IMG/VR virus record: IMGVR_UViG_2877958089_000005
Source: a virus
Lineage: Duplodnaviria > Heunggongvirae > Uroviricota > Caudoviricetes
DNA: 30,775 nt
Strand: one strand, 5' to 3'
Shown: in pieces, positions 1 through 30,775 of the stretch
How the letters are laid out: the number at the start of each line of letters is the position of its first letter
How positions within the stretch are numbered: the stretch's first letter is position 1
Made by a program: the position numbers and the translations under genes
The notes under the pieces: model-generated
What the model was told of the DNA's origin: nothing
Database searches by the model: none
What the model saw: the letters and a program-made list of their open reading frames with translations, nothing else

Positions 1-17
1 AACACCAGCAAACAGAT

Positions 18-46
18 AAAAAAAGGGCCAGCCAATTGGCCAGCCC
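18..46 (-). terminator. Imperfect GC-rich hairpin followed by a T7 run on the minus strand, downstream of int (or a host-gene terminator at the attachment junction)
   Basis: gggccagccaattggccagccc (25-46) forms an imperfect stem around the palindrome gccaattggc; on the minus strand it is followed by ttttttt (18-24). Confidence 0.35.
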
Positions 47-172
47 TTCTTAACAGGATGTCGCTTAAGCGAAATCTTAGTTAAGACGCTCCTATTAACA
101 CCCCACAACAAACAAATACTTACCATAAAAAACAACTAGTTAAAGTAATTTTTAATGCAGTGAATTGCAGTG

Positions 173-1222
173 TTATGCAACCTCTGCCGCCACATTGTCG
201 CCAACATACAGCGATAACGGATTGAGGGTTACAGCTTGTTCAAGGTGGTCAGGAGCAAAGTGCGCATACTTCATTGTTTCTCGAATATTGGCATGTCCGA
301 GAATTTTCTGCAGCACCAGTATATTCCCTCCGTTCATCATAAAATGCGCACCAAAAGTATGACGCAAAACGTGCGTCTTCTGCCCTTCCGTCAATTCAAT
401 ATTCGTTAGTTTGAGCATCTTTTTAAACTCCTGATAGCAGGGTTTAAACATTCTGCCTTGACGTACGGACAACTCGTCGTACAGCCATTTAGGAATAGGA
501 ACTGTGCGATTCTTCTTACCTTTGGTTTTGGTGAACGTTAGTTTATATGGAGAAAGTTGAGGTCGGGTCAATCTCTCCGCTTCCCCCCATCGAGCCCCGG
601 TTGCAAGGCACACCTTAACAATCATGGTGAGGTCTTCTTTGCCGTATTGCTCGCAGGCTCGAAACAGCTCCGGGAGCTGAGACAAAGTTAGCCAGGACAT
701 TTCTTTCTCAGCTTCTTTGAATACTCGGATCCCATCAAGTGGATTGGGTAGGCTCCACTCCCCTAACCGGCGGAGCTCATTAAACACTGCTTCTAGGTAT
801 TGTTGTTCGCGATTGACGGTTATAGGTTTGGCGATCCATTTCGAGGGGTCTTTATGATAACCATTGTCTATTTCACCACGTAATCGACGGTCACGATAAT
901 GAGCCCAGTCTTTCGCGGTAAGGCGAGATGCAATCGGGTCGCCAAGTCCATTACATACGATTTGAAGCTTTGCAAACCTCGACTTACTGGCGACTAACGC
1001 TTGACCGTGCAAATTGTGCCAAAGCTGAATAATCTCGCTTAAGCGTCGGCGGTCTTCTTTCTTGCCGAGCCACGGCTTATCTTCACTCTCGCTTTTGGTA
1101 AATGCTTCAAATGCCTCGGCCTCACCTTTGGTATTGAATTGCCGACGTATACGCCGCCCTTCTCGACCATTTGGATAGAGTTCACACAACCATTTTCCAC
1201 TTTTTTGTTTACTTACAGTCAT
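173..1222 (-). CDS. int: Tyrosine integrase (site-specific recombinase, phage integrase family)
   Basis: 349-aa ORF with ATG at 1220-1222; C-terminal catalytic region VLRHTFGAHF...GHANIRETMKYAHF has the His-x-x-Arg and Tyr nucleophile arrangement of tyrosine recombinases; sits at the prophage end next to the repressor. Confidence 0.9.
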   Translation of the reverse strand: MTVSKQKSGKWLCELYPNGREGRRIRRQFNTKGEAEAFEAFTKSESEDKPWLGKKEDRRRLSEIIQLWHNLHGQALVASKSRFAKLQIVCNGLGDPIASRLTAKDWAHYRDRRLRGEIDNGYHKDPSKWIAKPITVNREQQYLEAVFNELRRLGEWSLPNPLDGIRVFKEAEKEMSWLTLSQLPELFRACEQYGKEDLTMIVKVCLATGARWGEAERLTRPQLSPYKLTFTKTKGKKNRTVPIPKWLYDELSVRQGRMFKPCYQEFKKMLKLTNIELTEGQKTHVLRHTFGAHFMMNGGNILVLQKILGHANIRETMKYAHFAPDHLEQAVTLNPLSLYVGDNVAAEVA

Positions 1223-1246
1223 TGCGATACCGAGGCTAAAAGAAAA

Positions 1247-1585
1247 TTAATTACAAAGGGCTGTAGCGGCATCAATCACCGGTGAAATTGAAATTTTAAC
1301 GCCGTCATACTCAGGGTCATCCTTCCATACGTCATCTAAGTTAGACCCCTCCAGCTTTCCTGATTTAACAGCATCTACCGCCATGCCATTCAGAGGATAT
1401 CTATCATCAGTTTTGATGTCATACACAAAAGCATAAGCACGGTTAACACATGATACCTTTGCCTTTTCAAAGGTTAGAGGCCACTTGTCACCATATGCAG
1501 CGCCGTCTATCTCTTTAAACTTCTCAGCGGCTATGACTGAGGAAGAAAGTGCAATGCAGACTATCGCAAATATAAACTTTTTCAT
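1247..1585 (-). CDS. Secreted/periplasmic small protein, DUF2511 (YebY-like) family candidate; moron between cI and int
   Basis: 112 aa; N-terminal signal peptide MKKFIFAIVCIALSSSVIAAE; C-terminal ...AATALCN; pattern GDKWPL...C...YPLNG...GK...DDP resembles YebY/DUF2511 as I recall it; SD AGGAG upstream of ATG 1583-1585. Confidence 0.6.
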   Translation of the reverse strand: MKKFIFAIVCIALSSSVIAAEKFKEIDGAAYGDKWPLTFEKAKVSCVNRAYAFVYDIKTDDRYPLNGMAVDAVKSGKLEGSNLDDVWKDDPEYDGVKISISPVIDAATALCN

Positions 1586-1594
1586 TACTGCTCC

Positions 1595-2440
1595 TTAAAC
1601 ATGCTTTTCCAAAGTAAAAATAACCGCACCTGATGGTGTGATATCTGAAATATTACATTCAAACTCAGCAGACTTATTTGATAACCTGACCTTTCCGCCT
1701 GGCAACCTGATTACGTCAAAAACATCGAGTGCGCCATCAATACCAATAAGCCAGCGACCATTTCCTATCTTCGAGTTAGAACTATCAACAAGCCAAGATG
1801 TGCTCACACCATCAATAAACACTAAATCATCAGTATTTGATGGAACCATAGATATATCAGGAGTCCAGCGTCCGATATCTTTGAGTTCGCCCGCCTCGAG
1901 GCGGCACTTTCTAATCGTTAAAGCATTTGCCGGTTCACCATCATTACTGTTACGCATCTGGCCTTTTCCGGTTGATAACCATTCTAACGATACGCCAGTA
2001 TCAAGGGCGCAAGTGACAACCACGTCACCGGGGAAAAAATCGCGTCTAACCCAAGTGCTTATAGTGCCGGAAGATATGCCTAATAAATCTCCAAGCTCTT
2101 TTTGCAGAGTAAAACCATACGCATCGAGAATCCGACGCAGAACCGCCCTCCCTCCATTTGCCATGATTTCATCATAGAGTTGCTTACCTTTAAGCTTAGT
2201 TTTCACCACTTCAAATCTTGCATTTGCAAGCTCACCATTAATTAGCCATCGCAGGTCAGCTCCAGTATCAAGAGCACACTCAACGAAAACGTTGCTAGGG
2301 ATTACGTTTCTAGCAAGCCAGCTACTCACGTTGTTTGCATGTATGCCAAGCCTTTCGGCTAGTTCCTTTTGCTGCTTAAAGCCGTATGCAGAAAGGACAC
2401 GTTCCAATGCGGCAGACGCATTAACATCATTTTTAGACAT
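1595..2440 (-). CDS. cI: 186-type CI repressor with two tandem CI-type HTH domains and a non-catalytic C-terminal domain
   Basis: The track ORF (1595..2629) has a Cys-rich N-terminal extension that I reject; likely start is ATG at 2438-2440 (MSKNDVNASAALERVLSAYGF...). Two repeats of the motif L-R-x-L-x-AYGF-x-x-QKEL-x-x-LGI...W...CALDTG-x-x-L-x-WL. No Ser-Lys dyad like LexA is recognisable. Confidence 0.75.
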   Translation of the reverse strand: MSKNDVNASAALERVLSAYGFKQQKELAERLGIHANNVSSWLARNVIPSNVFVECALDTGADLRWLINGELANARFEVVKTKLKGKQLYDEIMANGGRAVLRRILDAYGFTLQKELGDLLGISSGTISTWVRRDFFPGDVVVTCALDTGVSLEWLSTGKGQMRNSNDGEPANALTIRKCRLEAGELKDIGRWTPDISMVPSNTDDLVFIDGVSTSWLVDSSNSKIGNGRWLIGIDGALDVFDVIRLPGGKVRLSNKSAEFECNISDITPSGAVIFTLEKHV

Positions 2441-2553
2441 ATGACACCAACAATAATTTTGTTTACAACCAAAATTTAGCGATCTATATTGGTGCTCATC
2501 GACCAAGATGCACACCACTGCACTACATTTCAAACAACAGGAGATAATGCGAT
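2441..2553. promoter_or_regulatory. Lysis-lysogeny switch region; candidate rightward lytic promoter (-35 TTTACA 2462-2467, 17-bp spacer, -10 TATATT 2485-2490)
   Basis: Intergenic region between divergent cI and apl; sigma70-like hexamers with 17-bp spacing; SD AGGAGA at 2537-2542 before apl ATG 2554. In 186 the lysogenic promoter faces the lytic one from inside or beyond apl; I could not place it. Confidence 0.45.
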
Positions 2554-2925
2554 ATGTCAGATGCAAAATCAATCTCGACGAATGATTCGCAAAACTCACA
2601 AAATCAAACTGTGCTGTTAGATCCAACACAGTTTGATGCCATCGTTACCGCCATGCTGCCAGCTCTCCAGACAATGATTCGCTCCGCTATGTCAGACACG
2701 ATGACTGTGAAAGACTTCGCCGCTACTCGCGGTGTTAGCGAGCGTCTGGTCTGGCAATGGCTCGATGAGGGAGTCCTTCTCAAAGCTCCGACCAAAGACT
2801 TTTCCAACAAAGAGGAAGCTGCTAAACGAAGCCGAACCCTCGTAAACGTAAAAGCATGGCGCGATAAGCTGACTCAACAAGCGATTGATTGTCGCTACAT
2901 CGACCAGCGCACCGCTCTTAACTGA
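2554..2925 (+). CDS. apl: Apl/Cox-like excisionase and transcriptional regulator (HTH)
   Basis: First gene of the rightward operon with SD; central MTVKDFAATRGVSERLVWQWLDEG resembles excisionase/AlpA-type HTH. The 123-aa length is longer than I recall for 186 Apl, so the true start may be internal. Confidence 0.6.
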   Translation: MSDAKSISTNDSQNSQNQTVLLDPTQFDAIVTAMLPALQTMIRSAMSDTMTVKDFAATRGVSERLVWQWLDEGVLLKAPTKDFSNKEEAAKRSRTLVNVKAWRDKLTQQAIDCRYIDQRTALN

Positions 2926-2957
2926 ATTTGATTATGCAAGTTAGAGGGAATTTAACC

Positions 2958-3467
2958 ATGTTTGATTTTCAGGTTTCCAAACATCCCCACTATGACGAAG
3001 CATGCCGCATTTTCGCACAGCGTCACAACATGGCGAAGCTGGCCGAGCGTGCAGGTATGAACGTTCAAACGTTACGTAACAAGCTCAACCCGGAACAGCC
3101 TCACCAGTTCACGCCACCTGAATTGTGGCTGCTGACTGACCTGACCGAAGACTCAACCCTCATTGATGGTTTTTTAGCGCAGATTCACTGCCTACCATGC
3201 GTGCCGGTTAATGAGTTGGCTAAAGACAAATTGCAGTCTTATGTCATGCGCGCAATGCGTGAACTCGGCGAACTGGCGAGCGGCGCGGTATCTGATGAGC
3301 GTCTGACCACTGCCCGTAAGCACAACATGATTGAAAGCGTTAACTCTGGTATTCGCATGTTGTCATTGTCGGCTCTGGCACTGCATGCACGTCTGCAGAC
3401 TAATCCTGCAATGTCGAGCGTGGTCGATACCATGAGCGGTATTGGCGCATCGTTTGGTCTGATTTGA
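2958..3467 (+). CDS. cII: CII-like lysogeny establishment regulator (186 CII family)
   Basis: Track ORF starts at 2928, but ATG at 2958-2960 gives MFDFQVSKHPHYDEACRIFAQRHNMAKLAE..., which matches my recollection of the 186 CII N-terminus; 169 aa. Confidence 0.75.
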   Translation: MFDFQVSKHPHYDEACRIFAQRHNMAKLAERAGMNVQTLRNKLNPEQPHQFTPPELWLLTDLTEDSTLIDGFLAQIHCLPCVPVNELAKDKLQSYVMRAMRELGELASGAVSDERLTTARKHNMIESVNSGIRMLSLSALALHARLQTNPAMSSVVDTMSGIGASFGLI

Positions 3468-3474
3468 GGTGCGT

Positions 3475-3675
3475 ATGCTGAAAAGTGAACCGTCATTCGC
3501 GTCTCTGCTCGTTAAGCAAAGTCCCGGCATGCACTACGGCCACGGCTGGATCGCAGGTAAGGACGGCAAGCGCTGGCACCCGAGCCACTCGCAGGCTGAT
3601 TTACTGGCTGGCCTCTCTACTCAAAAGCGGGGGGGATCATGGCTATCGAAGCTGTTTCCGCGACTGTTCCGCTAA
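3475..3675 (+). CDS. Small early protein, possibly Fil-like (186 filamentation protein family); uncertain
   Basis: ATG at 3475 preceded by GAGG (3466-3469); 66 aa MLKSEPSFASLLVKQSPGMHYGHGWIAGKDGKRWHP...; position after cII matches 186 fil. An overlapping alternative-frame ORF (3485..3685) cannot be excluded. Confidence 0.4.
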   Translation: MLKSEPSFASLLVKQSPGMHYGHGWIAGKDGKRWHPSHSQADLLAGLSTQKRGGSWLSKLFPRLFR

Positions 3676-3977
3676 AAGCGGGTGAACGTCTGGCCGGTCT
3701 CAATCATGTTGCCGAATTGCGCGCGAGATATTGGGGCGATAGCTGGAAAGAGGTTGAACGTTTTGTCGATGATATGCGCGATAAACGTGACCCACAATTT
3801 GAAGAAAATAATCGGGCGCTGGCCGCTATTTTCTTTCTGGCAAAAATACCGGCGGCTCGTCATGAACTCGAATTAAGTGAGCTGACTACTGACGAGAAAA
3901 AGGCGCTTATTACAGCGATGAATCATTTTCGTGCAGTAGTGAGCTTATTTCCCAAACGGCTAACCATGCCGAATTAA
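3639..3977 (+). CDS. Hypothetical early-operon protein
   Basis: 112-aa ORF with GGGGGGA SD-like run immediately upstream of ATG 3639; codirectional with the early operon. Confidence 0.55.
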   Translation: MAIEAVSATVPLKAGERLAGLNHVAELRARYWGDSWKEVERFVDDMRDKRDPQFEENNRALAAIFFLAKIPAARHELELSELTTDEKKALITAMNHFRAVVSLFPKRLTMPN

Positions 3978-4044
3978 TCCAAACAGAAATTTAATGGCGT
4001 AAACCCGCCGGGCATCTTATTGCCCGAAATCAGGAGAGTTAATT

Positions 4045-4272
4045 ATGCGTAATACCGAAATCCGTAGTTTTAACACTGATAGCGATGCGCTGGCCGTATT
4101 GCTGACCGATGCAAAAAAAGAAGAGCGTAAAGACCGCGCGCTCGCTGTTTCCATCCGCCTTGAGGCGCTGGCTATCCATATTACCAGAGAGGGAATGAGC
4201 GGCACCGAAGCTGCCGAACTGCTGCGCCGTGAAGCAACCCGCTTTGAGAATGAATCACAGGAGCTGCACTAA
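4045..4272 (+). CDS. Hypothetical small early protein
   Basis: 75-aa ORF; strong SD CAGGAGAG 8 nt upstream of ATG 4045; stop overlaps the next start (ATGA-type coupling at 4272). Confidence 0.6.
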   Translation: MRNTEIRSFNTDSDALAVLLTDAKKEERKDRALAVSIRLEALAIHITREGMSGTEAAELLRREATRFENESQELH

Positions 4273-4493
4273 TGGCCGACGCAATGGATTTAGCACAACT
4301 GCGCGAGCAGGAAGACCGCGAACGCCACATCAGCAATGCACGCACCCGTATCGCTGCACCTTCCCGTTTTCTTTGCGAGGAATGTGACGCACCAATCCCG
4401 GAAGCTCGCCGCATTGCGATTCCGGGCGTGGCTTTTTGCGTAACCTGCCAGCAAATCGCAGAGCTAAAAAACAAACACTATCGGGGGGTATAA
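4272..4493 (+). CDS. TraR/DksA-family C4 zinc-finger protein
   Basis: 73 aa with C-x2-C-x17-C-x2-C (CEEC...CVTC), the architecture of phage TraR/DksA-like zinc fingers. Confidence 0.7.
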   Translation: MADAMDLAQLREQEDRERHISNARTRIAAPSRFLCEECDAPIPEARRIAIPGVAFCVTCQQIAELKNKHYRGV

Positions 4494-4494
4494 A

Positions 4495-6717
4495 TTGGCT
4501 GTTCAATTCGCTTATCCGTGGAACGTCCCACGGTCGGCAATCTCCAGCCCATACCTTACTTATGAGCAACAGCATCGCCGCGACCGTATGTTCGCGGCTT
4601 TGCTGCATGCGAAAAAGGTGCTTTCTCTCCAGCCCGACTGCGTGCGGTTAGATGTTTATCGCACTGCTGCGGTGCTGGAGCAAAATCAGGGTAGTCAACG
4701 AGCCAATGCATTTTTAATCAGCTTCTGCAAAAAGGCATTGCCGCGTCTTGAACTGGTCGCAAAAAAATACGAATGCGCTGGTATCAACAGCAAGGTATCA
4801 ACCGCTGTTTTTGGAAGTCATTTTGATACTCAGCAAATGCAATATCTGTCGTCACGCATGGTTAATATGGTCGCCCGATATAACCGTCTCCCGGACATGT
4901 CGCGCGCTGATGTTGACCTGTTGGCCGCTGATATTGCTAATTTCATTCGTGGTGAACTTGCCAACATTAATGACCACGGATTCGGCGAGCTTAAAACGCT
5001 GTACACCTGGTATATTCGTGCTGGCTTTATTTCCCTCCAATTCAACGTTATCCCACCACATTGGGAGCGGGTTGAAAAAAAATATGTCGGTGCGGATGAA
5101 ATCGCACCGGCTATCGCCAAAATGTTTAACGATGGGTGGTGGCGCGGTCGTTTGCGCCGTGTTGCAGCTACGTGGCGCGAACACCTGCAAATTGCAGTCG
5201 GCAACGTCAGTAAGAAAAAAAACACTTACGCGAGTAAAAACTGCGTGACTGACTGGCGTGAACAAAAGCGCCGCACTCGTGAATTTCTCAAAGGTCTGGA
5301 TCTCGAAGACGAAGACGGCAACCGTATCAGCCTAATTGAAAAATATGATGGCTCAGTTGCTAACCCTGCGATTCGCCGCTGTGAGCTCATGACCCGCATT
5401 CGTGGGTTTGAAAACATCTGTAATGAGCTCGGTTATGTCGGTGAGTTTTACACTCTAACCGCGCCGTCAAAATATCACGCCACGACTAAAGCCGGTTACC
5501 GTAACAGCAAATGGAGCGGTGCCAGCCCGGCTGACACGCAAAACTATCTAACCGGTATCTGGGCGCGTATCCGTGCCAAACTACATCGGGAAGATGTCCG
5601 TATTTTCGGTATTCGTGTCGCCGAGCCCCATCACGACGGCACTCCACACTGGCACATGCTGATGTTCATGCTGCCGGAAGATGTTGAATATGTTCGCTCC
5701 ATCGTCCGTAAATACGCATGGAAAGAAGACCGCCACGAACTGAAAAGCGATAAATCCAAAAAAGCACGTTTCCACGCCGAGTCCATTGACCCGGAGAAAG
5801 GCAGCGCAACCGGCTATGTTGCTAAATACATTTCAAAAAATATCGACGGTTATGCTCTCGATGATGAAACCGATGATGAAAGCGGTGAGCTGCTGAAAGA
5901 GACAGCCCCCGCCGTTTCAGCATGGGCTGCGCGCTGGCACATCCGTCAGTTTCAGTTTATTGGTGGTGCGCCGGTGACGGTTTACCGTGAGTTGCGTCGC
6001 CTCGCTGATACCGAAACCGCGCACGGTCTGAGCGTTGAGTTTGCCGCCGTCCATGATGCCGCCGACGCTGGTGACTGGGCTGGTTATGTTAATGCTCAGG
6101 GTGGGCCGTTTGTCCGTCGCGATGATTTACAGGTGCGCACACTGTATGAACCGCGTACCGAGCTTAATCAGTACGGTGAGGAAACGGTATGTATTAAGGG
6201 GGTCTACGATTCCTCCATAGGTGCAGGAAGCCCGATTTTAACCCGGCTCACTCAGTGGAAGATTGTTCCGAAGCGTGCTGTTGATTTGGCCGTTGACCTT
6301 CAGGACGGCAAAGCCGTCCCTCGGAGTTCTGTCAATAACTGTACGGGAAGCGAAAGCGATCCACCGATACTGGATTTAACAAAACCACTGAGTCGGCGTG
6401 AAAGACGAGAATTAACCAACCGACTCAGGAAGCAAAAGCCAGCAGCACGGCGAAAATTCATCCACGGAACGGATGAGCAAAACGCAGCTATAGCTAAAAC
6501 TATCGATGAGATACATCTGACAACCGGCATTAATATCAGCCGGGGCGAAGCCCTGCACCTGATGGCCGGTGGTAAAAGTTGTTTTGATGGTAAATGGCTA
6601 CGCGGAACGGCCAAAGGAGAAATATTTTCCGCAGCACCATCGCATGAGGCTAAAGCTCGGAAAATCCTTAATCGTGTTGCGGCGATGGCTGAAGCATCAA
6701 AACCAATACATGAGTAA
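4495..6717 (+). CDS. A: Replication initiation endonuclease (P2 gpA-type rolling-circle initiator)
   Basis: 740 aa; HUH-like PHHDGTPHWHMLMF and tandem tyrosines in GYVAKYISKNIDG, as in P2 A. Track start 4495 is TTG after a G-rich SD-like run; first in-frame ATG is at 4588, so the start is uncertain. Confidence 0.9.
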   Translation: MAVQFAYPWNVPRSAISSPYLTYEQQHRRDRMFAALLHAKKVLSLQPDCVRLDVYRTAAVLEQNQGSQRANAFLISFCKKALPRLELVAKKYECAGINSKVSTAVFGSHFDTQQMQYLSSRMVNMVARYNRLPDMSRADVDLLAADIANFIRGELANINDHGFGELKTLYTWYIRAGFISLQFNVIPPHWERVEKKYVGADEIAPAIAKMFNDGWWRGRLRRVAATWREHLQIAVGNVSKKKNTYASKNCVTDWREQKRRTREFLKGLDLEDEDGNRISLIEKYDGSVANPAIRRCELMTRIRGFENICNELGYVGEFYTLTAPSKYHATTKAGYRNSKWSGASPADTQNYLTGIWARIRAKLHREDVRIFGIRVAEPHHDGTPHWHMLMFMLPEDVEYVRSIVRKYAWKEDRHELKSDKSKKARFHAESIDPEKGSATGYVAKYISKNIDGYALDDETDDESGELLKETAPAVSAWAARWHIRQFQFIGGAPVTVYRELRRLADTETAHGLSVEFAAVHDAADAGDWAGYVNAQGGPFVRRDDLQVRTLYEPRTELNQYGEETVCIKGVYDSSIGAGSPILTRLTQWKIVPKRAVDLAVDLQDGKAVPRSSVNNCTGSESDPPILDLTKPLSRRERRELTNRLRKQKPAARRKFIHGTDEQNAAIAKTIDEIHLTTGINISRGEALHLMAGGKSCFDGKWLRGTAKGEIFSAAPSHEAKARKILNRVAAMAEASKPIHE

Positions 6718-6777
6718 TTCATATCCATATCATGCACATACAGCAATCGCTCTATTCGTTTTTTTTCTTCCCATCTT

Positions 6778-6809
6778 TTGCCAATACATGCTACTGTATA
6801 AATATACAG
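6778..6809 (+). promoter_or_regulatory. SOS-regulated promoter: -35 TTGCCA (6778-6783) with a perfect LexA box CTGTATAAATATACAG (6794-6809) overlapping the -10 region
   Basis: Exact CTGT-N8-ACAG palindrome with AT-rich core; SD GGGAGGG and ATG 6831 immediately downstream. Confidence 0.8.
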
Positions 6810-6830
6810 TAACCCTATGGGAGGGATTTC

Positions 6831-7013
6831 ATGGTTGGCGAACATTTCAGCCGAACGCAGCAAAAGTGGGCTTGTGTGCAATTTATTGCCGAGGTATCTC
6901 TGATTGCAAACTGCAAGCCATCAGACTTAAAGCTCGCGCTCACTCTCATTGCAGACCTAGCAAACAGCGAAAATAACGAAACCGAAGATGATAATTTTTA
7001 TAAGGCTGATTAG
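6831..7013 (+). CDS. Small LexA-controlled protein, candidate Tum-like antirepressor N-terminal module
   Basis: 60-aa ORF directly downstream of the LexA box with SD GGGAGGG; ends at TAG 7011-7013, in the same frame as the following DinI-like ORF. Confidence 0.55.
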   Translation: MVGEHFSRTQQKWACVQFIAEVSLIANCKPSDLKLALTLIADLANSENNETEDDNFYKAD

Positions 7014-7016
7014 ATT

Positions 7017-7250
7017 ATGAGAATCAATATCACGTTGGATAAAGAGCAAAAAATTAGTCAGGCAACATTGGATGCACTTGAGGCTGAACTGTACCGCAAT
7101 CTTCAACCTATTTACCCAAAGACTGCTATCCGAATTCGCAAGGGCTCCGCTAATGGCGTTGAACTAAGCGGTTTGAAACTGGACGAAGATAAAAAACGAG
7201 TAATGGAAATCATGCAGCAGGTATGGGAGGACGATAGCTGGCTGCATTAA
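7017..7250 (+). CDS. DinI-family protein (SOS-associated; 186 Tum-like C-terminal module)
   Basis: 77 aa MRINITLDK...LDALEAEL.R...E.DKKRVMEIMQQVWEDDSWLH resembles E. coli DinI (MRIEVTI...IDALAGEL...ISEILQETWESADDW) along its whole length. Confidence 0.75.
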   Translation: MRINITLDKEQKISQATLDALEAELYRNLQPIYPKTAIRIRKGSANGVELSGLKLDEDKKRVMEIMQQVWEDDSWLH

Positions 7251-7252
7251 CA

Positions 7253-7321
7253 AACGCCGCCGGTGCTGAAACTTGCTTTCAGTGCTGGCGGGGTTGAACA
7301 ACTCGCACCGCGAGGCGCTAG
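7253..7321 (+). repeat. Direct repeat copy 1 (69 bp) with internal 15-bp stem hairpin
   Basis: aacgccgccggtgctgaaacttgctttcagtgctggcggggttgaacaactcgcaccgcgaggcgctag; about 60 of 69 positions identical to copy 2; arms ccgccggtgctgaaa / tttcagtgctggcgg pair fully if G-U wobble is allowed. Confidence 0.8.
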
Positions 7322-7445
7322 TTCTTCCTCTCAAAGTTTCTCGATGTTTTATTGGTTACACACCAGTGATGAATGGGACGTTACCTTAGCGGGTTTTATA
7401 GTGGCGCTGTGGCAGCACTAAATAAAATTCATTGAGGGCGATAAT

Positions 7446-7655
7446 ATGCATCGACTACCGGGCGAAATTCCGCAGCACAAAACTAAAAGCATCAAACTGA
7501 TGGCCATCGTTCATCGTCTGCAGCAGATAATGGTCAATGAGAATTTGACACCCGCCGAGCTGGTCGGGTGTGCCGAAATAGTCAGGGATAATTACGGCAA
7601 GCTGGATAGCATCAGCAAGCCGACACATTACTCACCGCCACCACGTCGACCATAG
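7446..7655 (+). CDS. Hypothetical small protein flanked by the two 69-bp repeats
   Basis: 69-aa ORF; GAGGG 7 nt upstream of ATG 7446; stop lies immediately before repeat copy 2. Confidence 0.45.
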   Translation: MHRLPGEIPQHKTKSIKLMAIVHRLQQIMVNENLTPAELVGCAEIVRDNYGKLDSISKPTHYSPPPRRP

Positions 7656-7657
7656 AT

Positions 7658-7726
7658 AACGCCGCCGGAGTTGAAACTCGCTTTCAGGTCTGGCGGGGTT
7701 GAACAACGAGCTACGCGAGGCGTTAG
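7658..7726 (+). repeat. Direct repeat copy 2 (69 bp) with internal hairpin
   Basis: aacgccgccggagttgaaactcgctttcaggtctggcggggttgaacaacgagctacgcgaggcgttag; same architecture as copy 1. Confidence 0.8.
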
Positions 7727-7788
7727 CCGGTCATAGCGTCGCAAATACTTCAACCGTCTGCTGGTTAAATAATTCGAGGTTTTTGGAC

Positions 7789-7983
7789 ATGCAAAATCCC
7801 CTTTCATCGAAAAATGACCCGTTTGCCGATTGGGCAAAGAATCTGACTTTAATGGCTTTAAATAACGACCTGAGCTCTCGCGAGGTGGAAAGCTACACCG
7901 CAAAAATGGTCGAGCAGGCCGGTAAAGATGAGCTATCAGTCGTTATCAAACACCTGTTAAATCACATCAGAATGCGCAAATAA
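7789..7983 (+). CDS. Hypothetical small protein
   Basis: Track ORF 7699..7983 begins inside repeat copy 2; ATG at 7789 (MQNPLSSKNDPFADW...) is a more plausible start; 64 aa. Confidence 0.4.
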   Translation: MQNPLSSKNDPFADWAKNLTLMALNNDLSSREVESYTAKMVEQAGKDELSVVIKHLLNHIRMRK

Positions 7984-7999
7984 GAGGAACTATATAAAT

Positions 8000-8101
8000 A
8001 TGTTATCTCTCGTTTATGAAAATCCGTGGACGACGATTTTTCTGATGATTGTTGCCAGCATGTGCCTCAACAGTGTTATTGGCGCATTGCGCGGTCATTA
8101 A
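8000..8101 (+). CDS. 33-aa hydrophobic single-TM peptide (MLSLVYENPWTTIFLMIVASMCLNSVIGALRGH); candidate small membrane toxin-like or regulatory peptide
   Basis: Below the ORF-track size cutoff; SD AAGAGGA (7982-7988) then ATG 8000; followed by a canonical terminator. Confidence 0.4.
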   Translation: MLSLVYENPWTTIFLMIVASMCLNSVIGALRGH

Positions 8102-8122
8102 TCGCGACAAAACCAGACTAAA

Positions 8123-8149
8123 GCCGGCACCCTGAATGCCGGTTTTTTT
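8123..8149 (+). terminator. Rho-independent terminator
   Basis: ccggca-ccctgaa-tgccgg stem-loop followed by ttttttt. Confidence 0.7.
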
Positions 8150-8309
8150 ATGCCATTTTTCCGCGAATTTCCCGTTTTTTAGTCGTGCATGCATCAGGTG
8201 CATGGTTTTGCATGCGTCAGTCTTGCCCGTTCTGTTCGTGCGCCGCCAGAGCTAGCGCGGATCCAGAGTTGTCATGCAACTGCATTAAAACCGCCCCATA
8301 AAGCGGGCA

Positions 8310-8328
8310 GGCGTGGCGGGGAAAGCAT
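8310..8328. other. Candidate cos site (cohesive-end sequence)
   Basis: ggcgtggcggggaaagcat matches 17 of 19 positions of the P2 cos sequence as I recall it (GGCGAGGCGGGGAAAGCAC); located in the gene-free GC-rich stretch upstream of portal gene Q, where cos lies in P2. Confidence 0.55.
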
Positions 8329-8532
8329 TGCGCGCCAGCGGTGGTGCGTATTATTAAAAATTATCGTCTGAGAACGTCGTGACGGCGCTGTAGTGGCCGG
8401 GTGTGATCGTGGGCGCGTGGTGCGTCTGTGGCGTGGTGCTAAAGGATGGGATCAGTTGCACAATTTTACGGTTTCGCTTTGGCTAATATCCATATTGAGA
8501 CTTTATGTTCCCCACAACAGTTGGAGGCTTTA

Positions 8533-8757
8533 ATGGATAACTATCATATTACAAAAGATGGCGATAAGTGGAAGTTGCAAAAAGAGGGCAATGACCGCCC
8601 TAGCAAGACCGCGACCACAAAGGCCGAGCTGATTAAAACAACATCTGAGTTTATGTCGAACAAAACAGGCTCGGTCAAAATTCACAAGGAAGATGGGAAA
8701 ATTCAGGAAGAACGCACTTATCAGAGAAAAGATGATCCTAAAAAGTCTAAAGGCTAA
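8533..8757 (+). CDS. DUF2188-like small protein (moron between cos and Q)
   Basis: ATG 8533 preceded by GGAGG; 74 aa MDNYHITKDGDKWKLQKEG...IHKEDGKIQEERTY..DDP..KG fits my recollection of the DUF2188 pattern. Confidence 0.55.
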   Translation: MDNYHITKDGDKWKLQKEGNDRPSKTATTKAELIKTTSEFMSNKTGSVKIHKEDGKIQEERTYQRKDDPKKSKG

Positions 8758-8784
8758 CATAGCAAAAGCCGCCAAAATGGCGGC
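8758..8784 (-). terminator. Hairpin terminator after Q (shared, bidirectional with the DUF2188 gene)
   Basis: gccgcc-aaaat-ggcggc stem (8768-8784); on the minus strand it is followed by cttttgc. Confidence 0.5.
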
Positions 8785-8795
8785 TTAAAAGGTGA

Positions 8796-9842
8796 TTATT
8801 CCGGGTTGTCGAGTGTGTACTCTTTGAACCTGATGACCTCCATACCGAGCCAGTCGTTTACCTCCCTGAACCTATCCTGCAGGGGTGACAGCTCATTACG
8901 CACAAATACCTTTGCCACCTTCTCAACGTCACCGAGTGAACCGATATTCTCGGGCTTGCCGCCCATGAGCTGGAACGGTACGCGGTGCGCGTCCATCAGA
9001 TCGGCGGCACTGGCCTTCTTGATGTTGAAAAAGTCATCCTTTGTGGCGACCTCGCTCAGTGGCACGATTTTGATGCCGTCCGGTTTTCCGCCGGGAGCGT
9101 AGAAAAACAGGTTCTTAAAGTTGCCGAGCCCTTTTGAGTTGCGCATCGCCTCGCGCAGCGATTCGACGTCGGTCGCGCTCTGCGCCGGGTCAGTCACATA
9201 CATGATGTAACCCGCGTGCGCGCCGTTCTGATAATACTTGCGGCGGAACAGCGTCGCGGATTCATTCAGCCAGGCGGAATTTAGCGCGCTGAGATATTCG
9301 GGCAGGCCGTAAATCTCCTGATTAATGTCGGGCTCCAGCAGGTGAAACACGGTATCAGGCGCGAACTCGTGCGGCTGGGTGAAGTTTTCCACAAACCAGA
9401 AAATCGAATCGTCGACTCCGCGTCGGGTGTATTTGGCTGGCGAGGCCAGCAGTTTGATTAACTGGCCGGTGACACTGTGGCGCTGCTCAAGAAAGGCGTT
9501 ACCGAACACCAGATAATCGAGCGCAAAGCGGCTGAAATCCTGACGGGATAACAACGGGTGCGGAATGTAGGTGCTCGCGAGCACGTTACGCTTAACATAA
9601 ATTGGCGAGCTGTGATGCACGGCAGAGCGCAGGCTCTTTGCCAGCCCTGAGAAGCTGACCGGCGGCTCGTACCATTTGCCGTTACTGATGCACTCGACGT
9701 AATCCAGAATGTCGCGCTTATCGAGTACCGGCACCGGCTCGCCGAAGGTGAACGCTGTCGTTTTTGGCGGTGCGCTGGCGGTCAGTTGTTGTGGTTTGCT
9801 GGCCTTTTGTGCGTTGGCTTTACGGGATTTTTGTTTACCCAT
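8796..9842 (-). CDS. Q: Portal protein (P2 gpQ family)
   Basis: 348 aa, size and position as P2 Q; minus strand adjacent to P and divergent from O, as in P2. Confidence 0.9.
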   Translation of the reverse strand: MGKQKSRKANAQKASKPQQLTASAPPKTTAFTFGEPVPVLDKRDILDYVECISNGKWYEPPVSFSGLAKSLRSAVHHSSPIYVKRNVLASTYIPHPLLSRQDFSRFALDYLVFGNAFLEQRHSVTGQLIKLLASPAKYTRRGVDDSIFWFVENFTQPHEFAPDTVFHLLEPDINQEIYGLPEYLSALNSAWLNESATLFRRKYYQNGAHAGYIMYVTDPAQSATDVESLREAMRNSKGLGNFKNLFFYAPGGKPDGIKIVPLSEVATKDDFFNIKKASAADLMDAHRVPFQLMGGKPENIGSLGDVEKVAKVFVRNELSPLQDRFREVNDWLGMEVIRFKEYTLDNPE

Positions 9843-9843
9843 T

Positions 9844-11613
9844 TTAGTTGAACTCCAGAATAGATTTAGGCTGCATGCCGCTACCGGCAGAAAGCGGTTC
9901 GTTTAACAGGGCGTGCATGGTCGCCCATGCGATATCGGCGTGGCTGGCTTCCTCGGTGCGGCTGGCCTCATAGGTGGCGCTGCGCCCGCTGCTGGTCATG
10001 GTTTTGCGGATGGACATAAACGACTGCGTGACGTCGGTTGCTCCGGCGTCGTACTCCAGACAGCCACGGCGAATGGTGTCTTTCGCCTTGAGTACCATTG
10101 CGGTTTTCATTTCAGGTGTGTAACGGATGCCGCGTGCCGCCGGGTAAAATGAGCGCACCAGCTGGAACACGCCGAGACCGAGGCCGGTTGCGTCAATGCC
10201 GATGTATTCGACGTTGTATTTCTCGGTCAGCTTGCGGATGCCCTCTGCCTGTGCTGCAAAATCCATGCCCTTCCACTGGTGGTGCTCCAGCATGCGGAAC
10301 TTGCCACCAGAGACCACCGGCGGCGCGAGCACGACGCACCCGGCACTGTCGCCGGTGTGTGACGGGTCGTAGCCAATCCAGACAGGACGAGAGCCGAACG
10401 GATGGTCGGCGAACGGGGCAAAGTCCTCCCATTCCTCCATCACATCGACCATGCAGCGCTGCAGCTCCTCGAACGGGAATACCGACGCTTTATCGTCGAC
10501 AAACTCGCACATAAACAGGTTCTTAAAGTCCTCATCACTGTTTTCGCGTTTGAGCTGGTCGAGGTCGAACAGGGTGCAGCCACCCGCAAGGGCGTCCTCA
10601 ATGGTGACAATCTGCCGCCACTGGCCATCGTCGCAGAGCTGGCCACCGGCGAGCGCGCTGTGACTGATGTCGATTTCGATGCGGTCGGCAATCCGGCTGC
10701 GCCCCTTGTTGAACAGCTCGCCAGACCAGAAGGGGTAAGCGCCGTGCGCCAGCGTGGAAGGTGTCGAAAAATAGGTCGAGCGCAGGTGCTTTTGCGAGGC
10801 CATGCCCGAGGCGACTTTGCGCAGTTTCTGAAAATTCGGGATCCAGAATATTTCATCGACATACAGATCGCCGTTATGGCTCTGCGCGGTGTTGGAATTG
10901 GTACCGAGAAAAATCAGTTTTGCGCCGTTGTTACCGATGACAATCGGGTCGCCAGTCAGGTCAACGTCGACCAGTCGCGCAAACTGGATGATGTATTCGC
11001 GGAACACGTAAGCCTGCGTTTTACTGGCTGATAAAAATATCTGGTTATGGCCGGTTTTGAGTGCGCGCAGCAGTGCCTCGCGGGAGAAATAGAATGTCGC
11101 GCCAATCTGGCGGGATTTGAGAATGTCACGAATACGGTGCTCCAGTCCTGCGCGGTACCACTGCAACTGGTACTCGAAAGACTGGTCGAAAAATAATTCC
11201 TCTAGTTTATCGATAGCCTCGTCGCTGAAAAAATTCTTTTTCGGCTTTTTGCGCTCCCCTTTGTTGCGGTTGGCGACGTTGGGGTTAAGGTCGGCTTCGT
11301 TGCCGGTCTGGCTGTAGCGGTTGACTCGCGCCAACCGTTCAATCTGCCGTCCGAGCAGGTCAATCTCTTTGAAATCACCCCCTGTCTTTTGCGGCTTGGC
11401 GATGAGCTGAATCAGCCTAGCCTCAAGGCTGCTTTCAACGCGGGAAATCGGCGCGATGCCGTCCCAGCCGTCGCGCTGCTTCCAGCTCTGCACGGTCGGG
11501 CGCTTGACCTGCAGCATTTCGGCAATCTGTGGCACGGAAAAACCCTGCCAGTAAAGCAGCGATGCCTGCCGTCGCGGGTCATGCAACAAGGTTGTATCGG
11601 TGGAAATGGTCAT
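9844..11613 (-). CDS. P: Terminase large (ATPase) subunit (P2 gpP family)
   Basis: 589 aa; size and position as P2 P; ATG at 11611-11613. Confidence 0.9.
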   Translation of the reverse strand: MTISTDTTLLHDPRRQASLLYWQGFSVPQIAEMLQVKRPTVQSWKQRDGWDGIAPISRVESSLEARLIQLIAKPQKTGGDFKEIDLLGRQIERLARVNRYSQTGNEADLNPNVANRNKGERKKPKKNFFSDEAIDKLEELFFDQSFEYQLQWYRAGLEHRIRDILKSRQIGATFYFSREALLRALKTGHNQIFLSASKTQAYVFREYIIQFARLVDVDLTGDPIVIGNNGAKLIFLGTNSNTAQSHNGDLYVDEIFWIPNFQKLRKVASGMASQKHLRSTYFSTPSTLAHGAYPFWSGELFNKGRSRIADRIEIDISHSALAGGQLCDDGQWRQIVTIEDALAGGCTLFDLDQLKRENSDEDFKNLFMCEFVDDKASVFPFEELQRCMVDVMEEWEDFAPFADHPFGSRPVWIGYDPSHTGDSAGCVVLAPPVVSGGKFRMLEHHQWKGMDFAAQAEGIRKLTEKYNVEYIGIDATGLGLGVFQLVRSFYPAARGIRYTPEMKTAMVLKAKDTIRRGCLEYDAGATDVTQSFMSIRKTMTSSGRSATYEASRTEEASHADIAWATMHALLNEPLSAGSGMQPKSILEFN

Positions 11614-11778
11614 TGATGCCTCGCCGTAGTGGATTCAGGGCAAGGCTACTTAATGGCCGTCAGTGATTCGCTAAGGTGCTGTTGTGTGGGCGGTTGTCCA
11701 GTCGTCATTGGTGGTCTGGCGTGTCCTGAGTCTGGAAACTGGCGGTGACCAGTAACCTCAACCTCAGGACTCCTGACA
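11614..11778. promoter_or_regulatory. Divergent late-promoter region between P (leftward) and O (rightward)
   Basis: 165-bp intergenic region between divergently transcribed P and O, the position of the divergent late promoters in P2. I could not confidently identify a TGT-N12-ACA activator site by eye. Confidence 0.4.
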
Positions 11779-12633
11779 ATGGCAAAAAAAGTCTCAAAAT
11801 TCTTTCGCATCGGCGTCGAGGGTGACACCTGCGACGGCCGCATTATCAGCGGCAACGATATTCAGGAAATGGCCGAATCGTTTGACCCTCGCGTCTACGG
11901 TTGCCGCATTAACCTTGAGCATATTCGCGGTCTCTTTCCTGATGGCGACTTCAAACGCTTAGGCGATGTGGTTGAACTGAAAGCTGAAATAATTGACGAC
12001 GATTCTGCGCTTAACGGCAAATGGGCGTTGTTCGCCAGAATCACCCCAACCGACGACCTGATTGCGATGAATAAAAAATTGCAGAAGGTCTACACCTCAA
12101 TGGAAATTCAGCCGAATTTTGCCAATACCGGCAAATGCTACCTCGTCGGCCTTGCTGTCACCGATGACCCGGCGAGCCTCGGCACTGAATACCTCGAATT
12201 CTGCCGCAACGCGAAGCACAACCCTCTGCAGCGCTTTAAGGCCAACCCTGAAAACGTTTTTTCCGCTGCCACGCTGGCCGAACTGGAATTTGAAGACGTT
12301 CCCGATACGGTGCTAAACAGCCTGGCAGATAAGGTGAAAGCCATTTTCAGCCGTAAGCAGGTCAGCGACGATGCGCGCCTGAATGATGTGCATGAAGCGG
12401 TGACCACCGTCAGCGAGCATGTGCAGACCAACCTCACTGCGCAGGATAAGCGTCTTTCCGCTATGGAAGCCGCACTTACCACCTTTAAACAGGAACTGAC
12501 CGGCAAGATTGAAGAAACCAGCCAGGCATTTTCCGCCCTGAAAGCCACCCTCGACAAAACCGAAAGTTTCAGCCAGCCGCGACGCACGAAAGCCAGTGGC
12601 GGTGGTGGCGATGAGCTGCTGACCGACTGCTGA
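11779..12633 (+). CDS. O: Capsid scaffolding protein (P2 gpO family)
   Basis: 284 aa, same length as P2 O; first gene of the rightward head operon. Confidence 0.9.
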   Translation: MAKKVSKFFRIGVEGDTCDGRIISGNDIQEMAESFDPRVYGCRINLEHIRGLFPDGDFKRLGDVVELKAEIIDDDSALNGKWALFARITPTDDLIAMNKKLQKVYTSMEIQPNFANTGKCYLVGLAVTDDPASLGTEYLEFCRNAKHNPLQRFKANPENVFSAATLAELEFEDVPDTVLNSLADKVKAIFSRKQVSDDARLNDVHEAVTTVSEHVQTNLTAQDKRLSAMEAALTTFKQELTGKIEETSQAFSALKATLDKTESFSQPRRTKASGGGGDELLTDC

Positions 12634-12651
12634 TAAACCGCAGACCAGAAA

Positions 12652-12671
12652 CCGGGCGGTAACTCCGCCCG
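12652..12671 (+). other. Intercistronic stem-loop between O and N
   Basis: ccgggcgg-taact-ccgcccg; no T-run, so more likely an RNA structural element than a terminator. Confidence 0.3.
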
Positions 12672-12709
12672 ATGCAGTGACTAACCGATAAATTCAAACA
12701 GGAAATACT

Positions 12710-13777
12710 ATGCGCCCGGAAACCCGTTTTAAGTTCAATGCCTATCTGACCCGCGTCGCTGAGCTGAACGGCATCAGCACTGATGACGTCAGTAAAAAAT
12801 TCACCGTCGAGCCGTCCGTCACGCAAACGCTGATGAACAAAGTGCAGGAGTCATCCGCGTTTCTGCAGACGATTAACATTCTGCCGGTCGCAGAAATGAA
12901 GGGTGAGAAAATCGGCGTCGGTGTGACCGGTACTATCGCCAGCACGACCGACACCTCGGGCGATGATGAGCGTAAGACCGCAGACTTCACCGCGCTTGAG
13001 TCCAACAAGTACGAGTGCGACCAGATTAACTTTGACTTCCATCTGAAATATAAAACCCTCGACCTGTGGGCGCGTTTTCAGGACTTTCAGCGCCGCATCC
13101 GTGACGCCATTGTTAAGCGTCAGGCGCTCGATTTCATCATGGCCGGTTTTAACGGTACCACTCGCGCCGCCACCTCTGACCGCACCAAAAATCCGATGCT
13201 GCAGGATGTAGCCGTCGGCTGGCTGCAGAAATACCGCAACGAAGCCCCGACGCGTGTGATGAGCAATATCACCGATGCTGACGGTAAGGTCGTTTCGGCA
13301 GTGATTCGCGTCGGTAAAAACGGCGACTATGAGAACCTCGACGCGCTGGTGATGGATGCTACCAACAACCTGATTGACGAGGTTTATCAGGATGACCCGA
13401 AACTCGTTGCCATCGTTGGCCGTAAGCTGCTGGCCGACAAATATTTCCCGCTGGTGAACAAGCCGCAAGAAAACAGCGAAGCGCTCGCGGCAGATATCAT
13501 CATCAGCCAGAAGCGAATCGGCAACCTGCCTGCTGTGCGTGTGCCGTACTTCCCGGCGAATGCCGTGTTAGTGACAACGCTGGAAAACCTCTCTATCTAT
13601 TTCATGGATGAGAGCCACCGCCGCAGCATTGATGAAAACCCGAAAAAAGACCGCGTGGAAAACTACGAGTCAATGAATATCGACTATGTGGTCGAGGCGT
13701 ATGCCGCCGGGTGTCTGCTGGAAAACATCACCCTGGGCGATTTCACCGCACCTGCAGCACCGGAAAGCGGAGAGTAA
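12710..13777 (+). CDS. N: Major capsid protein (P2 gpN family)
   Basis: 355 aa; SD AGGAAA; size and position as P2 N. Confidence 0.9.
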   Translation: MRPETRFKFNAYLTRVAELNGISTDDVSKKFTVEPSVTQTLMNKVQESSAFLQTINILPVAEMKGEKIGVGVTGTIASTTDTSGDDERKTADFTALESNKYECDQINFDFHLKYKTLDLWARFQDFQRRIRDAIVKRQALDFIMAGFNGTTRAATSDRTKNPMLQDVAVGWLQKYRNEAPTRVMSNITDADGKVVSAVIRVGKNGDYENLDALVMDATNNLIDEVYQDDPKLVAIVGRKLLADKYFPLVNKPQENSEALAADIIISQKRIGNLPAVRVPYFPANAVLVTTLENLSIYFMDESHRRSIDENPKKDRVENYESMNIDYVVEAYAAGCLLENITLGDFTAPAAPESGE

Positions 13778-13781
13778 GCCC

Positions 13782-14531
13782 ATGACGAGCCCCGCACAGC
13801 GTCACATGATGCGGGTCTCGGCCTCTCAAGCCGCGCAGCGGGAACAAGCCCCGCTGCGCCATGCAACCGCCTACGAGCAGATGCTGGTAAAGCTGGCCGA
13901 TGACCGCCGCACGTTGAAAACCATCCGTTCAAACGAACTGAAAGCCGCGAAAAAGCGTGAGCTGCTGCCGTTCTATGCGCCGTGGGTCGCCGGTGTGCTG
14001 GCTGATGGCCGTGGTGCGCAGGATGACATTCTGATGACAGTCATGCTGTGGCGTCTCGATGCCGGTGATATCGCTGGCGCGCTGGAAATTGCGCCATACG
14101 CGCTGAAGTACGGCCTCACCTCTGACTATCGCCGCACGACACCTTACATGCTGGTTGAGGAGGTGGCGCTTGCCGCGCTGCGCCTGCGCGATACCGGTGA
14201 GCCTGTCGACCTCGCATTACTGCTGACCACCCTTAGCCTGACCGACGGCGCTGACGTTCCCGATATGGTGCGCGCTCGACTGCATAAGGTGACCGGTCTA
14301 ACCCTGCGCGATGCCGGTCAGAGCGCCGAAGCACTGGCACAGTTTCAGCGCGCGATGCAGCTCGACCGCAATGCCGGTGTGCGCAAAGAGATTGAGCGAC
14401 TGGAGCGGGCATTGAAGCCTAAGCCCGATGCCGCGCCCCGTAAAACGACTAAACCGCGCACGCGCAAACCTGCCACCAAACCGGCGGCAAAGCGCGGGCG
14501 TCCACCAAAGGCGGTAAAAACCGCCGGTTAA
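13782..14531 (+). CDS. M: Terminase small (endonuclease) subunit (P2 gpM family)
   Basis: Track ORF starts at 13686 inside N; ATG at 13782, 4 nt after the N stop, gives 249 aa, close to P2 M. Confidence 0.85.
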   Translation: MTSPAQRHMMRVSASQAAQREQAPLRHATAYEQMLVKLADDRRTLKTIRSNELKAAKKRELLPFYAPWVAGVLADGRGAQDDILMTVMLWRLDAGDIAGALEIAPYALKYGLTSDYRRTTPYMLVEEVALAALRLRDTGEPVDLALLLTTLSLTDGADVPDMVRARLHKVTGLTLRDAGQSAEALAQFQRAMQLDRNAGVRKEIERLERALKPKPDAAPRKTTKPRTRKPATKPAAKRGRPPKAVKTAG

Positions 14532-14624
14532 CTGAACGCTCCCCGAGCCGGGCGGCACGCCGGTCAAAGCGGGTTTTGACCCTGACGGCGACCGGCGTCC
14601 ACCGCCCAACCTAATGAGGTTGTC

Positions 14625-15134
14625 ATGACGACAGTAATACTGAATCAGCCCGACGAACCGCAGGACGTACCGGGCGTGGTGATTCCCGCACCGGAGACGG
14701 GCGACGCAGTGATTAAAAACACGTTCTTTTTCCCTGATGTGGATCCGAAGCGGGTGCGCGAGCTGATGCGCCTTGAGCAGACGGTTTCCGATGCGCGCCT
14801 GCGCAACGCCATCAAGACCGGCATGGCGGAAACCAATGCGGAGCTTTACGACTACCGGCTGCGCCAGATTGTCGCAGGGTTTAAGACACTGGCCGACGTG
14901 CCTGACGCCGAGGAAATCGACGGCGAGAATGTGCGCGTTTTCCACTACCTCAGCGCCGTGACGGCGATGGCGACCGCCACCCTGTATGAGCGTTATCGCG
15001 GGGTTGAGGCCACCGGCAAGGGTGACAAAAAAGCCGACAGCGTCGAAACCACCATTGATGACCTGTGGCGGGATATGCGCTGGTCGGTCTCGCGCCTGCA
15101 GGGTAAGCCGCGCTGCATCGTGGGTCAGCTCTGA
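14625..15134 (+). CDS. L: Head completion/stabilisation protein (P2 gpL family)
   Basis: 169 aa, same length as P2 L; conserved position. Confidence 0.85.
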   Translation: MTTVILNQPDEPQDVPGVVIPAPETGDAVIKNTFFFPDVDPKRVRELMRLEQTVSDARLRNAIKTGMAETNAELYDYRLRQIVAGFKTLADVPDAEEIDGENVRVFHYLSAVTAMATATLYERYRGVEATGKGDKKADSVETTIDDLWRDMRWSVSRLQGKPRCIVGQL

Positions 15135-15337
15135 TGAAAGTCTACGCGATGCAGGGCGACACCATCGACGCGCTTTGCGCCCGGCATTACGGGCGCACTG
15201 AGGGCGTGGTCGAGGCGGTGCTGCAGGCTAATCCCGGTCTGTCTGAGCTGGGCGTCATTCTGCCGCATGGCACGGCAATTGACCTGCCCGACGTGGCATC
15301 GTCACCCGTAACAGAAACTATCAACCTTTGGGAGTAA
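15134..15337 (+). CDS. X: Tail protein X
   Basis: 67 aa MKVYAMQGDTIDALCARHYGRTEGVVEAVLQANPGL...TETINLWE closely resembles P2 gpX. Confidence 0.9.
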   Translation: MKVYAMQGDTIDALCARHYGRTEGVVEAVLQANPGLSELGVILPHGTAIDLPDVASSPVTETINLWE

Positions 15338-15340
15338 ACC

Positions 15341-15637
15341 ATGACAGAAGGGGAAAAAGGCGTCCTGTCACTGTTTGTGATTGGCGTGATGATTGTTGTC
15401 GGAAAAGTGCTGGCGGGTGGTGAGCCCATTACCCCGCGCCTGTTTATCGGCCGCATGCTGCTCGGCGGTTTTGTTTCAATGGTCGCCGGTGTTGTTCTGG
15501 TGCAGTTTCCAGATATGTCACTGCCTGCCGTTTGTGGGATTGGATCCATGCTCGGCATTGCAGGTTATCAGGTGGTGGAAATCGCCATTCAGCGCCGCTT
15601 TAAGTCACAACAGGGGGATAGCGATGCCGGTCATTAA
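15341..15637 (+). CDS. Y: Holin (P2 gpY family)
   Basis: 98 aa with hydrophobic helices (LSLFVIGVMIVVGKVLAGG..., LLGGFVSMVAGVVLV...); immediately upstream of the endolysin. Confidence 0.85.
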   Translation: MTEGEKGVLSLFVIGVMIVVGKVLAGGEPITPRLFIGRMLLGGFVSMVAGVVLVQFPDMSLPAVCGIGSMLGIAGYQVVEIAIQRRFKSQQGDSDAGH

Positions 15638-16121
15638 TACTCACCAGAATATCGCCGCGTTTCTGGACATGCTGGCCTATTCCGAAGGGACGGCGATGCA
15701 TCCGCTGACGAAAAATCGTGGTTACGACGTCATTGTCACTGGCATTGATGGCAAGCCGGAAATTTTCACCGACTACACCGACCACCCTTTCGCACATGGC
15801 AGACCAGCGAAAGTGTTTAATCGACGCGGCGAAAAATCCACGGCATCAGGGCGTTACCAGCAGCTTTATCTCTACTGGCCGCACTATCAGAAACAGCTCG
15901 CATTGCCTGATTTCAGCCCGTTGTCGCAGGACAAACTTGCGATTCAGTTAATCCGGGAGCGCAGTGCCATTGAGGATATTAAAGCGGGGCGTATTGAGCG
16001 AGCAATTTCACGTTGCCGCAATATATGGGCGTCGCTGCCGGGTGCAGGTTACGGCCAGCGTGAGCACAGCCTCGACAAACTGGTCACTGTGTGGCGCACG
16101 GCTGGCGGGGTGATGGCATGA
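15624..16121 (+). CDS. K: Endolysin (P2 gpK-type lysozyme)
   Basis: Track ORF 15393..16121 includes a spurious extension overlapping Y; ATG at 15624 gives 165 aa (MPVINTHQNIAAFLDMLAYSEGTA...), the size I recall for P2 K. Confidence 0.85.
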   Translation: MPVINTHQNIAAFLDMLAYSEGTAMHPLTKNRGYDVIVTGIDGKPEIFTDYTDHPFAHGRPAKVFNRRGEKSTASGRYQQLYLYWPHYQKQLALPDFSPLSQDKLAIQLIRERSAIEDIKAGRIERAISRCRNIWASLPGAGYGQREHSLDKLVTVWRTAGGVMA

Positions 16122-16531
16122 AAATCCTGATAACGCTGCTGGTGATGGCCGTGCTCGGGCTGCTGTGGTTGCGCCATGAGAACGGCAATTTATCCCGCTC
16201 CTTTGAGACGGCAAACCGCGTCGCAAGCGAACAAAAGACGACGATTGGCATGCTGAAAAATCAGCTCAGTGTTGCCGGTCAGCTTGCCCGACGTAATGAA
16301 TCCGCGCAGGTGGAACTGCGCGAACAGCTCGCAAAGGCCAGCGCAGAGGCCAGCCGCCGTGAGCAGACGATAACGAGGTTACTTAATGAAAATGAAGCCT
16401 TTCGCCGCTGGTATAACGCTGCTTTGCCTGATGTTGTGCGTCGGCTGCACACCCGCACCGCCTGCGCCAGTGCCGGTAATTGTGGTCAGCGGATGCCCGA
16501 GGGTGAGCCTTTGTCCGATGCCGGGAAGTGA
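16118..16531 (+). CDS. lysB: LysB (Rz-like inner-membrane spanin)
   Basis: ATG 16118 overlaps the K stop (ATGA); N-terminal TM helix MKILITLLVMAVLGLLWL followed by a coiled-coil-like charged region. Confidence 0.8.
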   Translation: MKILITLLVMAVLGLLWLRHENGNLSRSFETANRVASEQKTTIGMLKNQLSVAGQLARRNESAQVELREQLAKASAEASRREQTITRLLNENEAFRRWYNAALPDVVRRLHTRTACASAGNCGQRMPEGEPLSDAGK

Positions 16532-16676
16532 CCCGAAAACCAATGGTGACCTGAGCGCAGATATCCGCCGTCTTGAGGGCGCGCTGACCGCCTGCGCGCT
16601 GCAGGTTAAAACCGTCAAACACTGTCAGGATGAACTCGATGCAGAAGCACAAAAGCCTGCGCAAAGCGCTGATTAA
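16386..16676 (+). CDS. lysC: LysC (Rz1-like outer-membrane lipoprotein spanin), embedded in lysB in another frame and extending into R
   Basis: 96 aa; lipoprotein signal MKMKPFAAGITLLCLMLCVGC followed by a Pro-rich stretch (TPAPPAPVPV). Confidence 0.8.
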   Translation: MKMKPFAAGITLLCLMLCVGCTPAPPAPVPVIVVSGCPRVSLCPMPGSDPKTNGDLSADIRRLEGALTACALQVKTVKHCQDELDAEAQKPAQSAD

Positions 16677-17106
16677 CGCCGTGCCGCAGCTCCGAAATAA
16701 TCCCGATATGCTGCGCCTTTTTGCCGACAACGGCCATACCGATTCCCGACTGGCGAGCTCGCTGTCGTTTGAAAAGGTGTACGTGCTTAACGTGGTGGTG
16801 ACCGACTTCACCGGTGACCTTGATTTGATATTCGTGCCGGTGCAGGCGTGGCTGCGTGAACATCAGCCGGACATTATGACCACCGACGACGGGCGGGAAA
16901 AAGGATTCACCTGGATTATTGATATCAATAACGACGATTCGCTCGATATCAGTATCAGCCTGAGGCTCACCGAGCGCACACTCGTCAAAGAGGTCGACGG
17001 CGCGCTGCACGTCAGCTATGCCCCTGAGCCGCCACTGCCTGAGCCGGTGACGCGCCCGGTCGAGCTGTACGTTAACGGCGAACTGGTGAGTAAGTGGGAT
17101 GAGTGA
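16630..17106 (+). CDS. R: Tail completion protein R
   Basis: 158 aa; position and size as P2 R. Confidence 0.8.
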   Translation: MNSMQKHKSLRKALINAVPQLRNNPDMLRLFADNGHTDSRLASSLSFEKVYVLNVVVTDFTGDLDLIFVPVQAWLREHQPDIMTTDDGREKGFTWIIDINNDDSLDISISLRLTERTLVKEVDGALHVSYAPEPPLPEPVTRPVELYVNGELVSKWDE

Positions 17107-17545
17107 ATTAACCGTGCTGCAGGAACGCCTTGCCGGTCTGATTGCCAGCCTGTCACCGGCGGCACGTCGGCAAATGGCGGCTGAGATTGCGAAAAAGCTG
17201 CGTACCAGTCAGCAACAGCGTATCAAGCGCCAGCAGGCACCCGACGGCACCCCGTATGCGGCACGAAAGCGCCAGCCGGTGCGGAGCAAGAAAGGTCGGA
17301 TTAAACGTGAAATGTTCGCCAAACTGCGCACCAGTCGCTTTATGAAAGCCAAAGGCAGCGACAGTGCGGCGGTGGTGGAGTTTACCGGCAAGGTGCAGCG
17401 CATGGCGCGGGTTCATCAGTACGGCCTCAAAGACCGGCCAAACCGTAACAGCCGGGATGTGCAGTACGAGGCGCGCCCGTTGCTCGGTTTCAATAGTATA
17501 GATATGAGAATTATTGAGCGGTTAATAATTGGGGCTTTGGATTAA
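17099..17545 (+). CDS. S: Tail completion protein S
   Basis: 148 aa; overlaps the R stop; the C-terminal codons run into the AT-rich cargo junction, so the C-terminus may have been remodelled by the insertion. Confidence 0.8.
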   Translation: MSELTVLQERLAGLIASLSPAARRQMAAEIAKKLRTSQQQRIKRQQAPDGTPYAARKRQPVRSKKGRIKREMFAKLRTSRFMKAKGSDSAAVVEFTGKVQRMARVHQYGLKDRPNRNSRDVQYEARPLLGFNSIDMRIIERLIIGALD

Positions 17546-17573
17546 TTATGATCTAATATATTATTTTGTGATG

Positions 17574-17602
17574 AGGCTGGATAAACACCAGCCTTGATTT
17601 TA
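17574..17602 (+). terminator. Hairpin terminator at the S/cargo junction
   Basis: aggctgg-ataaacac-cagcct stem-loop followed by tgatttta; lies between convergent S (+) and the HIT gene (-). Confidence 0.5.
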
Positions 17603-18244
17603 TAGTTTGAAATCTGCGTAATTATCAATAACCTCTAGAACACCGCTGATGTTGTTATCTCTGCGCCAATTCCAATTGCCATGTATCAAATTTGCATTAG
17701 AATAAAGATATCTAAGGAACTGAGATGGTAAGAGTGGTTTGTTGCATAAAAATTCATCATAACTATTACTCATATACCACACATATCCATTTTTAATGTC
17801 AAAACTTAAATTCTCACCTTCAATTTTCTTAAAGTTAATTTCTTTATTTAGAGCATTTTCAAACTCTTGCGTATAATAAACACAGTGTATATGAGCGTGA
17901 GAAATGCACCCTCCCGAACGATCTATATTTTCACCTGCTCCGCTTTCAAAGAAAATTAGAGATCTACCAGATTGGTGGATTATAAATTCATTAAGTTCTC
18001 GCAGAATCTCCTTGCCATTACTCCGGGTATCTCGATCAAGAGCAGCAAAGGAGTTGATATGCCGCTTAGGAATCAGCATCACATGCGAATTATTTAGCGG
18101 GCCAATACTAGGTACAATTAGAAAATCATTTGTTTCTGCAATGATATTTTTCTTGTCATTTACGATTTCATCGTATCCTTTGATAAGGCTAATGCCATTT
18201 ATTTCATCGCATATTCCACAGAACGAATTACAAGAATTATTCAC
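17600..18244 (-). CDS. HIT (histidine-triad) family nucleotide hydrolase/transferase-like protein with a C-terminal extension; cargo gene 2
   Basis: 214 aa. Histidine triad H116-A-H-I-H120-C-V (GGCISHAHIHCVYY); upstream Hint-like FLIVPSIGPLNNSHVMLIPKRHI and N-terminal NSFCGIC, comparable to E. coli HinT as I recall it (ETIFSKII / THILIIPN / VYHIHMHLLGG). GTG start at 18244 with SD CAGGAGA 8 nt upstream, inside the 3' end of the TM gene. Confidence 0.8.
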   Translation of the reverse strand: MNNSCNSFCGICDEINGISLIKGYDEIVNDKKNIIAETNDFLIVPSIGPLNNSHVMLIPKRHINSFAALDRDTRSNGKEILRELNEFIIHQSGRSLIFFESGAGENIDRSGGCISHAHIHCVYYTQEFENALNKEINFKKIEGENLSFDIKNGYVWYMSNSYDEFLCNKPLLPSQFLRYLYSNANLIHGNWNWRRDNNISGVLEVIDNYADFKL

Positions 18245-18803
18245 GTTTATTGTCTCCTGGTTTTTTAGGGAGCAATTTTTCAGCCCAAGATGCGAGTCGG
18301 CTTAGAACTAAGTCTGAAAAATATCCTAATATAAAACAAATCGAGAATGCAATTTTGGTCTTACCATGCCCTTTAATGGAGGATACAAACGTATCCGGAG
18401 ATAATAGCGTATAAGAACAAAAAGCCACTAAAGCAGCTAAGAACGGAATAAAAATCCTCCAGTAGAACTTATGGGATTCCCAAGGGAAATTATACTGATT
18501 GTTTTTCCCTCTAGCAGTTACTCTATAAAACCATTTTGCATTATACACCCACCCTCCAAAAAAACCGCCAAGAATAGAAAACAAAGATATTTTATTATTA
18601 TATGTCAGCTCAAAAACAAATTGAAAAAGAAAGGCGAGAATGCAACCTATTACAAAAAGAACTATTAAATAAGCAAATTCGAATTTTATTTGTTCACAAT
18701 CGTTATTAAAATAAGGCACAACCTCATCATCGCCTAAGGTTTTTTTTCTTTCAGTCATTTGCCAAACACCTTCATTTTTTACTGTGAGCCAGGGTAATTG
18801 CAT
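18237..18803 (-). CDS. Polytopic inner-membrane protein (about 4 TM helices); cargo gene 1
   Basis: Hydrophobic segments FAYLIVLFVIGCILAFLFQFVF, ISLFSILGGFFGGWVY, FYWRIFIPFLAALVAFCSYTLL, IAFSICFILGYFSDLVL; basic C-terminal tail. Track start 18809 is TTG; first ATG is 18801-18803. Stop overlaps the HIT gene start region. Confidence 0.7.
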   Translation of the reverse strand: MQLPWLTVKNEGVWQMTERKKTLGDDEVVPYFNNDCEQIKFEFAYLIVLFVIGCILAFLFQFVFELTYNNKISLFSILGGFFGGWVYNAKWFYRVTARGKNNQYNFPWESHKFYWRIFIPFLAALVAFCSYTLLSPDTFVSSIKGHGKTKIAFSICFILGYFSDLVLSRLASWAEKLLPKKPGDNKRE

Positions 18804-18934
18804 ATTCAACTTGGCTATTCTAATTAATTCTCACAAGATTTCATAGATGTTGAGTAGACCTCTCAGAAGTTGTTTCATTCCTCACAGAATCCATCTCGAT
18901 TGCCACTAATCTTGCCGGGCGTCATCCTTCCCAT

Positions 18935-19570
18935 ATGAAAAATCTAAATTCTTTGCAAGAAATCGCACGCGCGATCCGAAATCTCATCCGTACCGGCATC
19001 GTTAGCGACGTAGACCTCAAGGAGGGGCTATGTCGTATCCAGACCGGGGGGATGCAAACCACTTGGCTGAACTGGCTGACCACCCGAGCCGGTCGTTCGC
19101 GGACGTGGTGGGCTCCCTCGGTCGGTGAGCAGGTTCTGCTGCTGGCAATCGGTGGCGAGCTTGATACCGCTTTCGTGCTGCCGGGTATTTTCTCCGACGA
19201 TAATCCCGCCCCGTCTGCCTCGGCGGATGCGTGGCATGTGGCTTTCCCTGATGGTGCGGTCATTGAGTACGAGCCCGAAACCGGCGCGCTGACGGTCAGC
19301 GGCATAAAAACGGCCGACGTGACGGCATCGGAGTCCATCACCGCAACCGTACCGCTGGTACTGGTGAAAGCCTCGACCAGTATCACCCTCGACACCCCGG
19401 AGGTGATTTGCACCAATAAGCTAACGACGGCGACGCTTGAGGTGCAGAAAGGCGGCAAGATGAGCGGCAATATCGAACATACCGGCGGGTCACTGTCGTC
19501 TAATGGCAAGGTACTCCACACCCATAAACACCCGGGCGACAGCGGCGGGCAAACGGGGGCACCGTTATGA
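18935..19570 (+). CDS. V: Baseplate spike protein V
   Basis: 211 aa; MKNLNSLQEIARAIRNLIRTGIV...GKVLHTHKHPGDSGGQTGAPL closely resembles P2 gpV. Confidence 0.9.
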   Translation: MKNLNSLQEIARAIRNLIRTGIVSDVDLKEGLCRIQTGGMQTTWLNWLTTRAGRSRTWWAPSVGEQVLLLAIGGELDTAFVLPGIFSDDNPAPSASADAWHVAFPDGAVIEYEPETGALTVSGIKTADVTASESITATVPLVLVKASTSITLDTPEVICTNKLTTATLEVQKGGKMSGNIEHTGGSLSSNGKVLHTHKHPGDSGGQTGAPL

Positions 19571-19914
19571 CGGCGCGCTATCAGGGGATGAACCGAAATA
19601 CCGGCCTTGGCATCAGCGATACCGAGCATATCAGCCAGAGCATGCGCGATATTCTGCTGACGCCGGTCGGCTCGCGGGTGATGCGTCGTGAATATGGCTC
19701 GCTTCTGTCGGCGCTGATTGATATGCCGCAAAACCCGGCGCTCAGGCTGCAAATTATGGTGGCGTGCTATTCGGCTATCCAGAAGTGGGAGCCGCGCATC
19801 AGGCTTACATCCATCAGCTTTGAGGCCGGCGACGCTGGCGAGATGTATGTCGATATTACCGGGATGCGTACCGATACCGGTGCGTCAGTTTCAACCACTG
19901 TTTCACTGAGTTAA
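19567..19914 (+). CDS. W: Baseplate wedge protein W (gp25-like)
   Basis: 115 aa, same length as P2 W; start overlaps the V stop. Confidence 0.85.
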   Translation: MTARYQGMNRNTGLGISDTEHISQSMRDILLTPVGSRVMRREYGSLLSALIDMPQNPALRLQIMVACYSAIQKWEPRIRLTSISFEAGDAGEMYVDITGMRTDTGASVSTTVSLS

Positions 19915-19920
19915 ATAACT

Positions 19921-20829
19921 ATGGCAACCGTTGACCTGAGTCAGTTACCCGTTCCCGATGTGGTTGAGGAACTGGACTATGAAACCATCCTTGCGGAACG
20001 CAAAGCGACGCTGATATCGCTCTATCCAGAAGACCAGCAGGAGGCCATTGCCCGGACGCTCACACTTGAGTCAGAGCCGGTTGTTAAGCTGCTGCAGGAA
20101 AACGCCTACCGTGAAGTTATCTGGCGTCAGCGGGTGAACGAAGCCGCGCAGGCGGTGACGCTGGCCTACTCCGCCGGTAACGACCTCGACGTCGTAGCCG
20201 GGAACAATAATACCGAACGCCTGACCATCACCCCGGCGGATGATACCACCATCCCGCCGACACCTGCCGTTATGGAATCTGATACCGACCTGCGACTGCG
20301 CACGCAACAGGCGTTTGAGGGATTGAGCGTGGCGGGTCCGGTCGGTGCATATGAGTATCACGGTCGCAGCGCCGACGGGCGGGTCGCTGACGTTTCGGTC
20401 GCCAGCCCGTCGCCAGCCTGCGTGACGATTACCGTGCTATCGCGTGAGGGTGACGGCACTGCCAGCCCTGAGCTACTGGCGATTGTTGATAAAGCGCTGA
20501 ACGCCGAAGATGTGCGCCCGGTGGCTGACCGGGTGACCGTCCAGTCAGCCGAGATTGTACCGTACCAGATTGACGCGACGATCTACGTTTACCCCGGCCC
20601 CGAATCTGAACCCATCAGGCAGGCGTCAGAGCAGAAGCTGCAGAGCTACATCAGCGCGCAGCACCGCCTCGGGCGTGATATCCGTCTGTCAGCCATTTAT
20701 GCGGCGCTGCATGTTGAGGGGGTGCAGCGTGTCGAGCTGACATCACCGCAGGCCGACATAGTGCTGAGTAAGTCGCAGGCGTCGAACTGTACCGAGTACC
20801 AGATAACTATCGGGGGCTCGGATGAATGA
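19921..20829 (+). CDS. J: Baseplate protein J
   Basis: 302 aa, same length as P2 J. Confidence 0.85.
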   Translation: MATVDLSQLPVPDVVEELDYETILAERKATLISLYPEDQQEAIARTLTLESEPVVKLLQENAYREVIWRQRVNEAAQAVTLAYSAGNDLDVVAGNNNTERLTITPADDTTIPPTPAVMESDTDLRLRTQQAFEGLSVAGPVGAYEYHGRSADGRVADVSVASPSPACVTITVLSREGDGTASPELLAIVDKALNAEDVRPVADRVTVQSAEIVPYQIDATIYVYPGPESEPIRQASEQKLQSYISAQHRLGRDIRLSAIYAALHVEGVQRVELTSPQADIVLSKSQASNCTEYQITIGGSDE

Positions 20830-21430
20830 CCGGCTATTACCCGTTGGCTCGTCGCCGCTGGAGGTCGCCGCCGCCGCTGCGTTCTCTGAGATTCAGCGCG
20901 TGCCGGTACCGCTGCGCACCCTGTGGAACTGGCGCACCTGCCCGGTAAAGCTGCTGCCGTATCTGGCGTGGGCGCTGTCGGTCGACAGGTGGGATGAGAA
21001 ATGGCCGGAGGCGACAAAGCGCAGCGTCTGCGCGTCCTCGTTTTTCGTCCATCAGCACAAAGGCACCATCAGCGCATTGCGTCGGGTCGTCGAGCCGCTC
21101 GGCTTTCTGATTGAGGTGCGCGAGTGGTGGCAACTCGACGAGGAGCCAGGCACATTCCGCCTCGTTGTTGGCGTCCTCGACAGCGGCATCACTGACGAAA
21201 TGTATCAGGAGCTTGAGCGCCTGATTGAAGACGCCAAACCGGCAAGTCGCCACCTGACCGGGCTGGCTATCAGTCTGAGCTCGACCGGCGAACTGTATGT
21301 CGGCGCGGGATGCTATCACGGCGACGCGCTGACTGTTTACCCCTACACCCCCGAGGAGATTGTCGTCGGCGGTGAATATTACCCGGCCTCGGCCATCCAT
21401 TTGATTGATAACCTGAGAGTAAACGCATGA
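20822..21430 (+). CDS. I: Baseplate/tail-fibre attachment protein I
   Basis: 202 aa; overlaps the J stop; P2 I position. Confidence 0.8.
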   Translation: MNDRLLPVGSSPLEVAAAAAFSEIQRVPVPLRTLWNWRTCPVKLLPYLAWALSVDRWDEKWPEATKRSVCASSFFVHQHKGTISALRRVVEPLGFLIEVREWWQLDEEPGTFRLVVGVLDSGITDEMYQELERLIEDAKPASRHLTGLAISLSSTGELYVGAGCYHGDALTVYPYTPEEIVVGGEYYPASAIHLIDNLRVNA

Positions 21431-22491
21431 CCGCAAAATATTTTGCCATTCTGACCAATCAGGGCGCGGCGCGGCTGGCGAACGCGGCGGCACTCGGTAC
21501 CAAACTCAACCTGACGCAGATGGCCGTCGGTGATGCGAATGGTTCGTTGCCGACCCCTGAGCCGGCGCAGACGAAGCTCATTAACCAGAAACGCATCGCG
21601 CCGCTGAACCTGCTGACCGTTGACCCGGCCAATACCAGTCAGATTATCGCGGAACAGATTATTCCCGAGAATGAAGGTGGTTTCTGGATCCGCGAGATTG
21701 GTCTCTATGACGATGATGGTATTCTGATTGCCGTGGCGAACTGTCCGGAGACCTACAAGCCACAACTGCAGGAGGGAAGCGGTCGCACGCAGACCATTCG
21801 CATGATTCTGATTGTGTCGAGCACATCGGCAATCACCCTGAAAATCGACCCGGCAGTCGTGCTGGCAACGCGCCAGTATGTCGACGACAAGGTTATCGAG
21901 GTGAAAGGATATGCTGATGACCTGATGAAAAAACATGTTGAGGCCGCCAATCCACACAAGCAGTACCCGTTAATCGCTAATGCTCTGAAAGAAATGGTTG
22001 ACGCGGGACTGGTCGGCGACGTTCTTAAAAACCTTGGTTTGGGAGAAGGTGCTCCAGCTATTGGCGTTCCGTTCTTCTGGCCGTCCGCTGCAATGCCAAA
22101 TACTGTAATCGATAGCTGGTCCAGTATGGTGTTTTTGAAGTTCAACGGGGCGAAATTTTCTGCCTCTGATTACCCTGTGCTGGCAAAAGTGTTTCCTTCG
22201 CTGGTATTACCTGAAGCCCGCGGTGATTTCATTCGTATCTGGGATGATGGGCGAGGGGCGGACAGTGGGCGAGCATTATTAAGCTGGCAGGCAGCAACAG
22301 CTTTATCGCAATTTGGCGGTAATTATCCAGAAGGGTCCGGCCATGCGATTGCTGATTACGATGGAATATCAGCACACCAACCAGGTTTCTCTCGATTTCA
22401 GTACACCAGTAACTCAGTAGGAGATGGTGTTAATTTTATTGCCGTCAGACCACGTAACATTGCATTTAACTTTCTGGTGAGGGCTAAATAA
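21427..22491 (+). CDS. H: Tail fibre protein H: constant N-terminal part fused to the currently expressed variable C-terminal part (Sv)
   Basis: 354 aa; N-terminus MTAKYFAILTNQGAARLANAAALGTKLNLT is the conserved P2 H start; a hix-like crossover site lies inside the gene at 22022-22047, so residues after about 207 belong to the invertible segment. Confidence 0.85.
   Translation: MTAKYFAILTNQGAARLANAAALGTKLNLTQMAVGDANGSLPTPEPAQTKLINQKRIAPLNLLTVDPANTSQIIAEQIIPENEGGFWIREIGLYDDDGILIAVANCPETYKPQLQEGSGRTQTIRMILIVSSTSAITLKIDPAVVLATRQYVDDKVIEVKGYADDLMKKHVEAANPHKQYPLIANALKEMVDAGLVGDVLKNLGLGEGAPAIGVPFFWPSAAMPNTVIDSWSSMVFLKFNGAKFSASDYPVLAKVFPSLVLPEARGDFIRIWDDGRGADSGRALLSWQAATALSQFGGNYPEGSGHAIADYDGISAHQPGFSRFQYTSNSVGDGVNFIAVRPRNIAFNFLVRAK
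22022..22047 (+). repeat. hix/gix-like inversion crossover site (left inverted repeat), inside H
   Basis: ttcttaaaaaccttggtttgggagaa resembles the Hin hixL site as I recall it (TTCTTGAAAACCAAGGTTTTTGATAA); the 14-bp core TTGGTTTGGGAGAA recurs inverted at 23985-24010. Confidence 0.7.
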
Positions 22492-23084
22492 TGAAACCTG
22501 TTTTTGATGAAAATGGACTGGCTACAGTGCCGGGTGATATGCGTTGTTTTTATTATGATGCAGTAACGTATGAATATACGGGCTGGTCTGATGAATATAT
22601 TAATACTGGTGTAAGTATGCCCGCCTGTTCCACTGGTATTGACCCGGGCGAAAACATTCCGGGAAAAGTGGCAGTATTTACAGGTAAGGGATGGAGCCAT
22701 GAAGAAGACCATCGCAATGAGACTGTTTACTCAATCGAAAATGGTGCTGCTGTTACAGTGGATTATATCGGTGCCATCAAAAACGGTTATGTCACGCTTT
22801 CACCGTTAACGCCATATGATAAATGGGATGGTGAGAAATGGGTGACAGATACTGAGGCACAACACGGTGCCGCAGTAGAAGCGGCAGAAGCACAGCGCCA
22901 GTCACTGATTGATGCAGCAATGGCTTCCATCAGTCTGATTCAGCTGAAATTACAGGCCGGGCGGAAGCTGACGCAGGCAGAAACCACCCGGCTTAACGCC
23001 GTGCTTGATTACATTGACGCGGTGACGGCAACAGATACGAGCACCGCGCCGGATGTCATCTGGCCTGAACTGCCGGAGGCGTAG
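22491..23084 (+). CDS. G: Tail fibre assembly chaperone (P2 gpG / Mu U type), expressed orientation
   Basis: 197 aa; start overlaps the H stop; C-terminus ...PDVIWPELPEA parallels the C-terminus of the inverted copy (...PDIEWPTPPAVQAR). Confidence 0.8.
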   Translation: MKPVFDENGLATVPGDMRCFYYDAVTYEYTGWSDEYINTGVSMPACSTGIDPGENIPGKVAVFTGKGWSHEEDHRNETVYSIENGAAVTVDYIGAIKNGYVTLSPLTPYDKWDGEKWVTDTEAQHGAAVEAAEAQRQSLIDAAMASISLIQLKLQAGRKLTQAETTRLNAVLDYIDAVTATDTSTAPDVIWPELPEA

Positions 23085-23637
23085 GCCATTCAATATCTGG
23101 CGCACCGGAAGTATCGACCAGTTCCAGTGCGTCCAGATAATCCAGCCACAAATTATATTGCGCCAGTTCCTCACCTTTCAGGCGACCAATCGCCGCTTTA
23201 CCAGGCCATTGCTTACTGTTTATGTATTCGNNNNNNNNNNNNNNNNNNNNNNNNNNNNNNNNNNNNNNNNNNNNNNNNNNNNNNNNNNNNNNNNNNNNNN
23301 NNNNNNNNNNNNNNNNNNNNNNNNNNNNNNTCGCCGCTTTACCAGGCCATTGCTTACTGTTTATGTATTCGTTGACCTGATTAATCAATTGCTGCTTTTC
23401 CAGTTCGGCTGCGGCAATTTGTTCCTCATGAGTTGGCGGTGGAATATCAATCCATGCTGGCATTCCGTCGATGACACCTCTGTACTTTCCTTCTGGTGCT
23501 TCCTTCATAAATTCAGCGGCAGCAGTGTCGTCAATTTCGATTCCATCATCAGGCCATTTCCCCGCTTCCTGATAAGCAATTTTAAGCTCCACAGGGAAAA
23601 ACGCATTTTTATCAGCACTGAAAATATATTTCTGCAT
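23056..23637 (-). CDS. Alternative tail fibre assembly chaperone (U'-type), silent orientation; interrupted by a 100-N assembly gap
   Basis: 193 aa including X residues from the N-run; coordinates and length are only approximate because of the gap. Confidence 0.6.
   Translation of the reverse strand: MQKYIFSADKNAFFPVELKIAYQEAGKWPDDGIEIDDTAAAEFMKEAPEGKYRGVIDGMPAWIDIPPPTHEEQIAAAELEKQQLINQVNEYINSKQWPGKAAXXXXXXXXXXXXXXXXXXXXXXXXXXXXXXXXXXEYINSKQWPGKAAIGRLKGEELAQYNLWLDYLDALELVDTSGAPDIEWPTPPAVQAR
23231..23330. other. Assembly gap (100 N) flanked by an exact 41-bp duplication
   Basis: tcgccgctttaccaggccattgcttactgtttatgtattcg occurs at 23190-23230 and again at 23331-23371, either side of the N-run; consistent with overlapping contig ends scaffolded with a spacer. 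Confidence 0.9.
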
Positions 23638-23639
23638 TT

Positions 23640-23993
23640 CTACCGTCCTATCGAAATATAACTGAATCTGTATTGTTGAGAGATATCACTGATTGCCACG
23701 CGCCACGCTGAATTACTGATATGTTCAAAATTTACAGATAAAACCAGCGGTGCAGGATTCGACGGTTCTGACTGAACGGCATCAGACATGACACTGACTG
23801 AAACAAGCGGTTGATTAGGGAATGGTATAGGGAAGTGTCCACTGATAATGCGGGTCGTGTTCCCTGAAAAAGTGCCAAACTGAACAATATATCCACCTGG
23901 TAGCCTGAACCATCCCGAGCCAGAAGCGAATGCTCCCATATCCGGTATCTGATTTTCCCCTGTCCCCACATTCCTTCTTGCCGCTTCTCCCAA
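23640..23993 (-). CDS. Alternative tail fibre C-terminal segment (Sv'), promoterless in this orientation
   Basis: Reading the minus strand through the right hix-like site gives LGEAARRNVGTGENQ..., sharing the junction LGEGA/LGEAA with H; it would be fused in frame to the H constant region after inversion. Confidence 0.65.
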   Translation of the reverse strand: MGEAARRNVGTGENQIPDMGAFASGSGWFRLPGGYIVQFGTFSGNTTRIISGHFPIPFPNQPLVSVSVMSDAVQSEPSNPAPLVLSVNFEHISNSAWRVAISDISQQYRFSYISIGR

Positions 23994-24010
23994 ACCAACC
24001 TTTTAGAAAA
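23985..24010 (-). repeat. hix/gix-like inversion crossover site (right inverted repeat)
   Basis: ttctcccaaaccaaccttttagaaaa; its reverse complement ttttctaaaaggttggtttgggagaa shares TTGGTTTGGGAGAA with the left site. Confidence 0.7.
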
Positions 24011-24064
24011 TGCAGATATTCCGTTCAGCTGGCATGTTCCCGACTTTTTACCGGGTTATTTCTC

Positions 24065-24311
24065 ATGTTTATCGGTTATGTACGTGTATCAACAAATGAC
24101 CAGAACACCGCATTACAGCGAAATGAACTGGAGTGCGCAGGATGTGAGCTGATTTTCGAAGATAAAATCAGCGGCAAAACATCAATCAGACTGGCCGGGG
24201 CTAAAGAGGTTACTCAGAACCTTGTCAGAGGGCGATACGCTTGTGGTCTGGAAACTGGATCGCCTCGGGTATCTCAACGCTATACAAACAATTTCCCGCA
24301 TCCGTTGCTGA
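24065..24311 (+). pseudogene. Remnant of a Hin/Gin/Pin-family serine DNA invertase (frameshifted and C-terminally deleted)
   Basis: ATG 24065: MFIGYVRVSTNDQNTALQRNELECAGCELIFEDKISGK... resembles the Hin N-terminus, including the catalytic Ser in YVRVSTNDQ; the conserved GDTLVVWKLDRLG is encoded one frame over from about 24231, implying a 1-nt insertion; similarity ends near 24270 and FI begins at 24410, so over half the gene, including the DNA-binding domain, is missing. Confidence 0.7.
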
Positions 24312-24321
24312 TGTCTCAATG

Positions 24322-24346
24322 TGTCAGACATCGCCCAACACTGACA
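24322..24346 (+). promoter_or_regulatory. Dyad-symmetric element upstream of FI (candidate late-activator site or remnant of the invertase 3' region)
   Basis: tgtcag-N13-ctgaca perfect 6-bp inverted repeat about 65-90 bp upstream of the FI start; spacing does not match the P2 TGT-N12-ACA consensus. Confidence 0.25.
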
Positions 24347-24409
24347 AATAGCCCCTCAACAGACCAGCCAGGACAATAACACTTGCCCACTAACCACGGA
24401 GTTAACCGG

Positions 24410-25588
24410 ATGAGTGATTTTCACCACGGCGTGCAGGTGCTTGAGATTAACGACGGCACCCGCGTCATTTCCACTGTTGCAACCGCAATCGTCGGCATGG
24501 TCTGTACAGCCAGCGATGCGGATGCGGCAACCTTTCCCCTCAACGAGCCGGTACTGATTACCAATGTGCAAAGCGCCATTGCGAAAGCCGGTAAAAAAGG
24601 CACGCTGGCCGCGTCCCTGCAGGCCATCGCCGACCAGTCAAAACCTGTCACAGTTGTCGTGCGTGTTGCCGAAGGTACCGGAGAAGACGCCGAAGCGCAG
24701 ACCATTTCCAATATCATCGGCGGCACGGATGAGAACGGTAAATATACCGGCATCAAGGCGCTGTTGACTGCCGAAGCAGTCACCGGCGTTAAGCCGCGCA
24801 TTCTCGGCGTGCCGGGTCTCGATACCAAAGAGGTCGCAGTCGCACTTGCTTCGGTCTGTATCAGCCTGCGCGCCTTTGGCTATATCAGCGCATGGGGTTG
24901 TAAAACCATTTCCGAGGCGATGGCCTATCGCGAGAATTTCAGTCAGCGCGAGCTGATGGTCATCTGGCCTGATTTCCTTGCATGGGATACCACCACAAAC
25001 GCCACCGCACCGGCATACGCAACTGCGCGCGCACTCGGCCTGCGTGCCTATATCGACCAGACCGTCGGCTGGCACAAAACCCTGTCTAACGTCGGCGTGC
25101 AGGGTGTTACCGGCATCAGTGCGTCAGTGTTTTGGGATTTGCAGGCATCCGGCACCGATGCTGATCTGCTCAACGAGGCCGGGGTCACGACACTGGTGCG
25201 TAAGGATGGCTTCCGCTTTTGGGGTAACCGCACCTGCTCTGATGACCCGCTTTTCCTGTTTGAGAACTACACCCGCACCGCGCAGGTGCTGGCCGACACG
25301 ATGGCCGAGGCGCACATGTGGGCGGTCGATAAGCCCATCACCGCATCACTTATCCGTGACATTGTCGACGGCATTAACGCCAAATTCCGCGAGCTGAAAT
25401 CAAACGGCTACATCGTGGACGGTGAATGCTGGTTCGACGAGGAATCGAACGATAAGGAAACCCTCAAGGCCGGGAAACTGTATATCGACTACGACTATAC
25501 ACCGGTTCCACCACTGGAAAGCCTAACCCTGCGCCAGCGTATCACCGATAAATATCTGGTGAATCTGGCCGAATCGGTCAACAGCTAA
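24410..25588 (+). CDS. FI: Tail sheath protein FI
   Basis: Track ORF starts at 24383; ATG 24410 preceded by GGAG gives MSDFHHGVQVLEINDGTRVISTVATAIVGMVCTASDADAATFPLNEPVLITNVQSAIAKAGKKG..., closely resembling the P2 FI N-terminus; 392 aa. Confidence 0.9.
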   Translation: MSDFHHGVQVLEINDGTRVISTVATAIVGMVCTASDADAATFPLNEPVLITNVQSAIAKAGKKGTLAASLQAIADQSKPVTVVVRVAEGTGEDAEAQTISNIIGGTDENGKYTGIKALLTAEAVTGVKPRILGVPGLDTKEVAVALASVCISLRAFGYISAWGCKTISEAMAYRENFSQRELMVIWPDFLAWDTTTNATAPAYATARALGLRAYIDQTVGWHKTLSNVGVQGVTGISASVFWDLQASGTDADLLNEAGVTTLVRKDGFRFWGNRTCSDDPLFLFENYTRTAQVLADTMAEAHMWAVDKPITASLIRDIVDGINAKFRELKSNGYIVDGECWFDEESNDKETLKAGKLYIDYDYTPVPPLESLTLRQRITDKYLVNLAESVNS

Positions 25589-25603
25589 GGAGCCTGAAAC
25601 AAC

Positions 25604-26122
25604 ATGGCACTACCCCGCAAACTTAAATATCTGAACATGTTCAATGACGGCCTTAGCTACATGGGCGTTGTTGAATCCGTGACGCTGCCGAAGCTGACCC
25701 GCAAGCTCGAAAACTATCGCGGCGGCGGCATGAATGGCGCGGCGGCGATTGACCTTGGTCTCGACGATGATGCGCTCACCGTCGAATGGTCTGTCGGTGG
25801 CCTGCCTGATGTGGCGCTATGGGCGCAGTACGCCGCGCCGGGTGCTGACGCTGTGCCGTTGCGTTTTGCTGGCTCTTACCAACGTGACGACACTGGCGAA
25901 ATCGTGGCGGTCGAGGTGGTCATGCGTGGCCGTCATAAAGAAATCGACGGCGGCGAGAATAAGCAGGGTGAAAACACCTCGACCAAACTGTCGACCGTAT
26001 GCACCTATTACCGCCTCACGATTGATGGTAGCGACGTCATCGAAATCGACACCGTCAACATGGTTGAGAAGGTGAACGGCGTCGACCGTCTGGAACAGCA
26101 CCGCCGCGCAATCGGGCTGTAA
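25604..26122 (+). CDS. FII: Tail tube protein FII
   Basis: 172 aa, same length as P2 FII; SD AAGGAG. Confidence 0.9.
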   Translation: MALPRKLKYLNMFNDGLSYMGVVESVTLPKLTRKLENYRGGGMNGAAAIDLGLDDDALTVEWSVGGLPDVALWAQYAAPGADAVPLRFAGSYQRDDTGEIVAVEVVMRGRHKEIDGGENKQGENTSTKLSTVCTYYRLTIDGSDVIEIDTVNMVEKVNGVDRLEQHRRAIGL

Positions 26123-26185
26123 TTCCCTGACCGGTCAGCACTGCTGGCCGGTTATTAATCCCCATTCAGAGCAGAGAAAAACATC

Positions 26186-26521
26186 ATGGCAAAAGCACCA
26201 CGTAAAACCGCTGAATTTGTTGATATGGCTGGCAATGAAATTGACACCGTAAACCCGAACGTCGTGACCCTCGACAAGCCGATTAAGCGCGCCGGTCAGA
26301 CGATTGATAAAGTCACCCTGATTGAGCCGAACGCCGGTACCCTGCGCGGTGTCAGTCTGGCGGCGGTGGCGCAGTCCGAGGTCGATGCGCTGATTAAAGT
26401 GCTGCCCCGCATGACCTATCCCGCGCTCACCACGCAGGAGCTAACCGCGATGAACCTGCCCGATATGCTTTCGCTGGCCGCTAAGGTGATTGGTTTTTTG
26501 TCACCGGCTTCGGCGGAGTAG
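26186..26521 (+). CDS. E: Tail assembly chaperone E
   Basis: 111-aa ORF ending just after a TTTTTTG slippery heptamer; position as P2 E. Confidence 0.85.
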   Translation: MAKAPRKTAEFVDMAGNEIDTVNPNVVTLDKPIKRAGQTIDKVTLIEPNAGTLRGVSLAAVAQSEVDALIKVLPRMTYPALTTQELTAMNLPDMLSLAAKVIGFLSPASAE

Positions 26522-26673
26522 ATTTTCCGCCCGACCTGTCGACCGATGACCTGATGGCGGATATTGCAGTGATATTCCACTGGTCGCCATCAGAGCTCTA
26601 TTCCCTGAGCCTGACCGAGCTCATCACATGGCGCGAAAAGGCGCTACAGCGTAGCGGAAACCACAATGAGTAA
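26186..26673 (+). CDS. E+E' frameshift product (programmed -1 ribosomal frameshift at T_TTT_TTG, 26494-26500)
   Basis: After a -1 slip the reading frame continues ...DFPPDLSTDDLMADIAVIFHWSPSELYSLSLTELITWREKALQRSGNHNE, matching my recollection of the P2 E' extension, and stops at 26671-26673, overlapping the T start. Confidence 0.8.
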
Positions 26674-29110
26674 TAACCTGAGGCTTGAGGTATTGCTGAA
26701 AGCGGTCGACCAGGCGACCCGACCGCTTAAATCCATCCAGACCGCGAGTAAAACCCTCTCGGGTGATATTCGCGACACACAAAAAGGGCTGCGTGACCTG
26801 AACGGTCAGGCATCGAAAATCGACGGCTTTCGCAAGGCAAGCGCTCAACTGGCCGTGACCAGTCAGTCGCTTGAGAAAGCGAAACGCGAAGCCGGTGAAC
26901 TGGCCGTGCAGTTTAAAAACACCACCAGTCCGACCCGGGCGCAGGCGCAGGCACTCGACGCTGCAAAGCGTGCCGCCTCTGAGCTGCAGACGAAATACAA
27001 CAGCCTGAGAGCGTCGGTACAGCGTCAGCGCTCCGAGCTGATGCAGGCCGGTATTAATACCCGCACCCTGTCTGCTGATGAGCGTCGGCTCAAAACCTCC
27101 ATCAGCGAAACGACGGCGCAGCTTAACCGCCAGCGTGAGGCACTGGCGCGCGTCAGTGCGCAGCAGGCGAAATTAGGCCGGGTGAAAGAGCGATATAAAT
27201 CAGGCAAGGAGCTTGCCGGTAACATGGCCGCTGCAGGTGCTGCCGGGGTCGGTATTGCGACAGCGGGAACGATGGCCGGGGTTAAATTGCTGATGCCCGG
27301 TTATGACTTTGCGCAAAAAAACTCCGAGCTGCAGGCTGTGCTCGGGGTCGATAAGCAGTCGCCAGAAATGCAGGCGTTACGCAAACAGGCGCGCCAGCTC
27401 GGTGACAATACAGCCGCTTCTGCTGATGATGCTGCCAGTGCGCAGATTATCATTGCAAAAGGTGGTGGTGATGCGGCGGCTATAGCGGCCATGACACCTG
27501 TGACTCTCAACCTGTCGCTTGCAAACAAAAAAACAATGGAGGAAAACGCGCAACTGTTGATGGGGACAAAAGCCGCCTTTCAGCTTTCTAATGACGCGGC
27601 TGCGCATATCGGTGATGTTCTTTCAACCACGATGAACAAAACCACCGCTGATTTTCAGGGACTAAGTGACTCATTAAGTTACCTTGCCCCTGTTGCGAAA
27701 AATGCTGGGGTGAGTCTTGAACAGGCGGCGGCGATTACCGGCACACTTCATGATAATAACATCAGGGGGTCAATGGCTGGGACTGGCGGCGCTGCTGTTA
27801 TAACGAGACTACAGGCACCCACAGGCAAAGCATACGATGCTCTCAAAGAGCTGGGAGTTAAAACCTCAGACAGCAAAGGCAATACGCGCCCGCTATTTAC
27901 CATCCTGAAAGAAATGCAGGCCAGTTTTAAGCGCAACAATCTTGGTACCTCACAAAAGGCCGAGTACGTGAAAACGATATTCGGCGAGGAGGCTATGAAG
28001 TCTGCAAGTGTCCTTATGGCGGCAGCGGCAAGCGGAAAACTCGATAAGCTAACTGCCACGATAAAGGATTCAGACGGTAAAACAGAGGAGCTGGTCAAGG
28101 TTATGCAGGATAACCTCGGCGGCGACTTCAAGGAGTTCCAGTCAGCATATGAGGCGGTCGGCACTGACCTCTATGACCAGCAAGATAGCTCATTGCGTCA
28201 GCTAACTCAGACAGCAACACGGTATGTGCTAAAGCTTGATGACTGGATCAAAGACAACAAGGAGTTAGCGGAAACTATCGGCATCATCGCCGGTGGTGCG
28301 CTGGCGCTGATTGGTATCATCGGCGGCATTGGTCTCGTTGCGTGGCCGGTTGTCATGGGGATTAATGCAATTATCGCCGCTGCTGGCGTGCTGGGTACGG
28401 TCTTTACTGTCGTCGGTAGTGCCATTGCGACAACGCTCGGTGCGATTACCTGGCCGATAGTGGCCGTCGGTGCGGCGATTGTGGCGGGGGCGCTACTCAT
28501 CCGTAAATATTGGGAGCCCATCAGCGCATTTTTCTCGGGAGTGATTGAAGGCATCATGAGTGCCTTTGCCCCAGTCGGGGAAATGTTAGCTCCACTGGCT
28601 CCCATTTTTGATGGTCTCGGCGAGAAACTGCGCGGCGTCTGGCAGTGGTTTAAAGACCTGATAGCACCGGTTAAGGCCACGCAGGAAACGCTTGATAGCT
28701 GCAAAAATGTCGGCGTCATATTTGGTCAGGCACTGGCCTCTGCCTTGATGGCTCCGCTCAATGTTTTTAACAAGCTGCGCAGCGGTGTCGACTGGCTTCT
28801 CGAAAAGCTCGGCATCATCAACAAAGAGTCGGACAGCCTCGACCAGACCGCCGCCAAAACCAATGCCGCCACACAGGGTAATTCCTACATCCCAGCAACC
28901 AGCACATATGGCGGTTATCAGGCTTATCAGCCAGTTACCGCACCGGCGGGGCGCTCTTACATTGACCAGAGCAAAAGCGAATACAACATCAATCTGCCGG
29001 GAGGTGTTGCGCCGGGGCATCAGCTTGACAGACAACTACGCGACACGCTCGAACAGATTGAGCGCGATAAACGCGCCCGCCAGCGTGCCAACATGACCCA
29101 CGACTATTGA
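26666..29110 (+). CDS. T: Tail tape measure protein T
   Basis: 814 aa; coiled-coil N-terminus, Gly/Ala-rich hydrophobic central region (IAGGALALIGIIGGIGLVAWPVVMG...); size as P2 T. Confidence 0.9.
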   Translation: MSNNLRLEVLLKAVDQATRPLKSIQTASKTLSGDIRDTQKGLRDLNGQASKIDGFRKASAQLAVTSQSLEKAKREAGELAVQFKNTTSPTRAQAQALDAAKRAASELQTKYNSLRASVQRQRSELMQAGINTRTLSADERRLKTSISETTAQLNRQREALARVSAQQAKLGRVKERYKSGKELAGNMAAAGAAGVGIATAGTMAGVKLLMPGYDFAQKNSELQAVLGVDKQSPEMQALRKQARQLGDNTAASADDAASAQIIIAKGGGDAAAIAAMTPVTLNLSLANKKTMEENAQLLMGTKAAFQLSNDAAAHIGDVLSTTMNKTTADFQGLSDSLSYLAPVAKNAGVSLEQAAAITGTLHDNNIRGSMAGTGGAAVITRLQAPTGKAYDALKELGVKTSDSKGNTRPLFTILKEMQASFKRNNLGTSQKAEYVKTIFGEEAMKSASVLMAAAASGKLDKLTATIKDSDGKTEELVKVMQDNLGGDFKEFQSAYEAVGTDLYDQQDSSLRQLTQTATRYVLKLDDWIKDNKELAETIGIIAGGALALIGIIGGIGLVAWPVVMGINAIIAAAGVLGTVFTVVGSAIATTLGAITWPIVAVGAAIVAGALLIRKYWEPISAFFSGVIEGIMSAFAPVGEMLAPLAPIFDGLGEKLRGVWQWFKDLIAPVKATQETLDSCKNVGVIFGQALASALMAPLNVFNKLRSGVDWLLEKLGIINKESDSLDQTAAKTNAATQGNSYIPATSTYGGYQAYQPVTAPAGRSYIDQSKSEYNINLPGGVAPGHQLDRQLRDTLEQIERDKRARQRANMTHDY

Positions 29111-29123
29111 GGGGGATTAAACG

Positions 29124-29609
29124 ATGATGCTTGCTCTCGGAATGTTTGTGTTTGAACTTCGCACCCTGCCTTACCAGTCGATGCAGCATTCGAAAGATTA
29201 TCGCTGGGTGTCCAATGACCGGGTGGGTAAACCACCTGCCTATCAGTTTCTTGGCGAGGGGGAAACCTCTATACAGCTTGCTGGTACGCTATACCCCGCT
29301 ATCACTGGCGGTTGGATCTCACTTAAGGCTGTAGAGGTGATGGCCAATGAAGGCAGAGCGTGGCCGTTGATAGAGGGAACCGGAAATATCCTCGGGATGT
29401 ATATCGTCGATAAAGTATCGACTACACGCACCGAGTTTTTCAGTGATGGTGCGGCCAGAAAGATTGATTTCACGCTTTCGCTAAAACGGGTTGATGAATC
29501 GCTGACAGAGATGTTTGGTGACCTGAATAAACAGGCCAGTGAGCTTCTCGGCTCTGCCGGTAATTTGACAGATAAACTGCAGGGTATGCCCGGAGGTTTC
29601 ACTGCATGA
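29124..29609 (+). CDS. U: Tail protein U
   Basis: 161 aa; position and size as P2 U. Confidence 0.85.
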   Translation: MMLALGMFVFELRTLPYQSMQHSKDYRWVSNDRVGKPPAYQFLGEGETSIQLAGTLYPAITGGWISLKAVEVMANEGRAWPLIEGTGNILGMYIVDKVSTTRTEFFSDGAARKIDFTLSLKRVDESLTEMFGDLNKQASELLGSAGNLTDKLQGMPGGFTA

Positions 29610-30775
29610 TAACGGGGATGGCAATTGACGCCGGTGCCAGCCTTGCACCGGCATTTATGTTGACGCTGAACAGCCAGGACATTACCAGCAATTTTAGTGA
29701 CCGATTGATTTCTCTCACCATGACCGATAACCGGGGTTTTGAGGCTGACCAGCTCGATATTGAGCTTGATGATACCGACGGGAAAGTTGAGTTACCCCTG
29801 CGCGGGGCAGTGCTGACGCTGTGGCTTGGCTGGCAGGGCTCGGCGTTGCTGAATAAGGGGGATTTTACGGTCGATGAGATTGAGCACCGGGGAGCGCCTG
29901 ACACCCTGACCATCCGGGCGCGCAGCGCGGACTTTCGCGGCACGCTAAATTCCAGGCGTGAAGAGTCATGGCATGACACCACCATCGGAGAACTGGTCAG
30001 CACCATCGCAAAACGCAATAAACTGACGGCCAGTGTCGCTGATTCACTGAAAAAAATCCCGGTACCGCATATCGACCAGTCGCAGGAGTCCGACGCGGTG
30101 TTTCTGACCCGGCTAGCTGACCGAAACGGAGCTGCGGTGTCAGTGAAAGCGGGGAAATTGCTGTTTCTGAAAGTCGGTAGTGCGATGACGGCCAGCGGCA
30201 GACCCATCCCGCAAATGACGCTGACCCGTAGCAATGGTGACCGTCATCAATTTGCTATTGCCGACCGTGGGGCTTATACCGGCGTAACGGCAAAATGGTT
30301 GCACACCAAAGACCCGAAGCCGCAAAAGCAAAAAGTGACGCTGAAACGCCAGCCAAAAGAGAAACACCTACGCGCACTGGAGCACCCGAAAGCAAAACCT
30401 GTCAGCAAAAAGACAAAGGCCAAAAAAGAGCAGGAGGCTCGCGAGGGTGAGTATATGGCCGGTGAAGCCGATAACGTGCTGGCGCTGACAACGGTCTACG
30501 CATCAAAGGCGCAGGCGATGCGTGCCGCTCAGGCTAAGTGGGATAAACTGCAGCGAGGCGTTGCGGAGTTTTCAATCACACTGGCGCTAGGGCGAGCGGA
30601 TTTATTTCCTGAGACGCCTGTACGTGTGTCGGGCTTTAAGCGCGTCATAGACGAGCAGGCATGGTTAATCAGCAAGGTGACCCACAACCTCAATAATAAC
30701 GGTTTCACGACGGGCTTAGAGCTTGAGGTTAAACTCTCCGATGTGGAGTACAGCTCAGAAGAAAATGAGGAGTGA
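29606..30775 (+). CDS. D: Tail protein D (late control/tail protein, gpD family)
   Basis: 389 aa; overlaps the U stop; stop codon at the last 3 bases of the window. Confidence 0.85.
   Translation: MITGMAIDAGASLAPAFMLTLNSQDITSNFSDRLISLTMTDNRGFEADQLDIELDDTDGKVELPLRGAVLTLWLGWQGSALLNKGDFTVDEIEHRGAPDTLTIRARSADFRGTLNSRREESWHDTTIGELVSTIAKRNKLTASVADSLKKIPVPHIDQSQESDAVFLTRLADRNGAAVSVKAGKLLFLKVGSAMTASGRPIPQMTLTRSNGDRHQFAIADRGAYTGVTAKWLHTKDPKPQKQKVTLKRQPKEKHLRALEHPKAKPVSKKTKAKKEQEAREGEYMAGEADNVLALTTVYASKAQAMRAAQAKWDKLQRGVAEFSITLALGRADLFPETPVRVSGFKRVIDEQAWLISKVTHNLNNNGFTTGLELEVKLSDVEYSSEENEE

What the first reader, a model, noticed from the sequence alone, without database searches (positions are those of the whole stretch)
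1595..2440. CI repressor carries a tandem duplication of the CI-type HTH domain
Residues about 8-70 and 90-155 (numbered from MSKND) are clear paralogous repeats, each ending CALDTG-x-x-L-x-WL. A repressor with two covalently linked DNA-binding modules would recognise extended or bipartite operators and may alter immunity specificity. The C-terminal domain resembles a LexA/S24-like beta fold but lacks an obvious catalytic Ser-Lys pair, consistent with antirepressor-driven induction. The 63-codon Cys-rich N-terminal extension in the ORF track is probably not translated.
Basis: partly seen in the sequence, partly recalled or inferred. Interest (0 to 1): 0.45.

Follow-up and report, generated by a model that had tools for sequence, protein, structure and literature searches.

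The report
Prophage repressor with two DNA-reading heads
The immunity repressor of this E. coli P2/186-like prophage really does carry two copies of the CI-type DNA-binding domain, and sequence comparisons suggest that the variable first copy reads the phage-specific operator at the early promoter while the near-invariant second copy reads three conserved distant operators.

Summary
The 281-aa CI (window 1595-2440, minus strand) has two Pfam Phage_CI_repr domains (residues 10-70, 68 bits; 99-163, 98 bits). They are 43% identical to each other (E=1e-23). A 186-type CI C-terminal domain follows.

The architecture is not rare. PSP3, SW9, SEN1 and Midge share it, as do all 120 best database hits. 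The only paper found that mentions the extra length ascribes it to a longer C-terminal domain.

New here:
- HTH2 is almost invariant (92% mean pairwise identity; synonymous sites diverged). HTH1 varies (64%; 14 recognition-segment variants).
- Single-HTH relatives with the HTH2 recognition helix have the operator AACTTGCA-NN-TGCAAGTT at their early promoter.
- That palindrome occurs in the window only at 2215-2232 and 2925-2942, the positions of 186 FL and FR. A third copy lies 14-31 nt past the window end, in front of the ogr/B-like late activator.
- The sequence around pR (palindrome 2455-2476) co-varies with HTH1 type.

Best reading, inferred and not tested: a division of labour. HTH1 sets immunity at pR; HTH2 holds the conserved distal sites.

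It is a new variant of the 186-type switch, of moderate interest.

The parts
1595..2440 (-). cI gene: 281-aa immunity repressor (HTH1, linker, HTH2, linker, CI C-terminal domain)
   Evidence: ORF and translation; RefSeq WP_000041620.1 'phage repressor protein CI'; Pfam and PHROG matches; 92% identical to the CI of Salmonella phages SW9 and SI22 and 73% to PSP3 CI
2231..2413 (-). HTH1 (residues 10-70): the variable Phage_CI_repr domain and proposed immunity-specificity determinant
   Evidence: 68.1 bits scanned alone. Mean pairwise identity 64% and 14 recognition-segment variants among 121 sequences. Forms its own clade, and the only 'single-HTH' proteins in that clade are truncated double-type genes. 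Family hallmark residues are invariant: Y19, Q24, S39, W41, R44, C55, T59, G60, W65.
2147..2230 (-). Inter-domain linker (residues 71-98). It is disordered from 72 to 84. Helix 86-94 corresponds to the N-terminus of single-HTH CIs.
   Evidence: AlphaFold2 pLDDT below 50 for residues 72-84. Residues 86-281 (196 aa) match the full length of the single-HTH CI P0138, and LYDEIMANGG aligns with its MQLDELEGG.
1952..2146 (-). HTH2 (residues 99-163): the near-invariant Phage_CI_repr domain, orthologous to the single HTH of ordinary 186-type CIs
   Evidence: 98.2 bits scanned alone. 186 CI (2fjr) aligns with HTH2 plus the CTD. Mean pairwise identity 92% while third-codon-position entropy is 1.39. 78% identical to the HTH of the single-HTH CI P0138, with the same recognition helix SSGTISTWVRR.
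1598..1915 (-). 186-type CI C-terminal (oligomerisation) domain
   Evidence: Phage_CI_C, 69-72 bits; Foldseek TM 0.89 and rmsd 1.9 A to 2fkd
2455..2476 (.). Type-specific palindrome AATTTTGTTT-AC-AACCAAAATT over the -35 of pR; proposed HTH1 operator
   Evidence: Inverted repeat. It is the only copy in the window, with 0 expected. Each HTH1 type has its own palindrome at this place. It lies where 186 has its three CI operators.
2462..2490 (+). pR-like early lytic promoter (TTTACA, 17 nt, TATATT)
   Evidence: Promoter scan, 10 of 12 matches; the hexamers are conserved among relatives
2544..2572 (-). Possible pL (TTGATT, 17 nt, CATTAT) facing pR
   Evidence: Read by eye from the sequence. It scores 8 of 12, below the scanner's threshold. 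The position is analogous to 186 pL. This is inference only.
2215..2232 (.). FL-like operator ATCTTGCATTTGCAAGCT inside cI (codons 70-75, ELANA); proposed HTH2 site
   Evidence: 2 mismatches to the operator of single-HTH relatives. Found at the same position in most of 51 double-type loci. Third-codon-position entropy is 0.84 here against 1.4-1.6 elsewhere in the gene. 186 FL also lies inside cI.
2925..2942 (.). FR-like operator AATTTGATTATGCAAGTT between the apl-like stop and the cII start; proposed HTH2 site
   Evidence: 3 mismatches to the motif. Most relatives have perfect AACTTG-N6-CAAGTT arms at the same position. 186 FR occupies the apl-cII gap.
2498..2553 (.). pR-pL spacer, identical in heteroimmune relatives, with TGCAC direct repeats (2509-2513 and 2519-2523); probable binding sites of the Apl-like protein
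   Evidence: 100% identity to PSP3, Midge and SW9, with a sharp mosaic boundary at about 2498-2500. 186 has Apl sites at this position.
2554..2925 (+). Apl/Cox-position gene (123 aa), first gene of the early lytic operon
   Evidence: phrog_3554, plus a weak match to Cox-like excisionase and repressor. Annotated as Cox in Midge.
2958..3467 (+). cII homologue
   Evidence: RefSeq 'phage regulatory CII family protein'
6794..6809 (+). LexA box CTGTATAAATATACAG in front of the SOS operon
   Evidence: The only exact CTGT-N8-ACAG in the window. Same position as the 186 p95 LexA site.
6831..7250 (+). SOS operon: a 60-aa ORF (6831-7013) and a DinI/Tum-C-like ORF (7017-7250); candidate antirepressor module
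   Evidence: phrog_1993 and phrog_189. 47% identity to 186 Tum residues 71-145; no similarity to the Tum N-terminal half.
2441..2629 (-). In-frame upstream extension of the cI ORF; not part of the protein
   Evidence: No family match. Not annotated in RefSeq or in the relatives. It overlaps pR, pL and the start of the divergent gene.

Best explanation
The gene encodes a 186-type CI immunity repressor. An extra CI-type HTH module of about 85 residues (HTH1) sits in front of a complete ancestral repressor of 196 residues (HTH2 plus the oligomerisation domain).

Shown:
- Both domains are bona fide family members.
- HTH2 is under very strong purifying selection across heteroimmune phages.
- HTH1 and the roughly 55 bp next to cI, which carry pR, vary together as a cassette.
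- The palindrome that serves as promoter operator in single-HTH relatives of HTH2 occurs in this prophage only at three places. One is inside cI. One is between the apl-like gene and cII. One is over the -35 of the late-activator promoter.

Inferred:
- Dimers oligomerise like 186 CI.
- Pairs of HTH1 bind the type-specific palindrome over the pR -35 and give immunity specificity.
- Pairs of HTH2 bind the conserved FL-like, FR-like and pB-like palindromes. This would give looping or cooperativity, control of the establishment promoter, and repression of the late activator.
- Because only HTH1 and the adjacent operator need to change, immunity can be swapped as one small cassette.
- Induction is by a LexA-controlled antirepressor operon, not by self-cleavage.
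For: Domain architecture:
- Two Phage_CI_repr domains and one Phage_CI_C; internal repeat E=1e-23; fold.

Asymmetric conservation:
- HTH2 has 92% mean pairwise identity against 64% for HTH1.
- HTH2 third-codon positions are nevertheless diverged (entropy 1.39), so this is selection and not recent homogenisation.

The HTH2 operator motif:
- P0138 is a 196-aa single-HTH CI with the same recognition helix as HTH2.
- In 31 P0138-type loci a conserved AACTTGCA-NN-TGCAAGTT sits in the spacer of the divergent TTGACA/TAGATT promoter.
- That motif, derived independently of the window, hits the window twice against 0.15 expected. Both hits are at the positions of 186 FL and FR.
- It recurs at just those two positions in most of the 51 double-type loci; only three other hits were found (the PSP3 pag-upstream site and one position shared by two loci).
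- A third copy with 1 mismatch lies 14-31 nt beyond the window end, upstream of the ogr-like gene. It is also present in the heteroimmune phages Midge, SW9 and PSP3.
- 186 has CI sites at pB of the same type as its FL and FR.
- Synonymous sites are constrained at the FL codons.

The pR cassette:
- Each HTH1 type has its own palindrome over the pR -35.
- There is a sharp mosaic boundary at about 2498-2500.

Induction:
- LexA box plus a DinI/Tum-like operon.
Against: - There are no binding data; every operator assignment is by sequence.
- The co-variation of HTH1 with the pR sequence could be mere physical linkage inside one mosaic block.
- HTH2 varies too little to test co-variation with its proposed sites.
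- The window's own FL and FR copies are imperfect (2 and 3 mismatches). One subgroup of relatives has a degenerate FR.
- The P0138-type elements have a different early operon. That their palindrome is the CI operator is itself an inference.
- The domain arrangement in the AlphaFold2 model is uncertain (pTM 0.41).
- Oligomerisation into a 14-mer was not tested.
Confidence: 0.55

Rival explanations
1. The two covalently linked HTH modules of one chain bind side by side on one extended or bipartite operator at pR, acting as a natural single-chain pseudo-dimer.
For: Two HTH domains are joined by a flexible linker of about 25 residues. TGCAC direct repeats, which resemble the TTGCA core of the HTH2 motif, lie next to the pR palindrome. 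186 CI also makes weak, ill-defined contacts over pL (PMC3675496).
Against: Both operator classes are dyad-symmetric in themselves. This fits two identical domains from a dimer, not one HTH1 plus one HTH2. HTH2 is invariant while the pR-proximal sequence changes with HTH1 type. No HTH2-type motif with 3 mismatches or fewer lies within 130 bp upstream of cI in any of 51 loci. The conserved repeats sit where 186 has its Apl sites.
Confidence: 0.15
2. HTH2 no longer binds DNA in the double-type repressor. It is conserved as a structural element or as the docking surface of the SOS-induced antirepressor. The conserved palindromes are bound by some other conserved factor.
For: Conservation higher than in the oligomerisation domain could reflect a protein-protein interface. 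The SOS operon carries a 60-aa protein unrelated to the Tum N-terminal half. The P0138-type elements also share DUF5347-like and TraR-like genes with the window.
Against: Single-HTH relatives with the identical recognition helix must use that helix on DNA, and their promoter operator is the same palindrome. The palindromes sit exactly where 186 CI binds: FL, FR and pB. TraR/DksA-type proteins are not sequence-specific operator binders (own knowledge).
Confidence: 0.15
3. HTH1 is an accessory or decaying domain. HTH2 does all the operator binding, as in 186, and the type-specific palindromes at pR belong to the Apl/Cox-like protein.
For: 186 CI reads two kinds of inverted repeat with one HTH (PMC1904263; the title of Shearwin et al. 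2002 is cited there).
Against: HTH1 keeps all family hallmark residues and is retained in hundreds of clusters. There is no HTH2-type site at pR. The Apl-like gene and its flanking spacer are conserved between phages whose pR palindromes differ. An invariant HTH2 cannot account for heteroimmunity.
Confidence: 0.07

Closest known systems
Coliphage 186 CI repressor (PDB 2fjr, 2fkd) and its switch (pR operators, FL, FR, pB; Tum antirepressor)
   Same: Same Pfam families for the HTH and the C-terminal domain. Same gene order (int-cI facing apl-cII-fil). A promoter-proximal operator next to cI. Single palindromes inside cI, in the apl-cII gap and at the late-activator promoter. A LexA-controlled operon with a Tum/DinI-like protein.
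   Different: 186 CI has one HTH in 192 aa, which reads all the sites; reviews describe inverted repeats of two types. Here there are two HTH domains in 281 aa. The proximal and distal palindromes are unrelated sequences: AATTTTG-N8-CAAAATT against AACTTG-N6-CAAGTT. 186 FL and FR are ATTCAC-N5-GTGAAT. The Tum N-terminal half is replaced by a separate, unrelated 60-aa ORF.
CI of Salmonella phage PSP3 and of SW9, SI22, SEN1, Midge, RCIP0057 (Eganvirus and relatives)
   Same: Same two-HTH architecture (73-92% identity), the same conserved HTH2, and the same FL-, FR- and pB-like sites. This prophage is a member of that group.
   Different: HTH1 and the pR-proximal sequence differ between them, so they are presumably heteroimmune. 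The one paper found that comments on the length of PsP3 CI says it has a 'longer C-terminal domain' (PMC3448106) and does not mention a second HTH.
Single-HTH CI of the P0138 type (196 aa, uncultivated viral contigs)
   Same: HTH 78% identical to HTH2, with an identical recognition helix. Same length as residues 86-281. Its promoter operator is the palindrome found at the window's distal sites.
   Different: It has no HTH1. Its single palindrome sits at its own early promoter. Its early operon lacks apl and cII.
Other tandem CI-type HTH repressors (Klebsiella phage 4LV2017 CI, 313 aa; P0162 and P0170 types)
   Same: Two Phage_CI_repr domains before a CI C-domain. In the 4LV2017 type, the linker also carries a weak copy of the operator of its single-HTH relatives.
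   Different: These are independent events. Their two domains are 61-69% identical to each other and group together, or with other single-HTH proteins, not with the window's HTH1 and HTH2.
Engineered single-chain 434 or Cro repressors, and natural two-HTH proteins (AraC/MarA DNA-binding domain; Wolbachia Wmk)
   Same: Two HTH units in one polypeptide (own knowledge; PMC12889037 and PMC8151288 were listed).
   Different: In those proteins the two units read adjacent halves of one site. Here the evidence favours two separate, symmetric operator classes.

Membership tests
186-type CI immunity repressor (Phage_CI_repr + Phage_CI_C) | N-terminal CI-type five-helix HTH domain | tested here: met
   PF07022 matches at 68 and 98 bits against a cut-off of 22. 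It is present twice. The model shows five helices in each copy.
186-type CI immunity repressor (Phage_CI_repr + Phage_CI_C) | C-terminal CI oligomerisation domain | tested here: met
   PF16452 at 69 bits against a cut-off of 27; TM 0.89 and rmsd 1.9 A to 2fkd
186-type CI immunity repressor (Phage_CI_repr + Phage_CI_C) | First gene of a cI-int lysogenic operon that faces an apl-cII-fil early operon in a P2/186-like phage | tested here: met
   ORFs and RefSeq annotation; 100% match to an E. coli prophage; relatives are classified in Eganvirus
186-type CI immunity repressor (Phage_CI_repr + Phage_CI_C) | One HTH per subunit (about 190 aa) | tested here: not met
   281 aa with two HTH domains. This is why it is filed as a variant.
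186-type CI immunity repressor (Phage_CI_repr + Phage_CI_C) | Operators at pR plus distal FL, FR and pB sites | tested here: inconclusive
   Candidate palindromes lie at all four positions, but no binding data exist
186-type CI immunity repressor (Phage_CI_repr + Phage_CI_C) | Assembly into a wheel of seven dimers | not testable with these tools
   Only a monomer model was made
186-type CI immunity repressor (Phage_CI_repr + Phage_CI_C) | Inactivation by a LexA-controlled Tum antirepressor | tested here: inconclusive
   The LexA box and a homologue of the Tum C-terminal half (47% identity) are present. The Tum N-terminal half is absent and a 60-aa ORF of unknown function stands in its place.
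LexA / lambda CI type self-cleaving repressors (Peptidase_S24) | Peptidase_S24 domain detectable by sequence | tested here: not met
   No PF00717 hit at E up to 1
LexA / lambda CI type self-cleaving repressors (Peptidase_S24) | Catalytic Ser-Lys pair | tested here: inconclusive
   No invariant Ser or Lys in the C-terminal domain among 59 sequences. The nearly invariant S197 aligns with Gln in 186 CI. No residue-level structural superposition was done.
LexA / lambda CI type self-cleaving repressors (Peptidase_S24) | S24-like beta fold | tested here: met
   Foldseek matches to LexA, lambda CI and UmuD C-domains, TM about 0.55-0.6 and E 1e-5 to 1e-2. This is resemblance of fold only.
Single-chain / tandem-HTH proteins that read one bipartite site | The two HTH units of one chain contact adjacent halves of the same operator | tested here: not met
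   Two separate symmetric motif classes were found at different loci. No HTH2-type half-site lies next to the pR palindrome. This is sequence evidence only.

The most novel reading that the evidence does not exclude
The PSP3-type repressor has split the two jobs of 186 CI between two DNA-binding domains. A swappable 'immunity head' (HTH1, with its operator on the adjacent roughly 55 bp) does one job. A fixed 'architecture head' (HTH2) clamps the conserved FL, FR and late-activator sites. This makes immunity a cassette of about 300 bp that can be exchanged without touching distal sites up to several kb away. It also predicts that heteroimmune relatives still bind each other's FL, FR and pB sites, so a resident prophage could shut off the late activator of a superinfecting heteroimmune phage. 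The FL site may be the relic of the ancestral promoter operator, captured in the linker when HTH1 was fused upstream. Comparable fusions arose at least three times independently.
Probability: 0.45. Interest if true: 0.65.

Novelty: new variant of a known kind. Interest (0 to 1): 0.5.

Why it matters
The 186 switch is one of the few quantitatively understood alternatives to the lambda switch. Its single HTH has to read several kinds of site while wrapped around a 14-mer wheel. A natural relative appears to assign proximal and distal sites to separate domains. That would give a clean genetic handle on looping versus repression, because one head can be mutated at a time. It would also explain how immunity specificities diversify by exchange of a small cassette, and it predicts partial cross-regulation between heteroimmune prophages. 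Such prophages are present in about 1% of complete E. coli genomes (68 of 5,426) and in many Klebsiella, Enterobacter and Salmonella genomes. For annotation, the protein is currently labelled only 'phage repressor protein CI'. The one published remark on its extra length that I found misassigns it.

Tried and rejected
- Relic-operator idea. I tested whether the FL site and the sequence after it are the former promoter region of an ancestral single-HTH cI. The position fits (-47 against -56 from the ancestral start). The DNA between the palindrome and the start is no more similar than shuffles (p=0.36). I keep this as speculation only.
- Co-variation of HTH2 with the FL and FR sequences. HTH2 varies too little (8 variants, 103 of 121 identical) for a test.
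- Second single-HTH relative. A search for loci of P0145, to get an independent read of the HTH2 operator, returned only double-type loci.
- Replication in the independent 4LV2017 lineage. This succeeded only in part. The operator of the single-HTH relatives, GTNCCCANNTGGGNAC, is absent from the double-type pR. It appears weakly in the linker in some loci (2-3 mismatches) and not in others.
- P0133. This is the closest 'single-HTH' hit (88%), but it is a 5'-truncated, frameshifted double-type gene, so it was not used.
- NCBIfam. No model exists for the protein.
- Dodd and Egan 2002 (PMC2941640). It could not be read, so the 186 site types rest on the GenBank annotation of U32222 and on PMC1904263.
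- S24 protease membership. Rejected on sequence.

Full report
**What the window is.** The first 6 kb are 100% identical to a prophage of E. coli AST217 that lies next to yfiB; 17 complete E. coli genomes carry this cI region (window 1595-2553) at 99% identity or more. The gene order is int, a DUF2511 gene, cI on the minus strand, then an Apl/Cox-position gene, cII, fil, a TraR-like gene and replication gene A on the plus strand. This is the 186/PSP3 (Eganvirus) layout.

**Checking the observation.**
- The ATG at 2440 opens a 281-aa protein that RefSeq calls 'phage repressor protein CI'.
- Pfam Phage_CI_repr matches twice. Scanned separately, residues 10-70 score 68.1 bits and residues 99-163 score 98.2 bits, against a cut-off of 22. 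Phage_CI_C follows at 176-269.
- The two halves align at 43% identity, E=1e-23. Both end in CALDTG-xx-L-x-WL.
- 186 CI (PDB 2fjr) aligns with repeat 2 plus the C-domain, not with repeat 1.
- An AlphaFold2 model (pLDDT 76, pTM 0.41) shows two five-helix bundles, two disordered linkers and a beta domain. The beta domain superposes on the 186 CI C-domain (TM 0.89). It superposes more distantly on LexA, lambda CI and UmuD C-domains.
- There is no Peptidase_S24 hit.
- The upstream 63-codon extension of the ORF matches nothing. It overlaps the promoters, is not annotated in relatives, and is closed by a stop codon in phage Midge.

**How common it is.**
- PSP3, SW9, SI22, SEN1, Midge, RCIP0057 and vB_EcoM-613R3 have the same architecture.
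- All 120 best hits in the large protein collection are 267-289 aa long.
- About 1% of complete E. coli genomes carry such a gene.
- Among the 150 best 50%-identity cluster representatives found with HTH2 alone, 52 contain two or more copies of the domain, and some contain up to seven.
- A distance tree of the domains shows at least three independent origins. In the window family, HTH1 forms its own clade and HTH2 groups with single-HTH CIs. In the 4LV2017 and P0162 types, the two domains are 61-69% identical to each other.
- I found no paper that describes the second HTH. Nilsson et al. 2011 noted that PsP3 CI is longer and ascribed this to the C-terminal domain (PMC3448106).

**The asymmetry between the two domains.**
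- Across 121 double-type proteins, HTH2 is nearly invariant. Mean pairwise identity is 92%, and 103 of 121 share the recognition segment ISSGTISTWVRRD.
- HTH1 is variable: 64% identity and 14 recognition-segment variants. The C-domain lies in between at 74%.
- The third codon positions of HTH2 are as diverged as elsewhere in the gene (entropy 1.39). The invariance therefore reflects purifying selection, not recent gene conversion.
- At the DNA level there is a sharp mosaic boundary at about 2498-2500. To the right (pR-pL spacer, apl-like gene, cII), Midge is 86-100% identical in every 50-nt window. To the left (pR hexamers, operator, HTH1), identity falls to 44-60%.
- Among 51 loci, each HTH1 recognition type comes with its own palindrome centred on the pR -35.
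- In the window this palindrome is AATTTTGTTT-AC-AACCAAAATT at 2455-2476, over TTTACA of a TTTACA-17-TATATT promoter. It is unique in the window. This is the place where 186 has its three CI operators.

**What HTH2 reads.**
- The representative search turned up true single-HTH CIs whose HTH is 70-78% identical to HTH2. One is P0138, 196 aa, with the same recognition helix.
- In 31 viral contigs that encode the P0138 type, the spacer of the divergent promoter (TTGACA-17-TAGATT) holds a conserved palindrome, AACTTGCA-NN-TGCAAGTT. It occurs once per locus.
- I searched the window for that motif, which was derived without reference to the window. There were two hits against 0.15 expected.
- The first hit, 2215-2232, lies inside cI in the linker after HTH1. 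The second, 2925-2942, lies in the gap between the apl-like gene and cII.
- These are the positions of the 186 FL and FR operators.
- The same two positions, and almost no others, carry the motif in SW9, PSP3, Midge and most of 49 further double-type loci.
- Many FR copies have perfect AACTTG-N6-CAAGTT arms.
- At the FL codons, third-position entropy drops to 0.84, against 1.4-1.6 elsewhere in the gene. This indicates constraint at the DNA level.
- A third copy (AACTTGCAAATGCAATTT, 1 mismatch) lies 14-31 nt beyond the last base of the window in the AST217 genome, over the -35 of the ogr/B-like late-activator gene. The heteroimmune Midge, SW9 and PSP3 have it too.
- 186 has two CI sites at the corresponding promoter pB, of the same type as its FL and FR: ATTCAC-N5-GTGAAT.
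- The loci of 186 and of 4LV2017 fetched here (the switch regions) contain no copy of the window-family motif.

**Interpretation.**
- Residues 86-281 equal a complete single-HTH CI in both length and sequence. HTH1 is an N-terminal addition.
- The most economical reading is a division of labour. HTH1 pairs read the type-specific operator at pR and define immunity. HTH2 pairs read the conserved distal sites.
- The architecture otherwise copies that of 186. In 186, FL and FR assist pR repression and relieve pL, and pB is repressed (PMC3675496).
- Both motif classes are dyad-symmetric.
- None of this has been shown by binding. HTH1-operator co-variation could be linkage, and HTH2 varies too little for a co-variation test. 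I put the model at about 0.55.

**Induction.** A perfect LexA box (6794-6809) precedes a 60-aa ORF of unknown family and a DinI-like ORF. The DinI-like ORF is 47% identical to the C-terminal half of the 186 antirepressor Tum. The Tum N-terminal half has no counterpart. This fits SOS induction through an antirepressor, with a different CI-contacting part. HTH2 could be its target, but that is untested.

**Verdict.** The feature is real and correctly described. It is a member of a widespread but undescribed two-HTH variant of the 186-type CI. The added value here is a specific, testable model of two operator classes served by two domains.

Noticed in passing
window 1247-1585 (-): A DUF2511/YebY-like secreted protein (112 aa, signal-peptide-like N-terminus) lies between int and cI. 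It is conserved at this spot in PSP3, SW9, Midge and RCIP0057 and is probably a lysogeny-expressed moron.
   Followed up: partly
window 2498-2640: The pR-pL spacer is 100% identical among heteroimmune relatives and holds TGCAC direct repeats 10 bp apart (2509-2513 and 2519-2523). The 5' end of the apl-position gene holds direct repeats CAAAATCAA[T/A]CT (2564-2575 and 2599-2610) and a 14-nt inverted repeat (2603-2616 with 2624-2637). These are likely sites for the Apl/Cox-like protein.
   Followed up: partly
window 2554-2925 (+): The gene in the apl position encodes 123 aa (phrog_3554) with only a weak Cox-like match (E=8e-5). Nilsson et al. 2011 called the PsP3 counterpart a singleton without detectable domains.
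   Followed up: no
window 6794-7250 (+): The SOS operon looks like a 'split Tum'. It has a LexA box, then a 60-aa ORF (phrog_1993) unrelated to the Tum N-terminal half, then a separate DinI-like ORF 47% identical to Tum residues 71-145.
   Followed up: partly
14-31 nt beyond window end (L089 146-163; NZ_AP043630.1): The window stops exactly at the stop codon of tail gene D. The ogr/B-like late activator and its candidate CI operator lie just outside the window. The prophage sits between yfiB and rplS.
   Followed up: yes
P0159, P0166, P0190, P0192, P0206, P0215: Some proteins carry 5-7 tandem copies of a Phage_CI_repr-like HTH (for example 525 aa with 7 copies and 1170 aa with 6). Their function and context are unknown.
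   Followed up: no
L006, L229-L245 (Klebsiella phage 4LV2017 type): This is an independently arisen two-HTH CI. Its inter-HTH linker is homologous to the N-terminus of single-HTH relatives (KYPNEIKINPNQGGKAAIERLV). In some loci the linker keeps a weak copy of those relatives' operator, GTNCCCANNTGGGNAC, while the pR-proximal sequence has been replaced.
   Followed up: partly
L008-L038 (viral contigs of about 15 kb): These elements encode the single-HTH P0138-type CI. They lack apl and cII; their early operon starts with a 91-aa protein and a TraR/DksA-like zinc-finger protein. The nature of the element (satellite or defective phage) was not determined.
   Followed up: no

Follow-up and report, generated by a model that had tools for sequence, protein, structure and literature searches.

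Separate tumA and tumB genes in a probable PSP3-type SOS operon of a P2-family prophage

In a 30,775-nucleotide stretch of viral DNA (the whole of which is referred to here as the window), our analyses have identified a P2-family prophage of the PSP3 type (186-like) and, very likely, its SOS operon, in which tumA and tumB are separate genes. The in-frame TAG codon that lies between the two reading frames is, as judged by comparison with related loci, part of a normal two-gene arrangement and neither a defect nor a site of readthrough. The sequence anatomy of the operon, its homology, its conservation, and the type of its repressor were observed directly. A tumA/tumB operon of the PSP3 type has already been described and is ordinary, and the significance of the operon found here extends little beyond its correct annotation: a hypothetical 60-aa gene that automatic pipelines leave unnamed is recognized as tumA, and the prophage can be identified, on sequence grounds, as a probable SOS-inducible PSP3-type P2-family phage that would use an antirepressor route and not cleavage of its repressor. 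A modest addition to the published data is the observation that tumA alone, without a dinI-like gene, is the commonest arrangement.

Identity of the prophage

The window contains the genes of a P2-family prophage (viz. integrase, cI, cII (Phage_CP76), the replication gene A, and the portal gene Q). The first 25 kb of the window show 97% identity over 82% to Escherichia phage vB_EcoM-613R3, and the window is 87–92% identical to the Eganvirus phages PSP3 (87%), SEN1, SW9, SI22, Midge, and RCIP0057, which points to a PSP3/186-like Eganvirus prophage. The operon is located downstream of gene A (4495–6717), near the right end of the P2-family (Peduoviridae) genome, and gene Q (8796–9842) lies past it on the opposite strand.

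Some other genes of the window are also of note. A 112-aa ORF inserted between int and cI (1247–1585, minus strand), likely a lysogenic-conversion moron, carries a DUF2511 domain and has an N-terminus that resembles a signal peptide. The ORF at the apl/cox position (2554–2925, plus strand) has no Pfam match, in agreement with the description of the PsP3 analogue of Cox/Apl as a singleton in which no domains are detectable (Nilsson et al., 2011). A 103-aa DUF2188 ORF (8446–8757, plus strand) is situated close to the presumed cos end, in the interval that separates the portal gene from the SOS operon.

LexA box and promoter of the operon

The operon is headed by a near-consensus LexA (SOS) box, TACTGTATAAATATACAGTA (6792–6811, plus strand), the core of which is CTGTATAAATATACAG (6794–6809). 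The full 20-mer departs from the palindromic LexA consensus TACTG(TA)5CAGTA at 1 position and is the sole such site in the 30.8-kb window, and none of 100 shuffles contained a match to it at 3 or fewer mismatches. The looser pattern CTGT-N8-ACAG has a chance expectation of 0.45 occurrences, and hence it is the complete 20-mer, together with its conservation, that makes the site significant. All 35 tumA loci that were examined retain a LexA box whose CTG/CAG arms are intact, and in 32 of these the distance from the end of the box to the tumA start is 17–23 nt; in 3 Pantoea loci the box lies 52 nt from a tumA start whose position is uncertain. The presence of a LexA box in front of this operon, which a first-pass annotation of the DNA had proposed, is borne out by these results.

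In the RefSeq record of phage 186, gene A is followed by the promoter p95 (−35 TTCACA, −10 TACTGT), a LexA site over the −10 hexamer, the 146-aa tum gene, and the partial terminator t95a. The promoter and LexA box of the window align base for base with p95 and its LexA site, the LexA site of 186 falling on the box described above. The inferred −35 hexamer TTCCCA (6768–6773, plus strand), which aligns with TTCACA of p95, is shared without change by the 7 PSP3-type phages; the 186 hexamer differs from it at one base only. In this alignment it is separated by 18 nt from the inferred −10 hexamer TACTGT (6792–6797, plus strand), which is identical to the annotated −10 of 186 p95 and is situated inside the LexA box. 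A consensus scan for promoters and terminators over positions 6600–7500 gave no canonical sigma-70 site and no terminator, and the promoter of the tum operon is therefore placed by homology to the annotated 186 p95, of which it would be the equivalent, with the box over its −10. The earlier suggestion that the LexA box overlaps a sigma70-like promoter holds in respect of the overlap, by way of TACTGT, but not in respect of TTGCCA (6778–6783) as the −35 hexamer. This candidate was absent from the consensus scan and was rejected; it reads TTATCA in PSP3, SEN1, and SW9 and is not conserved.

tumA and its product

The first gene of the operon, tumA (6831–7013, plus strand, with its stop codon TAG at 7011–7013), encodes a small acidic-tailed protein of 60 aa, the presumed antirepressor of CI. 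It is preceded by the Shine-Dalgarno sequence GGAGG (6820–6824, plus strand), which is located 6 nt before the ATG and is conserved in the alignment of PSP3-type loci. The TumA protein of the window is 98% identical to that of PSP3. It matches the family phrog_1993 (E = 1e-31), which is also matched by the N-terminus of 186 Tum (E = 1e-22), and hhalign aligns TumA residues 16–47 with 186 Tum residues 14–45 (E = 1e-4), the alignable core of the N-terminal module comprising 32 columns with 34% identity. In tblastn searches, residues 14–146 of 186 Tum are colinear straight across the in-frame stop codon in 613R3 and SEN1. These similarities indicate that TumA, the first product of the operon, and the N-terminal part of 186 Tum, which precedes the DinI-like part, are homologous. 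An AlphaFold2 model of TumA, of moderate confidence (mean pLDDT 66), consists of a two-helix hairpin (residues 4–25 and 30–48) and a disordered tail; a fold search would not be meaningful with so small a protein and so uncertain a model.

TumA matched no Pfam family and its PHROG is labelled "unknown function," both of which would fit a different interpretation of the operon, viz. that it is only an SOS-modulating accessory (a moron of the DinI type), that TumA is no antirepressor, and that any induction takes place by another route. We regard this interpretation as quite unlikely, because TumA is homologous to a part of an experimentally defined antirepressor, 186 Tum; because the literature on PSP3 assigns antirepressor activity to TumA (PMC3121763); because in most lineages tumA stands alone behind the LexA box; and because the CI protein of the prophage has no autocleavage domain, so that SOS induction requires an antirepressor.

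Homologues of TumA form 208 clusters at 90% identity, of which 120 were inspected. Among these 120, 102 clusters consist of proteins of 60–61 aa, the longer ones result from miscalled start codons, with extensions upstream through the LexA box, and none carries a fusion to DinI. The TumA alignment contains 24 invariant columns among 22 sequences, and the dN/dS of the core is ~0.03 in a crude Nei-Gojobori estimate over 95 sequence pairs, i.e., TumA is under strong purifying selection. Across the Enterobacteriaceae, TumA thus appears as a standalone protein of 60–61 aa.

tumB and the downstream hairpin

The second gene, tumB (7017–7250, plus strand), is in the same frame as tumA and encodes a 77-aa protein of the DinI family. 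Its product had been called DinI-like from the sequence, and this assignment is upheld by its matches to Pfam DinI PF06183 (E = 7e-24; 84.3 bits against a gathering cut-off of 24.2) and to the E. coli DinI structure 1GHH (E = 2.6e-9 over residues 1–75). The TumB protein of the window is 99–100% identical to TumB of PSP3 (99%), SW9, and Midge, and 47% identical to its 186 counterpart; it is colinear with the 77-aa internal-start product that is annotated in 186 tum. The start of tumB lies 3 nt past the stop of tumA and the sole SD-like motif of the gene is an AAGG located 11 nt upstream, and for these reasons tumB is likely translationally coupled to tumA.

A long RNA hairpin (7253–7295, plus strand) follows tumB at the position of t95a, which is placed 22 nt after tum in the 186 RefSeq record. 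The stem contains an uninterrupted 15-bp run (G-U pairs included) and there is no U tract. The minimum free energy of the 76-nt folded segment (7245–7320) is −35.9 kcal/mol (z = −4.6), and none of 200 shuffles folds as well. Small unannotated ORFs without a Pfam match are found past the hairpin at 7446–7655 (the equivalent of PSP3 gp37) and 7699–7983.

In two related loci, viz. those of vB_EcoM-613R3 (L002, 1818–2048) and Escherichia sp. E1V33 (L010, 1687–1911), tumB is 186-like and 47% identical to TumB of the window. Both keep a tumA of the window type (100% and 98% identical, respectively) together with the TAG-ATT-ATG junction, and the recombination breakpoint lies within approximately the first 35 nt of tumB. 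In a metagenome-assembled genome (MAG) of Atlantibacter (L021, 1687–1916), the tumB homologue was matched as two overlapping pieces in different frames, which suggests a frameshift in this gene or an assembly error.

The stop codon between tumA and tumB

The coordinates of the two reading frames given in the first-pass annotation were confirmed: the tumA stop TAG (7011–7013) is followed by ATT (7014–7016) and by the tumB start at 7017, all in one frame. Three readings of this junction had been offered (viz. a nonsense mutation that splits a Tum-like protein, a natural two-gene arrangement, and a site of stop-codon readthrough), of which only the natural two-gene arrangement survives the comparisons, all 7 of the close phages being split and all 120 inspected clusters unfused.

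Under the first of these readings, a recent nonsense mutation would have split a fused 186-like tum and left a crippled induction module, i.e., a pseudogene. The presence of TAG-ATT alone between two ORFs in frame and the run of 186 Tum across the stop codon in 613R3 and SEN1 are in its favor, but the evidence against it is such that we consider it extremely improbable. The GAT/GAA-TAG-ATT-ATG junction is common to the 7 close PSP3-type phages, which were isolated independently and are viable, and PSP3, which is split in the same way, is a functional phage. The junction is also present in E. coli genomes; the tumA module occurs in 81 of 5426 complete genomes of this species, and PGAP annotates two genes in the 10 that were listed. 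Moreover, the tumA stop codon is TAG, TAA, or TGA depending on the lineage, tumB is often absent, and neither the relaxed constraint nor the fused close orthologues of a nonsense-disrupted pseudogene were found. Nor is the split unusual among relatives, since in the alignment check the PSP3-type phages and the other Peduoviridae sampled all encode two separate genes, each with a start of its own. Between 186 and PSP3 the gene did undergo either a fusion or a split, but this belongs to the evolution of the two lineages and is no lesion of the present prophage.

A genome scan based on one genome per species yielded 28 tumA loci from at least 12 enterobacterial genera, and gene A is located upstream of tumA in 26 of them. 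In tblastn searches a dinI-like gene was found downstream of tumA in only 7 of these species-level loci. The other 21 have no tumB or dinI-like gene after tumA, which argues that TumA is a self-sufficient module, and P2-like prophages with tumA only were confirmed in two larger genomic contexts. The predominance of the tumA-only form argues for a dispensable DinI module and for the fusion found in 186 as a derived form; a derived origin of the fusion is also probable from the wide distribution of the split and tumA-only forms, which are found in several genera of Peduoviridae and in many genera of enterobacteria. In one Salmonella prophage (L045, 8359–11407), a DNA methylase gene and a HATPase-domain gene occupy the slot of tumB, and this prophage is present on hundreds of contigs (844 counted).

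The remaining reading is that the TAG codon is a programmed readthrough site, from which a minor but functional 139-aa TumA-TumB fusion, the equivalent of 186 Tum, would be made beside TumA. Two observations suggest it: the PSP3 clade (TAG + 3 nt) and an Atlantibacter locus (TAA + 3 nt) both retain a single stop with in-frame spacing, and the fused form is functional in 186. However, among the 7 species-level loci with a dinI-like gene, the 3-nt in-frame spacer is confined to four near-identical loci and this Atlantibacter locus; the spacer is out of frame both in Phytobacter (TAG + 2 nt) and in Pantoea (TAA + 13 nt), and spacers of 2, 3, and 13 nt mean that the frame is not conserved. The 10–12-nt spacers of the Fels-2-type operons fall in all three frames, the identity of the stop codon is variable, and tumB is missing from three quarters of the species-level loci (21 of 28). 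In addition, tumB has an ATG of its own that is conserved in every tumB-bearing locus examined, and an Rfam scan of positions 6000–9000 found no RNA family and so lends no support to a recoding element. With neither the identity of the stop nor the downstream frame conserved, programmed readthrough is highly unlikely. A weaker form of this idea, in which low-level readthrough of the TAG in the PSP3 clade, or its efficient suppression in amber-suppressor hosts, would give a 139-aa fusion that tunes the threshold of induction, has the in-frame spacing as its sole support and we give it a similarly slight chance; if true, readthrough would make the PSP3-type arrangement a living intermediate between the split and the fused antirepressor. 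The natural two-gene arrangement is the reading that we adopt in what follows.

The CI repressor

The cI gene (1595–2440, minus strand) encodes a 281-aa immunity repressor of the 186 family, the inferred target of TumA, in which Pfam identifies Phage_CI_repr (in two stretches) and Phage_CI_C. No Peptidase_S24 domain was found by Pfam in the CI of the window, in accordance with the earlier view that this cI lacks an obvious autocleavage dyad, and the absence of this domain implies that SOS induction needs an antirepressor. The CI of the window shows 32% identity to 186 CI and 67–91% identity to the CI proteins of TumA-bearing phages; PSP3 CI is of the same long type and is 73% identical. The long protein has two tandem Phage_CI_repr HTH domains in addition to Phage_CI_C, whereas 186 CI (192 aa) has one, and hence the interface between TumA and CI is not simply transferable from 186. 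In the literature, PsP3 CI has been described only as having a longer C-terminal domain (Nilsson et al., 2011).

A long CI is present in every phage or prophage seen with a PSP3-type TumA (viz. PSP3, SEN1, SW9, SI22, Midge, RCIP0057, 613R3, and the loci L044 and L045). The phages with a fused 186 Tum or with a Fels-2-type 62-aa Tum were matched as short CIs only. The antirepressor and the repressor may thus co-vary, each type of Tum going with a type of CI.

Proposed mechanism of induction

LexA binding, the antirepressor action of TumA, and the role of TumB are proposed here by analogy with the literature on 186, PSP3, and the E. coli HS prophage. In a lysogen, the LexA protein of the host would occupy the box at 6792–6811, which overlaps the −10 hexamer, and the operon would be silent. 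DNA damage would activate RecA, the resulting self-cleavage of LexA would permit transcription of tumA and tumB, and TumA would then bind the 186-type CI, so that the lytic promoter would no longer be held and lytic growth could begin without cleavage of CI. TumB would be made from its own ATG 3 nt past the tumA stop, probably by coupling of termination and reinitiation, and may act as an accessory DinI homologue that modulates the RecA/SOS signal and is dispensable for the switch. Both 186 Tum and PSP3 TumA are cited as antirepressors that bind CI and keep it off its operators (PMC3121763). The 186-type route of induction that had been proposed for this prophage agrees well with a LexA-repressed operon after gene A, a homologue of the N-terminal part of 186 Tum, and a CI of the 186 type; indeed, the fusion aside, the operon has all the features of the 186/PSP3 Tum operon that could be tested.

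Comparison with known systems

The closest known counterpart is the operon of Salmonella phage PSP3, in whose GenBank record (AY135486) the first ORF is tumA, "similar to 5' end 186 tum; UV induction of prophage," and the second is tumB, "similar to dinI and 3' end of 186 tum." The two operons are alike in their position after gene A, the LexA box, the 183-nt tumA, the 234-nt tumB, and the GAT-TAG-ATT-ATG junction; they differ by point differences only, the immunity region being more diverged than the tum operon. According to Lemire, Figueroa-Bossi and Bossi (2011; PMC3121763), 186 Tum resembles an antirepressor fused to DinI, and the tum of PSP3 and Fels-2 is split by a stop codon, with the antirepressor activity in the upstream gene; for PSP3 TumA this activity is a personal communication, cited second-hand (PMC3121763).

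The operon of 186 is likewise located after gene A, has a LexA-repressed promoter with the box over its −10, and consists of an N-terminal antirepressor module followed by a DinI-like module, with a CI of the 186 family as its target. In 186, however, the two modules are fused in one 146-aa protein, whose sense linker exceeds that of the split form by ~36 nt, and orf97 is found downstream. A free 77-aa DinI-like product is nevertheless common to both, since 186 tum has internal starts, including a GTG with its own SD, that give a 77-aa DinI-like "truncated Tum," annotated as a RecA/SOS modulator. Fused tum genes occur in ~28 records of the phage collection, all at least 90% identical to 186 tum. 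The single-ORF fusion of 186 is not present in the window, which has the TAG at this point, and the element is therefore filed as the split PSP3 type and not as the fused 186 type. The statement that tum is split is said to have its primary source in Bunny et al. (2002).

A second split type is represented by Fels-2 and E. coli HS (phrog_698; found in Felsduovirus, Elveevirus, and Klebsiella Peduoviridae). In all 6 of the phages sampled from these other Peduoviridae lineages, the slot after gene A holds a 62-aa ORF, a 10–12-nt spacer, and a separate 77-aa dinI-like gene, and a LexA-like box is present upstream in 4 of the 6 loci under a strict pattern. This type resembles the operon of the window in its small ORF, its separate DinI-like gene, and its position; it differs in its small protein, which is no more than a distant relative of TumA, in a spacer that contains a proper SD, and in its short CI. 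An hhalign comparison of the TumA profile with the 62-aa Tum of the Fels-2 type gave no significant match (probability 0.7%), and the kinship of the two proteins extends no further than weak cross-matches between phrog_698 and phrog_1993 (E ~1e-3) and the matches of 186 Tum to both PHROGs. An in-frame deletion of tum in the P2-like prophage of E. coli HS abolished induction by mitomycin C (Phollow preprint, PMC11195241), and the published primers match exactly, in three phage loci, the 62-aa phrog_698 ORF and the start of the separate downstream dinI-like gene. By analogy, this deletion offers independent experimental support for the small upstream gene as the inducer, HS Tum itself being remote from TumA.

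Comparable operons are also known from the lambdoid Salmonella prophages Gifsy-1/2/3, which have the LexA-controlled antirepressors GfoA/GftA/GfhA (PMC3121763). The Gifsy prophages share with the window a LexA-repressed operon that contains a small antirepressor gene and a DinI homologue, as well as a repressor that is not cleaved, but in their operon dinI comes first, and their phage family, antirepressors, and repressor proteins are unrelated (PMC3121763).

Follow-up and report, generated by a model that had tools for sequence, protein, structure and literature searches.

Stable hairpins that lie just past stop codons in polycistronic messages are represented by the REP-type stabilisers of E. 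coli operons and by the related RNase III sites between the genes of phage T7. These stem-loops span about two helical turns on the sense strand, several sequence-related copies may occur in one operon, and neither a conserved loop nor a long single-stranded tail is needed for them to work. Hairpins also follow each of several small gene units in integrons, where the attC sites delimit units within a locus of accessory genes and conserve structure only. Mosaic temperate phages contain boundary or linker sequences, which are short conserved joints between conserved and interchangeable modules. One interchangeable region of this kind, the gpA–gpQ hotspot of P2, is said to go by the name 'TO' and is reportedly credited to Nilsson 2004 and Rousset 2022. 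The gpA–gpQ interval is a known cos-adjacent hotspot for accessory and defence genes that was defined by its flanking genes, and the mechanism by which its content is exchanged was left open (Rousset et al., PMC9122126). Whereas the hotspot itself is already known, the conserved structured element of 69 nt that we describe here at its left edge, and to which we refer as E, had no annotation. E consists of a 19-bp hairpin followed by a conserved tail of 26 nt.

The window (the whole stretch of 30,775 nt that was analysed) belongs to a P2-family prophage of the 186/PSP3 type. A gene for a gpA-like replication nuclease occupies positions 4495–6717. A perfect LexA box, TACTGTATAAATATACAGTA, lies on the + strand at 6792–6811 in the promoter region 5' of tumA (0 mismatches; 0 expected in shuffles) and marks the start of an SOS operon, at a place that matches p95 of phage 186 and its annotated LexA site. 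The LexA-controlled operon reads on the + strand through a tumA-like ORF of 60 aa (6831–7013; phrog_1993, 1e-31; annotated as TumA in PSP3), a DinI-family or TumB-like ORF of 77 aa (7017–7250; Pfam DinI, 7e-24; phrog_189), the first copy of E (E1, 7253–7321), a 69-aa ORF (7446–7655), the second copy of E (E2, 7658–7726), two small ORFs, a terminator and cos. The 69-aa ORF belongs to the PSP3 gp37 family (phrog_11386), and its product ends in PPPRRP. The first of the two small ORFs (64 aa, 7789–7983, + strand; phrog_2454) is the first accessory gene to the right of E2, and it is missing from SEN1, although SEN1 retains E2. The second (8000–8101, + strand) encodes a hydrophobic product of 33 aa and recurs just 5' of the operon terminator in related loci. 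The intrinsic terminator, GCCGGCA...TGCCGG followed by seven T residues (8123–8149, + strand), is the equivalent of t95b of phage 186 according to its sequence, the alignment of right junctions and the 186 annotation. Among relatives, homology restarts to the right of the cargo at this terminator or at the preceding 33-aa ORF. Between the terminator and the portal gene lies a cohesive-end sequence, GGCGTGGCGGGGAAAGCAT (8309–8327, + strand), which we take to be cos by comparison with the 186-type cos sequence. Its position is consistent with the published placement of the hotspot next to cos (PMC9122126). Beyond cos, the window contains a DUF2188 gene and then the portal gene on the opposite strand. 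Since the LexA box and the terminator bracket both copies, E is presumably transcribed in the sense direction in the window itself. In phage 186, the only E follows orf97 by 8 nt and precedes by 23 nt the terminator t95b, at which the SOS (p95) transcript is annotated to end; E is therefore a sense part of a mapped transcript in that phage.

The initial annotation of this DNA had reported two 69-bp direct repeats with hairpins, and both are real. A repeat search of the window showed that the two copies are identical at 59 of 69 positions (86%, 10 mismatches) with a spacing of 405 nt. A covariance model run over the 30.8-kb window scored E1 at 91.6 bits and E2 at 88 bits and returned no other copies, while scores on the reverse strand were 17–23 bits as against 88–92 bits on the + strand. 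Similarly, 16- and 17-nt cores had no third site in the window at up to 3 mismatches, where 0.33 and 0.11 sites were expected. The hairpin of E1 (7253–7295) has 19 pairs, one G.G mismatch and the loop CUUGC; its stem comprises 15 contiguous pairs, including three G-U pairs, and is extended to 19 by AAC/GUU beyond the mismatch. The conserved tail of E1 (7296–7321) reads GAACAAC...GCGAGGCGCTAG. In E2 the hairpin spans 7658–7700 and the tail 7701–7726. The 15-bp arms had been described as pairing fully, which holds for copy 1 when its three G-U pairs are counted; copy 2 contains one G.G mismatch. RNA folding, which had been proposed as a check, produced a long + strand hairpin in both copies (E1, −35.5 kcal/mol, z −4.0, with 0 of 200 shuffles as good; E2, −28.5 kcal/mol, z −2.4), and the minus-strand folds were weaker (−25.3 and −19.5 kcal/mol for copies 1 and 2, respectively). 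E1 begins 2 nt past the stop of the DinI-like gene (7250) and E2 begins 2 nt past the stop of the 69-aa ORF (7655). The repeats had been said to flank the 69-aa ORF precisely; this is correct on its 3' side (2 nt) but not on its 5' side, where 124 nt separate the end of E1 from the start of the ORF. With only two copies, 405 nt apart, and a protein-coding gene between them, the repeats are not CRISPR repeats, as had been stated. They are widely conserved, have the look of a functional element and are not a product of chance.

To collect related sequences, IMG/VR and one genome per species were scanned with a degenerate pattern, and a profile search was then run. This search of related prophages, which the initial annotation had recommended, yielded 165 full copies from 141 loci in Enterobacterales, with 108 distinct variants. 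The genera with a real copy are Escherichia, Citrobacter, Enterobacter, Trabulsiella, Kluyvera, Erwinia, Scandinavium and Symbiopectobacterium; matches of the degenerate pattern outside the enterobacteria were due to chance. BLAST located E in 66 phage records. The element is also present, at one or two sites per genome, in 454 of 5,426 complete E. coli genomes. REP sequences number hundreds per genome by comparison, and a dispersed repeat of the REP/BIME, ERIC or MITE type was rejected on this distribution. All three of the E. coli loci that were inspected lie in a P2-family prophage, between the replication endonuclease and portal genes. E1 and E2 are paralogous copies of one 69-nt structured element of Enterobacterales P2/186-type phages.

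Prevalence was assessed on loci that had been picked by replicase homology alone and were thus not selected for E. In this set, 84 of 153 complete gpA–gpQ intervals carry E and ~45% are without it; the element was present in 47 of 73 complete gpA-to-portal intervals of the 186 type and in 37 of 80 complete intervals of the P2 type. E is therefore found in about half of P2/186-type prophages. It was previously unannotated, and the RefSeq record of E. coli Res13-Sevr-PER07-33, whose copy 2 is identical to that of the window, has no annotation at E. The reference P2 genome lacks E, having only 38 nt between orf91 and tin and hence no room for it. Because E is missing from many complete intervals and from reference P2, it is dispensable, and for the same reason its benefit should be modest or dependent on context. 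In some relatives without E, a t95a-type terminator occupies the same place, and in two others (L231 and L235) the hairpins are strongly diverged, with the apical part kept and the tail lost.

The structure of E is conserved together with much of its sequence. In a structural alignment of 107 variants, mean column identity was 87% and stem length was nearly invariant. RNAalifold recovered the hairpin, with compensatory double changes at 7 of its 14 predicted pairs. Over the full 19-pair helix, 91.8% of cells were paired and 8 of 19 pairs were changed on both sides; neither this covariation score nor this level of pairing was reached by any of 500 shuffles, and pairing fell to 33–47% in controls with slid partners. 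Divergent E1 copies in which CTGAAA/TTTCAG is replaced by CAAAAA/TTTTTG preserve the pairing, and the stem is likewise retained in strongly diverged first copies that carry CAAAAACUAGCUUUUUG for CUGAAACUUGCUUUCAG along with changes in the lower stem. The stem also forms in E1 copies so divergent that the sequence profile gives them only 26–29 bits. The wobble pairs indicate a strand, with 251 G.T cells versus 28 A.C cells and three conserved wobble positions in mid-stem. Consistent with this bias, the + strand hairpin was the more stable one in 104 of 108 variants (−26.6 versus −17.8 kcal/mol). These results establish E as a conserved, covarying hairpin module that is specific to the + strand. 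Single-stranded DNA tolerates G.T pairs too, and the strand bias is therefore compatible with a + strand DNA hairpin as well.

The unpaired parts of E are also conserved, the loop as CUYGY and the 26-nt tail as GAACAAC[GAGC/TCGC]NNNGCGAGGCGTTAG. The loop is complementary to GCGAG of the tail in 95.7% of cells, with two double changes, each seen in a single sequence. A loop–tail pseudoknot is possible, the pairing being compatible with one but showing hardly any covariation. The tail of E1 can form a second small hairpin (CTCGC/GCGAG); its two central pairs are present in only 17–19 of 106 variants, and a conserved second hairpin was thus ruled out. Sites in the rest of the window to which the tail could pair did not exceed chance.

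E has a defined position relative to the genes on either side. Of 164 copies, 92 have the stop codon of an ORF (40 aa or longer, same strand) exactly 2 nt upstream, and for 139 such a stop codon lies no more than 14 nt away. Among 159 upstream ORFs, 141 fall into three families, namely gp37-like (76), 186 orf97-like (35) and DinI/Tum (30). At the first base after E, past ...GGCGTTAG, the sequence changes completely (information content ~0.2 bits), and at least 36 unrelated sequence groups begin downstream at that same base; one of these is an 'empty' state, with the terminator and cos directly behind E. In the window, E2 is the final conserved sequence ahead of the variable region. Because conservation ends exactly at the 3' end of E, where the cargo types begin, E constitutes the left border of the gpA–gpQ accessory and defence hotspot. 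At the right-hand end of the cargo, the aligned junctions of relatives revealed no repeat, partial copy of E or short direct repeat.

Loci with two copies show that the ORF between them is not what varies. No locus has more than two copies, and the spacing is 395–431 nt in 21 of 23 two-copy loci; the architectures tabulated at this spacing all have a gp37-like gene between the copies. The remaining two loci have an orf97-like gene in this place, as do four from the P2-type set. Of the loci examined, only 2 have a gp37-like ORF that E does not follow. The C-terminus PPPRR[PR] of the gp37-like product is conserved despite synonymous codon variation, which indicates that the ORF is a genuine gene. 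Its protein has no relative in Pfam, NCBIfam or the PDB, and its 184 homologue clusters, almost all from Enterobacteriaceae, include none with an informative name. The 69-aa ORF is thus a conserved partner of E and not variable cargo. The initial annotation had raised the possibility that it is the exchangeable cargo of a cassette with variable content between the repeats; in the tabulated architectures of 395–431 nt the same conserved gene lies between the copies, and what varies is found instead beyond the last copy, on its right.

The modules around E occur in different combinations. Architectures with one copy are A-dinI-orf97-E, A-tumA-dinI-E and A-orf91-gp37-E; that of the window is A-tumA-dinI-E-gp37-E, and the other architectures with two copies are A-dinI-orf97-E-gp37-E and A-orf91-gp37-E-orf97-E. 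Of the 36 cargo types, ten occur with two or more classes of upstream gene. Two loci (L118 and L165) correspond to the window less one 405-nt unit of E plus ORF, with flanks that are 99.7% identical to the window on the DinI side and 99.6% identical downstream, and their single element is of the E2 type at all diagnostic positions. From the match of the DinI-side flank and the E2-type diagnostic positions, the junction of this gain or loss is placed within the first 11 nt of E; in this single event it falls at the base of the hairpin and not in the longest identity block (18 nt). All variable columns of E track the cargo class more than the upstream class, and direct inspection revealed several E variants within one cargo class, from which it follows that both edges of E are junctions. 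Crossovers inside E, with a 5' half that goes with the upstream gene and a 3' half that goes with the cargo, were not seen. E is accordingly a short conserved joint with 36 downstream and several upstream partner types, as in the boundaries of mosaic phage modules, and it differs from a mere patch of homology by its base-pair covariation. The repeats had been likened to cassette boundaries in an accessory hotspot. They do form a module border, at which one unit of E plus ORF has been gained or lost, but they are not the ends of a cassette around the small ORF.

Several known types of element that resemble E in one respect or another were considered. E lies in the same operon and neighbourhood as the 186 terminators t95a and t95b, and the t95a-type hairpin of some relatives sits after tum, where the window has E1. 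In contrast to these terminators, the stem of E is followed by GGGGUUGAAC with no U-run, and in 186 E is a separate feature 5' of t95b. An intrinsic terminator was rejected in general, as the stem continues into GGGGUUGAACAAC with no U-run and a terminator scan was blank at both copies. Rfam 15 gave no match at the gathering threshold over the whole window and none at E≤10 for positions 7200–7800. A sigma-70 promoter in the tail (TTGAAC-N17-GTTAGY) was discarded since the −10 hexamer is poor by eye, having no A at position 2, and a promoter scan was blank. The likeness of the tail to a cohesive end (GGCGGGG, GCGAGGCG) was judged a coincidence, the cos of the window being GGCGTGGCGGGG; the 8-mer of the tail is presumably shared only with the cohesive end of P2. 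E as a pseudo-origin, resembling the nick site of gpA, was dismissed because its alignment scores were no better than those of shuffles or random windows.

We tentatively regard E as an intercistronic or 3'-UTR stem-loop of the mRNA that acts in stability or processing and also serves as a recombination junction, and we consider this the most probable role. The assignment draws on an analogy to known stem-loops between cistrons and to the RNase III sites of phages, on the constant two-turn stem and on the position after stop codons. The sense strand of E forms a covarying stem of 19 pairs and about two turns, and its location, between the genes of a transcription unit or at the unit's 3' end, is also that of such stabilisers and processing sites. 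E would be a sense-strand part of the early or SOS transcript, only a few bases behind the last conserved gene, be this DinI/Tum, orf97 or gp37-like, and the hairpin in the mRNA would act as a barrier to 3'–5' exonucleases or as a processing site of the RNase III type. The stability of the upstream message might thereby be made independent of the downstream cargo. With selection keeping E intact while its flanks are free to vary, E would offer a shared patch for the joining, gain and loss of modules, and in the window one exchange event may have put the second unit of E plus gp37-like ORF after the DinI gene. RNA processing or stability had been among the functions proposed initially, and given the strand-specific covariation it is the best-supported of them, the role itself being assigned by analogy. 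Unlike in the REP and T7 stem-loops, the loop of E is conserved and a single-stranded tail of 26 nt follows the stem; because a generic exonuclease barrier needs neither, the CUYGY loop and the tail point to a specific partner. This feature would be accommodated if E were not a general stability or processing element but a specific RNA switch that controls the neighbouring genes or the cargo and is operated by a bound factor, perhaps the gp37-like protein, or by ribosome pausing at PPPRRP-stop. Besides the conserved sequence of loop and tail, the complementarity of the loop to GCGAG is in keeping with such a switch, as are the nearly constant order of gp37-like ORF and E and the conserved polyproline C-terminus that stops 2 nt before the hairpin. 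We nevertheless consider it quite unlikely, because E also follows DinI and orf97 genes without a gp37-like ORF, the gp37-like protein shows no sign of an RNA-binding family and carries no other annotation, and the loop–tail pairing is nearly devoid of covariation.

Readings in which E acts as DNA were weighed against the same observations. An analogue of attC, a substrate of gpA or a point of template switching, at which a hairpin in single-stranded DNA directs the exchange of modules, would explain why both edges of E are sharp mosaic junctions, why the same cargo is found behind different upstream genes and why modules occur in permuted orders with E after each. The only resolved gain or loss junction lies in the first 11 nt, at the hairpin base and outside the 18-nt identity block, which also fits, and exchange at the hotspot is an open question (PMC9122126). 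Like attC, E follows each of several small gene units in an accessory-gene locus and has a stem base of AAC...GTT, and its nearly invariant 3' flank GTTGAAC fits the R' consensus GTTRRRY. The resemblance does not extend further. The inverse core R'' (RYYYAAC) is absent, the corresponding sequences being AACAAAC in E1 and AGATAAC in E2, so that R''/R' pairing is confined to the three base pairs of the AAC/GTT triplets. The variable sequence does not begin at the crossover G|TT, as conservation runs 26 nt past GTT, and the folding strand is the top (sense) strand instead of the bottom strand. Structure alone is conserved in attC, whereas E is highly conserved in sequence. Arrays of cassettes are not formed either, since a locus has at most two copies with only two conserved kinds of gene, gp37-like and orf97-like, between them, and the right-hand cargo junction lacks a repeat. 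Moreover, similarity to the nick site of the gpA origin is not significant (z −0.5 to 2.4, with random windows scoring equally), selection on an intact functional element would produce sharp junctions too, and the junction was placed from one event. A dedicated DNA recombination site is therefore unlikely, and the initial proposal of gene-cassette recombination sites was not supported. In a specific form of this idea, which we consider decidedly unlikely, the E hairpin would be exposed on the + strand during rolling-circle replication and would be the point at which cutting or switching of strands takes place, through gpA or template switching, so that units of E plus cargo are exchanged. If true, exchange directed by E between co-resident P2-type phages would give phages their own equivalent of integron cassettes, and it would explain the reshuffling of the cos-adjacent defence hotspot.

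Rolling-circle replication could also involve E as a priming or helicase-loading site for the lagging strand, formed as a hairpin on the displaced + strand ~0.9–1.4 kb past the gpA nick. The structure is selected on the + strand, on which the nick-site sequence CCTCGG|AGTTCTGTCAATAAC also reads and which would be the displaced strand by analogy with phage phiX174; in addition, the orientation of E is fixed with the origin nearby, and a conserved loop and 3' flank are typical of such signals. This role is very unlikely. E is missing from ~45% of relatives and from P2, which replicates normally, a second copy would be pointless, and the tie of E to stop codons and to the cargo border would be left unexplained; no confirmation of the replication direction was found in the literature. 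Finally, E might be a neutral leftover of local duplication or a palindromic DNA operator whose hairpin has no role, as two copies with 86% identity in the window could suggest. This is highly improbable and largely refuted, because the stem is kept by compensatory changes across many genera, even in the E1 copies of 26–29 bits, and the strand-specific wobble bias is not expected from recognition of double-stranded DNA. Of the other readings that had been suggested for the repeats, a pair of operators is unlikely, as the stem covaries with no fixed half-site, and the footprint of a duplication is contradicted by strongly diverged copies that maintain pairing through compensatory changes. The hairpin apex contains CTG-N11-CAG, which is not a LexA box, its spacing being one base too long for the consensus.

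The gpA–gpQ locus of P2-like prophages is among the best-known reservoirs of anti-phage defence. In about half of these phages its left edge is a discrete, strand-specific element of 69 nt, after which many kinds of cargo start at the same base. E thus provides annotators with a precise landmark for delimiting cargo. At first sight the small ORF flanked by the two copies looks like a mobile cassette, an impression that the present analysis corrects. Within the literature examined, neither a structured element at the left edge of the hotspot nor the sequence of E is mentioned. The title of Nilsson et al. 2004 is said to cite site-specific recombination in this region, and that work may describe the E sequence at the DNA level. 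As a small target that can be mutated, E lends itself to work on protection of the upstream SOS or early message, on insulation of that message from the cargo and on exchange.

A perfect LexA box (TACTGTATAAATATACAGTA) lies at 6792-6811 in the window, directly upstream of the split tum gene, which consists of tumA (6831-7013) and DinI/tumB (7017-7250) and has the same split arrangement in PSP3. The region from this LexA box through the terminator at 8123-8149 looks like a single SOS-inducible operon. Two 26-nt stretches in this region also form a weak direct repeat, being 73% identical and both ending in TATAAATAT. The first copy (6780-6805) overlaps with the promoter region, including the LexA box, and the second (7976-8001) lies just upstream of a 33-aa ORF; the similarity may reflect chance, or the second copy may be another promoter-like site.

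The element, a hairpin followed by a 26-nt tail, has a loop (CUUGC or CUCGC) that is complementary to the conserved GCGAG of the tail, at 7273-7277 with 7311-7315 in copy 1 (7253-7321) and at 7678-7682 with 7716-7720 in copy 2 (7658-7726). Across 106 distinct element sequences, this pairing is compatible in 95.7% of cells but shows almost no covariation, so that a loop-tail pseudoknot is possible from the sequences, though unproven. In copy 1, the GCGAG has an alternative local partner, CTCGC at 7302-7306.

The gp37-like ORF (7446-7655), whose product carries no family annotation, ends in a polyproline stretch followed by Pro/Arg-stop, and only 2 nt separate its stop codon from the hairpin of copy 2. 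This terminal PPPRR[PR]-stop (last codons 7635-7655) is conserved, and its codons vary synonymously among relatives. C-terminal ends of this type can pause ribosomes, and translation of the gp37-like ORF might therefore open the hairpin.

Both the element and the gp37-like ORF are present in many E. coli 'P2-type' prophages, such as that of IHE3034 (L158, 4792-5069). In reference phage P2 (L156, NC_001895), only 38 nt extend from orf91 to the end of tin (3646-3685), so P2 has neither. In phage Wphi (L004, 3765-3998), a stop codon 2 nt upstream of the element would terminate a putative gp37-like ORF, which is unannotated in the record; orf92, which is annotated (3651-3845), terminates 155 nt upstream. 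Older phage records seem to under-annotate this small gene. Among loci scored as element-less, L231 (5342-5390) and L235 (8502-8560) have very diverged hairpins immediately 3' of the DinI/Tum stop, in which an apical GAAAACUGGUUUUUC-like part is kept, the lower stem differs and the conserved tail is absent. At the same position, L183, L204, L206 and L214 carry a terminator of the t95a type, named after a terminator of the phage 186 SOS operon.

The 33-aa hydrophobic ORF (8000-8101; translation MLSLVYENPWTTIFLMIVASMCLNSVIGALRGH) recurs in many related loci directly upstream of a t95b-type terminator, irrespective of the preceding cargo genes, and its predicted product could be a small membrane peptide. 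Beyond the gpA-to-cos portion of the variable hotspot, a DUF2188 gene (8446-8757), of which only some relatives have a counterpart, is located between cos and the portal gene.

What the first reader, a model, noticed from the sequence alone, without database searches (positions are those of the whole stretch)
17546..18934. AT-rich antisense two-gene cargo (4-TM membrane protein + HIT-family enzyme) inserted between tail genes S and V: candidate undescribed defence or accessory system
The late operon is GC-rich and entirely plus-strand, but between S and V there is about 1.4 kb of clearly AT-rich DNA (by eye, well below the flanks; not computed) carrying two minus-strand genes. They are translationally coupled: the stop of the upstream TM gene lies 3 nt from the GTG start of the HIT gene, whose SD is inside the TM gene. 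S-V is a known moron position in P2 (orf30), and P2-like phages are known to carry anti-phage systems in such hotspots. A membrane protein paired with a nucleotide-acting enzyme is a recurring effector/sensor logic in abortive-infection systems. I do not recognise this HIT + 4-TM pair as a named system; it could be related to the hydrolase-plus-TM cassettes reported from P2 hotspots, but that is recollection only.
Basis: partly seen in the sequence, partly recalled or inferred. Interest (0 to 1): 0.85.

Follow-up and report, generated by a model that had tools for sequence, protein, structure and literature searches.

The report
Membrane protein plus HIT enzyme cassette
A prophage in E. coli carries a foreign two-gene unit, a small membrane protein coupled to a nucleotide-cleaving HIT enzyme of the type found in eukaryotic splicing factors; the pair travels together between phages and defence islands of many bacteria, so it is probably an unnamed anti-phage or similar accessory system, but its function has not been tested.

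Summary
Window 17546-18934 averages 34% GC against 56-59% in the flanks. It carries two minus-strand genes between tail genes S and V of a 186-like prophage. They encode a 173-aa four-helix membrane protein (18758-18237) and a 214-aa HIT enzyme (18244-17600), overlapping by 8 nt (GTGAATAA).

Every close relative examined keeps the order membrane gene then HIT gene, with overlapping or abutting frames. The pair is always lower in GC than its surroundings.

It turns up in:
- the S-V gap and the A-portal hotspot of P2/186-like prophages;
- next to the repressor of Pseudomonas integrative elements;
- beside Septu, a DUF262/GmrSD-type protein and a PADLOC candidate-system gene;
- alone in housekeeping DNA.

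No PADLOC model and no paper in the searchable library covers it.

Best reading: a mobile accessory module expressed in the lysogen, probably anti-phage. Function and mechanism are inferred, not shown.

The parts
17099..17545 (+). Tail completion gene S (186 gene O). Its last ~17 codons (from ~17490) belong to the AT-rich exchanged segment.
   Evidence: Pfam Phage_tail_S 1.2e-34. Alignment with 186, Midge and 613R3 diverges from ~17490.
17490..18975 (.). Approximate extent of the foreign, low-GC exchanged segment (the cargo plus the ends of S and V).
   Evidence: Composition profile; alignments to the empty-site phages 186 and Midge; pair GC 0.342 against flanks 0.586 and 0.563.
17572..17596 (+). 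G+C-rich hairpin followed by a T-run on the + strand. It looks like the terminator of the S-ending late operon and lies 4 nt beyond the HIT stop codon on the other strand.
   Evidence: Terminator-like site with 9 pairs, 5 of them G-C. This is a consensus match only.
17600..18244 (-). HIT-superfamily enzyme of CwfJ/CWF19 type, 214 aa, GTG start. Features: C9-x2-C12, H54, H62, C113, H116-A-H118-I-H120, and a C-terminal PLLPSQFLRYLY...WNWRR motif.
18237..18758 (-). Inner-membrane protein, 173 aa, four helices. It has an invariant cytoplasmic loop K75-WFYRVTARG-84 plus E27, G65/G68/G69 and D149. It belongs to no Pfam, NCBIfam or PADLOC family.
   Evidence: no family. phrog_22917 5e-134, unknown function. 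Alignment of 52 homologues. AlphaFold2 pLDDT 82 with helices 20-48, 53-82, 95-119 and 133-162. Hydropathy and K+R counts of 13 inside against 2 outside.
18237..18258 (-). Coupling junction: SD AGGAG (18258-18254), 9-nt spacer, GTG start of HIT (18244-18242), which overlaps the end of the membrane gene (TAA stop 18239-18237).
   Evidence: Sequence. In relatives the overlap is 4-17 nt, or a 2-nt gap in Burkholderia.
18817..18844 (-). Sigma-70-like promoter candidate for the cassette (ATGAAA-16-TAGAAT), about 60 nt upstream of the membrane-gene ATG.
   Evidence: Consensus scan, 9 of 12 matches, no more frequent than in shuffles. The TAGAAT block and its surroundings are conserved in the Enterobacter and Pantoea multigeneris cassettes. 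Weak evidence.
18893..18934 (+). Retained upstream region of V (presumed late promoter and leader), alignable with 186 and Midge.
   Evidence: Alignment. The promoter function is inferred from what is known of P2/186 late operons, not tested here.
18935..19570 (+). Baseplate spike gene V. Its first ~14 codons differ from 186 and Midge.
   Evidence: Pfam Phage_base_V, Phage_spike and Apex; alignment.

Best explanation
The insert is a self-contained, horizontally mobile two-gene operon carried as a moron. It sits in the gap between two late operons of a 186-like prophage: after the terminator that follows S, and before the V upstream region.

It encodes a four-helix inner-membrane protein and, translationally coupled to it, a cytoplasmic HIT-superfamily nucleotidyl hydrolase or transferase. 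That enzyme is predicted to be catalytically competent, and its whole fold corresponds to the CwfJ module of eukaryotic CWF19/Drn1 proteins.

I infer three things:
1. The pair is transcribed from its own promoter in the lysogen, antisense to the silent late genes.
2. The enzyme docks on the invariant basic cytoplasmic loop of the membrane protein.
3. The module protects the lysogen against other phages.

My preferred mechanism is this. The HIT enzyme reads or processes a molecule with a nucleoside-5'-phosphate linkage that appears or disappears on infection. Candidates are an adenylated, capped or branched nucleic-acid end, or a dinucleoside polyphosphate. The enzyme thereby controls the membrane partner, which acts as the effector by depolarising or permeabilising the membrane (abortive infection or exclusion).

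Shown: anatomy, intact catalytic motif, fold, obligate pairing, mobility, and location in prophage cargo and defence hotspots. Inferred: expression in the lysogen, physical complex, defence role, substrate, and which partner is sensor and which is effector.
For: Anatomy and coupling.

Enzyme:
- HIT, CwfJ_C_1 and DcpS_C hits are all above their Pfam cut-offs.
- H54, H62, C113, H116, H118 and H120 are invariant, and C9 and C12 nearly so, in 50 homologues of 37-81% identity.
- The model is confident (pLDDT 90.7).

Obligate pair:
- In all close loci examined the membrane gene lies immediately upstream of the HIT gene.
- The two most divergent membrane homologues checked, at 40-42% identity, are also followed by a CwfJ-like HIT.
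- Pairwise identities of the two proteins correlate (r = 0.83), and the membrane protein is the more conserved in 153 of 153 comparisons.

Mobility: the pair has lower GC than both flanks in 15 of 15 loci.

Contexts that point to defence or prophage cargo:
- S-V gap in E. coli (8 genomes).
- S-V gap in a decayed Enterobacter prophage that also carries Septu (PtuA 7.5e-90, PtuB 2.8e-61).
- The replication-endonuclease to portal hotspot of a P2-like phage in Pantoea-type contigs. That is the tin/old hotspot of Rousset 2022 and Vassallo 2022.
- Retained in a nearly erased Pantoea prophage.
- Between an integrase (upstream) and the S24 repressor in a Pseudomonas element; the same repressor-adjacent layout recurs in six IMG/VR contigs.
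- Next to a DUF262/GmrSD-type protein that hits HEC-06, Orf5 and SspE models, plus IS elements, in Herbaspirillum.
- Next to a PDC-M02B candidate-system protein (4e-41) beside a filamentous prophage in Vibrio.

One alternative cargo at the same S-V site hits PD-T4-7 (4.8e-9, partial).

Topology: K+R counts place the invariant loop in the cytoplasm with the enzyme.
Against: - There is no functional data of any kind.
- No known defence model matches either protein.
- About a third of the contexts are ordinary housekeeping neighbourhoods: Pseudomonas 9AZ, Burkholderia, Rhodoferax, Thalassospira, L039 and L041.
- The Halomonas neighbour operon looks Mks/Wadjet-like by Pfam but hits no PADLOC Jet model.
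- The promoter call is no better than chance.
- The membrane protein has no structural relative that would mark it as a pore or an effector. That it is more conserved than the enzyme would equally fit a transporter or a membrane enzyme.
- The module is rare: 8 of 5426 E. coli genomes, none of 50,697 isolated phage genomes, and 4 close hits among 185,579 species genomes in a pattern-limited scan.
Confidence: 0.5

Rival explanations
1. Immunity or detoxification against a nucleotide-type toxin, such as a microcin C-like aminoacyl-adenylate or another phosphoramidate or nucleotide antibiotic. The HIT enzyme would hydrolyse the toxic nucleotide and the membrane protein would export it or block its uptake. 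This would be a lysogenic-conversion trait that helps the host in bacterial competition rather than against phages.
For: - The HxHxH triad is of the hydrolase type and intact.
- At sequence level the protein is about as close to Hint-type phosphoramidases as to CWF19.
- The wider family is fused to NUDIX and nucleoside deoxyribosyltransferase-like domains, which points to small-nucleotide chemistry.
- Several contexts are solitary insertions in housekeeping DNA.
- The membrane protein carries invariant acidic residues in or next to its membrane helices (E27, D149), as small transporters do.
- From my own knowledge, not checked here: E. coli HinT and the HIT-like MccH hydrolyse processed microcin C.
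Against: - No toxin-biosynthesis genes lie nearby in any locus.
- The cassette recurs in prophage defence hotspots and beside Septu, a DUF262/GmrSD-type protein and a PDC-M02 candidate-system gene.
- The membrane protein matches no transporter family.
Confidence: 0.15
2. Counter-defence. The HIT enzyme would destroy a nucleotide-derived immune signal or modified nucleic-acid intermediate of a host defence system, to the benefit of the phage.
For: - A HIT-domain protein (ThsC) accompanies 2.4% of Thoeris systems according to the PADLOC paper, so HIT enzymes can sit in nucleotide-signalling immunity.
- An Apyc1-like gene lies 1 kb from the pair in Halomonas.
- The CwfJ fold is linked in eukaryotes to 2'-5' branched RNA, and from my own knowledge retron msDNA is 2'-5' branched.
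Against: - The genes are antisense to the late operons, between a terminator and a late promoter, which suits expression in the lysogen rather than during infection.
- The pair is kept in heavily decayed prophages and in chromosomal sites with no phage genes.
- It is absent from all 50,697 isolated phage genomes.
- A membrane partner more conserved than the enzyme is hard to explain for a soluble signal sponge or hydrolase.
Confidence: 0.1
3. An addiction or toxin-antitoxin-like module, or a lipid or envelope-modifying conversion function, with no role in phage defence. One version: a membrane toxin is held in check by the enzyme. Another: a membrane-bound pair acts on a nucleotide-activated lipid such as CDP-diacylglycerol.
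For: - It is a small, mobile, tightly coupled two-gene unit inserted at many unrelated sites.
- It is retained in decayed prophages.
- Four-helix membrane enzymes that act on lipid head groups are a described theme, the Lipocone superfamily (PMC12419801).
Against: - Cdh is no closer than generic HIT folds, and far behind CWF19.
- Of the ancestral Lipocone positions (His in helix 2, Glu in helix 3, Asp in helix 4), only an Asp in helix 4 has a counterpart here.
- No Pfam family in the Lipocone set hits.
- Addiction alone does not explain the placement in defence hotspots.
Confidence: 0.15

Closest known systems
Eukaryotic CWF19 / Drn1 C-terminal module (Pfam CwfJ_C_1 plus CwfJ_C_2; CWF19L1, CWF19L2, S. 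pombe Cwf19)
   Same: - CwfJ_C_1 is the top Pfam hit.
- The spacing of the conserved Cys and His pairs and of an Arg...Trp pair mirrors the residues that Garrey et al. found necessary in Drn1: C269/C272, H311/H319, H366/H368 and R459/W474, against C9/C12, H54/H62, H116/H118 and R178/W193 here. This mapping rests on spacing only.
   Different: - It is bacterial and stand-alone, at 214 aa.
- It has no metallophosphoesterase-like, RRM or zinc-finger N-terminal region.
- It is paired with a membrane protein.
- It has a full HxHxH triad.
- Its C-terminal half has no sequence-level match to CwfJ_C_2.
- At sequence level it is no closer to CWF19 than to archaeal Hint-like proteins.
- Eukaryotic members work in intron-lariat turnover, a process with no obvious counterpart here.
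Classical HIT enzymes (Hint, Fhit, Ap4A phosphorylase, aprataxin, DcpS, GalT)
   Same: It shares the HIT alpha/beta core, the N-terminal CxxC, the HxHxH motif with the middle His as presumed nucleophile, and Pfam HIT and DcpS_C hits.
Rousset et al. 2022 'HAD-like hydrolase plus transmembrane protein' (from the P4 hotspot; anti-T7)
   Same: It has the same two-gene logic of a hydrolase plus a membrane protein, and is carried by an element of the P2/P4 system.
   Different: The enzyme superfamily differs (HAD, not HIT). The element and locus differ (P4 psu-int). No PADLOC model hits either protein, and there is no mention of HIT in the paper or its supplements.
Prophage-encoded membrane-effector pairs such as lambda RexAB or Kiwa KwaAB (comparison from my own knowledge)
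   Same: Each is a prophage or defence-island pair of a roughly 4-TM inner-membrane protein and a cytoplasmic partner, expressed in the lysogen.
   Different: No sequence or structural similarity was found. The cytoplasmic partner here is a HIT enzyme.
Thoeris-associated HIT protein ThsC (PADLOC 'Thoeris type II')
   Same: It is a HIT-domain protein in a defence context.
   Different: The window protein matches no PADLOC model, so no ThsC model matched it. No TIR, SIR2 or Macro partner lies in the window cassette or next to the pair in the relatives.

Membership tests
HIT superfamily | Profile match to the HIT domain (PF01230) above the gathering score | tested here: met
   23.4 bits against a cut-off of 21.5, E 9.6e-5. 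The related models DcpS_C (28.5 against 24) and CwfJ_C_1 (28.4 against 21) also pass.
HIT superfamily | His-x-His-x-His-x-x catalytic motif | tested here: met
   H116-A-H118-I-H120-C-V. All three His are invariant in 50 homologues.
HIT superfamily | HIT alpha/beta fold | tested here: met
   [not shown]
HIT superfamily | Nucleotidyl hydrolase or transferase activity through a covalent His-NMP intermediate | not testable with these tools
   Needs biochemistry.
CwfJ / CWF19 C-terminal module | CwfJ_C_1 profile match | tested here: met
   PF04677, 28.4 bits against a cut-off of 21, residues 30-130.
CwfJ / CWF19 C-terminal module | CwfJ_C_2 profile match for the C-terminal half | tested here: not met
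   No PF04676 hit for the full protein at E<=1, nor for 20 C-terminal segments at E<=10. The PDB profile search with the C-terminal segment gives only spurious hits.
CwfJ / CWF19 C-terminal module | Structural correspondence over both halves | tested here: met
   [not shown]
CwfJ / CWF19 C-terminal module | Association with the spliceosome, Dbr1 or lariat RNA | not testable with these tools
   This context is eukaryotic and has no bacterial equivalent. No Dbr1-like gene lies beside the pair in any locus.
Known anti-phage defence systems (PADLOC-DB 2.0.0) | Match of either protein to any of the 5027 models | tested here: not met
   No families at E<=1 for either protein.
Anti-phage defence system in general | Recurrent location in defence islands or prophage defence hotspots | tested here: inconclusive
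   Roughly two thirds of the independent contexts inspected are mobile elements or lie beside defence-type genes, and about a third are housekeeping. No background-corrected enrichment was computed.
Anti-phage defence system in general | Protection against phage when expressed in a naive host | not testable with these tools
   An experiment is required.
Rousset 'HAD-like hydrolase plus TM' system | HAD-superfamily hydrolase component | tested here: not met
   The enzyme is HIT, with no HAD hit. The paper describes a HAD-like hydrolase in the P4 hotspot.
Lipocone superfamily (for the membrane protein) | Four-helix core with conserved His (helix 2), Glu (helix 3) and Asp (helix 4), as described in PMC12419801 | tested here: inconclusive
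   [not shown]
P2 orf30 (the cargo at S-V in phage P2) | Sequence similarity to the gene at this position in P2 | tested here: not met
   tblastn of both proteins against 50,697 phage records finds nothing. I assume from my own knowledge that P2 is among those records; I did not check.

The most novel reading that the evidence does not exclude
This is an unnamed anti-phage system. Its enzymatic component is a catalytically intact bacterial counterpart of the eukaryotic CWF19/Drn1 CwfJ module. It acts on a nucleic-acid end or junction that carries a nucleoside-5'-phosphate linkage (5'-adenylated, capped, or 2'-5' branched) and gates a new four-helix membrane effector. If so, the bacterial pair would also reveal the still unknown chemistry of the CwfJ domain found in spliceosome-associated proteins.
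Probability: 0.2. Interest if true: 0.85.

Novelty: new variant of a known kind. Interest (0 to 1): 0.65.

Why it matters
If the pair protects against phages, it would add a new enzyme class, HIT of CwfJ type, and a new membrane-protein family to bacterial immunity. It would also mark the S-V gap of 186-like prophages as a further cargo hotspot, besides the two described for P2.

Whatever its role, it is a compact, tractable bacterial version of the CwfJ module. According to the one study read here (Garrey et al. 2014), that module's conserved Cys/His residues are needed for intron-lariat turnover in yeast, and no catalytic activity is assigned to it. A 214-aa bacterial enzyme with an intact triad makes that question directly testable.

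The membrane partner is also worth study in its own right. It is more conserved than the enzyme and carries a ten-residue invariant cytoplasmic loop.

Tried and rejected
- **Known defence families.** A PADLOC scan of both proteins found nothing.
- **NCBIfam.** Only sub-threshold noise.
- **Rfam, 17300-19100.** Nothing.
- **Transposon-like ends.** There are no convincing flanking repeats, only an imperfect 14-nt inverted pair.
- **Sequence-level link of the C-terminal half to CwfJ_C_2.** Not found.
- **Isolated phages and plasmids.** tblastn gave no phage hit for either protein and one distant plasmid hit for the HIT protein.
- **Literature.** Nine of the ten searches combined HIT, histidine triad or CwfJ with defence, phage or conflict terms. 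They gave only the PADLOC note on ThsC and the Drn1 paper. Two large discovery preprints contain no mention of HIT or CwfJ.
- **Kinship with the 'hydrolase plus TM' system of Rousset et al.** Rejected, because that system is HAD-like and from P4.
- **Wadjet neighbour in Halomonas.** I first read it that way from Pfam, then downgraded it because no PADLOC Jet model matched.
- **Lipocone membership of the membrane protein.** Considered and left open.
- **GTDB-wide scan.** It was limited by exact peptide patterns and returned only 11 loci, so it says little about true frequency.
Full report
**1. What is in the sequence**

The window is almost exactly a 186-like (Peduoviridae) prophage of E. coli. 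The same DNA, at 100% identity over the segments compared, lies between yfiB and rplS in strain AST217. The late genes are on the plus strand.

Between S (17099-17545, Phage_tail_S 1e-34) and V (18935-19570) lie 1389 bases. In 300-nt windows their GC content is 31-39%, against 53-65% in the flanks.

Two minus-strand genes fill this space:
- A membrane-protein gene, 18758-18237 (173 aa). It has an ATG start with a GAAGGTG Shine-Dalgarno sequence. PGAP and the 173-aa homologues agree on this start.
- A HIT gene, 18244-17600 (214 aa, GTG start).

The GTG overlaps the end of the membrane gene (GTGAATAA, 8 nt). It is preceded by AGGAG, 9 nt upstream.

A hairpin with a T-run on the plus strand (17572-17596) follows S. 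A sigma-70-like site (18844-18817, minus strand) precedes the membrane gene. Both are consensus matches only. The -10-like TAGAAT block is conserved in the Enterobacter and Pantoea multigeneris versions of the cassette.

Phages 186 and Midge have no insert here. Against them, divergence begins about 17 codons before the S stop and ends about 14 codons into V. The region just upstream of V still aligns. From what is known of P2 and 186, S ends one late operon and V starts another, so this is an inter-operon gap. That point is background knowledge, not tested here.

**2. The enzyme**

The 214-aa protein passes the Pfam cut-offs of CwfJ_C_1, DcpS_C and HIT.

An alignment of 50 homologues at 37-81% identity shows these features:
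- C9 and C12 nearly invariant.
- H54, H62, C113, H116, H118 and H120 invariant.
- A C-terminal region of about 85 residues with invariant or nearly invariant motifs: GYxW, NxPLLPSQFLRYLY and WNWR.

The E. coli protein has R109 where at least 90% of the family has His. A solved archaeal HIT protein also has Arg at the aligned position.

Sequence profiles do not detect this. At sequence level the protein is no closer to CWF19 than to Hint-like proteins.

The residues that Garrey et al. found conserved or necessary in yeast Drn1 are C269/C272, H311/H319, H366/H368 and R459/W474. They have the same internal spacings as C9/C12, H54/H62, H116/H118 and R178/W193 here. I treat this as a lead, not an alignment.

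**3. The membrane protein**

It belongs to no Pfam, NCBIfam or PADLOC family. PHROGs holds both proteins as families of unknown function, phrog_22917 and phrog_23000.

AlphaFold2 (pLDDT 82) gives helices at 20-48, 53-82, 95-119 and 133-162. Hydropathy supports three of them strongly. The second is glycine-rich (GGFxGGW).

Lys+Arg counts are 13 for the N-terminus, the loop between helices 2 and 3, and the C-terminus, against 2 for the other two loops. This places both termini and the invariant loop K75-WFYRVTARG-84 in the cytoplasm. E27 and D149 are invariant acidic residues in or next to the membrane helices.

Fold searches gave only generic helical bundles.

**4. The pair is one unit, and it moves**

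Homologues of both proteins occur in Enterobacter, Pantoea, Proteus, Vibrio, Halomonas, Pseudomonas, Burkholderia, Herbaspirillum, Undibacterium, Rhodoferax, Thalassospira and many metagenomes.

- In every close locus the membrane gene lies immediately upstream of the HIT gene. The overlap is 4-17 nt, or a 2-nt gap in one case.
- The two most divergent membrane homologues checked, at 40-42% identity, are also followed by a CwfJ-like HIT.
- Pairwise identities of the two proteins across 18 loci correlate (r = 0.83).
- The membrane protein is the more conserved in all 153 comparisons (57% against 44% mean identity).
- In 15 of 15 loci the pair has lower GC than both flanks, by 4 to 28 points.

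A full HMMER scan of 1.84 billion cluster representatives finds 47 clusters at E<=1e-30 and 2090 at E<=1e-10.

The wider family consists of full-length CwfJ-like HIT proteins of about 200-240 aa. Distant members at 23-27% identity include DPANN archaea and CPR bacteria. These lack the membrane partner and sometimes occur in tandem.

Some members of the wider family are fused to NUDIX, nucleoside-deoxyribosyltransferase-like or SAM-methyltransferase domains. This points to nucleotide chemistry.

**5. Where the pair sits**

| Host or source | Context |
|---|---|
| E. coli | S-V gap of the 186-like prophage; 8 of 5426 complete genomes at >=99.6% identity; about 10% of the 78 genomes with a closely related S-V region |
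| Enterobacter sp. FB | Between an S remnant and V in a decayed P2-like prophage that also carries Septu (PtuA 7.5e-90, PtuB 2.8e-61) |
| Pantoea-type contigs | Between the replication endonuclease region and the portal gene (72% identical to the window's portal); this is the tin/old hotspot that Vassallo 2022 describes, citing Rousset 2022 |
| Candidatus Pantoea multigeneris | Between Ogr and CI fragments of an almost erased prophage |
| Pseudomonas sp. TNT2022 | Next to the S24 repressor, with an integrase about 2.7 kb upstream and a Toprim-VapE primase beyond the repressor |
| Six IMG/VR viral contigs | Same repressor-adjacent layout, judged by gene sizes and order only |
| Vibrio | Beside a filamentous prophage and next to a protein matching the PADLOC candidate PDC-M02B (4e-41) |
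| Herbaspirillum | Beside two DUF262/GmrSD_N proteins and IS21/Mu transposition genes; one of the two hits HEC-06, Orf5 and SspE models |
| Halomonas | After an MksBEF-like operon with a DUF7281 gene; it looks Wadjet-like by Pfam but hits no PADLOC Jet model |
| Pseudomonas 9AZ, Burkholderia, Rhodoferax, L039, L041 | Solitary insertions in housekeeping DNA |
| Thalassospira | Solitary insertion between a TetR gene and a 49-aa TetR fragment |

No isolated phage genome carries either gene.

**6. The S-V gap as a cargo site**

I took an evenly spaced sample of the E. coli genomes that match this region and looked at the 22 with a closely related S-V region:

| State of the S-V gap | Genomes |
|---|---|
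| Empty | 8 |
| HIT pair | 3 |
| Pentapeptide-repeat protein | 6 |
| Other single genes | 5 |

Three representatives of the 'other single genes' were examined: a 347-aa plus-strand ORF, a 261-aa UPF0489 protein, and a 287-aa protein with a partial PD-T4-7 match (4.8e-9).

Vassallo et al. describe two P2 hotspots, A-portal and Z/fun. Neither that paper nor Rousset et al. mentions S-V or orf30.

**7. How it most likely works**

*Shown:* a mobile, obligate operon of a membrane protein and a HIT enzyme. The enzyme has every catalytic hallmark conserved. The operon is placed antisense between two late operons of a temperate phage, and it recurs in prophage cargo sites and next to defence genes.

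*Inferred:* it is expressed in the lysogen; the enzyme sits on the cytoplasmic face of the membrane protein; and the module protects the lysogen from other phages.

I commit to this model. The HIT enzyme senses or turns over a nucleoside-5'-phosphate-linked molecule tied to infection and controls the membrane protein, which is the effector. Overall confidence in a defence-type role is about 0.5. Confidence in the specific sensor and effector assignment is about 0.2.

The reverse arrangement is also possible: the membrane protein senses DNA entry and the enzyme attacks a phage nucleic-acid end.

The rivals are nucleotide-toxin immunity, counter-defence, and an addiction or lipid-modifying function. 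Each is listed with its evidence in the rival explanations. The placement in the lysogen-expressed orientation, retention in dead prophages, and absence from isolated phages argue most strongly against counter-defence.

**8. Comparison with what is known**

As a protein, the enzyme is a member of the HIT superfamily: all sequence and fold criteria are met. By fold it is a CwfJ/CWF19-type module, although the CwfJ_C_2 sequence criterion is not met.

As a system, it is not a member of any PADLOC family and is not the HAD-hydrolase plus TM system of Rousset et al. It works like the broad class of prophage morons that pair a cytoplasmic protein with a small membrane protein. That comparison is analogy only.

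Nine of the ten literature searches combined HIT, histidine triad or CwfJ with defence, phage or conflict terms. None found a description of this pair. The only HIT-defence link found is ThsC in a subset of Thoeris loci.

**9. Verdict**

This is an uncharacterised, rare but widely dispersed two-gene module with a good circumstantial case for a defence or other accessory role. It also has an unexpected structural tie to eukaryotic CWF19/Drn1 proteins.

- Novelty: new variant of a known kind, a prophage enzyme-plus-membrane cargo built from families not seen in named systems.
- Interest: 0.65.

Noticed in passing
window 17490-18975, compared with L001, L035, L036, L037, L038: The S-V gap of 186-like prophages in E. 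coli is a polymorphic cargo site. It is empty, or holds the HIT pair, a pentapeptide-repeat protein, a 347-aa plus-strand ORF, a UPF0489 protein, or a 287-aa protein with a partial PD-T4-7 match. The two P2 hotspot papers read here do not list this site.
   Followed up: partly
window 17490-17545 and 18935-18975: At least the window's cargo and the pentapeptide cargo of phage 613R3 (the two compared) bring their own AT-rich versions of the last ~17 codons of S and the first ~14 codons of V. The recombination joints therefore lie inside the structural genes, not in the intergenic DNA.
   Followed up: partly
window 1248-1586 (-): A DUF2511 gene sits between the integrase and the CI repressor genes. 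It looks like another small cargo gene in the immunity region (PGAP annotation of the identical E. coli record).
   Followed up: no
window ~21427-24170: The tail-fibre region holds two opposed tail-fibre-assembly genes, a truncated tail-fibre pseudogene and a frameshifted recombinase. It looks like a decayed invertible host-range switch (PGAP annotation).
   Followed up: no
window 6832-8757: The classical P2 defence hotspot, between the replication endonuclease and the portal, holds only small genes here: DinI, DUF2188 and three short hypotheticals. It contains no recognisable defence system.
   Followed up: no
L018 9306-10845 (Thalassospira): The cassette sits between a complete TetR_N plus TetR_C_3 gene and a 49-aa TetR_C_3 fragment. 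It looks as if insertion duplicated or split the 3' end of the regulator.
   Followed up: no
P0209-P0355; L025-L031: There is a much larger family of full-length CwfJ-like HIT proteins of about 200-240 aa: 2090 clusters at E<=1e-10. It reaches DPANN archaea and CPR bacteria and lacks the membrane partner. Some members occur in tandem, and some are fused to NUDIX, nucleoside-deoxyribosyltransferase-like or SAM-methyltransferase domains.
   Followed up: partly
window 17918-17920 (codon 109 of the HIT gene): The E. coli enzyme has Arg at position 109, where at least 90% of the family has His (the HSGGC motif). A solved archaeal HIT protein also has Arg at the aligned position, so the change is probably tolerated.
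   Followed up: partly
L002 2751-9167 and 11663-12625 (Halomonas): The pair follows an MksBEF-like operon with a DUF7281 gene that no PADLOC Jet model recognises. An Apyc1-like metallo-beta-lactamase-fold gene lies 1 kb downstream.
   Followed up: partly
window 17505-17518 and 18820-18833: An imperfect 14-nt inverted repeat (86% complementary) brackets the cassette. In DNA this AT-rich it is probably chance.
   Followed up: no
L041 8001-9874: In one divergent locus, the HIT gene ends 3 nt before a Cytidylate_kin2-family gene on the same strand. This may be a three-gene variant of the module.
   Followed up: no

Follow-up and report, generated by a model that had tools for sequence, protein, structure and literature searches.

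The proteins CWF19L1/Drn1 and CWF19L2/Cwf19, which carry a CwfJ module, are cofactors of the intron-lariat spliceosome and of debranching. CWF19L1 is an ataxia gene. A second point of reference is the lambda RexA/RexB pair, a soluble sensor and a 4-TM protein made by the prophage, with rexAB located beside cI. In Drn1, the residues reported as conserved or required are C269, C272, H311, H319, H366 and H368, together with R459 and W474 (PMC4105757). Cwf19L2 makes contacts both with the lariat junction and with the branch helix (PMC6461851).

Here we analyse a two-gene cassette, encoding a HIT protein and a 4-TM protein, that is carried by a phage-186-like prophage of E. coli. The window is the whole stretch of DNA analysed, 30,775 nucleotides long (IMG/VR record IMGVR_UViG_2877958089_000005). 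The cassette lies in a segment where the prophage departs from its relatives, and the features of this site are as follows.

17493..19022, no strand: variable stretch of the prophage that has been swapped (homology with phage 186 and the sister prophages ends at 17492 and restarts at 19023).
17099..17545, plus strand: tail completion gene, homologue of 186 O and P2 S (PHROG 26, RefSeq annotation).
17572..17596, no strand: terminator-like G+C-rich hairpin followed by a T run (consensus scan only).
18817..18844, minus strand: candidate sigma-70-like promoter ahead of the TM gene (consensus scan, 9/12 matches).
18935..19570, plus strand: baseplate assembly protein V gene (PHROGs 6142 and 9992, RefSeq annotation).

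The swapped segment contains a new 3' end for the tail completion gene, whose final 17 codons lie inside it, then the two-gene cassette and the 5' end of the baseplate V gene. The GC content of the cassette core is ~31-39% (mean about 35%), compared to ~60% in the flanks, and the cassette is on the strand opposite to the phage late genes. The terminator-like hairpin sits between the convergent tail-completion and HIT genes. Note that promoter candidates were no more numerous than expected from shuffling, so the promoter call is weak. Phage 186 has only 69 bp at the cassette site; the slot is empty there and in strain SA53-3, and in sister prophages it is occupied by either a PD-T4-7-like gene (PADLOC 4.8e-9) or a pentapeptide-repeat gene. 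The interval between the tail completion and baseplate V genes is a variable cargo slot of the phage-186-like prophage. Both boundaries of the swap fall within the coding regions on either side, as would be expected if the segment had been replaced through homologous recombination. As for insertion scars in the window, just a 14-nt imperfect inverted repeat was found, and this is probably due to chance.

The second gene of the cassette encodes the HIT protein, and its catalytic core is laid out as follows.

17600..18244, minus strand: HIT plus CwfJ_C_2-like enzyme gene (214 aa, GTG start).
17840..18244, minus strand: HIT core, residues ~1-135 (invariant alignment columns and PDB profile matches).
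17885..17899, minus strand: codons of the histidine triad HAHIH, residues 116-120 (translation).

An AGGAG is located 9 nt before the GTG start. The core carries C9-x-x-C12, H54, H62, FFE100SG, C113 and H116-A-H118-I-H120. The earlier note, made from the letters of the DNA, had claimed an intact triad preceded by Hint-like elements, and both claims are borne out. The triad, in the context H116-A-H118-I-H120-C-V, fits the H-phi-H-phi-H-phi-phi motif of the HIT superfamily and is unchanged in 37/37 close and 34/34 broader relatives, and the CxxC and a PK-x-H region are present upstream. In the alignments, both the close and the broad set keep C9, C12, H116, H118 and H120 without exception; H54 and H62 are invariant within the close family, and H62 is almost so in the broad one. 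Three Pfam HIT-clan models scored above their gathering scores over residues ~27-130: CwfJ_C_1 (PF04677; 28.4 bits, cut-off 21, E 1.6e-6, residues 30-130), DcpS_C (PF11969; 28.5 bits, cut-off 24) and HIT (PF01230; 23.4 bits, cut-off 21.5). The AF2 model is confident (pLDDT 90.8) and shows the alpha+beta HIT fold. By analogy with Hint and Fhit, H118 is presumed to be the nucleophile, and the catalytic competence of the putative enzyme is plausible.

Relatives of the HIT protein form 89 protein clusters with 37-81% identity and, in most, coverage of 94-100% of the length; this conservation indicates that ORF 17600-18244 is a real gene under selection. It also bears on the case that the earlier note had set against its own proposal, namely that the protein is an ordinary housekeeping Hint orthologue, here with a mis-called long ORF. 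The RefSeq name, which is just 'HIT family protein', speaks for this case, to which we give practically no probability. It is refuted by the full 214 aa being kept in most of the 89 clusters and by the C-terminal domain, which folds confidently in the model. Moreover, the NCBIfam HinT model reaches 16.4 bits, its cut-off being 130, the gene lies in a ~35% GC island in a prophage, and it is present in only 8 of the 5426 complete E. coli genomes, as prophage cargo every time.

The remainder of the protein is a second domain.

17603..17827, minus strand: CwfJ_C_2-like C-terminal domain, residues 140-214.

The family profile matched solved HIT proteins in the PDB over positions ~24-142 only, so residues ~135-214 lie beyond simple Hint proteins, in agreement with the C-terminal extension of ~90 aa described in the earlier note. 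The WYMSNSYDEF and HGNWNWRRDN stretches fall within the last 75 residues, and the signature of the domain is Y154, P173-S-Q175, R178 and W191-N-W193. The note had taken this extension, without counterpart in simple Hint proteins, to be of unknown function, and here it has to be corrected. The profile of the C-terminal domain alone had a sole match in the whole PDB sequence set, residues 450-511 of CWF19L1 (E 0.0057), which is the Pfam CwfJ_C_2 stretch, and hhalign of the domain against CwfJ_C_2 of CWF19L1 gave a probability of 82% (E 1.1e-5). In single-sequence scans, Pfam CwfJ_C_2 (PF04676) did not match the window protein, and among 32 relatives it gave weak matches in just 2, the best with E 0.093, below threshold. 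From these profile comparisons, the extension is taken to be a profile-level homologue of CwfJ_C_2 of CWF19L1/L2 and Drn1. Among known structures, those of CWF19L1/L2 and Cwf19 are by far the nearest, with a matching three-dimensional arrangement of the two domains, and the spacing of the conserved residues in the HIT family is that of the Drn1 Cys/His set and R...W pair (PMC4105757). The ORF product is a two-domain protein, a canonical HIT core followed by a CwfJ_C_2-like domain, and as such it is a free-standing prokaryotic counterpart of the C-terminal module of CWF19L1/L2 and Drn1.

The earlier note had also suggested partner binding as a role for the extension. Y154, PSQ175, R178 and WxW193 are, however, retained in distant relatives lacking the TM partner. 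This suggests that the extension belongs to the enzyme itself, probably as a lid on the substrate side, rather than serving as a dedicated domain for binding the TM partner. At E 1e-10 or better, the long-HIT prokaryotic family numbers about 2,100 representative clusters, with full-length relatives in DPANN archaea, CPR bacteria and other lineages, and in this broad family the fusions and gene neighbours point toward nucleotide metabolism.

The first gene of the cassette encodes the partner, a conserved protein of the inner membrane.

18237..18758, minus strand: 4-TM partner gene, 173 aa (ORF; the ATG at 18758 is the RefSeq start).

An alternative TTG at 18809, upstream of this ATG, would give 190 aa. 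The AF2 model shows 4 long helices (pLDDT 78). According to the alignment, conservation is best in a basic loop, K75WFYRVTARGK...HKFYWR101, and in a C-terminal amphipathic helix. Since its positive charge gathers in two places, the loop at 72-100 and the tail at the C terminus, the protein is predicted to have an N-in/C-in topology. It has 120 homologous clusters and no Pfam match; scans against PADLOC, NCBIfam and Pfam gave nothing usable, and no transporter family was matched. A role as lysis regulator (holin/antiholin) was considered and rejected, because both genes run opposite to the late genes and copies of the pair are also found outside phages.

The first 8 nt of the HIT gene overlap the end of the TM gene, and overlapping frames imply translational coupling within a two-gene operon. 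No nucleotide-synthesising partner is present in this operon. A TM gene immediately precedes the HIT gene in all 31 close-family loci (22/22 genomic and 9/9 on viral contigs), and in 0/11 distant-family loci. The overlap is 8-14 nt in most loci, and in a few the two genes abut or overlap by 1-23 nt. The pair occurs in Gamma-, Beta-, Alpha- and Deltaproteobacteria. Within the close family, the two genes are an obligate pair that moves as one unit. As a side observation, one metagenomic ORF (P0233) joins TM3-TM4 in frame to the HIT domain; this fusion is weak evidence, as the TM gene is split in two at that locus and a frameshift or assembly error may explain it.

Elsewhere, the pair was found in the company of mobile elements and defence genes. 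In a Pantoea-type P2-like phage, a 66%-identical pair occupies P2 defence hotspot #1, the interval from gpA to the portal gene (PMC9519451), and in Pseudomonas prophages the pair adjoins an S24 repressor gene. Other neighbours are Septu PtuAB (E 7.5e-90 and 2.8e-61), an AbiU-like gene (2.9e-33), GmrSD-like genes, PDC-M02B and a Mks/Wadjet-like operon; the AbiU-like and GmrSD-like genes adjoin non-phage chromosomal copies. Altogether, about 9 of the roughly 14 distinct contexts are associated with MGEs or defence, which places the pair in defence islands or hotspots. About 5 of the 14 have no evident MGE or defence neighbour, and these are from Pseudomonas sp. 9AZ, Burkholderia, Thalassospira, Desulfoplanes and Pseudomonas chaetocerotis. 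Neither protein matched any of the 5027 models of PADLOC-DB 2.0.0 at E up to 1, and we found no description of the pair in the literature on HIT proteins and defence, P2 hotspots, DefensePredictor or the RefSeq accessions.

Because the cassette occupies slots where phages keep anti-phage genes, our leading, still tentative reading, with a probability a little short of even, is that the pair is an undescribed prophage defence module, expressed in the lysogen and working by abortive infection or superinfection exclusion. On the cytoplasmic side of the membrane, the basic loop and C-terminal helix of the TM protein would form the docking site for the HIT-CwfJ enzyme, which would turn over a nucleoside-monophosphate-linked compound (NMP-X) via a covalent NMP-His118 intermediate. 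Candidates for NMP-X are dinucleoside polyphosphates, nucleotidylated intermediates and nucleic-acid ends that have been nucleotidylated; the appearance or removal of NMP-X during infection would be coupled to the TM protein, acting as a membrane effector or gate.

The earlier note had left the choice between immune signalling and anti-defence. A defence-related role fits the genomic company of the pair, and anti-defence is the less likely of the two because of the obligate TM partner, the strand opposite to the late operon and the defence neighbourhoods at chromosomal sites. We know of no signal-degrading counter-defence enzyme that needs a 4-TM partner. Counter-defence would mean that the HIT enzyme destroys host immune signals, such as cyclic oligonucleotides or ADPR-derived molecules, to the benefit of the phage. 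In support of this, the gene is phage-borne, HIT enzymes hydrolyse nucleotide conjugates and the HIT protein ThsC joins some Thoeris loci, where, according to the PADLOC authors, it might act on the signal (PMC8565338). This is very unlikely in our view, however, since the cargo slots otherwise hold defence genes, the pair is also found at non-phage chromosomal sites next to AbiU-like and GmrSD-like genes, and the HIT protein was unmatched by tblastn in 50,697 isolated phage genomes. In the same way, the search of 72,556 plasmids gave no match.

The recurrent defence neighbours also argue against lysogenic conversion or a non-phage immunity, in which the enzyme would detoxify a nucleotide antibiotic or handle a nucleotide-activated envelope precursor, with the TM protein as anchor or transporter. 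MccH-type HIT hydrolases, which detoxify microcin C-like aminoacyl-nucleotides, are the precedent here. The similarity of the window protein to Cdh is, however, that of any other HIT protein and far below that to CWF19, the TM protein matched no transporter family, and there were no microcin or nucleotide-antibiotic genes near the pair in the loci examined. We consider this explanation unlikely.

The architecture of the cassette, with two overlapping genes that are horizontally mobile, would suit a toxin-antitoxin-like addiction module, with the TM protein as membrane toxin and the HIT protein as neutraliser, which would stabilise the mobile element and have no specific anti-phage role. The pair is flanked by a 142-nt duplication in Thalassospira, small TM proteins are commonly toxins, and several validated abortive-infection systems of E. 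coli prophages are TA-like (PMC9519451). Against it stand the invariant catalytic triad and the conserved substrate-side domain, which known antitoxins do not need, and we judge an addiction module improbable. The TA-like and abortive-infection readings are compatible, so that the former is partly a sub-case of the main explanation.

The CwfJ relationship raises two further readings. The first is nucleic-acid processing, in which a branched or 2'-5'-linked RNA or DNA (a group II intron lariat, retron msDNA or phage RNA) is recognised; this could be without any link to immunity, or with the TM protein as a mere anchor. It draws on the CWF19L1/L2 and Cwf19 structures, the closest by far, on the contacts of Cwf19L2 to the lariat junction and branch helix (PMC6461851), and on the Drn1 CwfJ residues required in lariat turnover, whose counterparts are invariant here (PMC4105757). 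However, the HIT enzyme is mildly acidic (pI 5.5, family median 6.4), which gives no support to the binding of nucleic-acid polymers, the loci examined were free of intron, retron and RT genes, and the fusions and neighbours of the broad family suggest nucleotide metabolism instead. We give this reading very little probability. The second, which we hold to be distinctly unlikely, is that the pairs are membrane-coupled immune modules in which a catalytically intact prokaryotic CwfJ sensor-enzyme detects a 2'-5'-linked or branched nucleotide or nucleic acid. An infection-made ligand would be recognised as CWF19L2 does the lariat junction, and its cleavage or nucleotidylation through His118 would open the 4-TM partner.

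If the pair protects lysogens, as in the defence module that we favour, it would be a new defence family, combining an enzyme class of HIT type with a membrane partner absent from current catalogues, and the tail-completion/baseplate-V slot of P2/186-like phages would be a third cargo hotspot. Whatever the function, a large prokaryotic family of long HIT proteins is now tied to the CwfJ domains of eukaryotic lariat-turnover factors, and a bacterial homologue that is small and soluble and keeps its active site intact offers an easy route to the ligand or substrate of the CwfJ fold. Should the reading based on 2'-5'-linked or branched ligands be true, it would give the first tractable biochemical handle on the CwfJ domains of Drn1, CWF19L1 and CWF19L2, and a prokaryotic origin of the spliceosomal CwfJ module would be indicated, given that DPANN archaea and CPR bacteria, among other lineages, have full-length relatives.

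Compared to known systems, the HIT protein shares only 11-23% identity with the Hint/Fhit branch (PF01230; HINT1, FHIT, E. coli HinT), from which it also differs by ~80-90 extra C-terminal residues forming a second domain, by being a non-core gene and by its membrane partner. With the eukaryotic CwfJ module of CWF19L1/Drn1 and CWF19L2/Cwf19 it shares a CwfJ_C_1 match above the Pfam threshold. In contrast to those proteins, it is a prokaryotic protein of 214 aa that lacks the metallophosphoesterase-like (Dbr1-like), zinc-finger or RRM N-terminal region, its bacterial host has no spliceosome and it shows no association with lariats or Dbr1; it is a prophage protein, paired with a 4-TM protein on mobile elements. 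Moreover, the full H-x-H-x-H is invariant here, whereas just two of these histidines are given as conserved in the Drn1 paper (PMC4105757). ThsC, the PADLOC 'Thoeris type II' HIT accessory, likewise belongs to the HIT superfamily and has a genomic link to an anti-phage system (PMC8565338). The pair, however, has no PADLOC match at E up to 1 (the models are assumed to include ThsC), no ThsA/ThsB neighbours and a different partner. The cargo of P2-like hotspots (old, tin, fun; PD-T4/PD-lambda) occupies a similar type of location with unrelated proteins, and the tail-completion/V slot is not among the two hotspots described previously (PMC9519451). Finally, the TM-HIT pair has no sequence relationship to lambda RexA/RexB, but resembles it as a prophage-borne soluble protein with a ~4-TM protein, encoded in cargo or immunity regions, and in the Pseudomonas prophages it lies by the repressor gene, as rexAB does by cI.

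The two genes under study are neighbours on the minus strand of the window, which is a complete phage-186-like prophage:

17600-18244, minus strand: HIT gene, GTG start, AGGAG 9 nt 5' of the start, 214-aa product
18237-18758, minus strand: gene of the TM protein, a four-TM partner of 173 aa from the RefSeq ATG, directly upstream of the HIT gene and overlapping its start by 8 nt (GTGAATAA)

Translation places H-A-H-I-H at residues 116-120 of the HIT protein, and over residues ~27-130 three HIT-clan Pfam models score above their curated cut-offs: CwfJ_C_1 (28.4 bits vs 21), DcpS_C (28.5 vs 24) and HIT (23.4 vs 21.5). The intact H-x-H-x-H triad described in an earlier note, made from the sequence alone, is therefore present in a protein that does align to HIT profiles. 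A profile of 37 homologues matched solved HIT proteins only over positions ~24-142, so that ~80-90 residues lie beyond a simple Hint; the C-terminal extension that the same note had recognised is thus real, and both peptide strings quoted for it fall within the last 75 residues. At the sequence level the HIT gene is conserved, with homologues in 89 clusters (37-81% identity; query coverage 94-100% in most). Invariant among close relatives are C9, C12, H54, H62, E100, C113, H116, H118 and H120 in the core, and G153-Y154, N168, P170, P173, Q175, F176, R178, Y181 and W191-N-W193-R194 in the C-terminal part. As known from HINT1, ordinary Hint proteins have C-x-x-C, H-x7-H within 'PK-x-H' and, three positions ahead of the triad, a Ser/Cys, and they use the central histidine of the triad as nucleophile. 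Since the triad is invariant, catalysis and not binding alone would appear to matter in this mildly acidic protein (pI 5.5). A housekeeping Hint is refuted, with practically no probability left to it.

Structural comparison placed the spliceosomal CWF19 proteins first, and Foldseek gave the identical order, with CWF19 proteins ahead of ordinary HIT proteins.

Structural matches of the HIT protein (score; aligned residues; deviation)
CWF19L2 homologue, C. elegans, 8ro1_L2: 19.1; 187; 2.6
CWF19L2, human, 6id0_U: 18.1; 185; 2.6
CWF19L1 homologue, C. elegans, 8ro1_L1: 17.8; 171; 2.4
Thermophile fungal spliceosome protein ('cell cycle control protein'), 9l5r_U: 16.0; 184; 2.9
Cwf19, S. pombe, 3jb9_c: 15.5; 178; 2.6
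Every ordinary HIT protein: 11 or less; about 100-125

A profile of the last 75 residues alone, built from 32 diverse relatives, had exactly one match at E up to 10 among 177,635 PDB sequences: human CWF19L1 450-511 (E 0.0057), which is Pfam CwfJ_C_2. The alignment pairs Y154, P-x-Q175, R178 and W193, and hhalign against vertebrate CwfJ_C_2 fragments gave the same residue pairing (probability 82%, E 1.1e-5, 53 columns). Single-sequence scans left Pfam CwfJ_C_2 below threshold, so that support for membership comes only from fold and profiles, on which basis we take the extension for a CwfJ_C_2-like domain. The earlier note had seen no counterpart of the extension in simple Hint proteins; CwfJ_C_2 of CWF19L1 would be one. 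In the lariat-turnover factor Drn1, C269, C272, H311, H319, H366 and H368 are named as conserved, and R459 and W474 are among the residues required for lariat-intron turnover (PMC4105757). Their spacings (3, 39, 8, 47, 2; 15 from R459 to W474) resemble those of C9, C12, H54, H62, H116 and H118 (3, 42, 8, 54, 2) and of R178 to W193 (15); together with the profile alignments, they suggest that these residues correspond. We conclude that the HIT protein is a stand-alone, two-domain prokaryotic counterpart of the CWF19/Drn1 C-terminal module, and we hold the identity statements with high confidence. That the protein processes nucleic acids as CWF19 does is, in our judgement, very unlikely. The structural tie to spliceosomal CwfJ domains was unexpected and heightens the interest of the pair.

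In an exhaustive profile search, 3,714 representative proteins reached E 1e-3 and 2,098 reached 1e-10; most are 200-240 aa long and align with the profile end to end. Across this broad set (22-45% identity), C9, C12, E100, H116, H118, H120, Y154, Q175, R178 and W193 are invariant. The TM partner was absent from all 11 distant genomic loci (DPANN archaea, a CPR bacterium, Pirellulales, an actinobacterium and uncultured Gammaproteobacteria), most of which retain CxxC, HAHIH, PSQxxR and WxW at +15. Such conservation in loci that lack the partner speaks for C-terminal motifs that belong to a catalytic or substrate-binding unit, and against the partner-binding domain suggested earlier. In two distant loci the immediate upstream neighbour is an overlapping gene for a canonical short HIT protein (L024 3802-4278; L027 2364-2804); other neighbours are a Zeta/AAA_33-type kinase and a ThyA-like gene with a methyltransferase domain. 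Fusions to a methyltransferase (P0264) and NUDIX (P0333) and a single tandem duplication (P0234) were also found. Neighbours and fusions point weakly to nucleotide substrates. Lysogenic conversion of a nucleotide-antibiotic kind, for which MccH is a precedent (PMC7157772), or of an envelope-related kind is an unlikely reading of the pair. This very large, uncharacterised 'long HIT' family (HIT plus CwfJ_C_2-like) may be informative about where the eukaryotic CwfJ module came from.

In the close family the TM partner is obligate. Its gene lies directly upstream of the HIT gene in 22/22 genomic loci (E. coli, Enterobacter, Pantoea, Pseudomonas, Vibrio, Halomonas, Burkholderia, Herbaspirillum, Thalassospira and Desulfoplanes) and in all nine IMG/VR contigs that include upstream DNA, counts which are not dereplicated and represent ~14 distinct contexts. 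TM protein homologues form 120 clusters without a Pfam match, sharing the invariant blocks GGFxGGW, KWFYRVTA-G, W..HK.YWR and G-F-D. On a metagenomic contig (L041 1-1289), the ORF P0233 (339 aa) joins TM3-TM4 in frame to the HIT domain; it may be a real fusion/split variant or a frameshift or assembly artefact, and we give it little weight because TM1-TM2 are encoded by a separate frame. To a pure addiction module we accord only a small chance.

The pair is mobile. The core of the cassette has ~31-39% GC (mean ~35%) vs ~60% in the surroundings, and homology with phage 186 and sister E. coli prophages ends at 17492, within the tail-completion gene, and restarts at 19023, within baseplate gene V. 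Through the swapped segment the tail-completion gene (186 O / P2 S) has received a different tail of 17 codons and V a different 5' end. Phage 186 has 69 bp between the two genes. Among complete E. coli genomes, 70 have a tail-completion gene at 90% identity or better, and the slot takes the following states in them.

States of the tail-completion/V slot
Empty: strain SA53-3 (L054)
L053 3047-3883, minus strand: pentapeptide-repeat protein
L055 3010-3873, minus strand: 287-aa protein matching PD-T4-7 (PADLOC, 4.8e-9)
Window 17493-19022: TM-HIT pair (8 genomes, identity at least 99%)

Being empty or filled with varied cargo, the slot is a cargo hotspot in 186-like E. coli prophages. All three occupied slots that we examined carry their cargo on the minus strand, opposite the flanking genes. 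Vassallo et al. (PMC9519451) described two P2 hotspots, neither of which is this slot.

Elsewhere, too, the pair is placed in cargo slots of prophages and in defence neighbourhoods. A Pantoea-type P2-like phage has a 66%-identical pair in the interval from gpA/DinI to the portal gene, which is P2 defence hotspot #1 (PMC9519451). In Enterobacter a prophage remnant has the pair in its tail-completion/V slot, with Septu PtuA/PtuB 4 kb away. It adjoins an S24 repressor gene in Pseudomonas prophages, and at other loci its neighbours are an AbiU-like AIPR protein, two GmrSD-like proteins with IS21, PDC-M02B in a Zot-bearing element, and an integrase. In Halomonas (L006) it follows an Mks/Wadjet-like operon. 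In Thalassospira (L009) a 142-nt direct repeat (5162-5303 and 6695-6836, 93% identical) brackets the 1.39-kb cassette. It is a duplication of the 3' end of a TetR gene, of which a 49-aa TetR_C fragment remains downstream, and it resembles an insertion footprint of the minimal cassette. No evident MGE or defence neighbour was found in ~5 of the contexts. Counter-defence is, as we see it, an improbable role. Separately, ~1 kb downstream of the Halomonas pair (L006 7663-8625), an MBL-fold protein matches Pfam Anti-Pycsar_Apyc1 and is either a host enzyme or an anti-defence gene.

Three further regions of the window prophage were noted:

8446-8757, plus strand: DUF2188 ORF, between the replication genes and the portal gene (P2 defence hotspot #1)
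1247-1585, minus strand: DUF2511 gene, between the integrase and CI repressor genes
~23056-24379: tail-fibre region, with minus-strand ORFs 23056-23637 and 23640-23993 amid plus-strand genes

The DUF2188 ORF matches the PADLOC candidate PDC-S16 (E 1.3e-14) and, given its position, is a second candidate defence gene. The DUF2511 gene, without a PADLOC match, is probably further cargo. The RefSeq annotation of the near-identical AST217 prophage (L001 23262-24625) has tail-fibre assembly genes in opposite orientations, together with a truncated tail protein and a recombinase with a frameshift, which suggests that the third region is a decayed invertible (host-range switching) segment; the two prophages differ by ~140 bp somewhere in the tail-fibre region.

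Finally, we propose that the TM-HIT pair is expressed in the lysogen and would restrict incoming phage. On the cytoplasmic side of the TM protein, the HIT enzyme may turn over an NMP-X compound through NMP-His118, with the TM protein as membrane effector or gate; the enzyme would either sense a phage-induced substrate or keep an activating nucleotide scarce until infection exceeds its capacity. As a whole, this explanation is tentative, its prospects slightly below even. PADLOC matched neither protein, PHROGs lists both only as 'unknown function' (phrog_23000 and phrog_22917), and our literature search found no paper mentioning either. The pair falls among known kinds, namely HIT enzymes and prophage-borne two-gene modules, and lambda RexAB is its nearest functional analogy, without homology.

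Follow-up and report, generated by a model that had tools for sequence, protein, structure and literature searches.

What does a small membrane protein, encoded next to a HIT-domain enzyme and antisense between two late operons of a P2/186-like Escherichia coli prophage, contribute to the phage or its host? The locus lies in a stretch of 30,775 nucleotides (IMG/VR record IMGVR_UViG_2877958089_000005, Caudoviricetes), the whole of which is referred to here as the window; the membrane protein is termed MEM and the enzyme HIT. Their genes form a cassette of 1.4 kb with a GC content of ~32%, as against ~58% in the flanks, placed between gpS and gpV with the following layout:

17099..17545, plus strand: left flank, a gpS-like gene for virion morphogenesis (tail completion) that closes one late operon
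17493..18920, no strand: variable low-GC cargo segment, delimited by the composition profile, break-points against loci L032-L035 and other occupants of the site
17572..17596, no strand: GC-rich hairpin lying where gpS (stop 17545) and HIT (stop 17600) converge, from a terminator scan and the sequence
17600..18244, minus strand: HIT coding sequence, 214 aa, CwfJ-type, WP_001544870.1, PHROG 23000, with a GTG start at 18242-18244
18237..18758, minus strand: MEM coding sequence, a predicted 173-aa four-helix inner-membrane protein (ORF list, PGAP, homologue alignment, AlphaFold2 model, dN/dS)
18817..18844, minus strand: sigma-70-like promoter candidate from a consensus scan, with -35 ATGAAA from 18844, a 16-nt spacer and -10 TAGAAT at 18817-18822
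18935..19570, plus strand: right flank, the gene of baseplate assembly protein V, with which the next late operon opens

The variable segment takes in the last ~17 codons of gpS. The hairpin is likely to act as a bidirectional terminator, and a search of 17000-19500 against Rfam gave no RNA family match. A promoter had been expected in 18810-18934 by the preliminary description, and the predicted element at 18817-18844 falls there: its -10 sits in AATTAATTAGAATAGCCAA, which is invariant across three P2-like carriers, while the number of promoter-like sites in the cassette region found by the consensus scan does not exceed that in shuffled sequences.

The cassette is rare and its site is variable. 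It is present in 8 of 5426 complete E. coli genomes, and sister prophages with 91-99% identical flanks have either an empty site or other cargo, amounting to five alternative states. The other occupants are a pentapeptide-repeat protein, an unknown protein of 347 aa and a 287-aa protein that matches the PADLOC family PD-T4-7 (E 5e-9). Atypical GC content, antisense orientation, a conserved -10, a terminator hairpin and presence or absence among sister prophages are thus all found together, and by these genomic comparisons the MEM-HIT pair is mobile prophage cargo (a moron) at a variable site. A 2026 survey has described defence hotspots inside the P2 tail genes (PMC13586616).

The MEM reading frame (WP_001544871.1, PHROG 22917) ends on the minus strand with a TAA at 18237-18239 and offers three candidate starts, TTG 18809, ATG 18803 and ATG 18758 (MTERKK), among which the choice had initially been left uncertain. 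The third is supported by several lines of evidence: the 173-aa form is the one annotated by RefSeq/PGAP, 119 MEM homologues start at the equivalent position in the alignment, and an in-frame stop lies two codons 5' of this ATG in the two nearest carriers of P2-like type (Pantoea L002 and IMG/VR L024). Two further elements precede it:

18767..18773, minus strand: Shine-Dalgarno sequence GAAGGTG, 8 nt upstream of ATG 18758, read from the sequence
18759..18809, minus strand: in-frame upstream extension including TTG 18809 and ATG 18803, with stops in L002 and L024 and no aligning homologue

The Shine-Dalgarno sequence is the same in L002, and other purine-rich sequences take its place in L024 and L025. 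TTG 18809 and ATG 18803 are rejected, as relatives carry in-frame stops and the homologues end short of the extension; 18759..18809 is most likely a 5' UTR rather than coding. Because the start is ATG 18758, the soluble N-terminal region shrinks from the ~45 residues originally proposed to about 27, the longer figure being no feature of the family.

That MEM is partnered with a HIT enzyme, as had been noted from the window, extends well beyond it. HIT directly follows MEM in every complete locus examined, i.e. the window and 18 independent loci from Enterobacteria, Pseudomonas, Halomonas, Herbaspirillum, Undibacterium, Marinilabiliaceae and metagenomes; a locus from a metagenome-assembled genome (L007) has a MEM gene without a HIT gene. 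The two genes are closely spaced, with a stop/start overlap of 4-8 nt in many loci (8 nt in the window), and in about 40 MEM/HIT cluster pairs from independent homologue searches the longest contig is of equal length in both. Pairwise identities of the two proteins are correlated with r = 0.92. As far as gene order and sequence divergence can tell, these comparisons show the linkage to be obligate and the pair to be co-inherited. A 412-aa HIT-membrane fusion (P0298, locus L041), considered as a Rosetta-stone candidate, was discarded as an artefact: it is a frameshift-derived ORF, since the true HIT C-terminus (WNWR...stop) sits in another frame.

The HIT partner scores above the Pfam cut-offs for both HIT and CwfJ_C_1, which places it in the HIT superfamily, with CwfJ_C_2 undetected at the sequence level. 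The alpha-phosphate of NMP-X compounds is the point of attack of HIT enzymes, whose substrates include dinucleoside polyphosphates, NMP-amidates and 5'-adenylylated or capped nucleic-acid ends. Since the HxHxH triad (H116, H118 and H120) is invariant, this protein is probably catalytic. It differs from Hint, Fhit, Ap4A phosphorylase, GalT, aprataxin and DcpS in possessing an extra C-terminal domain of ~90 residues, the invariant motifs of which are GY.W, N.PLLPSQFLRYLY and WNWRR. With the CwfJ C-terminal module of the eukaryotic CWF19L1/Drn1 and CWF19L2/Cwf19 proteins it shares an identity of 11-20%, but the bacterial version stands alone at 214 aa, has the invariant HxHxH triad, lacks the N-terminal metallophosphoesterase or CWF19 region of its eukaryotic counterparts, and is paired with a membrane protein, whereas the latter are spliceosome or lariat-debranching cofactors.

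On the side of MEM, the homology search recovered the 119 homologues with E-values down to 1e-95, and the family profile matches 390 clusters at 50% identity. A dN/dS of 0.05-0.14 indicates strong purifying selection. Searches of Pfam, PADLOC, PDB (including a profile search) and fold libraries gave no match, and MEM genes were absent from both the sequenced phages of INPHARED (megablast, tblastn) and the plasmids of PLSDB (tblastn). Judged by these sequence data, MEM founds an unnamed family, and the four-helix membrane-protein gene is genuine and under selection.

The description of MEM as a small polytopic membrane protein with four helices is borne out by hydropathy and the AlphaFold2 model, which agree. 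In the 190-aa reading the Kyte-Doolittle peaks fall at residues 45-67, 74-95 (weak and Gly-rich), 117-138 and 151-173, and in this copy the maxima of TM1-TM4 are 2.9, 1.2, 2.2 and 2.1 (family-wide median 17-residue maxima 2.63, 1.36, 2.06 and 1.82). By hydropathy there are hence three clear membrane segments and one marginal one, TM2 being marginal on this measure alone. The AlphaFold2 model (pLDDT 84, pTM 0.78) has helices at 20-48, 53-81, 95-118 and 133-162 of the 173-aa form, in the numbering of which the elements are:

18609..18677, minus strand: TM1, residues 28-50 (hydropathy maximum 2.9; AlphaFold2 helix 20-48)
18537..18590, minus strand: TM2, residues 57-74, Gly-rich and marginally hydrophobic, with an invariant GGFxGGW (hydropathy, alignment, AlphaFold2)
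18459..18536, minus strand: loop KWFYRVTARGK..Q....W..HKFYW, residues 75-100, predicted to be cytoplasmic (conservation, positive-inside count)
18396..18458, minus strand: TM3, residues 101-121 (hydropathy, AlphaFold2)
18294..18353, minus strand: TM4, residues 136-155, with a conserved F..GYFSD motif (alignment, hydropathy, AlphaFold2)

The positive-inside count yields a family mean of 12.0 K+R on the side of the N-terminus, loop 2 and the C-terminus, and only 3.4 on that of loops 1 and 3. All of the 112 members show a bias in this direction, which places the TM2-TM3 loop in the cytoplasm; both termini and the invariant basic-aromatic loop (KWFYRVTARGK...HKFYWR) are accordingly predicted to face the cytoplasm. 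A basic C-terminal tail, one of the features first remarked upon, holds for this copy (the final 18 residues have 6 K/R vs 4 D/E) but not as a family trait (means of 2.8 K/R vs 2.4 D/E); it is the TM2-TM3 loop, rather than the tail, that by the alignment is the invariant basic element. This loop (75-100) is the best-conserved stretch of the family, and 112 sequences show no variation at K75-Y78 (KWFY), R79, T81, A82, G84, Q88, W93, K97 and W100.

Such conservation bears on another account of the pair, akin to the transporter-like anchor initially put forward as an alternative, namely that MEM is a passive anchor or scaffold that tethers HIT at the inner membrane, is neither toxic nor an effector, and leaves HIT to work, for example, on incoming DNA ends or on lipid or sugar intermediates activated by nucleotides. 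An anchor has no need for a near-invariant run of residues, for invariant glycines in TM2, or for conservation above that of the enzyme (mean identity 57% for MEM vs 46% for HIT); in addition, the more distant type-B systems described below retain the same TM protein beside a second large soluble enzyme. We regard this account as unlikely. The greater conservation of MEM than of its enzyme, with a peak in the cytoplasmic loop, argues instead for a specific signaling or interaction role.

The fold search with MEM returned only generic helical bundles, so that a pore in particular is unsupported, and nothing significant emerged among the viral structures of BFVD. A few holins do occur in the BFVD list, with insignificant matches (E > 1), and MEM is small, multi-TM and phage-borne, as would be expected of a holin-like or lysis-timing protein of the prophage itself. 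However, the lysis cassette of the prophage (holin, endolysin, LysB, LysC) lies elsewhere, upstream at 15341-16676, the MEM gene runs antisense to the late operons, PHROG 22917 carries no function label, sister prophages exist without MEM, and the pair is also found outside prophages. A role in lysis is therefore extremely improbable.

In a second, unrelated family of prophages, from Pseudomonas, the pair adjoins the S24 CI repressor, and in Halomonas it adjoins a Wadjet JetABCD operon; at the loci L018, L019 and L020 its surroundings are housekeeping genes, and no defence genes lie beside it. Distant relatives (type B, as opposed to the two-gene type A of the window) form operons of 3-4 genes that encode a HIT protein, a 4TM protein and a protein of ~870 aa annotated as MazG, to which some add a Dam-like methyltransferase similar to PD-Lambda-5_B. 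The MazG label derives from JGI and NCBI names only, and the protein so annotated, found in at least 558 clusters, matched nothing in PDB by sequence or by profile and nothing in Pfam beyond noise (PRA-PH, E 0.1); its N-terminus may resemble a PPDK_N/ATP-grasp domain. From their makeup, these operons suggest a conflict system centred on nucleotides or DNA.

These contexts have to be weighed against the possibility that the pair has nothing to do with phages and is cargo for lysogenic conversion or metabolism. It would then remodel the envelope, or act on nucleotide sugars or on alarmones such as Ap4A, and MEM would be a small transporter or flippase. The names 'Ap4A hydrolase' and 'ATP adenylyltransferase' given to HIT relatives in some sources, the loci among housekeeping genes, and the occurrence of non-defence genes at prophage cargo sites are in favour of this reading. 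Yet MEM has no Pfam or NCBIfam match to GtrA-like, flippase or small transporter families, its best signals being sub-threshold noise (LptF_LptG at 13.8 bits vs 27.9; uracil/xanthine transporter at 14 bits vs 370), neighbours coding for glycosyltransferases or lipid enzymes are absent, and the pair recurs in two unrelated prophage families, at immunity and cargo sites, as well as beside Wadjet; we consider such cargo quite improbable. A toxin-antitoxin or addiction module, with MEM as a toxin held in check by HIT or the reverse, and serving to stabilise the prophage or island rather than in defence, would account for a two-gene, closely spaced and horizontally mobile cassette of patchy distribution that couples a small membrane protein to a soluble partner. 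An enzyme of 214 aa whose catalytic triad is intact would nevertheless be an atypical antitoxin, the type-B relatives comprise 3-4 genes, and this reading too has a low probability, about a shade below that of metabolic cargo. It overlaps with the defence reading, because many toxin-antitoxin modules double as abortive-infection systems.

Of the readings considered we favour, at about even odds on the evidence from genomic context and sequence, that the MEM-HIT cassette is a prophage-expressed anti-phage module, previously undescribed and acting by abortive infection or superinfection exclusion. That MEM may be the membrane-disrupting effector of such a module, as first suggested, is plausible by association with genomic contexts; the effector or exclusion reading fits because the cargo site elsewhere holds a PD-T4-7-like gene and the pair is found in a CI-repressor region and next to Wadjet. 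The defence function, the direction of signaling and the effector role of MEM are what we infer from these data.

Among the 5027 models of PADLOC-DB v2.0 (2023), which cover SLATT, S-4TM, KwaA, Zorya, Rst, PD-T4, PD-T7, PD-Lambda and others, no family matched MEM or HIT at E <= 1. Literature searches on HIT, CwfJ or MazG proteins in defence against phages, and on both WP accessions, yielded no description of the pair, and the main text of the DefensePredictor and metagenomic-selection papers mentions no HIT system. The nearest parallels are the two-gene anti-phage systems of P2/P4 elements that combine a HAD-like hydrolase or a TIR protein with a TM protein, the latter being the presumed suicide effector (Rousset et al., 2022; PMC9122126). 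As in those systems, a small enzyme and a small multi-TM protein are swappable cargo of P2-like prophages or satellites. The enzyme is, however, a CwfJ-type HIT rather than HAD or TIR, the site is the gpS/gpV junction rather than A/Q (old/tin) or the P4 psu-int hotspot, and MEM has no sequence or fold match to the TM effectors (no PADLOC match). Rst_Hydrolase-3Tm was for the same reason rejected as a match: it is a different system, its enzyme being a HAD-like hydrolase at P4 psu-int, whereas here a HIT enzyme is encoded at the gpS/gpV site of a P2-like prophage.

Prophages also encode superinfection-exclusion membrane proteins, and RexB-type membrane effectors are found next to cI. MEM resembles these in being a predicted inner-membrane protein of prophage cargo or immunity regions, and in the Pseudomonas prophages it is CI-adjacent in the manner of RexB-type effectors. 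There is no detectable homology with them, and unlike them MEM is obligately coupled to an enzyme, in a pair that occurs outside prophages as well.

Under the anti-phage reading, a mechanism in three steps can be envisaged. The cytoplasmic CwfJ-type HIT enzyme would act on a nucleotide-linked substrate; MEM would read the state or the product of HIT via its conserved cytoplasmic loop; and MEM would then act at the membrane, by an ion leak with loss of membrane potential or by a block of genome entry. More tentatively, and as a possibility that we hold to be clearly on the doubtful side, MEM and the CwfJ-type HIT may be the core of an undescribed nucleotide-centred anti-phage superfamily with types A (2 genes) and B (3-4 genes), in which HIT would make, destroy or remove a nucleotidyl mark or signal that gates the four-helix effector via the KWFYRVTARG loop, and with which the eukaryotic CWF19 module would share ancestry.

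The two-gene form is in any case tied to a far larger 3-4-gene family (at least 558 MazG-annotated and 390 MEM clusters), and if its function is not defence, the pair is still a widespread, strongly selected and wholly unannotated membrane-enzyme pair. If it is a defence system, two protein families with no link to phage defence in the libraries and literature searched would be newly tied to it: an orphan 4-TM protein whose cytoplasmic loop is unusually invariant, and a bacterial relative of the CWF19/Drn1 HIT-like proteins with catalytic residues predicted to be intact. The gpS/gpV junction of P2-like phages would then be a cargo site to mine. We know of no clear biochemical activity for the CwfJ domain in eukaryotes; the link would, in the event of a defence function, offer a tractable bacterial model for this domain, and would add a further eukaryotic module to those with relatives in bacterial conflict systems.

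The window covers nearly the whole of a P2/186-like E. coli prophage; strain AST217 matches it at 100% identity and carries the prophage integrated between yfiB and rplS. The membrane-protein gene lies in a 1.4 kb island with a GC content of ~32%, as against ~58% in the flanks, and homology to sister prophages is lost at ~17493 and regained at ~18920. Just 8 of the 5426 complete E. coli genomes have the island, which consists of two minus-strand genes, the membrane-protein ORF and a HIT-family gene directly downstream:

17099-17545, plus strand: gpS, virion morphogenesis; left neighbour of the island
17572-17596: hairpin flanked by the stops of the convergent gpS and HIT genes
17600-18244, minus strand: HIT-family gene, 214 aa; its GTG start overlaps the membrane-gene stop by 8 nt
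18237-18758, minus strand: membrane-protein gene, 173 aa
18935-19570, plus strand: baseplate protein V (gpV); right neighbour of the island

The start of the membrane protein, which the preliminary description had left in doubt, is settled as the third option considered there, the MTERKK ATG at 18758: it is the start annotated by PGAP, homologues begin at the equivalent position, in the nearest relatives the reading frame is closed by a stop two codons ahead of the equivalent ATG, and a Shine-Dalgarno sequence, GAAGGTG, identical in the homologous Pantoea locus L002, lies 8 nt upstream. The soluble N-terminus is therefore ~27 residues long rather than the ~45 first proposed. The description as a small polytopic protein with four helices agrees with both hydropathy and structure prediction. 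Hydropathy (on a 190-aa reading) shows strong segments at 45-67, 117-138 and 151-173 and a weaker, glycine-rich one at 74-95; a confident AlphaFold2 model built from 112 homologues (pLDDT 84, pTM 0.78) has four long helices at 20-48, 53-81, 95-118 and 133-162 in the 173-aa numbering. The 17-residue hydropathy maxima of TM1-TM4 have family-wide medians of 2.63, 1.36, 2.06 and 1.82, which makes TM2 marginal on hydropathy alone; its placement is set by the 4-6 residue loop to TM1 and the AlphaFold2 model. The positive-inside rule predicts an N-in/C-in topology in all 112 family members, with a mean of 12.0 K+R on the predicted cytoplasmic face versus 3.4 on the opposite one. The basic C-terminal tail noted earlier is indeed net basic in the window copy, a feature that does not extend across the family.

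Among 5.8 billion proteins, 119 homologues of ~165-215 aa were recovered, from Pantoea, Proteus, Halomonas, Pseudomonas, Undibacterium, Rhodoferax, Herbaspirillum and many metagenomes, none of the 119 with a Pfam domain or an informative name. The family profile found 390 clusters at E <= 1e-3 among 1.84 billion representatives, only 21 of which score below 1e-30. Conservation is concentrated in a GGFxGGW motif in TM2, a KWFYRVTARG run at its cytoplasmic end in which nearly every residue is invariant, a Q....W..HKFYWR..P segment running into TM3, and F..GYFSD in TM4. The gene is under strong purifying selection, with dN/dS of 0.05-0.14 against its Pantoea and IMG/VR relatives. The product is a selected four-TM inner-membrane protein with an invariant loop predicted to face the cytoplasm, and that it functions like a holin is very improbable.

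The proposed pairing with the HIT protein holds at every complete locus examined: in the window and 18 independent loci the membrane gene is followed by the HIT gene, closely spaced and in many cases overlapping by 4-8 nt. In the farthest paired loci, from Marinilabiliaceae (Bacteroidota), the two proteins are still 36% and 33% identical. In two independent homologue searches ~40 cluster pairs agree in the size of the longest contig, and over 171 locus pairs the pairwise identities of the two proteins correlate with r = 0.92. The membrane protein is obligately and closely paired, and co-inherited, with an apparently active HIT enzyme. That enzyme exceeds the Pfam cut-offs for CwfJ_C_1, DcpS_C and HIT, and has an invariant HAHIH triad, a conserved N-terminal CxxC and a C-terminal domain that is specific to the family and carries the motifs PLLPSQFLRYLY and WNWRR. 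The membrane protein might be a passive anchor for this enzyme; we consider this unlikely. Of the pair, it is the membrane protein that is better conserved, with a mean identity of 57% versus 46% for the HIT protein.

The sole exception to the pairing is a truncated locus in a Desulfobacterales MAG (L007:1-471), where a homologue with a different C-terminal extension and without a HIT gene lies directly upstream of ftsA-ftsZ. One of the distant operons described below (L036) lies directly downstream of ftsQ-ftsA-ftsZ; the location next to fts genes at both loci may be accidental, stem from a chimeric assembly or mark a genuine insertion site. At one metagenomic locus (L019:9173-9874) a Cytidylate_kin2-family gene begins 4 nt past the HIT gene and may supply this lineage with a third component, a nucleotide kinase.

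Among sister E. coli prophages, which share 91-99% identity in the flanks, cargo at the gpS/gpV junction is interchangeable, and the site occurs in five states:

L035:1019-1088: empty site, 68-nt gap
L032:1116-1952, minus strand, antisense: pentapeptide-repeat protein, 278 aa
L033:1045-2088, plus strand, sense: 347-aa protein with no match at all
L034:1079-1942, minus strand, antisense: 287-aa protein matching PADLOC PD-T4-7 (E 5e-9)
Window, minus strand: the membrane protein and HIT pair

The 110 nt preceding the membrane gene move as part of the cassette and include the invariant AATTAATTAGAATAGCCAA, which contains a TAGAAT -10 element (18817-18822); an ATGAAA resembling a -35 element 16 nt further upstream completes a candidate promoter. 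The right end of the cassette (18845-18934) is conserved in three P2-like carriers up to the start of gpV; the V operon's late promoter, on the other strand, must therefore lie in it as well, leaving ~120 nt to be shared by the divergent cassette and late promoters.

Among the ~25 loci sampled for genomic context, a Pantoea P2-like prophage and IMG/VR contigs have the pair at the gpS/gpV junction too, and an unrelated prophage family of Pseudomonas has it with an early gene on one side and the S24 CI repressor on the other. In Halomonas meridiana (L012:1259-7675) it is directly downstream of a four-gene Wadjet-like (JetABCD-type) operon encoding DUF3584 (JetC-like), MksE/JetB, a 421-aa protein and DUF7281 (JetD-like); at further loci it is a lone insert amid housekeeping genes. 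The pair is a mobile cassette that brings its own putative transcription signals; two prophage families harbour it at cargo or immunity sites, and it also adjoins a defence system. Such a cassette might instead be non-defence conversion or metabolic cargo, which we regard as improbable, or a toxin-antitoxin or addiction module, which seems slightly more improbable still.

A hotspot in P2-like phages was located between A and Q (Rousset et al. 2022, PMC9122126), and a 2026 survey of thousands of such phages describes extra defence hotspots inside tail genes (PMC13586616). In the window prophage, the canonical P2 defence hotspot from replication gene A to portal Q (~6832-8757; L001:7287-9212) contains just small genes for hypothetical proteins, DinI and a DUF2188 protein. 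Apparent relics of an invertible host-range switch occur in the tail-fibre region (~22807-24170; L001:23262-24625): a second tail-fibre-assembly gene, in inverted orientation, a tail-fibre fragment truncated at the N-terminus, and a recombinase with a frameshift.

Distant family members (E ~1e-15 to 1e-23) retain GGxLGG, KW/F-x-Y-x-V-A-x-G, WR..P and GYF-D, and occur in operons with the order HIT, four-TM protein, large protein (type B) at five independent loci:

L036:4299-9248, type-B operon
L039:4317-8107, type-B operon
L042:2102-6315, type-B operon
L045:4450-9646, type-B operon
L047:4370-9616, type-B operon, adjoining a 1741-aa DEAD/MZB helicase

Their HIT proteins (207-224 aa) align to the partner family with an hhalign probability of 97-99%. 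The large protein (~840-880 aa) belongs to a family of at least 558 clusters named MazG-superfamily NTP pyrophosphohydrolase by JGI/NCBI, and matches nothing in Pfam, PADLOC or PDB above noise. Three of the five operons include a D12 adenine methyltransferase; the one scanned, from L036, best matches PADLOC PD-Lambda-5_B (E 4e-68). Since these distant relatives keep both proteins at five independent loci, HIT and the four-TM protein form a conserved module, used alone (type A, as in the window) or with further nucleotide- or DNA-directed enzymes. An apparent HIT-membrane fusion, the 412-aa metagenomic protein P0298 (L041:2-1820), proved to be a frameshift product of a type-B locus with the HIT frame split over three frames.

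By those of their membership criteria that are testable, the module belongs to none of the catalogued systems, and the literature searched yielded no description of a defence system in which a HIT or CwfJ protein has a membrane partner. The 'hydrolase + TM' system of Rousset et al. 2022 (PMC9122126) is HAD-based and resides on P4, whereas the enzyme here is a HIT protein. In the PADLOC models used, which date from 2023, the 'ThsC2|ThsC' model is described as HIT family; the window HIT enzyme has no match to it, and a type-B HIT protein matches only at E 0.0045.

HIT enzymes are known to attack the alpha-phosphate of NMP-X via a His-NMP intermediate, with NpnN, NMP-amidates, 5'-adenylylated DNA and cap structures as established substrates. 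We infer that the pair is a prophage-expressed anti-phage module; a defence or exclusion role with the membrane protein as the active partner stands at about an even chance. The HIT enzyme would probably make, remove or hydrolyse a nucleotidyl group or signal during infection, and the membrane protein would probably read that action via its basic-aromatic loop, though any specific direction of signalling within the pair is doubtful. The membrane protein would probably then act at the membrane, either by causing an ion leak and aborting the infection or by preventing entry of the genome. In its putative working logic the module resembles many 'enzyme + TM effector' defence pairs: the logic of the cassette is familiar, both of its components are new, and its role in defence is putative.

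Follow-up and report, generated by a model that had tools for sequence, protein, structure and literature searches.

An invertible tail-fibre segment in a P2-like Escherichia coli prophage has kept flipping after the loss of its own invertase gene

Between two inverted 26-bp crossover sites, the window (the whole 30,775-nt stretch of DNA that was analysed) carries a segment that is a real invertible tail-fibre switch, and in near-identical relatives this segment has flipped repeatedly after the deletion of the invertase gene beside it. We consider it probable that this is an orphan Pin-type switch with a dead invertase of its own, which a Pin-like invertase resident in the cell flips in trans and which stays locked in the absence of such an enzyme. 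As the segment now lies, the tail-fibre gene H joins a constant N-terminus to a collar-type tip, with a TfaE-like chaperone gene behind it. A serine DNA invertase acting on the two 26-bp sites would cut each of them at the central TT/AA and turn the ~1.82-kb segment round, so that the constant part would continue in frame into a gp53-like tip with a TfaP-like chaperone behind it, and the flipped virions would carry a different receptor-binding tip. An internal deletion has destroyed the phage's own invertase gene, and this sub-lineage has a 4-nt insertion in it besides; both crossover sites and an enhancer-homologous stretch in the surviving 5′ part are kept. A Pin-like invertase from a co-resident prophage would turn the segment, and cells without one would be locked.

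The gene content identifies the window as a P2-like (Peduoviridae) E. coli prophage, with the late genes in the order V-W-J-I-H-G ... FI-FII-E-T-U-D, P2-type capsid, terminase and replication genes, and Peduoviridae as the nearest phage records. The assignment was based on the RefSeq annotation of a 99.97%-identical prophage in E. coli AST217 together with Pfam matches (H, sheath, and others). The low-GC cargo genes were scanned with PADLOC and nothing was found.

The left Din-type crossover site is located at 22022-22047 (TTCTTAAAAACCTTGGTTTGGGAGAA; core TT at 22034-22035) and reads TTCTCCCAAACC AA GGTTTTTAAGAA in the orientation of the published sites. The right one, at 23985-24010 (TTCTCCCAAACCAACCTTTTAGAAAA; core at 23997-23998), has the reverse complement TTTTCTAAAAGGTTGGTTTGGGAGAA and reads TTCTCCCAAACC AA CCTTTTAGAAAA in the published orientation. 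In each, a 2-bp core is flanked by two imperfect 12-bp inverted half-sites, and the core dinucleotide is the same in both. The two sites, in inverted orientation, are equal at 21 of 26 positions, with a run of 15 contiguous identical bases (TTGGTTTGGGAGAAG) that takes in the central TT and all of the inner half-site. Compared over 26 bp with the published sites and the consensus given in Table 3 of PMC3241671, the left site matched pixL at 23/26 and hixL at 21/26 positions, and the right site matched pixR at 23/26; the left site agrees with the Din consensus everywhere, the right site misses 2 positions and pixR misses 1. The initial annotation had described two inverted, hix-like 26-bp sites with a shared core, and the agreement between the sites and with hixL bears this out. 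The pair is not a chance occurrence: a 19-nt motif searched with ≤ 3 mismatches was found at just these two places in the window, against a mean of 0.00 in 100 shuffles. With two sites in the window, the locus is not a shufflon or multi-site cluster (Rci, Min), for which more than two would be expected. A third, weak match inside a likely integrase gene (510-535; its 14-nt core has 2 mismatches) was absent from the stricter search and was attributed to chance.

The left site lies in frame inside H (21427..22491, plus strand, 354 aa; PF12571 over residues 1-150, E 5.5e-63), whose reading frame passes through it as ...KNLGLGE|GAP. The constant part ends at the crossover, 22034/22035, and is followed by the expressed variable tip (~22036-22491), which is of the collar type and 40% identical to e14 StfE (blastp). 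Identity of the H region to relatives stops at 22048-22050, which agrees with the earlier placement of the site at the constant/variable junction, and the GC content falls from 57-62% outside to 40-47% inside the segment. Across the right site the minus-strand frame reads *KVGLGE|AARRNVG..., in the same phase as H and with a stop just beyond the site. This frame belongs to the silent alternative tip (23640..23996, minus strand), which was recognised by frame analysis and a gp53-like C-terminal domain (PF21882, E 2.1e-9), has no start codon, and is in frame with H once inverted. No promoter-like site was found upstream of it, and the promoter/terminator scan gave a number of sites not above that of shuffles; the reading of this frame as a promoterless continuation of the H junction peptide was upheld. 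The two tips represent different folds or families, collar/StfE-like vs. gp53-like.

Two convergent tail-fibre assembly chaperone genes lie between the sites, as first described, both with PF02413. The TfaE-like chaperone of the expressed tip (22491..23084, plus strand, 197 aa; E 1.8e-27) is 63% identical to e14 TfaE, and the second, TfaP-like one (23056..23637, minus strand; E 2.7e-34 with the de-gapped protein) is 56% identical to TfaP and has a true length of 146 aa, a gene of this length being annotated or called in AST217 and Logan contigs. They overlap by 29 nt, the same overlap as that of tfaP/tfaE in e14. A constant N-terminus, two opposed tips with a chaperone behind each, and a silent tip lacking start and promoter make up the layout of the Mu G, P1 C and e14 P segments. 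In-silico inversion produced a 321-aa H′, and AST217 is annotated with precisely this 321-aa H′ followed by the 146-aa chaperone, so that the proposed exchange of tip and chaperone by inversion is found in a genome; the flip may change host range.

The segment also contains an assembly artefact (23190..23371) that the initial annotation had missed, consisting of 100 N (23231-23330) between exact 41-nt duplicates. Both flanks of the gap map to one 41-nt stretch of AST217 (L005 20977-21017), where the real sequence is a single, gapless copy. The 100-N run is a scaffolding artefact and, as its flanks are exact 41-nt duplicates, the true segment is 141 nt shorter.

Inversion with exchange inside the sites was observed in three near-identical genome pairs. 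Over 29 kb, the prophage of AST217 is the same at 99.96-99.99% identity, but its 22034..24004 part is inverted; the junction flipped in silico matches it at 706/706 positions, and the breakpoints fall within 22034-22048 on the left and 23984-24004 on the right. The segment is likewise inverted between CH423 and CH425, from the same hospital, with flanks 100% identical over 4049 + 4012 nt, and between EC12 and EC15, from the same study, with flanks 100% identical over 5549 + 2658 nt. The inverted alignment of each pair leaves just two mismatches, matching the CC/GG difference of the outer half-sites, and the exchange can in all three be placed within the 15 identical bases, though not pinned to the central dinucleotide. 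Among public contigs, 44 carry H (354 aa) and 83 the in-silico H′ (321 aa), each as an exact match. It is hardly credible that these differences in orientation are assembly artefacts of public genomes, even if the window itself has a gap inside the segment and the CH records carry a whole genome shotgun label, as long reads span a 1.8-kb segment with 21-nt bounding repeats, the inversions are clean, exact and come from three independent projects, and both protein forms occur on many independent contigs. Moreover, a consensus error would itself need reads of both orientations, i.e., a real inversion.

The remnant of a Din-family serine invertase gene (24065..24351, plus strand), also missed by the initial annotation, begins 55 nt beyond the right site. 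It was recognised by PF00239 (N-terminal part only), by tblastn with PinE, and by alignment with the intact invertases of IAL7250, Mu gin and P1 cin. Codons 1-41 are intact and are followed by a 4-nt insertion (~24180-24187) that shifts the frame; an internal deletion of ~310 nt (junction at 24264-24285) has removed what remained of the catalytic domain and the greater part of the DNA-binding domain, PF00239 being matched at positions 2-76 of 145, and the original 3′ end and stop are kept. No functional adjacent Din invertase (about 185-195 aa, with a catalytic domain and a C-terminal HTH) is found here, and tblastn with PinE detected no other invertase within the window. One deletion junction is common to the remnant sequences compared (9/9), and all 24 contigs that were read with the exact H have the same neighbourhood, including a 149-aa remnant ORF, so the presence of the remnant is shown for nine fetched loci and 24 contigs. 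A reading by which all 37 carriers lacked an intact adjacent invertase was dropped, as the probe position exceeds the search joining distance from the H-constant match.

As the deletion is common to all relatives examined, the flips post-date it. One could argue that the switch is a frozen relic, dead since the invertase deletion, and that the two orientations are pre-deletion states or were imported by cassette exchange; in favour of this, the gene is dead in all relatives examined, no Din invertase was detected in the searched parts of AST217, and the lineage has mosaic cassettes whose identity breaks off precisely at the sites. We regard this explanation as unlikely. Three pairs with 100% identical flanks differ by the inversion only, and each has its own later indel state in the remnant (+4, -1, or none), which together place the flips much later than the deletion, while the import of a cassette would not yield a 100% identical, reversed segment.

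The surviving 5′ part of the remnant includes an uninterrupted homologue of the recombinational (Fis) enhancer of P1 cin (24083..24154), annotated in the P1 record at cin nt 19-90. In Din systems such an enhancer, with two Fis sites, acts in cis and normally lies in the 5′ part of the invertase gene. Here 85 bp separate its near edge and the centre of the right site, which fits the usual enhancer distance of ~100 bp from a site (PMC3798978). The stretch is identical at 59/72 positions to P1, at 59/72 to pinE, and at 63/72 to an intact P2-type invertase gene, and no differences were found among the nine remnants (9/9). At the variable-site rate of the remnant (2.2%), ~1.5 variable sites would be expected in 72 nt, so the zero observed is not significant as a sign of selection. 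The retained stretch may function as a Fis enhancer.

Since the flips came after the loss of the phage's own invertase, catalysis must have been in trans, and the enzyme is most plausibly a Pin-like invertase of another prophage in the same cell. Action in trans is established in this family: PinQ, PinR and PinE are each able to invert the e14 segment, and the Salmonella H segment is inverted by Fin (PMC12529663). A 16-nt repeat at 22034-22049 (TTGGTTTGGGAGAAGG) is the exact repeat at which PinQ/PinE invert the e14 P segment (PMC12529663). Candidate invertases were counted as genome places matched with vs. without a 311-nt internal probe absent from the remnant, which provides numbers and no coordinates. 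The CH clone has exactly one chromosomal place matching these 311 internal nt, and EC12 and EC15 have two and one, respectively (candidate loci, counted only). Eight carriers apparently without such a place (FDAARGOS_1280, 2779, 98210, 98192, 98224, 222, 103, and 5283) are all in one orientation. No place matching the internal 311 nt was found on the AST217 chromosome and no invertase on its plasmid pAST217_1, scanned in full (tblastn), while the first 50 kb of pAST217_2 gave just two serine recombinases, one truncated and the other 36% identical to PinE; the lack of a detectable Din invertase in the searched parts of AST217 implies a flip in an ancestor or another host, or by an enzyme not seen. 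In CH423, no invertase was found in the clpB-glyA region.

General recombination, either RecA-dependent or by replication slippage, between the 15-21-bp inverted repeats would need no site-specific invertase, and would suit both an exchange that can be mapped no more finely than to 15 identical bases and one flipped genome without a detectable invertase. Homologous recombination in E. coli is, however, very inefficient under about 25 bp, and three independent flips in a few dozen genomes, together with the 44 vs. 83 contigs, point to an efficient process. The repeat is also the exact substrate of PinE, PinQ and PinR, and the clones in which the two within-clone flips took place both have a Din-invertase homologue at another locus, so that we find general recombination very unlikely. 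Under the preferred explanation, i.e., inversion in trans by a Pin-like invertase, the switch of the window's own source strain may be locked. We lean, by a small degree, towards the broader view that a widespread P2-like lineage carries an orphan host-range switch which has kept its sites and Fis enhancer, with the choice of tail fibre set by the Pin-like invertases of other prophages, flipping in polylysogens and locked otherwise.

This type of switch is already well known and is textbook biology, and the main value of describing it here is correct annotation, as the "pseudogenes" of annotation pipelines (a silent tip, a "partial" tail protein and a "frameshifted recombinase") are parts of one working device. 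Less ordinary is that the device kept flipping after its own enzyme was lost, which would make it a clean natural case of prophage cross-talk, with the receptor choice of one phage under the invertase of another. If true, the host range of one phage would depend on the enzyme of another prophage, a mirror image of the orphan invertases PinQ/PinR acting on e14. For host-range prediction and typing, near-identical isolates may differ at this locus without mutation, and the idea of trans control is easily testable in strains that are already sequenced.

Among known systems, the one that comes nearest is the e14 P segment with Pin in E. coli K-12 (stfP-tfaP / tfaE-stfE / pinE), which has the same layout, i.e., constant part with tip, chaperone, convergent chaperone, silent tip, site, and an invertase pointing away. 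The core and inner half-site are identical (TTGGTTTGGGAGAA), the sites agree at 23/26, TfaE, TfaP and the StfE collar tip have 63%, 56% and 40% identity, respectively, and the junction peptide NLGLGEG is shared. The e14 constant part is, however, a lambdoid side tail fibre, whereas here it is P2 gpH, and the P2-type late operon around it is otherwise complete; StfP gave no significant match to the gp53-like tip, and pinE is intact while the adjacent invertase here is a deletion remnant. P2-like cassettes with an intact invertase (E. coli IAL7250, EPEC E2348/69, Fels-2 Fin) occupy the same place between H and FI and likewise have this type of site, two tips and two chaperones, and phase variation of such prophage loci has been demonstrated by sequencing (PMC4272514). 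Their invertases are functional-looking and 185-197 aa long, whereas about 310 internal nt are gone here, and the H-constant DNA of IAL7250 is just about 80% identical. The initial annotation had called the cassette Mu G-like with hix-like sites; the Din type is indeed the same, but the nearest relative is the e14 segment and neither Mu G nor Salmonella hix. The comparison with Mu and P1 that it had proposed showed the same logic in the Mu G segment/Gin and the P1 C segment/Cin (Sc + Sv/U vs. Sv′/U′, 26-bp sites), with the enhancer within the 5′ end of the invertase gene and, in Mu, the same gene order (site, then invertase reading away). Their sites match at only 17-20/26 positions, and gix has GA as its core in place of AA; the tips have no significant similarity, the chaperones are ~30% identical over the C-terminus only, and the segments are larger (3.0 and 4.2 kb). 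Hin of Salmonella turns a promoter instead of coding tips and is without tail-fibre genes, but its hix sites share the 26-bp pattern (hixL 21/26) with core AA/TT, one outer half-site of hixR starts with CC/GG beside the core as here, and the enhancer is about 100 bp from a site.

Pfam hits and the RefSeq annotation of a prophage with 99.97% identity place the cassette in a P2-like prophage's late operon, and the order on the plus strand is V, W, J, I (baseplate), H (21427-22491, +), cassette, FI (tail sheath), FII, E, T, U, and D. The two inverted sites proposed in the initial annotation were recovered at 22022-22047 (TTCTTAAAAACCTTGGTTTGGGAGAA) and 23985-24010 (TTCTCCCAAACCAACCTTTTAGAAAA), where the left site matches the reverse complement of the right one at 21/26 positions and 15 contiguous bases, spanning the central TT and the inner half-site, are identical. 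In their 19-nt motif form (≤ 3 mismatches) these sites were the only occurrences in the window (shuffles 0.00). Scored against the published table of Din-family sites (PMC3241671), they match pixL/pixR of the K-12 cryptic prophage e14 at 23/26 positions, hixL at 21/26, and gix and cix at 17–20/26, so that the proposed hix resemblance holds, though pixL/pixR are closer; by sequence, they are assigned to the Din family. A weak dix-like match at 510-535 (TTCTTCTTACCTTTGGTTTTGGTGAA; two mismatches in the 14-nt core), inside a probable integrase gene, is probably due to chance.

The left site marks the junction between the constant and variable parts of H, since GC content drops there (57–62% in the flanks vs. 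40–47% within the segment) and identity to related prophages is lost at 22048-22050. The H reading frame crosses it as ...KNLGLGE/GAP, and the minus strand across the right site reads stop-KVGLGE/AARRNVG in the same phase; this silent frame has a stop just outside the site and lacks a start codon of its own, and nothing resembling a promoter was found for it. Between the sites lie a collar-type tip (40% identical to e14 StfE), a 197-aa chaperone (PF02413; 63% identical to TfaE), a convergent 146-aa chaperone (PF02413; 56% identical to TfaP), and the silent gp53-like tip (PF21882). The junction within H, the promoterless continuation of its peptide, and the two convergent chaperone genes were thereby all found as first described. 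A run of 100 N at 23231-23330 is bordered by a 41-nt exact duplicate (artefact region 23190-23371), both gap flanks align to one single 41-nt stretch of a gap-free relative, and an uninterrupted 146-aa gene is called at this position in Logan contigs; the gap is two overlapping contig ends placed together by the scaffolder, and the true segment is shorter by 141 nt. The gap interrupts the minus-strand chaperone gene within the conserved C-terminal region of tfa, a position that hints at a second tfaP-like copy elsewhere in the source genome and, possibly, at another invertible cassette there.

In silico inversion yields a 321-aa protein (H') followed directly by the 146-aa chaperone. The predicted flipped junction was searched against 5,426 complete E. 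coli genomes and was matched at 706/706 positions in strain AST217, whose prophage is 99.96–99.99% identical to the window across 29 kb with 22034..24004 reversed; the anticipated exchange of tip and chaperone by inversion is thus seen in a natural relative. In AST217 (NZ_AP043630-32), this flipped copy (L005) adjoins rplS/trmD/ffh. Two further pairs of strains differ in the same way: CH423 and CH425, from one hospital (flanks 100% identical over 4049 and 4012 nt, segment reversed), and EC12 and EC15, from one study (flanks 100% identical over 5549 and 2658 nt, segment reversed). In all three cases the reversed alignment contains only two mismatches, as expected from the CC/GG difference of the outer half-sites, and therefore the inversions were precise, with the exchange inside the 15 shared bases. 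Assembly error is an unlikely source of these differences, as they come from three independent projects and such an error would anyway need reads of both orientations. In a large protein collection, exact H was present on 44 contigs and exact H' on 83. Homologous recombination between the 15–21-nt repeats could in principle cause such flips, but is unlikely in view of how many events were seen and how evenly both forms are represented.

A Din-family serine invertase gene, which the initial annotation did not mention, starts 55 nt beyond the right site (MFIGYVRVSTNDQNTALQRNELECAGCELIFEDKISGKTS...) and persists as a truncated remnant (24065-24351, +). Aligned with the intact invertase of the related P2-like prophage IAL7250, Mu gin, and P1 cin, it carries 4 inserted nt near 24180-24187 and has lost ~310 nt internally (junction 24264-24285), after which its own 3' end and stop (24351) are retained. 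The Pfam match is limited to the N-terminal half of the catalytic domain, and the encoded enzyme cannot be functional. The deletion junction is common to 9/9 remnants (the window and eight relatives), while the small indels differ by sub-lineage (24178-24197 and the homologous positions in loci L001, L006, L007, L012, and L013): a 4-nt ATCA duplication in the window, AST217, Res13, and phage 613R3, a 1-nt G deletion in E1535, CH423, and CH425, and neither in EC12 and EC15. Since the two members of every flipped pair have one indel state in common and show no other difference, the three flips are far younger than the invertase deletion; because they postdate it, and the same remnant ORF is present in 24/24 contigs read that carry exact H, at least three inversions of the segment have taken place in the absence of its own enzyme. 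Three exact and very recent inversions are not accounted for by a frozen relic, in which the switch no longer flips. This truncated invertase and both sites also occur in phage vB_EcoM-613R3 (L004, ON470592.1, 2890-4145) around a different and shorter cassette, composed of H with a gp53-type tip, two small chaperone genes, and ~440 unannotated nt at the expected second-tip position; if this record derives from virions, it suggests that the invertase-less lineage is still inducible.

Action in trans is established for this family and on the exact substrate, since the e14 P segment is acted on by PinQ, PinR, and PinE, the first two from other prophages, and the Salmonella H segment by Fin of Fels-2 (PMC12529663); the 16-nt repeat TTGGTTTGGGAGAAGG at 22034-22049 is the one at which PinQ and PinE invert the P segment. 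In addition, wild-type invertases require an enhancer in cis that is bound by Fis and normally sits ~100 bp from a site (PMC3798978); in the P1 record it is annotated at cin nt 19–90. Its homologue at 24083-24154 (59/72 identical to P1, beginning 85 bp from the right-site centre) is uninterrupted, so that what remains of the 5' part of the inactivated gene would still carry this putative third cis element. The first 113 nt of the remnant, including this stretch, are identical in 9/9 sequences, a degree of conservation that falls short of statistical significance given the observed diversity. A resident Pin-like invertase probably assembles on the two sites and the enhancer homologue and flips the segment.

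Candidate enzymes were searched for with the 311 nt of the invertase gene absent from the remnant, counting matching places per chromosome with minus without the probe, which gives numbers of candidate places without coordinates. The CH clone had exactly one place, EC12 two, and EC15 one; both clone groups are polymorphic in orientation. Among 37 complete genomes with this constant part of H at ≥ 98%, 14 had no matching place, and eight of these, apparently a single clone group, had the same orientation (8/8). The pattern, anecdotal and based on counts of candidate loci, is consistent with flipping in cells that have an enzyme and locking in those that lack one. The AST217 chromosome had no place matching the probe, its 185-kb pAA-like plasmid pAST217_1 gave no Din invertase by tblastn, and the first 50 kb of pAST217_2 (IncI1) held only a 190-aa serine recombinase near qnrS1, 36% identical to PinE, and a truncated one.

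Among known systems, the e14 P segment with Pin is closest: its layout is the same, it shares the inner half-site and core, and its chaperones are homologous. Cassettes in P2-like prophages with an adjacent invertase, located as here between cassette and FI, are already known and common (PMC4272514). The single difference is that the adjacent invertase is wrecked, yet the segment still flips; a limited literature search found no description of this lineage. We propose that it could be an orphan switch dependent on an invertase in trans.

Elsewhere in the window, two minus-strand genes at 17600-18809, flanked by the tail-completion genes and baseplate gene V, encode a 214-aa member of the HIT family and an unannotated protein whose length is 190 aa by ORF call and 173 aa in the annotation, and PADLOC returned no match for either. 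This stretch (GC 33–35% vs. ~58% in the flanks) was found in AST217 and Logan contigs and is absent from the related CH423 and EC12 prophages, in which 69 nt separate the morphogenesis gene from V; it resembles a moron, or possibly defence cargo, occupying a variable spot of P2.
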